The notes under the pieces are model-generated. The model was not told the origin of the DNA, searched no databases, and saw only the letters and a program-made list of their open reading frames with translations. From the human T2T-CHM13v2.0 reference genome, Homo sapiens, in assembly GCF_009914755.1 (NCBI RefSeq), contig NC_060941.1: DNA of 64,000 nucleotides, one strand, 5' to 3'. A program made the translations under genes and the position numbers. The number at the start of each line of letters is the position of its first letter. The first letter of the stretch is position 1. Of this stretch, positions 1 to 64,000 are shown piece by piece.

Positions 1-90
1 TCCTCCTTCTCCACACACACCAGGCGGGCTGTACACTTCATTCTCTTTAGCAGGGGCAAAACATCTCTGCTACACTCAGCACCAGGATAG

Positions 91-704
<614 letters not shown>

Positions 705-1157
705 TGTTAGTCCAAACTGCACCATGTTGTAAGCTCCCTGCTATTTTGCAGATCTTGGTCAAAGTGAAACATTTCACAGGGGTTTGTGCTGTGAGAAACA
801 TCTTGCCTAACCACCTGACCACAAGGTGGACAAAGGCCCAACTAAAGAAATATCCCTATCATGTCTTGCTGGACAAAGATCCAAGGAACACCATGATGAC
901 ATCCTGCTGGAACAAGGGCCAGAACAGCCACATCGTGGGAACGAATATCTCATCAATATCCTGCCGGGCAGCAAGCCATACTGCCCAGGCCACTCCCACC
1001 CATACCTATAAATTGCCCCAGCCTGTAAGCAGTGTAGGCTCTGGCATTAGGCTGGTCTTTTGTAGGTTTTATGCTGGATGTAAAGCCTGCATTTGCTGTT
1101 AAGCTGCCCTCTTTCTGTGTCTTTCTTTAGCCCTCACCTTCCCTTCAAAACCTAACA
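705..1157 (+). mobile_element. ERV1 3' LTR (LTR15-like)
   Basis: TG...CA termini (tgttagtccaaactgcacc...cctaaca), cctataaa TATA, preceded by a PPT. Family assigned from recalled consensus. Confidence 0.7.
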
Positions 1158-1179
1158 GCAGTAACATATAGTACAGTTC

Positions 1180-1339
1180 ATAGCTTAGGAGCTGTAGGCC
1201 ATACCACATAGCCTAGGTGTGCTGTGGGCTATACCACCTGGGTTTGTGTAAGTATACGCTATGATGTTAGCACAAGGTGACATCACCTAATGACACATTT
1301 CTCAAGCTCCTCCTCATATGGCAAGCAATGCATGACTGT
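1180..1339 (+). mobile_element. Tigger3/MER7-type DNA transposon 3' fragment
   Basis: ccacatagcctaggtgtg...ggtttgtgtaagta...gcatgactgTA matches the recalled Tigger3 terminus. Confidence 0.65.
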
Positions 1340-1415
1340 ATATGAAAGCTCTTAAATAGGGATTAAGTTTCTAAATCTCTAAAAGAAAAAAGTCATTATT
1401 TACTGCATATGGACA

Positions 1416-2797
1416 TTTTTTTTTTGAGATGGAGTTTCACTCTTGTTGTCAAAGCTGGAGTGCAATGGCAGGATCTTGGCTCACTGCAACTTCTGCCTCC
1501 CGGGTTCAAGCAATTCTTCTGCCTCAGCCTCCCATAGCTGTGATTACAGGCACCTGCCACCATGCTTGTTGTGGGAAGTCAGGGACCCCCCGAATGGAGG
1601 GACCTGCTGAAGCCGTGACAGAAGAACATAAATTGTGAAGATTTCATGGACATTTATTAGTTCCCCAAATTAATACTTTTACAATTTCTTATGCCTGTCT
1701 TTACTACAGTCTCTGAACATAAATTGTGAAAACTTCATGGACATTTATCACTCCCCCAATCAATACTCTTGTGATTTCCTGTGCCTGTCTTTAATCTCTT
1801 AATCCCATCATCTTCATAAGTTGAGGATGCCTGTCGCCTCAGGACCCTGTGATGGTTTCGTTAACTGCATAAATTGTTCGTAAAGCATGTGCATTTAAAC
1901 AATATGAAGTCTGAGTACCTTGAAGAAAGAACAGGATAACAGCGATGTTCAGGGAACAAGGGAGATAACCATTAGATCTGACTGCCTGGGAGCCAGGCGG
2001 AACAGAGTCATATTTCTCTTCTTACAAAAGCAAATAAGAGAAATATTGCTGAATTCTTTTTCTCAGCAAGGAACAGCCCTGAGAAAAGAGAATGCATTCC
2101 TAGGGGGAGGTCTCTAAAATGGCCGCTCTGGGAATGTCTGTCTTATACAGTTGTGATAAGGGATGAAATATGCCCCGGTCTCCCCTAGCACCCCCAGGCC
2201 TATTAGGATAAGGAAATTCCTGCCTACTAAATTTTAGTCAGACTAGTTGTCTGCTCTCAAACGCTGTCTCCTGATAAGATGTTATCAATGACAATGTGTG
2301 CCCAGTGGGACATGAAACTTCATTAGCAATTTTAATTTCACCCTGGTCCTGTGATCTTGCTCTGCCCCCATTTGCCTTGTGATATCTTATTGCCTTGTGA
2401 AGCATGTGATTTCTGTGACCCACACCCTATTCATACACTCCCTCCCTTTTGAAATCCATAATAAAAACTCGCTGGTTTTGCAGCTTGGGCGGCATCACAG
2501 AACCCGCCGACATGTGATGTCTCCCCCGGACATCCAGCTTTAAAATTTCTCTCTTTTGTACTCCTTCCCTTTATTTCTCAGACCGGCTGACACTTAGGGA
2601 AAATAGAAAAGAACCTACGTTGAAATATTGGGGGCTGGTTCCCGCAATATCCACCCAGCTAATTTTTTGTATTTTTAGTAGAAACGGGGTTTCATCATGT
2701 TAGCCAGGCTGGTCTCAAACTCCTGACCTCATGTGATCTGCCCACCTCAGTCTCCCAAAGTGCTAGGATTGCAGGAGTGAGCCACCATGCCCGGCCA
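1416..2797 (-). mobile_element. AluS split in two (1416-1566 and ~2650-2797) by a MER11 LTR
   Basis: Alu sequence stops at ccaccatgct and resumes at cccagctaattttttgt after the LTR. Confidence 0.85.
1567..2649 (+). mobile_element. MER11A-type (HERV-K11/HML-8) solo LTR nested in the Alu
   Basis: Begins tgttgtgggaagtcagggacccc, has internal repeats gaacataaattgtgaa...catggacattta, AATAAA near 2460, and ends ggggctggttccc. Confidence 0.85.
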
Positions 2798-3448
2798 GAA
2801 TTTTTTTTAAAACATTCATTTCAGTGGGAACTTAATTTGGGGCTAGCATGTTTTATTTAACTTTCACCCCAAAGTTGCAAAGTGTTTCGAGGTTTTTCTC
2901 TGTAAAATAATTATTTTAATTCAATTTAAATAAAACCCATCAAGGAAACTTTAACCTTTAAGAAATCTAGCTTCCCATGAAATGTGAGAGGAAGTCAGCA
3001 CTGATTTCAGAAATCTGATTATAACAGTAGATCTACCCCTTGATGAAGTGAGTCTTGGAATCCCTTCCATTTAAAACCATTAATCTGCAACATATGCCTA
3101 TTCTAGGCACTGGAATAAGATGAAGCACCTGCTTGGCGTTCACATGCTATTGATTGTGCCAGACAATGAGCAATAAAATAGGTAAGAATGGCAGTGGGGG
3201 AAGTCAGCTGGGTTCTAGTTACAGCCGCATTTCAGGAAATTGTTTAATATGCTGACTTTAACAACCTAAACCTCTTGTCCATGTGTGCACACAGGGTAGA
3301 CCTCTGAAGAGTGGCGCTGTAATTTCTATGGTAACGGCTGTGTTAAGTCAAGGCAGGAAGACAGTTCAGCCTCCTCGCAGGCTAGTAGTGCAAAGGGCTC
3401 TTCACTCGGATTAAAGCCTTCTCTCCCAGACTGAATTGCCCCCCCCAC

Positions 3449-3909
3449 TGTGAACCCCCTAAACTTGAGACAGGTCTTAGTTAATTTAGAAAGTTTATTT
3501 TGCCAAGGTTGAGGATGCACCAATGACAGCCTCAGGGAAGTCTTGACAAAATATGTCCAAGGTTGTCAGGCACAGCTTGGTTTCATACATTTAGGGAGAC
3601 ATCATGAGACATCAGTCAATATATGTTAAGAAGTACATTGCTTCATCTGGAAAGACAGGACAACTTGAAGCAAAGGCAGGAAGACTGAAGTGGGAAGGAA
3701 GCTTCCAGGTCACAGATGGCTGTTACACAAATGGTTCCATTCTTTTGAGTTTCTGATCAGCCTTTCCAAAGGAGGCAAATCAGATAAGCATCTATCTGAT
3801 TGGGCAAAGGAGTGACTTTGAATAGAATGGGAGGCAGGTTTGCCCTAAGCAGTTCCCGGCTTGAGTTTTCCTTCGTGATTTTGGGGACCACAGATATTTT
3901 CCTTTCACA
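3449..3909 (-). mobile_element. MER4A-type ERV1 3' LTR
   Basis: Reverse strand starts tgtgaaaggaaaata...ccccaaaatcac and carries AATAAA (tttatt near 3494). PPT aaaggggggaaa is adjacent at ~3910-3921. Confidence 0.75.
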
Positions 3910-4644
3910 TTTCCCCCCTTTTCTTTTTAAAAATCTGTTGGAGAAAGCATTTTACAAGAAAATGAGTCTCTGGTCTCAGGTTTCATTTGATCTCTCATGG
4001 CGAGGACAGTTTATTCCTTGATGGGTAGGTCCCAAAAGCTCATTTTTAGCAGGTTGTTAAGTCTCATGTCCTGCGAAGAGAAAATAGTGGGAGGAAGAGA
4101 GAGAAAACAACAACAAACAAAAGAACAATCCGGGAAACATTTGATATAGGCCTCATTACTCTGAAGTCTATGCATCAGTAGGCAGGTATGAAAGTGGTTT
4201 ATGTATGTAAATAGGTTGCTGTTATTTTCTTCTGAAGTTTAAGTTGTCTGGCTTCAGTTCACAGGATTTTAAGAAAGCACAGCTTAGTTTTCAGTGACTC
4301 CAAATTAGGAAAAATGGAAAAAAGAAGGAAAAAAAAATTTAAAAATTATTTTGGAGACTTGTAATAAAAAAAAATTAGAATTTGGTCCAAACTGTAGAAA
4401 GTAATCCAAATTGAAAAAAAATTAGGCAAGACTAGAATCTAACACAGATATATAATCATTTGGAAACATAAGTTTTTCTCCAGTTTCCCATTTTACTAAA
4501 GACAAATCATGGTAGGAATAGTAAACTTATTATATTGGTCTATATATTTGTATACATTGCATCAATAATAATAATTTTTTTTACATAGGCTTTTAAATTG
4601 GCTTTGATGTAACTTTGTTCCATAAGAGAAATCTTGGATAAGAC
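3910..4644 (-). mobile_element. MER4-group ERV internal 3' fragment, truncated at the LRRC37 junction
   Basis: Contiguous with the PPT and LTR; AT-rich MER4-int-like sequence ending ...cataagagaaatcttggataagac. Confidence 0.6.
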
Positions 4645-5190
4645 ACACCCACCTCTTCTGCCTCAGGAACTGACTGAGACTTTGATGAGACTTTGATTCC
4701 ATTTGTAGGCACAGATTCAGCTGGAGACCTGCCCCTGGAGCCAGAGAAATCTTGGATAAGACACACCCATCTCTTCTGCCTCAGGAACTGAGACTTTGAT
4801 GAGACTTTGTTTGCATTGGAGACCTGCCCCTGGAGCCAGAGAAATCTTGGATAAGACACACCCATCTCTTCTGCCTCAGGAACTGAGACTTTGATGAGAC
4901 TTTGATTGCATTCGTAGGCACAGATTCAGCTGGAGACCTGCCCCTGGAGCCAGAGAAATCTTGGATAAGACACACCCATCTCTTCTGCCTCAGGAACTGA
5001 CTGAGACTTTGATGAGACTTTGATTCCATTTGTAGGCACAGATTCAGCTGGAGACCTGCCCCTGGAGCCAGAGAAATCTTGGATAAGACACACCCATCTC
5101 TTCTGCCTCAGGAACTGACTGAGATTTTGATGAGACTTTGATTCCATTCGTAGGCACACATTCAGCTGGAGACCTGCGCCCGAAGCCAGA
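4625..5190 (+). repeat. Tandem repeat A: 5 units (118, 95, 114, 118, 118 bp), each ~20 bp ERV-int plus ~98 bp LRRC37 exon-1 sequence
   Basis: agagaaatcttggataagacacaccca starts at 4625, 4743, 4838, 4952 and 5070. Units contain an internal gagactttgat duplication. Confidence 0.92.
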
Positions 5191-5428
5191 GCAATTTGCT
5201 GCTGCACATCAGGATCTGTATGACAAGCTGACTCAGCAAGAAACGTTCCTAGAAGTGGTTCCAATGCAAGACTAGGACCAGAACCAGGCCCTAGCTTAGC
5301 TTTTCACCTCAAAAGTAGGTTGAAAATGTAGACCAGGATCTGTATGACAAGCTGACTCAGCAAGAAACGTTCCTAGAAGTGGTTCCAATGCTAGACAGGG
5401 ACCAGAACCAGGCCCTAGCTTAGCTTTT

Positions 5429-5789
5429 TGTTTGGACTCCGGTGAAGGCCCCAAGATGGCGACAGGCAACCATCTTGGCCACCCTGACTCAGCATTAGCG
5501 GGTTCATCTTCCCCCCGTTCCCGCCATCCCGGCAAGAACGTGAGCCCGCTAAGGCGTGTCACACTCAGGAAAATAAAACCTAACTAACTCCGCCCTTGCC
5601 CCACCCCGAATCCGCCCCTAACTCACCTAGTGTCCATATAAGCCTGCTGCACCTCCAACACAGTGCGACTTCCCCGGCCCTCCCCTGCGGACCAGTGAAC
5701 CTCGTCCAAGAGCTTAATAAAGGAACTTTTGCATTCTTTGCCCTGCCTCTCGACCCTTTTTGTCTACGGAACCCTTCCATTGCCTTTCA
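5429..5789 (+). mobile_element. Solo LTR copy 1 (361 bp, family unassigned)
   Basis: TG...CA ends with a 5-bp TSD CTTTT (5424-5428 and 5790-5794) relative to the empty unit ttagcttttcacc. Contains catataag TATA and AATAAA. Confidence 0.85.
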
Positions 5790-6044
5790 CTTTTCACCTC
5801 AAAAGCAAGGTTCTAAATGTAGACCAGAATCTGTATGACAAGCTGACTCAGCAAGAAACGTTCCTAGAAGTGGTTCCAATGCTAGACTGGGACCAGAGCC
5901 AGGACCTAGCTGAGCTTTTCACCTCAAAAGTAAGGTTCAAAATGTAGACCAGGATCTGTATGACAAGCTGACTCAGCAAGAAACGTTCCTAGAAGTGGTT
6001 CCAATGCTAGACTGGGAGCAGAACCAGGCCCTAGCTTAGCTTTT

Positions 6045-6405
6045 TGTTTGGACTCTGGTGAAGGCCCCAAGATGGCGACAGGCAACCATCTTGGCCACCC
6101 TGACTCAGCATTTCTGGGTTCATCTTCCCCCCGTTCCCACCATCCCGGCTAGCACGTGTGCCCACTAAGGCGCGTCACACTCAGGAAAAGGAAACCTAAC
6201 TAACTCCGCCCTTGCCCCACCCCGACTCCGCCCTCACCTCACCTAGTGTCCATATAAGCGAGCTGCACCTCCAACACAGTGCGACTTCCCTGGCCCTACC
6301 CTGCGGACCAGTGAACCTCGCCCGAGAGCTTAATAAAGGAACTTTTGCCTTCTTTGCCCTGCCTCTCGACCCTTTTTGTCCGCGGCACCCTTCCATTGCC
6401 TTTCA
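6045..6405 (+). mobile_element. Solo LTR copy 2
   Basis: Same 361-bp element with the same CTTTT flanks. Confidence 0.85.
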
Positions 6406-6784
6406 CTTTTCACCTCAAAAGTAAGGTTCAAAATGTGGACCAGGATCTGTATGACAAGCTGACTCAGCAAGAAACGTTCCTAGAAGTGGTTCCAACGCTA
6501 GACTGGGACCAGAACCAGGTCCTAGCTAAGCTTTTCACCTCAAAAGTAGGTTCAAAATGTAGATCAGGATCTGTATGACAAGCTGACTCAGCAAGAAACG
6601 TTCCTAGAAGTGGTTCCAATGCTAGAACGGGACCAGAACCAGGCCCTAGCTTAGGTTTTCCCCTCAAAAGTAAAGTTCAAAATGTAGACCAGGATCTGTA
6701 TGACAAGCTGACTCAGCAAGAAACGTTCCTAGAAGTGGTTCCAAAGCTAGACTGGGAGCAGAACCAGGCCCTAGCTTAGCTTTT

Positions 6785-7145
6785 TGTTTGGACTCCGGTG
6801 AAGGCCCCAAGATGGCGACAGGCAACCATCTTGGCCACCCTGACTCAGCATTTCCGGGTTCATCTTCCCCCCATTCCCGCCATCCCGGCTAGCACGCGTG
6901 CCCACTAAGGCGCGTCACTCTCAGGAAAACGAAACCTAACTAACGCCGCCCTTGCCCCACCCCGACTCCGCCCCTACATCACCTAGTGTCCATATAAGCG
7001 TGCTGCAACTACAACACAGTGCGACTTCCCTGGCCCTCCCCTGCGGACAAGTGAACCTTGCCCGAGGGCTTAATAAAGGAAACTTTGCCTTCTTTGCCCT
7101 GCCTCTCGACCCTTTTTGTCCGAGGCACTCTTCCATTGCCTTTCA
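6785..7145 (+). mobile_element. Solo LTR copy 3
   Basis: Same 361-bp element with the same CTTTT flanks. Confidence 0.85.
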
Positions 7146-7400
7146 CTTTTCACCTCAAAAGTAAGGTTCAAAATGTAGATCAGGATCTGTACGACAAGCT
7201 GACTCAGCAAGAAACATTCCTAGAAGTGGTTCCAATGCTAGACTGGGACCAGAGCCAGGCCCTACCTCAGCTTTTCACCTCAAAAGTAAGGTTCAAAATG
7301 TAGACCAGGATCTGTATGACAAGCTGACTCAGCAAGAAACGTTCCTAGAAGTGGTTCCAATGCTAGACTGGGAGCAGAACCAGGCCCTAGCTTAGCTTTT

Positions 7401-7761
7401 TGTTTGGACTCTGGTGAAGGCCCCAAGATGGCGACAGGCAACCATCTTGGCCACCCTGACTCAGCATTTCCGGGTTCATCTTCCCCCGGTTCCCGCCATC
7501 CGGGCTAGCATGTGTGCCCACTAAGGCGTGTCACACTCAGGAAAACGAAACCTAACTAATTCCGCCCTTGACCCACCCCGACTCTGCCCCTACCTCACCT
7601 AGTGTCCATATAAGCGTGCTGCACCTCCAACACAGTGCGACTTCTCTGGCCCTCCCCTGCGGACCAGTGAACCTCGCCCGAGAACTTAATAAAGGAACTT
7701 TTGCCTTCTTTGCCCTGCCTCTTGACGCTTTTTGTCCGCGGCACCCTTCCATTGCCTTTCA
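7401..7761 (+). mobile_element. Solo LTR copy 4
   Basis: Same 361-bp element with the same CTTTT flanks. Confidence 0.85.
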
Positions 7762-8140
7762 CTTTTCACCTCAAAAGTAAGGTTCAAAATATAGACCAGG
7801 ATTTGTATGACAGGCTGACTCAGGAAGAAACGTTCCTAGAAGTGGTTCCAATGCTAGACTGGGACCAGAACCATGCCCTAGCTTAGCTTTTCACCTCAAA
7901 AGTAGGTTCAAAATGTAGATCAAGATGTATATGACAAGCTGACTCAGCAAGAAACGTTCCTAGAAGTGGTTCTAATGCTAGACTGGGACCAGAACCAGGC
8001 CCTAGCTTAGTTTTTCACCTCAAAAGTAAGGTTCAAAATGTAGACCAGGATCTATATGACAAGCTGACTCAGCAAGAAACATTCCTAGAAGTGGTTCCAA
8101 TGCTAGATTGGGACCAGAACCAGGCCCTAGCTTAGCTTTT

Positions 8141-8501
8141 TGTTTGGACTCCGTTGAAGGTCCCAAGATGGCGACAGGCAACCATCTAGGCCACCCTGAC
8201 TCAGCATTTCCGGGTTCATCTTCCCCCAGTTCCTGCCATCCCGGCTAGCACACGTGCCCACTAAGGCGCGTCACACTCAGGAAAACGAAACCTAACTAAC
8301 TCCTCCCTTGCCCCACCCCAACTCCGCCCCTACCTCACCTAGTGTCCAGATAAGCGTGCTGCACCTCCAACACAATGCGACTTCCCTGGCCCTCCCCTGC
8401 GGACCAGTGAACCTCGCCTGAGAGCTTAATAAAGGAACTTTTGCCTTCTTTGCACTGCCTCTCGACCGTTTTTGTCCGTGGCACCCTTCCATTGCCTTTC
8501 A
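8141..8501 (+). mobile_element. Solo LTR copy 5 (TATA changed to cagataag)
   Basis: Same 361-bp element with the same CTTTT flanks. Confidence 0.85.
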
Positions 8502-8814
8502 CTTTTCACCTCAAAAGTAAGGTTCAAAATGTAGACCAGGATCTGTATGACAAGCTGACTCAGCAAGAAACGTTCCTAGAAGTGTTTCCAATGCTAGACT
8601 GGGACCAGAACCAGGCCCTACCTGAGCTTTTCACCACAAAAGTAGGTTCAAAATGCAGATCATGATCTGTATGACAAGCTGACTCAGCAAGAAACGTTCC
8701 TAGAAGTGGTTCCAATGCTAGACTGGGACCAGAACCAGGCCCTAGCTTAGCTTTTCACCTCAAAAGTAAGGGTCAAAATGTAGATGAAGATCAGACTGCA
8801 GATCATCAGGCATA

Positions 8815-12872
<4,058 letters not shown>

Positions 12873-13312
12873 TGTAAGGCTCTTGTGTTGGTTTGAACCC
12901 TGAGAGCACACCAACAAACATGCAGCTAATGCTCAGTGCATCAAAAGATGCTAGTGTTTGAAAGACTCAGAGACTTCTCTCAGGAATTTGCCAAGCACTT
13001 ACAGAACTCCATTTATATACAAATCTTTCTTACCCTGCCATCTCAAAAGGTATGGCTGATGGTCCATTATCTCTCAGAAAAATGTATTATAGCTCCAGAT
13101 GGTAGAATGACCAGGAAGAAATTTCATCTTGCAAGTCAGTGTTTATTAAGAACCCACTGTATGCCCAGCATCACACCAGGCTGGCAAGAAACAAAATAAT
13201 CCTGAGTGATCATCCTTCACAGAAAAAAGACTTGAATCATAATTGTAACAATCTAAAATCCAAACATCATCTTTTAGTGTGTCTTATAGTTCATTAAATT
13301 TTTGAATTGTTA

Positions 13313-13672
<360 letters not shown>

Positions 13673-14507
13673 CTACATAGGCACATTTTGAAACACTTGG
13701 GGAAATGTATTGCAAAGCAAGGATGAAGCACTGAGGATTAAACATCTGCAAAGTGGGAAATGATGTGAATTCTAACAACAGGCTTAGAAAGTTAACATCT
13801 CTGGAAAATAAACCTCTAAAAAAAAACACACAAAAAGCCAAAGCACACTACACTTGGTGGAATATATTATGCATGACACAGAAAAGGCCAATATGTTCTA
13901 CAGCCACGTTCAGGAAATGGTCTGGTTAAGACTAAAAGACGGGGACAATGGGTGCTGAGAAATCAAATGTGGAAACCAACACACTTTCGGACACACTCAG
14001 GCAAGCAGTCCATCTAACCCTAAATATCTATTAACAAATTCCTTCAAATCGCTGCTCAGACTAGGGACAAAAACATTTTAATGCACCTGACACCGGAACC
14101 ACACACAAACTCGGCACAATGGCAACTGCGCAGGCAGCTTTGAAATGCTGCCTTCTCTACAAATGGCCTAAATTCTAACCATCTGTCTCTATCTGATCAG
14201 AAAAACGTTTCCACCATGTGAATTTCCACCTTTCTGTCTCAGACCAGTCCAACCAGGTTATTTTCACTTCTGCCTATTCCCCTTCAATTTAACTGCTTCT
14301 TCTTCAGGTTTTTGTGTTAGAAAAAGAGATTCTTCTGTCTAGGTCTAGTCTCTGTGGCAATGCACAAAGTCCCTGTCATTTAGGGTTGGTTTCCTCCTCA
14401 TCAATCTTTTTCAGATACCCCCTAAAAAAGATGACGCTCAGAGATCTGAACTCCAGCCCCCACAATCTGTCAAGTGCAGGCCGACCCCCACCGCAAGCCT
14501 GGCTTAT

Positions 14508-14640
14508 GTTAGCAGTGAAGGTTCGAGACAGAAGCTCTTCTCGCTGTCTCTCCTGCTGCTCCCTTGCATAGCACTGGTGCTGGAAGTTTCTGAGAGCAGT
14601 CTGCAGTTGATAGACATCATACTTTAACTGCTCAACCTGA
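14508..14640 (-). pseudogene. Unprocessed copy of GOSR2 exon 4 (133 nt)
   Basis: [44 protein letters not shown] versus GOSR2 [44 protein letters not shown]. Acceptor ccag is intact; the donor reads AAC|ataag. Confidence 0.92.
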
Positions 14641-15472
14641 CTGGAATTGATGGAAAGAGAGATTAAATTTAACTCAGGGCAGCAGAGTCTGAGGGGGCCA
14701 GATTTTGTACTGACAAAAGACAGCATTTCCTTACTTCTCCCTACACCACCCCCCCACTATCCCCCACCCACCATGAAATCTGATTTTGATCAGTGATGTT
14801 GAAAGTAAAGAAGTAGCCTGTGGTTAAGGTGAGATGGTAGCGCATGAGATTCTGGCAGCTTGACTTCAGAATCTGCTGCTCTCTGATTCTGAATGCATGA
14901 CAGGGAACAGGGGACAGGAAGCAGGTTCACTGACCTCTTCATTCTCCTGGAGGAAGCCCAAGGGCATCTTTGAGGTAAAGCATCCACGAAGCTTCATAAA
15001 ACTTTCGGAAACAGGCGCTGGGGGTGGAGGTGGCAAGGGCGGTTTCATTTTAATTTCATGGTGGAGTATCAAACATTAGATCAGTATTTCATTATAGATG
15101 GACTGATTGAAGTGATTTTTCTTTTCAATCCAAGAAGAACCCAGCAGCAACCAAAGAGCAGAACAAAGCTTCATGGCAGCATTAGGCTGCAGGTGGCCAT
15201 GGGTCTTGTCAGAGAAACAGAACTGGAGGCAAAATTTCAAAACGACACAAAGAGGTATGGGGTCACAAGTCTTCTAAGCCACAAACCTCACAGGCTATTT
15301 ATTTTGAGACGGCATCATCCAGATAGAATTGCACCCGTTGGGGGGAATTTTTCTTTGCATATAGTCTTAGTTTTTCAACAGAAAATTCAGAATATTCTAT
15401 CACCTCCCCGCTGGGAGAAAAGGCTCTCTTAATGGGCCTGGGGTATCAGAGCCATGTCAGAGGTCAGCACTC

Positions 15473-15584
15473 AGTTTGGCATTCTGCCTTTTGTTAGGGG
15501 GCTTCTTGCTGGACAAAATCTCCAGACTTCCAGACAGCTGAATATCTTGCCGGTCTATGCTTGCTTGGATTTTGTTTTCTACTA
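15473..15584 (-). pseudogene. Unprocessed copy of GOSR2 exon 3
   Basis: [10 protein letters not shown]...[18 protein letters not shown] versus GOSR2 [36 protein letters not shown], with +4/-1 indels. Acceptor tgcag follows a polypyrimidine tract; the donor reads ACT|gagtg. Confidence 0.88.
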
Positions 15585-15806
15585 CTGCACAAAAGAGAAA
15601 AAAGAATAATTGCTGGAAAAGAGACAGTGAACTTAAATTACAATGATAAATCAAAGATTGTTTTCAATATCCAATAAACTAGAAAATACACATTTCAAAA
15701 GAAGAAAAATGTATATACTAATAAATAGAAAATTCAAGTTATGCTATAAATGTTGTTTTGAAAAAAGTACATATATATAGCTGTTAATGCCATAACAATG
15801 CCAATA

Positions 15807-17229
15807 TTTTTTCTTTTTTTTTCTTTTTTTTTAACCTCTGAACTTTTTATTGGCCTCCTGCTCCCCAAAGGGTCCCCTGCTTCTGCTGGCTTAAGGTATC
15901 AGAACTTTGGCATCACTGGTCTCAGACACCACTTTGCCATCCAATATCCGGCAGGTGGTAGTCTTTTGGATGGTTTGCATGGAGTTGCTGCTGTCCAGGG
16001 CATCACCAAGATTGAAAGATTGAAGTCCTCACTGTCTTCCAGCAGGCGGTGGTAGGTGGCGATCTCAGCCTCCAGCTTGACCTTGATGTTCAGCAGGGCC
16101 TCATACTCCTGGGCCTAGTGCTGTCCCTCTGCCCGGGTCTGTGCCAGCTCTGACTCCAAGTGCAGCAGGATCCTGTTGAGCTGCTCCGTCCGCAGGGTGT
16201 AACAGGCCTCCACCTCCCTCAGGCTGTTCTCCAAGCTGGCCTTCAGATTGCTCATGGAGTCCAGGTCGATCTCCAAGGACTGGACTGTATGTCTCAGCTC
16301 CGTGAGCGTCATCTCAGCAGCTCCAACCTCGGCAGACTGCGTGGTGACAACTGCGGTGCTCTCCTCAATCTGCGGAGACCAGTACTTGCCCAGCTCCTCT
16401 AAGTTCTTCGGAGCCAGCTCGTCATATTGGGCCCAATGTCTGCCAAGATTTTGGCAAGGTCATGAGATTTGGGGGCATCTACCTCCACAGTCAACCCAGA
16501 GCTGGCAATCTGGGCTTATAGGCCCTTTACTTCCTCTTCATGGTTCTTCTTCATGAAGAGCAGCTTCTCCTTGAGAGCCTTGATCTCTGCTTCCAGCTGC
16601 AGCCAAGTGACATTGGTGTCATCAATGACCTTGTGGAGCCCATGGATGTCACTCTCCACAGACTGGCACATGGCCAGCTCTGTCTCATACTTGACCCTAA
16701 AGTCATCACCAGCAAGACAGGCATTGTCGATCTGCAGAACAATGTGGGCACTGTCCACAGTATTTGCAAAGATCTGAGCCCTCAGGTTCTCGATGGTCTT
16801 GAAGTCATGGCTCCAGTCTCTGACCTGGGGTCCCTTCTTCTCCAGGTGCTCCTGGCTCTCCAGCTTCCAGTTCTTGGTATCCAGGCTCCTAACTCTGTCC
16901 AGGTAGGAGGCCAGGTGGTCGTTGAGGCTTTGCATGGTTTCCTTCTCATTCTGGATGACTCCCATTCCTGCCAGACCCCCGGCCATCACTGCGGGCAGGC
17001 CCCTGGACCCCATGCTGCCCTGGAAGCTGGTGAAGCAGGACATGGAGATCCGGGAACCAGAGCCCCTGATGCCTGCATAGACACTGGCCACACTGCTGAC
17101 CAGCTGGGCACATAGCTGGGTGCCTGGACAGTGCCCAGGGACTGGTAGTTGGTGGAGAGGGTGGAGCAAGTGGTGAAGTTCATGCTGTCCGGGGAGGAGA
17201 GCAAGAGGACAGGACTCAGGTTTTGACGG
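15807..17229 (-). pseudogene. KRT18P55: Keratin 18 processed pseudogene
   Basis: Intronless KRT18 peptides ([54 protein letters not shown]) with ATG at 17183, stop at 15891 and frameshifts. AATAAA near 15846-15851, poly(A) at 15807-15832, and TSD-like gccaat(a/t)ttttt at 15800 and 17229. Symbol from recalled position next to TMEM97. Confidence 0.93.
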
Positions 17230-17462
17230 CCAATTTTTTGTTAAAGCTGAAGGTAAATCTGTAGAAATAAATGTTCTACCTTTAGAAAATAAACATTTAA
17301 AGGCTGTCCAAATAAATACCTTACGCTAAATTTTCTGATACAGTTCTCTTTTCCTTTGAGATTGTTCTCACACATGGATTATAAATACCTAGTAAGAAGA
17401 CTGCAGATTAATTCCCTATAGTAATGAGGTTTGTTTGTTTGTTTGTTTAGAAACAACAATAT

Positions 17463-20215
<2,753 letters not shown>

Positions 20216-20890
20216 AGAAGTCTTACCCTCTCTAGCATGGGATAGACTACCCTCTCTAGCATGGGTGGGTAGTCTTACCCACCCGTGGTGGGCTTGGGTG
20301 ATAATATAACAAAGCAGAGAACTAGTAGCAAATAAGCCAGAGTCACTGTTGCTGTCTTAAAAAGGGTTTATAGAAGCTCTAGGAAGAATTTAAAAATGGA
20401 ACTGCTTTTTAAAAGTTCATGAAACTATTCACCCCTCCTCAACCTGTAATACACATCAACTTTGCATCCAGGTTGCCTCTTACCACTATGAGCATGAAAC
20501 AGGGTTTGGGAGTTAAGAGATCTGGGTTGAAGGTCCAGTTCTACAACAAACAAGCTGGGGGACACTGAGCAAGTCATTTAACTCCTTGGTACTTCCCTCT
20601 CTTCAACTACAAAATAGGGATATTAATAATAACAATTATTTAAAGGATTATAAAACTAAATGAAATATGAAAATGCTGTGTAACCTATACAGCATCACGT
20701 AAGTTTGTTCTTACTTTACTTAAAAGTAGTGGCAACAATCTAGTCATTTTCACTTCACCCACTTTGCCTCTACATTTAGCTCATCAAAGGGCAAAACCTG
20801 TATAGGAAAAAAATGTTCTTGAGATAAGGTTCTTAAGCCCAGCTGCTCATCAAAATTACCTGGAGGGCTTGTTAAATGTAGAGCTTCTTA

Positions 20891-21172
<282 letters not shown>

Positions 21173-22059
21173 TAAATGTAGAGCTTCTTGTGCCCCAGAC
21201 ATACTGAGGTTCTCTAGAGATAAGGTCCAGGACAGGGGACTGATTTTGGACTACATAGGGGACAAATGTGACCCCCTTTACCATTATGGAGATCTCAAAA
21301 ATAGAAGCTTGGCTACTAGCTCCTCTATAAAGTTCATCTAAATGAAATATTTAAGTGTAAAATGTTTATTTTTTCATTTTTTTTCATTTATTCATTCATT
21401 GTTCAGGTAAGTTCAGAAATTTTCAAATAACCTTAAAATGTTACACTGAGACTATAATCCTAGGTGGCAATAATCAGTCCTCTCTAAACGTGGCACAACT
21501 CACACCACTTGCTATTGTCTCACACTCAGTCAATTTCAAATATGTATGCTACCACGAGGCCCCAGCTCCTACCTTCTTTGCTCCCTCCTTCTGAACCAAA
21601 TGGGAGTTACAAGAAAATCCAGTGGGAGTTCTATCTACTGGTTTGAGAAGATTTAGTGAGAAAGGAAAAACTGGATTTTAAACTAATAAACTACATTTGA
21701 AAAGATATTACACTACATGAAAAGATATTACACTTTGTTCTCTTTTCCAGATGTTTAAGCACCATTACTTTGAATTTTGGTGGTAAATTTTAAATGAACT
21801 TTCTAAAGATTTTCTTTAATAAAATAGATTTCTTATAAAACACTTTTTACTTTGTATTCTTATTTTCAGGTTTCATCCCACTTTAAAATACCAATGCTTC
21901 TCATGGAAGAATAAAGTGATTCCACTAACTCACAGACACCTGTGCTCCACGTATCTATCAGCAAGTATAGCTGCATGTACAGAAAATAGTTGCTTGCTTC
22001 TTTATTCTCACAAGCTGAGACTTTTCACTTGTTAATCATTAAAAAAAAAATTGAAATTC

Positions 22060-27836
<5,777 letters not shown>

Positions 27837-28251
27837 CAGAAGTTAGTGCAATATTAATTAGCATTCTAATTTAACCATAAGGCCTAAATTGTAACATTAC
27901 ATGTTTCTATTCTATTGTATTGAATTCAAATCTAGTTTTCTGCCTGTAATCCTAGCACTTTGCAAGGCTGAGGTGGGAATATTGTGTGAGGCCAGGAGCC
28001 TGGGCAATATAGCAAGACCTCATTTCTAGTGGAAAAAAAAATCTAATTTTCATTTAGTCATAAAATGTAGACTAAATATTGTTGAGACTTACCTAATGCA
28101 GGCCTTACTCTACTGTAGTCACCATTTATTTCCTAACTGAAACAAGACTGGGAAGGAGGTATACATAAGCAAAACCGAAGAAATGCCCCAACCCTACTCT
28201 GCTTTCACTCTGCCCACTCTAGGTCTTTTCTAAAACAATTATATTTTTTGA

Positions 28252-28592
<341 letters not shown>

Positions 28593-29083
28593 GATATCAA
28601 ATTTTTTAAATACAGGAAAATGCAACTCAGTTTCCCTTCAGAGAGTCTATCGTTACACAAATTTTTATCTTCATCATCAAGCAAATACAAACATAAATTT
28701 ACAGGCACACTCCTGTATACCCACAGAATGCACCATTTTAATATTTCACAATAAAATGCCTCAGTTTTACTACCCAAGCTGTAGAGAATGTTCATCTCTC
28801 TTAACACATTTTTTCAGCTAATGATTTTATAAAGTAAAATTTTTACATTTATTTATTTCAATCCCAAAACATAATACAATGTTCTTTAAAAGATGTGTGA
28901 GATGTCTGGAGATATATTCCAAATAAAACTAACAAAACTTTGAAAAATCTGCTTCAATATCAACAAAAGGAATGTACGTGTTATTACACAGGAAGCAACT
29001 GTGTGTTATATTAATTATTTAGTAACCAGGAAGAAATGCTTAAGAATTTTATATCCTAAAAATTTTGTTAATTGCATGAATAT

Positions 29084-35530
<6,447 letters not shown>

Positions 35531-36422
35531 CTTGTTCCTCTCAACACACTTGAATTGATCAGACTTCAGCATTCAAACTGTCAAAATCAATTTACAAAAT
35601 TCAAAGAATTCGTCAACAGTAGCACACTTCTCCCCAAAGATGCTCTTATACAATAAGCTCCCCCATGACCAGATGTACAGGCACAATGATTCCCATAATT
35701 TCTGAGGCAGCATTCACATCACATCTGCAAAGAACAAACAGTAGCTCTTGAATCCGAGAGAGCTAAAAAGTGAATGCAGCTGCTTGGTTTCCAACTAGCA
35801 AGAACTCAGAAGCTGAAATAATCCAAATGACTGGTATAGTTAAACAGGGTAACAAATGCAATGGAAACTTTGAGCCATACATTTTCCAGACCTTGATAGG
35901 AACCTGAGAAATAACCTCTCTGCTTAGAGAGCCCTCAGAAACCCCTGCTTTCATTTTATGTTTCATGGGGGTTAATTTTTCTTTCTACCACTACACAGAT
36001 CTCTTATTGCAGAGCAAAAGAGCCAGGGCAATCACCAGCTTCAGGGAGAATTTAAAAGGATAAAAATTAAACTCTGCTACTGGATGATTCTCTTTATAAT
36101 ACTGAAGCCACAATACATTACTAAATAGCACAAATAAAGCATACTCTGATATTCTGCATTCCTTTCACTCCACCCACCCATCACCTCCACCAAAAAAAAA
36201 AAAAAAATTAAAAACAGGTTGAGCCACACACAGTATATTTGACTTGAAAGTTTCGATGACACAGCAGCTTACTCTTGCAAATTACTGGCAAATTTAACAG
36301 TGACTTAAAATACAGTTATAGGAAAAATAGACTAATCTAAGGGTAGAAAGGCAGGGAGGCAGAAAAACCCAAGCACCTTTTTAGAAAGACAACAAATATA
36401 TTCAGGTACAAGATCTGCATCA

Positions 36423-36635
<213 letters not shown>

Positions 36636-37045
36636 CTACATATATGCATGCAAAAAGGTGCTAATAATAGCGTAAATGTGTCCAATAAGAGGGACACTAA
36701 TGTAAAAAGAAAAGCTGGCTAGTATTTTATATGGGAAGAACATATAGGATAAAGGTCCTTTCTGATGGTGTGCTGGGCAACTTTCGTACATAACATTTTA
36801 AAATGGAGAAAAAGGGGAAAGGGAAAAGGGGAAGAATACATTTATGAAGTTTTAAAGTAACATTAAAAAGCATAAAATAGGCCAGACGCGGTGGCTCACC
36901 CTATAATCTCAGCACCTTGGGAGGCCGAGGTGGGCAGATCACCTGAGGTCAGGAGTTCAAGACCAGCCTGACCAACATGGTGAAACTCTGTCTCTACAAA
37001 AATACAAAAATTAACCGAGCATGATGGCAGGTGCCTGTAATCCTA

Positions 37046-37173
<128 letters not shown>

Positions 37174-37379
37174 TCAAAGTACGTATACAGTCATATCTAC
37201 CACCTAAACAGCACCACTTTAAGATTCTTTTTTAAAGATAATATACATTGTGTTTAGTTGTTTTATGTGTCAGGCTTTCATGATACAAAGTAAGTTGTAA
37301 ATGTAAGACTGTCCCACCACTAGAAATGAAAAAAACAATCAGAGCAAAATCCAGGCTAGACTTGATTGGTTTTAGAAAA

Positions 37380-37482
37380 GTGTGTGTATATATATATATA
37401 CATATATATATATACACACACATACATATATATACACACACACATATATATACACACACACATATATAAAATATATATGTAT
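37380..37482. repeat. Compound (TA)n/(CA)n microsatellite
   Basis: Read directly from the sequence. Confidence 0.9.
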
Positions 37483-40400
37483 ATAATCCCAGCTACTTAG
37501 GAGGCTGAGGCAGGAGAATTGCTTGGCCCCAGGGGGCAGAGGTTGCAGTGAGGCAAGATGTCGCCACTGCACTCCAGCCTGGGCGACAAAGCGAGACTCC
37601 CTCTCAAAAAATAAATAAATAAATAAATAAAAAGAACCATTAGTGCACGTAGTGGGGAGAAACCAACATACATAATGTCTCATCTTCCCAGGAGCACACT
37701 GGAAAAGGTATTCCAATGTAAACTACATGAAAAAAATGCTAAAAACAATGATTAAATGTCAGCTTTTGTTTAAGGGGTCAAGCTATCAGAAACATCTGCA
37801 GCTCTTTGTCCAGTTGTTTGCTTTTTACAGTTATTGTGAAGTACGAAGACAAGGCTAAAATAAGCACTAACCGTATCAGAAAAAATGGTGCTATACATTC
37901 AAAGGAAAAGATTGAAAAATTCTAAACACAAGGTATTCTATATGTATTAAAATGTAATTTATAGTATTAATCTAGAAAAGATTAAAAGTCTCAATATAAG
38001 TAATGTTACCAGAAAACAAAGGTAAACCATTTGAAAATAATCTCATATTTCCTGAAATCAATTTATAAAGCTGACTAAACCACAAATTTCTGCATTAAAA
38101 CCAAATATTGCACATTAAATTGTTTGTCTTACATCTCCATATTCAATGATAAAATGTTCTTTGGAGTCATTGAGGAAAGAAAAACATTGTTCTACTGTTA
38201 TCTTCTCTAACTAGAAGTCAGAAGAAAATTAAGCCTTCCAAATGCTCAGTTGTGTTTTGTTTTTAAAGGACAATTTCCTTCTTAAATTTATAATAGCATA
38301 CAACCTACAAAACTGGGCTAAGCAGCTGATTATTTCTTTGATGGGGGAAAATCAGGACACTTTTTTTTTTTTTTTTGATACAGGTTATTGCTCTCTTGCC
38401 CAGGCTGGTGTACAGTGGTACAATTACAGCTAACTGCAGCCTTGACCTTCCGGGCTCAAGCAATCCTCCCACCTCAGCCTCACGAGTAGCTGGAATTACA
38501 GGCACACATGGCCTTGGCTGGCTACTTTTTACATTTTTGTAGAGACAAGGTTTCATTATGTTGCCCAGGATGATCTAGAACTCCTGAGCTCAAGTGATCC
38601 TCCCTCCTCAGCCTCCCAAAGTCCTGGGATTACAGGCATTAGCCCCGGATACTTCTTAAAAAACAAAAACTGGAGGCAAACTATAATGAAAAATTGTTTC
38701 TAAAACAAAACATATATTGTTTTAAATATACATACATATATATATATATATGGTATCATTATGGTACACAAAAGTTTGCTGCAAGTTATTTTTGCTACAT
38801 ATGAACTGAAAGAATTAGAAACACTACTGATGCCAAGTGCTGACTTCCACATTACTATACATCACGAAAACTTAATATAACACTACTGCTGCTGAGGCTT
38901 CTTCCCTTCTCCCCTCCCAAATGAACTGCCAGGAAAAGCATTCCCTTACCCAGTGCTCAGCATCTATTTATAACTTTCTTACCCCCCAAAAAAAAAAGAT
39001 TAAAAGTCTCAATATAAGTAATGTTTGCAGAAAACAAAGGTAAACAGGCCCTTATTTTACTACTATGAAAACAAACTTACCTGTGCAGAAAATCCTTATT
39101 TCATATCATAATTCCTACAACTGAATAATTCTAGAAAGGGCAAGGATAGCAGAATGACTCTAAGAGTATATGGTTGATTATTGTTTAATCTCTCTCTCTC
39201 TCTCTTTTTTTTTTTTTTTGAGACTGAGTCTCACTCTATCGCCTAGGCTGGAGTGCAGTAACTCACTGCAACCTCCACCTCCTGGGTTCAAGGGACTCTT
39301 GTGCCTCAGCCTCCTGAGTAGCTGGGATTACAGGCGCCCACCACTATGCCCAGCTAATTTTTGTATTTTTAGTAGAGAAGACATTTCACCAAGTTGGCCA
39401 GGCTGGTCTCGAACTCCTGACCTCAACTGATCCGCCTGCCTCGGCCTCCCAAAGTGCTGGTATTACAGGTGTGAGCCACCTGCCCGGCCTTGTTTAATCT
39501 CTTAATAGACTCATGTTGTAACTATATTTGGCACCAAGATTTAGGTATTAAACAATGCTGACAAAAATTGTTCCTCCCTCCCATTTTGTTGTTGTCATTA
39601 TTTTTTTTTAAAGGAAACTCAATCTTTGGCTAAGTGGAGATGAGACATTATGCTGACTGTGTTATATTATGAATGCACTAAAATAAACATGCAAATGAAG
39701 CAGTACACTATTTCCGAAAGCAGTCCAAGTGGAGTGAGAGCATTTCCATACAAACCTGGCTTTCAAAACTGGGCTGTCAAAAGAACAGTTAAATGTAACA
39801 CAAAGTGGGCCGGGCGCGGTGGCTGACGCCTGTAATCCCAGCACTTTGGGAGGCCGAGGCAGGCAGATCACGAGGCCAGGAAATCGAGACCATCCTGACT
39901 AACACGGTGAAAACCCATCTCTACTAAAAATACAAAAAATTAGCCAGGCGCGGTGGCAGGCGCCTGTAGTCCCAGCTACTCAGGAGGCTGAGGCAGGAGA
40001 ATGGTGTGAACCCGGGAGGCAGAGCTTGCAGTGAGCCGAGATCACGCCTGGGCGACAGAGCGAGACTCTGTCTCAAAATAAATAAATAAATAAATGTAAC
40101 ACAAAGTAAGAAACTGTCCAATCACAGTTGATTGATGGTCTTTTTTTTAAATCTTGTTTTCAATTCACTGCTTGCAAGTAATGTATGTATTAAAGAAGAG
40201 TGAAAGCATAAGTAAATTCACAAGTCAAGGCCAGCTGAGAGATTCAAGAGCAGCGTGTTGTGACTGACAACAGTGAAAGGAAAAGCAAATGTTAAAGGGA
40301 GAAGGAGAAAACCGAAAAAATTTAAGTTACACACATTAGCGCCATTTTTACAAAACCACTCAAGAGGATGCTGTCACCTTCTCAGAAAAAAAAATGGTAG

Positions 40401-41290
40401 TGGCATTTTTCTTCAAAAACTTTAGGTTAAAACTGTTATTTAATTAAATCTACTTTCTCAGGGACTATAATAAAATAGTGAATAGGCCACTCTAAGTCTT
40501 TCCAATCATAACAAAGGCAACAGAAACAATAGACACTTCTCCCAGTATCCCCTCCCCTCACCAACCTCCCAGGGCAAGTGAATGACCAACACAGAAAACC
40601 TGGAACTTTCCTATCATTTCAAACTACCTGCTTTGGGAGGAAAAGAGGCAGCCCTGTGACTCTGCAGGAAGGGCTAGTATTCAGTCTGGTCCCCTTTCCC
40701 ACCAATAAAAGAAAAACGGTTCTATAAACACTTGTCAAAGTCCAATAGGCTTAGGGTAAGGTTTTATAAACATTCATCAAAAATCCAATAGGCTTAAGGA
40801 TGATGGGTAACACAAGGAGGCACATCAAAATAACTTATAACAAAGTAAAAACAAACCAGACTTGTCTATCTCTGAAATGATCAAAACTTTCTCTGTGAAA
40901 GAACAAGAAATTCAATAACCAGTCTGTGAGAAACAAGCAATCTATTCTCTCTGTTTAGTACTGTGATTTTTTCAATTATTCCCATGGATGCTTTTTTTTT
41001 TTTTTTTTTTTGTGAGATTGAGTCTCACTGTCACCCAGGCTGGAGTGCACTGGCACGATCTCAGCTCACTGCAACTTCTGCCTCCTGGGTAGCTGTGACT
41101 AGAGGCACGTGCCATCATGCCTGGCCAATCGTTTTTTGTATTTTTAGTAGAGGAGGGTTTCCCCATGTTGGCCAGGCTGATCTTGAACTCCTGACCTCAA
41201 GTGATCCGCCCGCTCAGCCTCCCAGTGTTGGGATTACAGGCCTAAGCCACCGCGCCTGGTCCATGGATGCTACTTTTTAATTTTATTTAA

Positions 41291-41407
<117 letters not shown>

Positions 41408-41967
41408 TGAGACCCTGGGATTACAGGCACGTGCCACCACGCCCAGCTAATTTTTGTATTTTTAGTAGAGACAGGGTTTCACCATGTTGGTCAGGCTGGT
41501 CTCAAACTCCTGACCTCATGATCTGCCTGCCTCAGCCTCCCAAAGTGCTGGGATTATATTACAGGCCTAAGCCACCACACCCGGCCCATGGATGCTATTT
41601 ATAACACTAAGTTGGTACAACTAGCTTATGGCTCAAACATGTAATCTAGACAGAACAAGAGCAATGAATACTAAATTTCTTTCTTACCTTTTCTTTTTTT
41701 TTTTTTTGAGACAGGGTCTTGCTCTGTCACCCAGGCTGGGGTGCAGTGGCACAGTCACACAGCTCCTGCATCCTTGACCTGCCGGGCTCCCACGCCCAGC
41801 CAATTTATTTCTAAACTAGTAATTATTTTGAAAAATAATTTTTTAAAAAGTAACTCTTTACTTAGTTTCAGTTACTATAATAATGACTAAAAATCTTTTG
41901 GCTTTTTTTTAAAAAATATATATAATTTGGGGTTTAATTATAATCTCATAGAACCAAAAATAAATTA

Positions 41968-42383
<416 letters not shown>

Positions 42384-42521
42384 TCAAGAGTTAACTTGAT
42401 ATAATTTAAATGGACATGGAAGAATTGCAAAGGAATCCTAACTTTTAATTAATAAGGCAACTGAATTTTGACAAAGGGTAATAAGCAAAAAGCTGGTTTT
42501 CTACATAATTCAGAGTTCTCA

Positions 42522-42779
<258 letters not shown>

Positions 42780-44014
42780 TCAGGCAACAGAAATAAGATT
42801 CCTCTTATCTTGTGTGTACTACTTCTTTTTCTCGTCTTACATATTTGTTTATTCTCCCATATCCTGTGTCCTACTTCTATCTAACACAATGTAGGCTACG
42901 AAGCTCCTCCTCCTCCTCCCTAAACTACCACATCACAAATAATACATATATTTATGTATTTCGGAAGTAAATTTTCATTAGAAGTATAATTATTAATATA
43001 CATTTCTGAACATGCATTTATTTATTTAAAAAAATTAAATATCCAGCCTGAGTACTATGTACTATTTGCTATTTTAAGTAAAGAAGGTAGCACTATTTAA
43101 TAAATAAGGCATATATCAATTCTACTCCTATTCATTGAGATTATTCAACAATGATTACTCAATTAGACTGCCTCTGATAGTGTTCTCCCTATGATGTGTG
43201 CTAGAAAAAATCCTGGACATTGTGAGAGGTAAAATAGCATCAGTCTCATGTGCCACAGGAATAAATTTTCCAAAAATCTTTTAAGACTTCAGCCTCCAAG
43301 AAGGCTTAAAAATGTTAAATATCATTTAATTTAGTGGTTTAAAAAAAATCTTTGTTGTGTGTAGTAATGATGAATACTAGGTTGCAAATTTCATTTAATT
43401 AAATTTCCTGCTACTGTTGAGTACCCACAGAATTATAGCTTGTGTAAGGATATTAACCAACCATGCACCTTGTAGAATATGGTACTGGGAGGTTGATTCT
43501 GATAGCTCTGATCTGAAACTTTGACCCCCCCCACCCCGAGTTTTAAAATTAAAATGGAAAAATTATTTTTCAAATACAAGATACTGATCTAGCCTACAGA
43601 TTTCATTATTGTGATAATCCCCAAAATAATACAGAACAAGACACAAACCAGTGATTTTTAGCTTAGCAAAGTGAGCTTGGCATTTTATCCTTATGTCAAA
43701 ACACAAGACTAGGCTTTCAGTGAAACAGCAGATGAGAATTCTCCCTCTGCAGTATTATCACATGCACCATCAATTACTGCCATGCCTAAGTCTAGCATCA
43801 TGCCAGCACATTAAGATAGAAGGTACTCTATGCAGTTTTCACTGGACCAGAAGGACAGAAATAAGAAAGGGAGGTGGAGTCCAGGCGTGGTGGCTCATGC
43901 CTGTAATCCTGGCACTTTGGGAGGCCCAGGCAGGGGGATCACCCAAGGTCAAGAGTTCGAGACCAGCCTGGCCAACATGGTGAAACCTCATCTCTGTTAA
44001 AAATACAAAAATTA

Positions 44015-44146
<132 letters not shown>

Positions 44147-44153
44147 TCAAAAA

Positions 44154-44186
<33 letters not shown>

Positions 44187-44740
44187 AAACGGGCGGGGAG
44201 CGAGGGAGATGGAGAGAAAGAAGAGAAGAAATTTTAAAAAGGCAGACTGTGCAAAACAAACCAGATCATGGCTGCTTAGCTAATATGGGCCAACTGCTAT
44301 GGAAGAAAAATGTTGTACACCCCAAGTTGTGTAAGTTTCTATAAACATCTAAACACACACACAAACACACAAAACACCAACCTAATTAGGAACATTAATA
44401 TATGTTGATCCTTTACTATGTTACAGTTTTGAAAATAAAAGCTAAAGTTAAACTATCTGCACTCTCTAAATTGCCTTATTTTCCTAAGAAGCTAGTGTTT
44501 CTTAAGAGGAAGAGGGCTTGTCATGATGGTTATAATGATTAAGATTCCCTCTTTGACCTTTTTTCCCCACTCAAGTTTTACCAATAACTCACTGAAACCC
44601 TTATTAAATATGTGCACTTAAGCACAAACAGTAAATGCCAATGATAATGACAATTTCATTTTAACAATGGATGTGTTATTTAAAAATAATGTTTTTCAAA
44701 ATAAAAATAATGTTAAAAAATTTAGACTTTTTTTTTTTGA

Positions 44741-45051
<311 letters not shown>

Positions 45052-45962
45052 TAAGAGCCAGGTAAATAAATCTCCTTGTTCTATTGCTTGATATCATCAG
45101 TGTCTAAAACTAAGCAGTGTGAAAAGATAGAAATAATCAACTTTTGACAAAAACTAGACATTTCTTAAGCCACAGAGCCCAAACTTGCCATGTTTCACAA
45201 GAGTCTGATAAATAAAACTTATTACTCCTTAACTGTTTCTTCTCTTTTTTTCTTTCTTTTTTTTTCTTTTGAGAGGGAGATTCATTCTGTTGCTCAGGCT
45301 GGAGTGCAGTGGAACAATTTCGACTAACTGCAACCTCCACCTCCTGGGTTCAAGCAATTCTCGTTCCTCAGCTTCCAGAGTAGCTAGGATTACAGGGGTG
45401 TGCCACCACGCCCAGCTAATTTTTATATTTTTGTAGAGATGGGGTTCACCACGTTGGCCAGGCTGCTCTCAAATTCCCGACCTCAGGTGATCCGCCCACC
45501 TCGACCCCCCAAAGTGCTGCAATACAGGCATGAGCCACTGCACCCAGCCCTTAACTGTTTCTAATGGAACTTAAAATTTTTTTTTTCCATATTCTACTTA
45601 TGTAGGAACATTTCATACATAATTATGTTGCTCAGGAAAGGTGAATCTATAAAGGATCAAAATACATTTTACTCCTTTATTCAATTCACAAAATGCTAAA
45701 CTTTAACTTGTTACCTTCAACAAAATATTAGTATGGGCCAAAAAGATGTTTTTCCCCCATCAAAATTCTAATGTGTTTTTAGATTGTTTTGGACCGATTT
45801 CCCAACATATTAAATATTAGATTACATCCCAAACTCTATCTGGTTACTGTATGGCATGGAAGAAAACAACTCTAAACTGTATTGGTTATTAATAAGTTTA
45901 ACTTCATTCACATTAAGTGTCACACAAACACTACCTACCTAACTGGCTAAGACCCGAAATTA

Positions 45963-46070
<108 letters not shown>

Positions 46071-46699
46071 TCACAGCTATTTTTCAAGAGCAATAAATGT
46101 CAAATTTATTAACAGCCTAACCAAACTAAGAGTTATTTTTAAGTTTGTTTTTTTGTTGTTGTTGTTGTTTTTTTTTTTTTACCTAAAAGGAGACTGCAAT
46201 CATTCTTTTTCAGTAGACAATCAAAACCACACCACAAATTCCAACTTTAAAAAATTTATAAAAACGTATTAGGGCTGGGCACAGTGGCTCACGCCTGTAA
46301 TCCCAGCACTTTGGGAGGCCGAGGCAGGAAGATCACTCGAACCCAAGAGTTCAAAACCAGCCTGGGCAACACAGTGAAAACCTGTTTCTGGAAAAAAAAA
46401 ATTAATTAGCCACACATGGTGGTGTGAGCCTGTAGTCCCAGCTATTCAGGAGGCTGAGGTGGGAGGATCACTTGAACCCAGGAGGTCGAGGCTGCAGTGA
46501 GCTGTCATCAAGCCACTGCACTCCAAGCCTGGGTGACAGAACGAGACCCTATTTCAAACAAAACAAAACACAATTTATTAGGAATCTAGGCCCAGTAATC
46601 TGAACTTTTCTTCTAACAAATGTTGAAATTGTAAACTAAAACACTATCAACCATTTGGGACACCAATTGTCTTAGACTGACTACATTAGGAAGACTATG

Positions 46700-47300
46700 G
46701 ACTCTTATGAGCTGCGGCAGAGCGCGACCCGTTCCCCCAGGGCCCTCCAAGCTCCTCCTGCCCGGGCCGGCAGGTGAGCTGGAGGCTCCGGGACAGGCGG
46801 CGCCCTCCGCCCTGCACACACCTAGGGCCCTGCTGTGACTGCCCCCTGGCCAGACCCAGGCCTTGAAGCGTCCCCACCCCATCTCGGTGACTGACGGCGG
46901 CATCGGCCTCTCTCAGCCGGGACCCCGCCCGGCCGCTGGATCTCCTGGCCCAAGCCTGCCGGGCCTCGACGAAACTCCACCAAGCCGCCGGCACGCAGCG
47001 CCTTTGGGTGGCAGCGGGAGTGGCGGGCCGGGAAGCCTGGCGGCCGCCCGAACACCACCCAACGGAGGACCTGAGGGTGCAGAGGTCCCGGGAAGGCGGC
47101 CTCGGGACGCAGGCAGGCTCGGCTGCCTGGTTAGGCCTCGGAGCCGCGCAAACCCGGTCCCCGTGACCGCTCTGTCCCCATTGGCTGAGACCACCTAGTC
47201 CTGACCTCAACGGACAAAGGCCTTAACTGGCCTAGAAGGAGAACGGAGTTCCGAACGACGACCGGTAGAACAGTTAGCGGCCATCGGGCGGTTGGTCTTA
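46700..47300 (-). promoter_or_regulatory. CpG island; probable promoter and first exon of the minus-strand KRT18P55 non-coding transcript
   Basis: Abrupt GC/CpG-rich block in AT-rich flanks, GC box ccccgccc, reverse CCAAT (attgg at ~47180), and candidate minus-strand donor TAG|gtgtgt at ~46821. Link to KRT18P55 is from recalled annotation. Confidence 0.7.
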
Positions 47301-48102
47301 GTGCTACTAGACCTTGCTGCTGGAAGAGAGAAATAGTAGAATGACAGGCCATGTTTGGCCCGTTGGAAATGCCCACCACCCTTTGGGAAGATTTACTGGC
47401 CGTTTATAGAAGGCCTGTGTATATAATATGAAAAAGCTTCTCTCAACTCCACCCCAACCTTTTAATAGAAAATATTTGCCATATTTAGCCCTTCTATAGA
47501 TGGAAAAAGCCACGCTGTTTTACTTTTATAAGCAATATTGCATTAAATTTTTAATAATGAAGAAAATCCTTCCTGGGTCGAGTGGGGACTTAGAGAACTT
47601 TTCTGTCTTACAAGAGGTTTGTAAAATGCACTCCCAGGCTTTTCAAGAAATTAAAAACAATCTCTTGACAGTTTCCAAAGCAACTATTCATCAAGATGAT
47701 CTGCCTAGAGAGATAAACATACCCATATAATACTGTATTTGATCATAAGCAAGTTGTCACTGCAACTAAAATAAGTAAAAACAGTTTCAACAAATGATAG
47801 TTGCAGACAACTAAGAAGTTCTCTCTAATCATAGTTTTCACAGATCTCCCTGCTTCATTAGGAAGGAATAGCTCATAATTTGGTTCTAAATCAAAATGTC
47901 AATTTTCTGGTTCCCTTCTTGCAATACAGTATAGGGCATGAGGATTTGTGAGTCCCACAATGACCTAAGTCAAAAGACTAAAGACTTCAGTCTTTTGGTC
48001 TAGCCTAAATGAATTCAGTGTGTGGAATGATACGATAACCGGAATATTAACAAAAAGTTACTTTGCTTTCTCAAGGTAAAATTAAAATTCTAATTGAGGA
48101 AT

Positions 48103-48143
48103 TGCACATGTACCCCAGAACTTAAAGTATAATAAAAAAAAAA
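48103..48143 (+). mobile_element. Extremely 5'-truncated L1PA 3' end with A tail
   Basis: tgcacatgtaccccagaacttaaagtataataaaaaaaa is the canonical L1PA terminus. Confidence 0.75.
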
Positions 48144-49287
48144 AGGAAAAAAACTGGACTTCCCTGGGGAAAAATCCATTTGATGATGTGGCTTCATCGA
48201 GTATTCCTTTGTGAATTCCTGGATGAAATTTTCAAGGCAAACAGGAAAAGCACTGAAATTGCTGAATGGGTGAGCATTGTATGCCTGATTCATTAAATAT
48301 ATGCATTGGTAAATATATAAAAAAATTCTAATTGAATAAATAAAATTCAGTGATGGGGAACTCTAGCATGTAATTTGCCACATTGTATCATAAATGTTAA
48401 GTTTCTCTCACTAGACTCTGAAGTCCTCGAGGACAAGAACTAAGTCTTGTTTATCCTTTACAAACCTAATACTTAATATGGCAGCCAAACACTAGGGAAC
48501 AATTAGGTGCTAACATTAAGTGGCAATGATGAACAAGTTCTAGAACAAGATGGTGGTGGTGATGGTCATACAATATTGTTAATGTACTTAATGCCACTAA
48601 ACTATATACTTTTGCTTTAAGAGAAGGGGGTCTCGCTATGTTGCCCAGGCTGTCTTCAAACTCCTGGGCTCAAGGATCCCAGGCTCAGCCTCCTGACTAG
48701 CCGGAACTACGGGCTCCACTACACGTGGCTTGAATTATATACTTTAAAACAGTTAAAGTGATAAATTTTATTACGTGTATTTTACCACATAAAAATAATA
48801 AAAATAAAATTGTATGGCAAAGTCTATCCAAATGAAGAAAGGGGGAAAAAAGGAGAAAAATGGAATAGCAAGGGACAGGAGTATGTTTTCCAAAGACCAA
48901 AAAAAAATAAAAATTAAAAATAAAAAAATAAAAAAGGACTTATGAGTAGTTATTTCAGGAATAAGAAAAAGCACTCATCAACAAATGATTTTTAAAAAAT
49001 TTAAAATAGCTATTAATCCTGAAAGTCTGTCTTAAATTAACCTCAATATTTTGTCCAATGATTTTTTTTAAATAACACCTGCTTCTTGGCATTTTAATTT
49101 CTACTACATTTAAAATTTTAAGTTAATTTAAAGGTGTTAATTGCAAAGTACTTCTAAATTACTAAATAATAAATATTCAAATACTGAGATTAGCTCAAAC
49201 CTTATTATATTATAGAACACCAATGTACAGCCGAATATCAATTCTTTCACTCTACAGGTCTATACAATTTAATGATAAAAGAATAGA

Positions 49288-51480
<2,193 letters not shown>

Positions 51481-52249
51481 GTAAATGAAATGAGAAGAGG
51501 CTGGTTCATACAAGACAATTTTTATTTTATTCAAGTTAACCACGGTAAAGACTGAGTTCTTTCACATCCTTGCTCTTGTCCACTCCTCTCTCTCCATTTT
51601 TTCCATTTCTTTTCTTTTCTTTTTTCTTTTTTTTTTTTTTAACAGCGTGTGTTACCCAGGCTGTTTTCAAACTCTTGGGCCCAAGCAGTCCTGGTGCCTC
51701 AGCCTCCAGAGTAGCTGGGATTACAGGCCCACAGTCTTTTAAAGGTAATTAGCACTGTTAAAATTATGCCCATTAAGGACATTTTTTTGTAAGATGCTTT
51801 TCTTGAGACATTTTTGTTAGACTGAACACACAGGCAGAACTTAAAAAAAAATTTTTTTTTGTAAGAACTTTAATCTTACCTCTAGATACATTATCTAGTC
51901 TGACAGCCTGGTCACAGGTGAGGAAAGGTTGTGCTAGCAATGTCTTTAATTTTTTAGTACATTGTGGCCCCTTTTATTAAAATATACTATTAAACACAAA
52001 TAATACAAATGTAAAACAGATGTTGTTAAAAGTTCACGCTACACTGTAACAAGTAAAAACTGAAAGAAAGCCCTCCTTTCTCCTCTGTTTCATTTCTTAG
52101 AGGTAACCATTGTTTTCAATTTGTTACCAGTTTTTTAGTAAAGTTTTAAAATTTTAAAATACACATGCTGTTTGGAAGATGTGCTTCAGAAATATTGCAT
52201 ATGAGTTTATTGTAATTATTAACTTTTGTTTTGTTTACTTTTATATAAA

Positions 52250-53050
52250 TAGACTTTATTTTTTTCAAGTAGCTTTAGGTTCACAGCAAATTTGAGCTGA
52301 AAGTAAAGACATGGCCTCCTACACATTTGTTATAATACATTTGTTACAATAGATGAAAGGTCCACTTCTGGTGTAGTTCTATGCATTTTGGAAAATGTAT
52401 AGTGACATTTATCTATCATTATAGTATCATAGAGAATAATTTCACTGCTCAAAAAATCCCCAGTGTCACCTGTTCATCCCTTTACTTTCTTCCCTTCAAA
52501 TTCCTGGCAAGTACTGATCTTTTTACTGTTTCCGTAGTTTTGCCTTTTCTAGGATGCCATATATTTCCAATCGTTATGTAGCCTTTTCAGATTGGCTTCT
52601 TTCACATACTGCTGAATATGTATCCAAGATTCCTCCATGTCTCTCCTGGCTTGATAGCTCATTTCTTTTTAGCCATAAATAATACTCCACTGTCTGGCAT
52701 ATCACAGTTTGCTTATCTATTCACCTACCAAAGGACACCTGAATTGCTGCCAAGTTTTGGCAATTATGAATAAAGAATGCTATAAATATTGGTGTTTTGG
52801 TTTTTGGGTAGACATAAATTTTCAGCTCCTTTAGTTAAATACTAAGGAGTGTGATTGCTGGATTGAACGGTAAAAATAGGTTTAACTTCGTAAGAAACTG
52901 CCAAAGTGTCTTGTCTTCCCTTTGACAGTGTCTTTTGCAGAGTAGAAGTTTTAAATTTTAATAAAGTCTAACTTACCAATTCCTTCTTTCATGGGTGTGC
53001 CTTTGGTTTTCCAATTAAAAAGTCATCACTAACCCCAGTGACACCTAGTA
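52250..53050 (-). mobile_element. L1M (L1MA/MB/MC-type) 3' fragment
   Basis: Typical antisense L1M text: ttttggcaattatgaataaa...gtgattgctggatt...ggtttaacttcgtaagaaactgccaaa. Confidence 0.7.
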
Positions 53051-54269
53051 TTTTGTTTGCTTTTACTTGGTGTTCGTGTCATTGTGATGAGACTACATTT
53101 ATTTTAGCAGTAGGAGGAAAAAGTTTTGTGCTTCACTACCAGGGATTACTATGATTGTTGTGATACTGTGATTGTTTACTTTTGTGGGAGTTGATGGTGT
53201 TTATGTTTTTGCATTAACGTTAAAGAAATCAATTAGCCTTTTTAATAGGGTAACTTTAATTCAGCTTAAATCTGCAAATTTGTGGGATTTTAGACCAAGA
53301 AATGGCCTGAAAGAGTGTCTAGTTCAAGTTCATTTTACAAATGAAGGTACAAAGAATGAGGAATATGACATGATTTGCATGAGGTCATACAGTGAATTAT
53401 TAATGAAGACAGGACTTAGAATTGCTGATAACCATTTTAAAGAACTGAAAGATGTATTGATAATTTTTCTTGTATAATAAATAATTTTGATGATGTGTTT
53501 ATTTCTTATTCTTTTTGACTTGGTGTTGTGGCTCCTAATTTTTAAAAGGGTAAGTTTTAAAACAGTGAAAAATATAAACAGTTTTTATACTTTTCAAGGA
53601 ATCTACGATCTAGTGGGAAATATGTCCAGAGACATGGGCTCCAATCAGTGTTGCTCAGTGGAAAGGGACAAACTTTCGGAAACAGGTTCAGAGGATGTAA
53701 CAGTGCCACCAAATAGAGGCAATTGGGGGCGGGGGTAGGGTGGCCTTCAGCCAAATAGTAAAATACATAGAGATGGGGGAGGTAAGCAGGGGTGGGGTGA
53801 GAAGGGTGGGTGCATTTTAAGTAGACAGAAAAGTGAAGCAAAAGTTGAGAGGTGAAGAAAGAGCTTTGTACAGTTGCTGCCAAAGAGGCAAGTGGCCAAT
53901 TTGGCATGGCCTGCTCCAAGTACCTTTCAGCTGGGGTTACAATGCTAGAATTCGCTTTCTGCCATCATTGGGTCCACTGTTAGGCTAATGGTGTTTGTCT
54001 TGTCACAATATAAATACTTTTTTAAAGGCACTAAACATTGTTCTCATAAGGACAGGGTCATTCTTTCCACACTGTTGTCTTCCTCAGTTGACCTCTCTTA
54101 GAGCCATTTGCATTCTAAGACTTATCTGACCTCATCAAATTAAGAGCTATGGTCCCCTACTAAAGAAATTTCAAACAGCTGGACAGAATGTTTTTGGACA
54201 GAGGAACCATCCACTGAAAGTGCTTGGCCTTGAAAATCTTTATAGGTAACAAATTTGGCTAGGTGACAT

Positions 54270-55582
<1,313 letters not shown>

Positions 55583-55635
55583 TTCATGTTCTCATTCAAG
55601 TGAATGGTTTGGAGAAGTGAGAGAGGAGCTGTATA

Positions 55636-56356
55636 CAAAAGTCCCCCTTATCCGTGGGGGAACATGTTCCAAGACCCCCAGTGGAGGCCTGAAACCATAG
55701 GTAGTACTGAACCATATTGTTTTTTCCTATACATACAAACCTATGATAAAGTTTAATTTATAAATCAAGCACAGTAAGACATTAACAATAAAATAGAACA
55801 AGTATAACAATATACTGTAATAAATAGTATGTGAATGTGCTCTCTCTCAAAATATCTTACTGTTCTCTAGATCTTAGCAACCTCAGCATTATTTCCTAAA
55901 TCAAAAATCTTCACCTTTTCACATAAAGGAACTTTATGGTTTCTCATTGGCATATCCGAATTGTCACATCGCTACCATTGCACTTTAGGGCCTTTGAGAG
56001 GGGTCTCACTGTTGTGGAGGCTGGAGTGCAGTGAGGTGATCACAGCTCACTGCTGCCTCAAACTCCTGGGCTCAAGAGATCCTCCCACCTCAGCCTCCTA
56101 AGTAGCTGGGACTACAGGCAAGCCACCATGCCCAGCTAATTTTTTTTTAAGAGATGGGGTCTTGCTATGTTGCCCAGGCTGGTCTTAAACTCCTGGCCTC
56201 AAGGGGTCCTCCTGCCTCGGCCTCCCAAAGTGATTACAGGTATGAGCCACCACACCTGGCCCACTATTAAATAACATAAGGCTTACTTGAACACAAGCAC
56301 CGTGATAACTCAATGGTCAATTTGATAACCAAGATGGCTACTAAGTGACTAACAGG
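55636..56356 (+). mobile_element. MER44/Tigger7-type DNA transposon split by an AluJ (~55995-56262, -)
   Basis: gtcccccttatccgtggggg...ttccaagacccccagtgg...cctatgataaagtttaatttataaat, resuming at ccactattaa...aacacaagcac...gatggctactaagtgactaac. Confidence 0.7.
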
Positions 56357-58249
56357 AGTAGTTAGTCTGGGAACAGAGTGGAGTCTGAGAAAGAGCAAAC
56401 TGCCTTTAAAGATTTATGGTGTGAACAAAATGGGCTCTCTCCTCAGGTGACCTAAGGTTTCCCAGGCATTGACTTTTTTTTTTTTTCCTGGAAAAAAAGC
56501 AGCAGCTAATTCTGAGTCCTCCCTCCTGAGCCCCTGGTAGAGTGTTCTCTCCATGGAGCCCGGCTCCCCCCTCGGAGCAGGACAAACAGCCCTGAACACC
56601 CCTGCCTCCCTGTGGCTGCCGGCTCTGTGGTCCTGGGCAAGGCTGACCTGAGACTTGGGGGACGCCAGAACTGTGTGCCCTCACGATGCTCAGCCACCCA
56701 TGCTGTTCATCCCCTGCTCCCCACCCAAAGACCTCCACATTTCTCCTACTGTCTCCTTCCAACCTGCTCCTCCTCCTCTCCAGCCAAACCCCTCCACTGT
56801 TACCTCCCCCAGTAACTGGCACTTGGCTGAGGACTCAGCTTCCCCACAGCCCTCTCCAGCGCAGGCTATTCACCTTCTCGCACCCTTCAAGGTCAGGATA
56901 AGCGGCCTCCTCCCTCCGCAAGGCCATGTCCACACAGTTTCCCCTCCACTCTCATCCCATGCTCACCTTCCTTCTGGTTACTCCCCCGTGTGCAGTGGCA
57001 TTTTCGCCACCACCACCCTGGGTGGCCTTCCCTTGACCTCATCTCCAAAGACCTTCCCCTCCACTCCATTTCAGCCGCACACTCCCACGGGCAGAACCTC
57101 TTCCTGACCCCAGGAATTCAGGTATTGCATGCCCTCCTCATAAGCTCCCACCCTTCCGGCCCAGTGACTCCCATCACGCTGGCACGTGTTCCTCAGCAGG
57201 CCTCCACTGTCTCCCTGTCTTACAGCCCCCTTTGGCCTCACCTCTCCCTCTCCCCCTACCTAGCTTGAACTGCAACCTTCTGCACCTCAATCACTCTTCT
57301 TCAGCTCTTCAAAGCCACCTTTCGCTTTTCTGAACCCAAACTCTGTAGGGGTCCAACAGCCTTCTTCTGGGTAGACCCCGCACTAGAGAAATGCAAAGCA
57401 CACAGCCTAAGAGATTGGGGCCTCCGGGTCAGCGGCCCCCCACCTCAGCTGGGCCTTCAACACTGCCATAATCCCTCTGTCCTAGCCCATAGCGCCCCAA
57501 GGGAAGGGGAAGCTGGGCGGAGCGCAGTGCACCCACCTAACCCACCCCAATCCTTCCATTCCCTCCGCCTCCTCCAGGGCTTTGAGCCGCATTTCCTGCT
57601 CTTCTCGAGTAGGGGTAACCTCTCCCACTGTCAAAACTAAACTAGCTCAAGTCTTTCTCACCTGCAAAATAAACTCTCGAGTGCATCTCTCTCCAGCTAC
57701 TGCCCCATGTCTTCTCCCCTTCGTGACCAGCTGTCTACACTTCCTGCCTCCATTTCCCCACTTTCTTACTCCCTGGCTCCTGCCCCCACGACACAACTGT
57801 TCCCCACAGGGCCACAGGCGGGCATCACTCAGTGTTGACAGGCTGCCCCTCCCTGTGACATAGCCCCCTGCTAGTACGCTCCTATCTCAGTCCCCTCCTC
57901 CCATGACCTGAGGCTGGAGCTCCCCCAGGATCTCTCCCAGGCCCTCTGCTCGCCATCAAAGGCGGATGCCTCACAAGCTTACGACTCCAGACAGGCTCAC
58001 CCAACTGCCTCCTCCACCCAACGCTGCAGCCCACTCAAGGTCCACGTAGTCCAAGCTGCATTCCTTCCTCGCACTCCCTTGCCCTGTGTCCCCTCTTAGC
58101 AAATGGCAGCCTCGGCGATCCTGCCCCGAGACAGGCCTGCGCCCAGCGTGGAGATGAACATCAGTATTTGCTGAACGTGTAAACGAATCCTTGACCTTCC
58201 CTCATGCTCCACAGCCGGTGAGGATTCCTGTCCATTTTACTGCCTCCTA

Positions 58250-59500
58250 CGTCCCTCGAGTCCTCCCCTCTGCTTCTTTGTTCACCGCGGCCAGCTGCCT
58301 CCCCAGACCCGCAACCCCGGCTGGGCCGGGAACCTGCACCGCGGCGCTCGTGCCCCGCTCTGCGACCCCTGCTCCGTGACGGCCGCACTGCACCGGGGTA
58401 CCGCGGCCCAGCACAGGCGCTGGTCACTAGTACACGAACTAGCTAGGACTACAGGTGCACACCACCACACCTGGCTAATTTTTTATTTTTTGTAGAGATA
58501 ATGTCTTACTAAGTTACCCAGGCTGGTCTTCTGGGCTCAAGCCATCCTCCTGCCTCGGGCTCCCAAAGTGCAGACATTACAGGCATGACCCACCGTGCAC
58601 AGCGTCAGCTTTATTTTTTTAATGCTGACTTACTGCAGAAGGCCCAAGGGCCAGTGCAGTTTTCATACTGCTGTTGTAGTGGCGAACGGAGCCACGAGGG
58701 AAGGGAGCGCCGCCGGCAGCTGCCGGGACACCAGGATACCACGCGGCCAGCACCGAAACGCTAGGCTCGCGCTCACAACCGCAATCTACACTGAGTAGCC
58801 GCGCGCCGAACGGCGTGACTAAGCCCCGCCCACACGGCGCTCCTGGCGGCCAATGGAAATGGCTTACGAGACGCCTTCTCCACGCGCTATACTTATACGG
58901 ACCAATGGGTGCGCCCTGTGGGGAGTGCCGCCCCCTGTCCACGAGCCTCCTCTTCTCGCCAGCCAATGGAAGCGGTCTGCCTAGCCCTCGCGGGGGCAAG
59001 GCGGCGACCGAGGCGCGTGGGTCTGGGAAGGCGCGCGGATTTGGCCCCTCTTCTCACATCAGCGGGTCCAGGCCCAACCGACAGACTATGGGGGCTCCGG
59101 CAACCAGGCGCTGCGTGGAGTGGCTGCTGGGCCTCTACTTCCTCAGCCACATCCCCATCACCCTGTTCATGGACCTGCAGGCGGTGCTGCCGCGCGAGCT
59201 CTACCCAGTCGAGGTGAGGGGCGCCCCTCTTATCCCGGCCCGCTGAGGCTCTCCCGCGCGCTGCGTCCACAGGGCCTTCACCTCCTCCGCGCTCGCGCAC
59301 TCTGGGTTCCAGTTGCCTCTCTCGGGTCCTGCCCATGCCTCCCCCGCTCCTAACCCAACTTTAGTTCGGTGTTTTCCTCGGGCTTTGTCTCTATCCCAGC
59401 CCCTTCTCCCAAGCGGCGGGGGCGAACGCTTTGTTTCCTTTAAAGTCACTTCTTCCCTGGGTTTAAGGTTTCCCGCGATTCCACCTCTGGCCGGTTGTCA
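58250..59500 (+). promoter_or_regulatory. TMEM97: TMEM97 CpG-island promoter with three CCAAT boxes and GC boxes
   Basis: CpG-rich; CCAAT at 58850, 58902 and 58963; ccccgccc at ~58824; no clear TATA. Confidence 0.85.
59088..59213 (+). CDS. TMEM97: Transmembrane protein 97 (sigma-2 receptor/MAC30), coding exon 1; later exons not found in the window
   Basis: [42 protein letters not shown] (42 codons), Kozak actATGg, donor GAG|gtgagg. Confidence 0.97.
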
Positions 59501-60458
59501 GTGTCTGAGGGAAGTAGTCTGGATGAAGTGGTGTCCAAAGTCACATGTTAGGTTTGCTTTAAGCTTCTGGTTTTTTGTTTGTTTGTTTGGAAGGGCTTTA
59601 AAATACCAGTCTGATCCCAAAGAAAAAATCCGAGTAGAAATAGACCTGTCTGAAGGTTTAGCACCTTGGTTGGTGCAGCTGGGGCGTTCACAGATCGTCA
59701 CTGCTTCGAGATCAGGTTCCAGCAACTTCCAGAGCTCAGGAGTAAATTGCCATCTTTTCAGATTGGCTCTTCAATATTGGGTTCGAGTAACAATGATCTC
59801 CTGAGTAAAAATAAAGGTGAAAATCCCGATTTCCTGGTTGTTGGAGAGCATTCTTTCAACCCCAAACTCTGCTTTAATGCTTTGTTTTTTTCTTCAAAGC
59901 TATAGTTTTAGTTTCCCGGTTCGTTGAGGTTTTTTTCTCGTATCTGGACCCTGTGACCTTCTTCCATGGAATTCCTGTCCTCAGTTTTGTTTCTCCATCT
60001 TATCTATAACTGTAGGCAGGACTGACTTGTCTACCCGAAGATTTTATTTTGCGTCTGTTTTTCCTTAAATGCTTTTTATCTGCCGAGGAGGGGTTCTTTA
60101 CCTGAGGGTCATGAACTCCCAAAAATGGGTGCAAGTGTGTGTGCCTTTTGTTTCCTGCAAGGAGAATATAGCTTCCATCGACTTTTCAAGGGGCCTAACT
60201 CTCCCAAAAAGGCCACGGCTCAAGAATGTTCTACCACTCCCATAAGTCACTCTTTTTTGTTTGCTTCTAGAACCAAACACAACTGGAAGACCTCTGACCT
60301 CCTTTTGCATGGGAAAAGCGTAGGTAGCGTGTAGCAAGTTGCAGTCTGGGGACTTGGTTCTTCCAAGAACTGGAGGTGACTTGGGCAGGTCAGGGCTCTA
60401 TATCCTCCTCAACTGTTGAGAGAGTTGAGTTAAATTATAAGCTCAAACATATACAGGG

Positions 60459-60915
60459 TGGGTTAGTTTTCATATTGCTGTTGTAGTTACCACAAATGTA
60501 GTGATTTAACAGATTTATTTGTTTACAGTTCTGGAGGCCAGAAGTTCACAATGAAATCTTACAGTGCTCAAATCAAGGCAGGGCTCACTCCTTCTGAGGG
60601 CTCCAGGGGAGAATCTGGTTCTTGCCTCTTCCATTTTCTGGTGGCTGCCAATGTTCCTTGGCTTGTGTTCACGTCACTTCAATCTCTGCTTCGGGTCATC
60701 ACATTGCCTCCCTTTCTGTAGTCAGAGTTCCCTCTGCTTCGCTTTTATAAAGACACTTGTCATACATTCAGGGCCCACCAGATAACCCAGAAAATCTCCC
60801 ATTTCAAAATCCTTAATTACATCTGCAAAGTCCCTTTTGCCAAATAAAGTAATAGTCACAGGTTCCAGGGATTAGGATGTGGTTATCTTTGGGGGCCATT
60901 ATTCAGCCTACTACA
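60459..60915 (-). mobile_element. MLT1-type MaLR solo LTR in TMEM97 intron 1
   Basis: cagttctggaggccagaagt...ggcccacca.gataa.ccag...atctgcaaagtcccttttgcca...ggggccattattcagcctactaca. Confidence 0.8.
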
Positions 60916-61297
60916 GGGCCAGAGAGTACAGACTCTTCCCAAAGACCGAAGAGGTCATCGCAGCTCTGCAGTAACCATTAATTGCCCTGAAGAAAGGAAA
61001 ATCTACTACAGTGTTGGCCTATCTGTGGTTTTTGAAACCTGTGTGGCCAGCAATACTCAGACAGGCTGCCTGTTTACAATCTCTGGTGTTATAGGACCTT
61101 TTAATACTTGGTAATTAGCCTGCTACTCCATGTAGCCATTCCAGACTTCACAGCTGTTGTCTTCTTTATCCTTCCTGGATGTGCCATTCTCACAAGCCCG
61201 TCTTGCTCACCCCTAACAAAATACACTTAAAAGGTGCTCAGCATCATATCATAAAGATCCCATTTAAATGTTTACATTTGATAAAATTTTCTCAGTC

Positions 61298-63958
<2,661 letters not shown>

Positions 63959-64000
63959 TCATTTTACAGATGAGGAAGTAGAACCCTGGAGAGGGACAGT

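What the first reader, a model, noticed from the sequence alone, without database searches (positions are those of the whole stretch)
5429..8501. One solo-LTR insertion multiplied five times as a dimeric higher-order repeat: a tandem promoter battery
Seen: five 361-bp TG...CA elements share the same CTTTT duplication at the same position of the host unit, so they come from a single insertion. Starts are spaced 616/740/616/740 bp, with 2, 3, 2 and 3 host units between them. Copies 2 and 4 share gactcTggtg and ccgcggc, and the units after copies 1 and 3 share gaccagaGcc, supporting a 1356-bp dimer that duplicated. Each LTR keeps CAAGATGGCG (YY1-type), GC boxes, TGACTCAGCA, AATAAA and many CpGs; copies 1-4 keep catataag. 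Inference: each LTR could start an RNA ending at the next LTR's poly(A) signal (~0.6-0.75 kb). The array is probably a polymorphic VNTR.
Basis: partly seen in the sequence, partly recalled or inferred. Interest (0 to 1): 0.75.

Follow-up and report, generated by a model that had tools for sequence, protein, structure and literature searches.

The report
Solo retroviral LTR multiplied within minisatellite
One end-piece (LTR) of an ancient ERV-Fc-type retrovirus landed in a short tandem repeat inside a broken LRRC37 gene copy and was copied five times along with it, probably 15-25 million years ago; it is a tidy but ordinary fossil, and no promoter role has been shown.

Summary
Five 361-bp TG...CA elements start at 5429, 6045, 6785, 7401 and 8141. 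Each lies between two CTTTT at the same point of a 125-bp host unit, spaced 616/740/616/740 bp.

The element is a true LTR. Its relatives elsewhere in the genome are solo copies with 5-bp duplications. Others are provirus pairs with a tRNA-Phe primer site (18 of 18 bases) and a purine tract. These are the marks of ERV-Fc (HERV-F(c)). The window's LTR is 19-28% from every other copy, so this lineage shows one integration in the regions searched.

The host unit is a piece of LRRC37 exon 1. It is single-copy in the paralogs, and amplified and inverted only here.

The five LTRs form a star-like tree: 56 of 62 variable sites are singletons. Sequence support for a 1356-bp dimer is therefore partial. 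They differ by 5-10% (K2P), which puts the burst near 12-22 My on the published family clock.

CpG sites decayed about six times faster than other sites, and U3, R and U5 vary equally. Neither points to a protected promoter. RefSeq lists two STARR-seq enhancer features over the array and no promoter or CAGE feature. Copy-number polymorphism could not be tested.

The parts
5429..5789 (+). Solo LTR copy 1 (361 bp, TG...CA), between CTTTT 5424-5428 and CTTTT 5790-5794
   Evidence: it has the most private changes (17 singleton sites)
6045..6405 (+). Solo LTR copy 2
   Evidence: 6 singleton sites; closest to copy 4 (18 of 361)
6785..7145 (+). Solo LTR copy 3
   Evidence: 12 singleton sites
7401..7761 (+). 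Solo LTR copy 4
   Evidence: 9 singleton sites
8141..8501 (+). Solo LTR copy 5 (TATA-like box changed: CAGATAAG)
   Evidence: 12 singleton sites
5196..5428 (+). Start of the 125-bp host array: a partial first unit, one unit with a 1-bp deletion, and the left CTTTT
5790..6044 (+). Two host units after LTR1 (a1.1, a1.2) plus CTTTT
6406..6784 (+). Three host units after LTR2 (the middle one has the 1-bp deletion) plus CTTTT
7146..7400 (+). Two host units after LTR3 (a3.2 is identical to a1.2) plus CTTTT
7762..8140 (+). Three host units after LTR4 (the middle one has the 1-bp deletion) plus CTTTT
8502..8792 (+). Last 2.3 host units; the array ends where single-copy LRRC37 exon-1 sequence resumes (to about 8817)
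5915..6114 (+). 200-bp run identical to 7271-7470 (unit before LTR2/LTR4, CTTTT, and the first 70 bp of the LTR); probably a conversion tract
   Evidence: other pairs: longest identical run 44-94 bp
4625..5195 (+). Neighbouring 118-bp tandem array (about 4.8 copies) from the adjoining piece of LRRC37 exon 1; single-copy in the paralogs
4450..5649 (.). RefSeq feature 'CDK7 strongly-dependent group 2 enhancer'; covers the 118-bp array, the first host units and the first 221 bp of LTR1
   Evidence: the origin of this feature class is given
7045..8244 (.). RefSeq feature 'BRD4-independent group 4 enhancer'; covers the end of LTR3, all of LTR4, five host units and the first 104 bp of LTR5
3479..12315 (-). 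RefSeq Gnomon lncRNA LOC101926984 (single exon), antisense to the LTRs; it spans both arms of the rearranged LRRC37 exon-1 fragment

Best explanation
A retrovirus of the ERV-Fc group (HERV-F(c); class I, gamma-like; tRNA-Phe primer; 5-bp target duplication) integrated once. The target was a 125-bp minisatellite that had formed from a piece of LRRC37 exon 1, in a rearranged, non-coding LRRC37 fragment at 17q11.2. The LTR lies in the sense orientation of that exon piece. Recombination between the two LTRs then left a solo LTR between the duplicated CTTTT (inferred; this is the usual route).

Misaligned exchange between the 125-bp units on either side then multiplied blocks of 'LTR + 2 or 3 units' to five copies. 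This happened in a short burst and may have included a duplication of a 1356-bp dimer. Since then the copies have decayed independently, with the fast CpG loss typical of germline-methylated DNA. One 200-bp exchange between the LTR2 and LTR4 neighbourhoods is the exception.

Today the array is most likely a neutral composite repeat. It holds 18 TGACTCAGCA motifs (13 in host units, 5 in LTRs) and five U3 regions, and fragments of it scored as enhancers in an episomal reporter screen. Promoter activity of the LTRs has not been shown.
For: LTR nature: relatives at 15 other places (20 LTR copies) align over the full length. Of 9 solo copies, 7 have perfect 5-bp duplications; 3 of 3 complete provirus pairs do too. 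The 5 distinct 5' LTRs are followed by a site matching the last 18 bases of this genome's tRNA-Phe-GAA plus CCA at 18, 18, 17, 17 and 15 of 18 bases. 4 of 4 distinct 3' LTRs are preceded by the same purine tract.

Family: print gives tRNA-Phe, TG/CA and 5-bp duplications as the ERV-Fc marks (passages). The R core (W 237-294) matches the 5' LTR of RefSeq ERVFC1 on X at 81-86%.

Single insertion: all five copies share the same duplication, unit position, orientation and lineage-specific features. No other copy in the genome is closer than 19%.

Host: the unit is single-copy in the paralogs and lies inside the coding exons of LRRC37B, A, A2 and A3 on the gene strand.

Burst: 56 of 62 variable sites are singletons.

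Methylated history: CpG-context sites differ by 16-33%, other sites by 2.3-6.2%.

Enhancer features.
Against: Naming: the subfamily could not be named, because no Dfam or RepeatMasker tool was on hand. Five open pieces from the leader/gag side of a related provirus matched no Pfam family. Apart from the ~60-bp R match to ERVFC1, the relatives' link to 'HERV-Fc2' rests on the printed family marks. One of the relatives lies near the band (my placement is recalled) that print gives for envF(c)2.

Steps not shown: the provirus stage and the LTR-LTR recombination are inferred.

Dating: gene conversion, of which one tract is seen, can make copies look younger. The clock is uncertain about two-fold.

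Function: the enhancer features come from an episomal assay in one cell line. I could not read the source paper.
Confidence: 0.8

Rival explanations
1. One reading: each of the five LTRs is a working promoter. Each starts an RNA that ends at the next LTR's poly(A) signal, giving 0.6-0.75-kb transcripts in germline, placenta or demethylated cells.
For: The TATA-like box is kept in 4 of 5 copies, AATAAA in 5 of 5, and the upstream boxes in 5 of 5. The layout (TATA-like box at 207, conserved R core from about 237, AATAAA at 288) is that of a normal LTR. Two RefSeq enhancer features overlap LTR1, LTR3, LTR4 and LTR5. Each copy has CpG observed/expected of 0.63-0.74 at 56-58% G+C.
Against: RefSeq has no promoter, CAGE cluster or plus-strand transcript here; its only model is on the minus strand. 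CpG-context sites diverged about six times faster than other sites, as in DNA methylated in the germline. U3, R and U5 vary alike at 16.9, 17.3 and 18.4%, so no constraint is seen. Keeping an 8-10-bp motif in 4-5 of 5 copies is expected at this divergence (inference). Each LTR's own AATAAA lies about 50 bases after the inferred start. A solo LTR also lacks the downstream leader that retroviruses are thought to use to skip that signal (recalled). An enhancer score in a reporter is not a start site.
Confidence: 0.12
2. A strict dimeric higher-order repeat: a 1356-bp block (LTR+2 units+LTR+3 units) formed first and then duplicated as a whole. Copies 1/3 and 2/4 would then be sister pairs.
For: The spacing is 616/740/616/740. 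The unit with the 1-bp deletion is the middle unit of both 3-unit spacers. Units a1.1 and a3.1 share a private G. Units a1.2 and a3.2 are identical, within a 200-bp identical run. LTR2-LTR4 is the smallest distance, 18 of 361.
Against: LTR1-LTR3 differ at 33 of 361, no closer than LTR1-LTR2 at 26. S1 versus S3 differ at 42 of 616 and S2 versus S4 at 41 of 740, against 31-40 of 486 for neighbouring or cross pairs. Only 6 of 62 variable LTR sites are shared by two copies. These are pairs 1+2, 1+4, 2+4 and 4+5 once each and 3+5 twice, so no pairing wins. The 200-bp identical run amid 5% divergence looks like later conversion, not shared descent. The deleted-unit type also occurs before LTR1 and after LTR5.
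Confidence: 0.45
3. Five independent integrations of the same virus into the same site of five different host units (a target-site hotspot).
For: The star-like tree alone cannot tell a burst of duplication from a burst of integration.
Against: All five have the same 5-bp duplication, the same unit position and the same orientation. No sixth copy of this lineage appears anywhere else in the genome searched. The host units next to the LTRs co-vary with the blocks. Related copies elsewhere have seven different duplicated 5-mers among 9 solo copies, so no strong site preference is seen.
Confidence: 0.01
4. The 361-bp segment is not retroviral but part of the ancestral host repeat.
For: None found.
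Against: The paralogues carry the unit without the segment. Nine unit junctions within the same array are uninterrupted. Homologues elsewhere are bounded by duplications, a primer site and a purine tract.
Confidence: 0.01

Closest known systems
ERV-Fc / HERV-F(c) LTRs (Repbase names in print: HERV-Fc2_LTR, HERV-Fc1_LTR1-3)
   Same: It has TG...CA ends and a 5-bp target duplication. It aligns over its full length with LTRs whose proviruses use a tRNA-Phe primer site. It shares the boxes CAAGATGG and CCATCTTGGC..CTGACTCAGCATT, a TATA-like box and a conserved R with AATAAA. The R core also matches the 5' LTR of RefSeq ERVFC1.
   Different: It is 19-28% from every other copy in this genome, while the three groups of relatives are 4-11% apart internally. 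It has its own U3 features, for example an extra GC-rich 11 bp. It is known here from one integration only. Which Repbase/Dfam name it bears, if any, could not be tested.
RNU2 macrosatellite (6.1-kb unit holding five Alu and one LTR)
   Same: One transposable-element insertion is carried along in every unit of a tandem array on chromosome 17 (passages of PMC3795722).
   Different: RNU2 is a nearly perfect, highly polymorphic array of functional genes kept uniform by exchange. Here there are only five copies, 5-9% apart and decaying independently, with no gene in the unit.
'Composite elements' of the T2T-CHM13 repeat catalogue (Hoyt et al. preprint)
   Same: The repeating unit is built of a transposable element plus other repeated subunits, arranged in tandem (definition in passages).
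   Different: The preprint's text names neither LRRC37 nor HERV-Fc (0 occurrences each). Its list of 19 composites is in a supplement I could not open, so I cannot tell whether this array is one of them.
Transposable-element-derived minisatellites (Ahmed and Liang 2012)
   Same: It is a tandem repeat containing transposable-element sequence, with growth ascribed to slippage or unequal crossing-over. That paper scored 23% of human minisatellites as TE-derived (passages).
   Different: There, a part of the element itself is usually the repeat unit. Here a whole LTR was caught in a pre-existing, exon-derived minisatellite and rides along with 2-3 host units.
Exon-1 tandem expansions in the LRRC37 family (rat Lrrc37a2, 300-bp unit)
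   Same: A piece of LRRC37 exon 1 was amplified in tandem in one lineage or locus (passage of PMC3530683).
   Different: The rat array is coding. The window's 125-bp unit is not a multiple of three, and it sits in an inverted, non-coding fragment.

Membership tests
ERV-Fc (HERV-F(c)) LTR | TG...CA termini | tested here: met
   All five copies begin TG and end CA. Of the 18 relatives examined, 17 do too; L020 has a replaced 3' end.
ERV-Fc (HERV-F(c)) LTR | 5-bp target-site duplication (print: ERV-Fc makes 5 bp, most class I ERVs 4 bp) | tested here: met
   CTTTT lies on both sides of all five copies. Among relatives, 7 of 9 solo copies and 3 of 3 complete pairs have perfect 5-bp duplications. 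The criterion is from passages of PMC4798954, which add that HERV-H also makes 5 bp.
ERV-Fc (HERV-F(c)) LTR | Primer-binding site complementary to tRNA-Phe (GAA) | tested here: inconclusive
   A solo LTR has no primer site, so this cannot be tested on the element itself. In relatives the match is 18, 18, 17, 17 and 15 of 18 after 5 distinct 5' LTRs, and 17 of 18 at ERVFC1 on X.
ERV-Fc (HERV-F(c)) LTR | Sequence likeness to LTRs of named ERV-Fc loci | tested here: inconclusive
   Only about 60 bp (R core) match the LTR of RefSeq ERVFC1, at 81-86%. Full-length likeness (72-81%) is to unnamed tRNA-Phe proviruses. One of them lies at chr7:154.59 Mb, and print places envF(c)2 in 7q36.2. I could not prove that the two are the same provirus.
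ERV-Fc (HERV-F(c)) LTR | Core-gene (gag/pol) relationship of the associated proviruses | tested here: inconclusive
   Five open pieces from 1.8 kb after a related 5' LTR gave 0 Pfam families.
ERV-Fc (HERV-F(c)) LTR | Dfam/Repbase classification | not testable with these tools
   No repeat library was on hand. Repbase names are known only from passages of PMC5753468.
Solo LTR | One LTR bounded directly by the target duplication, with no internal viral sequence | tested here: met
   Host-unit sequence resumes at the base after each CTTTT. No primer site or purine tract adjoins any copy.
Dimeric higher-order repeat | Alternating period | tested here: met
   616/740/616/740.
Dimeric higher-order repeat | Copies i and i+2 more alike than i and i+1 | tested here: inconclusive
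   True for 2/4 (18 against 22-26 of 361). Not true for 1/3 (33 against 26). For 3/5 the distance is 26, equal to 3/4 and 4/5 and above 2/3 at 22. The shared LTR sites fit no pairing.
Active LTR promoter array | Recorded transcription start sites on the LTR strand | tested here: not met
   The RefSeq table for window 3000-13000 has no promoter, CAGE cluster or plus-strand transcript. This covers annotation only; raw expression data were not available.
Active LTR promoter array | Sequence constraint or protection from CpG decay | tested here: not met
   Variable sites are 16.9% in U3, 17.3% in R and 18.4% in U5. CpG-context sites differ by 16-33%, other sites by 2.3-6.2%.
Polymorphic VNTR | Copy number differs among haplotypes | not testable with these tools
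   Only one haplotype was at hand. RefSeq lists no tandem_repeat or minisatellite feature here.
Composite repeat (T2T sense) | A tandem unit made of a transposable element plus other repeated subunits | tested here: met
   The unit is one LTR plus 2-3 copies of the 125-bp unit, present five times. The definition is from passages. Whether it is in the curated list is unknown, because the supplement is closed.

The most novel reading that the evidence does not exclude
The five copies may be the only trace in the human reference of a third ERV-Fc lineage. It would be distinct from the X-linked F(c)1 and from the F(c)2-type groups, would have entered the germline once, and would survive only because host recombination multiplied it. 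The resulting 3.5-kb composite holds five U3 regions and 18 TGACTCAGCA motifs, 13 of them created in the host unit by one CpG-to-CpA change. It may act as a stress- or AP-1/MAF-type responsive enhancer cluster for neighbouring genes such as TMEM97.
Probability: 0.12. Interest if true: 0.55.

Novelty: new member of a known kind. Interest (0 to 1): 0.3.

Why it matters
It is a clean worked example of how a single retroviral integration can be multiplied by the host's own recombination and not by retrotransposition. Counts of 'LTR copies' from repeat annotation would overstate integrations here by five to one.

It also records an ERV-Fc-type LTR lineage with no second locus in the regions of this reference that could be searched. 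That adds a data point to the history of a low-copy family.

The functional side rests on two reporter-assay enhancer features and a dense motif array. It is worth a look in existing expression, binding and methylation data, but nothing so far sets it apart from many decayed LTRs.

Tried and rejected
**Gene-based naming.** I fetched 1.8 kb after a related 5' LTR, listed open frames and scanned five open minus-strand pieces separately in Pfam. No family matched, so what that stretch holds is unverified, and I dropped the route.

**Source paper for the RefSeq enhancer class.** Neumayr et al. 2022 is not held under either its PMC id or its DOI. I rely on passages of PMC11924960, which say the class comes from a STARR-seq screen in a colorectal carcinoma line. 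What 'group 2' and 'group 4' mean I could not read.

**Rfam.** No family reached its gathering score in 4400-9000.

**Repeat masking.** The RefSeq table shows no masked stretch of 100 bp or more between 4387 and 12239. I draw nothing from this. From recall, NCBI's soft-masking is word-frequency based and would not flag a five-copy element.

**Print.** The library holds 0 papers with LOC101926984 and 0 papers with both LRRC37 and HERV-F. A search for LRRC37 / LTR / tandem repeat returned SVA and NF1-deletion papers, none judged from its title or abstract start to concern this array. Giannuzzi 2013 has 0 occurrences of 'LTR' and of 'tandem repeat'. The Hoyt preprint has 0 occurrences of 'LRRC37' and of 'HERV-Fc'. 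Supplements were closed: Diehl's source data listing the human loci, and Hoyt's Table S2 of composites. Either could name the LTR or show the array is already catalogued.

**What I saw of each paper.**
- Passages only: PMC4798954, PMC5753468, PMC3459695, PMC3113919, the Hoyt preprint, PMC11924960, PMC3389668, PMC3795722, PMC3530683.
- Search listing only: PMC3371713.
- Not seen at all: Bénit 2003 and Neumayr 2022.

**Rows dropped before the distance matrix.** I dropped L012 and L019, the Y-chromosome duplicates of L013 and L020. I also dropped L017, L018, L022, L023 and L030, which are split pieces of the copies held as L026, L029, L028, L027 and L016.

**Names recalled, not tested.**
- AP-1/MARE for TGACTCAGCA.
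- YY1 for CAAGATGGCG.
- Poly(A) skipping in 5' LTRs.
- The cytoband of chr7:154.59 Mb.


Full report
**What is there.** Window 5429-8501 holds five 361-bp copies of one element, starting at 5429, 6045, 6785, 7401 and 8141. Each begins TG, ends CA and lies between two CTTTT. Between them lie 2, 3, 2 and 3 copies of a 125-bp unit (124 bp in the units with a 1-bp deletion). This gives starts 616/740/616/740 bp apart. The copies differ at 18-34 of 361 positions. Nine junctions between neighbouring units in the same array are uninterrupted and carry one CTTTT (GTTTT and TTTTT in two units). The five interrupted junctions carry two.

**It is an LTR.** A search of the whole reference with copy 1 gave 34 matches. 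Five are the local copies. Twenty-seven collapse to 20 LTR copies at 15 other places on chromosomes 2, 4, 7, 9, 11, 14, 16, 19 and Y. The last two are weak matches on X. Read in the element's orientation, the relatives behave as follows.
- Of 9 solo copies, 7 have perfect 5-bp flanking duplications, one has 4 of 5 and one 3 of 5.
- All 3 complete provirus pairs (4.9-9.6 kb apart) have perfect 5-bp duplications.
- All 4 distinct 3' LTRs follow the same purine tract.
- All 5 distinct 5' LTRs are followed, one base on, by a primer-binding site.

I took this genome's TRF-GAA1-1 gene. The primer site matches the reverse complement of its last 18 bases plus CCA at 18, 18, 17, 17 and 15 of 18.

**Family.** Passages of Diehl et al. 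2016 (PMC4798954) define ERV-Fc by a tRNA-Phe(GAA) primer site, TG/CA ends and 5-bp duplications. Most class I ERVs make 4 bp; HERV-H also makes 5 bp. The window's element meets the two marks a solo LTR can show. The two weak X matches lie at either end of the RefSeq gene ERVFC1, chrX:96281187-96288824. I fetched only its 5' LTR stretch. It shares a core of about 60 bp (element positions 237-294, the inferred R region up to AATAAA) at 81-86% with the window's copies and 82-91% with the other relatives. A 17-of-18 tRNA-Phe site follows it. So all these LTRs belong to one wider family, and the window's element aligns over its full length only with the non-X groups.

Print says humans have one HERV-Fc1 locus, plus an Fc2 master and truncated Fc2-like elements (PMC3459695 passages). 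It places envF(c)2 (ERVFC1-1) at 7q36.2 (PMC3113919). One related 5' LTR lies at chr7:154.59 Mb, but I could not prove it is that provirus. Repbase lists HERV-Fc2_LTR and HERV-Fc1_LTR1-3 (PMC5753468). Which of these names fits, if any, needs a repeat library I did not have.

In pairwise distances over 18 relatives (dropped rows are listed under Tried and rejected), three groups appear, each 4-11% apart internally. The window's copies are 19.3-27.8% from all of them and closest to the 459-476-bp group. The alignment shows shared ends, shared U3 boxes and a strongly conserved R, alongside private U3 features. I read this as a separate viral lineage with one integration. That holds only for the regions of the reference that are not closed.

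**Host setting.** Genome searches find it as a single copy in LRRC37 paralogues at 74-83% identity. The neighbouring 118-bp unit (array 4625-5195) is also single-copy there. The matches fall inside the large coding exon of LRRC37B (125-bp unit) and of LRRC37A, A2 and A3 (118-bp unit). They always lie on the gene's own strand, so the window's plus strand is the LRRC37 sense strand here. I mapped five paralogue loci onto the window and read four of them for the junction. There the single unit lies some 150-220 bp from the sequence matching window 11970-12236, in the opposite relative orientation. So window 4657-8817 is inverted relative to 8818-12236. Both tandem amplifications are private to this locus.

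The RefSeq lncRNA LOC101926984 is a single minus-strand exon across all of this. The LTRs point the other way, in the sense direction of the exon piece they sit in.

**One insertion, multiplied by the host.** All five copies share the same duplicated 5-mer, unit position, orientation and private LTR features. This lineage has no other copy elsewhere. Together these make a single integration followed by duplication of 'LTR + units' blocks the only economical reading. Misaligned exchange between flanking 125-bp units gives exactly the observed periods: 361+5+250 and 361+5+374.

**The dimer model.**
- For: the alternating spacing. The 1-bp-deleted unit sits in the middle of both 3-unit spacers. 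Units a1.1 and a3.1 share a private G. Units a1.2 and a3.2 are identical. LTR2-LTR4 is the closest pair.
- Against: the LTR tree is a star. Of 62 variable sites, 56 are private to one copy (17, 6, 12, 9 and 12). The 6 shared sites split over five different pairs. LTR1-LTR3 (33) is no closer than LTR1-LTR2 (26). Whole periods 1 and 3 differ at 42 of 616, and periods 2 and 4 at 41 of 740, much like cross pairs.

The identical run of 200 bp (5915-6114 = 7271-7470) stands out against 44-94 bp in the other nine pairs. Amid 5% divergence it looks like a later conversion tract. The other I read as a retained CpG-bearing state, because copies 1, 3 and 5 each differ from it in their own way. A dimer duplication may well have been one step, but all steps fell within one short burst.

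**Age.** K2P distances among the five copies are 0.052-0.101, mean 0.077. With the rate that the ERV-Fc paper applies to LTR pairs (4.5e-9 per site per year), the burst dates to 11.5-22 My, mean 17. Slower clocks of 1.0-1.3e-9 per lineage give 20-50 My. As an internal yardstick, the 5' and 3' LTRs of related proviruses in this genome differ by 4.7, 6.4, 7.4 and 9.6% (the last on Y). Print brackets entry of ERV-Fc2 into ape ancestors at 19.9-15.8 My, with the oldest loci near 20 My. So the burst is about as old as those integrations, and the integration here is at least that old. My best estimate is 15-25 My, uncertain about two-fold. Conversion would bias it young.

**Function.** Nothing I could compute supports working promoters.
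- CpG-context sites differ by 16-33% between copies, against 2.3-6.2% elsewhere. This is the pattern of germline-methylated DNA (inference).
- Variable sites are spread evenly over U3, the inferred R and U5, at 16.9, 17.3 and 18.4%.
- The relatives have similar CpG observed/expected values: 0.54-0.87 against 0.63-0.74 here.
- RefSeq lists no promoter, CAGE cluster or plus-strand RNA in 3000-13000.

RefSeq does list two enhancer features, 4450-5649 and 7045-8244. This feature class comes from a STARR-seq reporter screen in a colorectal carcinoma line (PMC11924960 passages; the source paper is not held). They cover the first 221 bp of LTR1, the end of LTR3, all of LTR4 and the start of LTR5, but also many host units.

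The host units may matter as much as the LTRs. TGACTCAGCA occurs 18 times in the window, all on the plus strand within 5229-8689 (13 in host units, 5 in LTRs), against 0.11 expected by chance. The four paralogues aligned read ...TGACTCGGCA...CTGCA or ...CCG at this point. A CpG-to-CpA change in this locus therefore appears to have made the motif before the unit multiplied (inference). Its naming as an AP-1/MAF-type site is recalled, not tested.

However, each LTR's own AATAAA lies about 50 bases after the inferred start.

**Known or new.** Transposable elements inside tandem units are familiar. Examples are the RNU2 unit with its LTR, TE-derived minisatellites and the T2T 'composite elements'. 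Exon-1 expansions also recur in the LRRC37 family. I found no print on this array (0 occurrences), but closed supplements could hold it. I file it as a new member of a known kind, of modest interest. The one less ordinary point is an ERV-Fc-type LTR lineage seen at a single locus.

**Limits.** I had one haplotype, no other primate genomes, no repeat library and no expression or methylation data. Some regions of the reference are closed.

Noticed in passing
window 4625-5195: A second locus-specific tandem array: about 4.8 copies of a 118-bp unit from the LRRC37 exon-1 piece just upstream of the 125-bp unit. It is single-copy in LRRC37A, A2, A3 and several pseudogenes.
   Followed up: partly
window 4657-8817 versus 8818-12236: The two parts of the LRRC37 exon-1 fragment are in opposite orientation compared with the paralogue loci read for it. 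The single-exon RefSeq lncRNA model runs across the junction, which lies between about 8817 and 8964.
   Followed up: partly
window 5229-8689 (host units): Every host unit except a4.1 reads GCTGACTCAGCA where the four paralogues aligned read GCTGACTCGGCA, ..CTGCA or ..CCG. One CpG-to-CpA change made a TGACTCA-type motif, which then multiplied. The unit also keeps an ancestral CCAAT.
   Followed up: partly
L012/L013 and L019/L020 (chrY:18.52 Mb and 19.20 Mb): The same related provirus, with identical flanks, occurs twice on Y in opposite orientation, about 0.68 Mb apart, as expected for a large inverted duplication. Its 3' LTR has a replaced end, so no target duplication can be read.
   Followed up: no
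L014, L016, L026, L028, L029 (459-476 bp); L024, L025, L027 (419-425 bp): Two groups of related LTRs carry two or three tandem copies of the U3 box CCATCTTGGC..CCCTGACT..GCATT. The window's LTR and the 343-346-bp group carry it once. This is enhancer-repeat variation between sublineages.
   Followed up: no
window 4402-4644: A stretch of about 245 bp matches many chromosomes at 81-85%. It is an interspersed repeat of a family I did not identify, next to a masked stretch at 4267-4387.
   Followed up: no
window 8910-9209, 9642-10017, 10110-10226, 11966-12107: Further tandem repeats (147-bp and about 60-bp periods) lie on the antisense arm. They may correspond to the repetitive exon-1 segments that print describes for LRRC37A.
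   Followed up: no
L008 (chr7:154,587,025-154,587,370) and L049: A related 5' LTR with a perfect tRNA-Phe site lies next to LINC01287. No partner 3' LTR appeared among the scored matches. Five open pieces from the 1.8 kb after it matched no Pfam family.
   Followed up: partly
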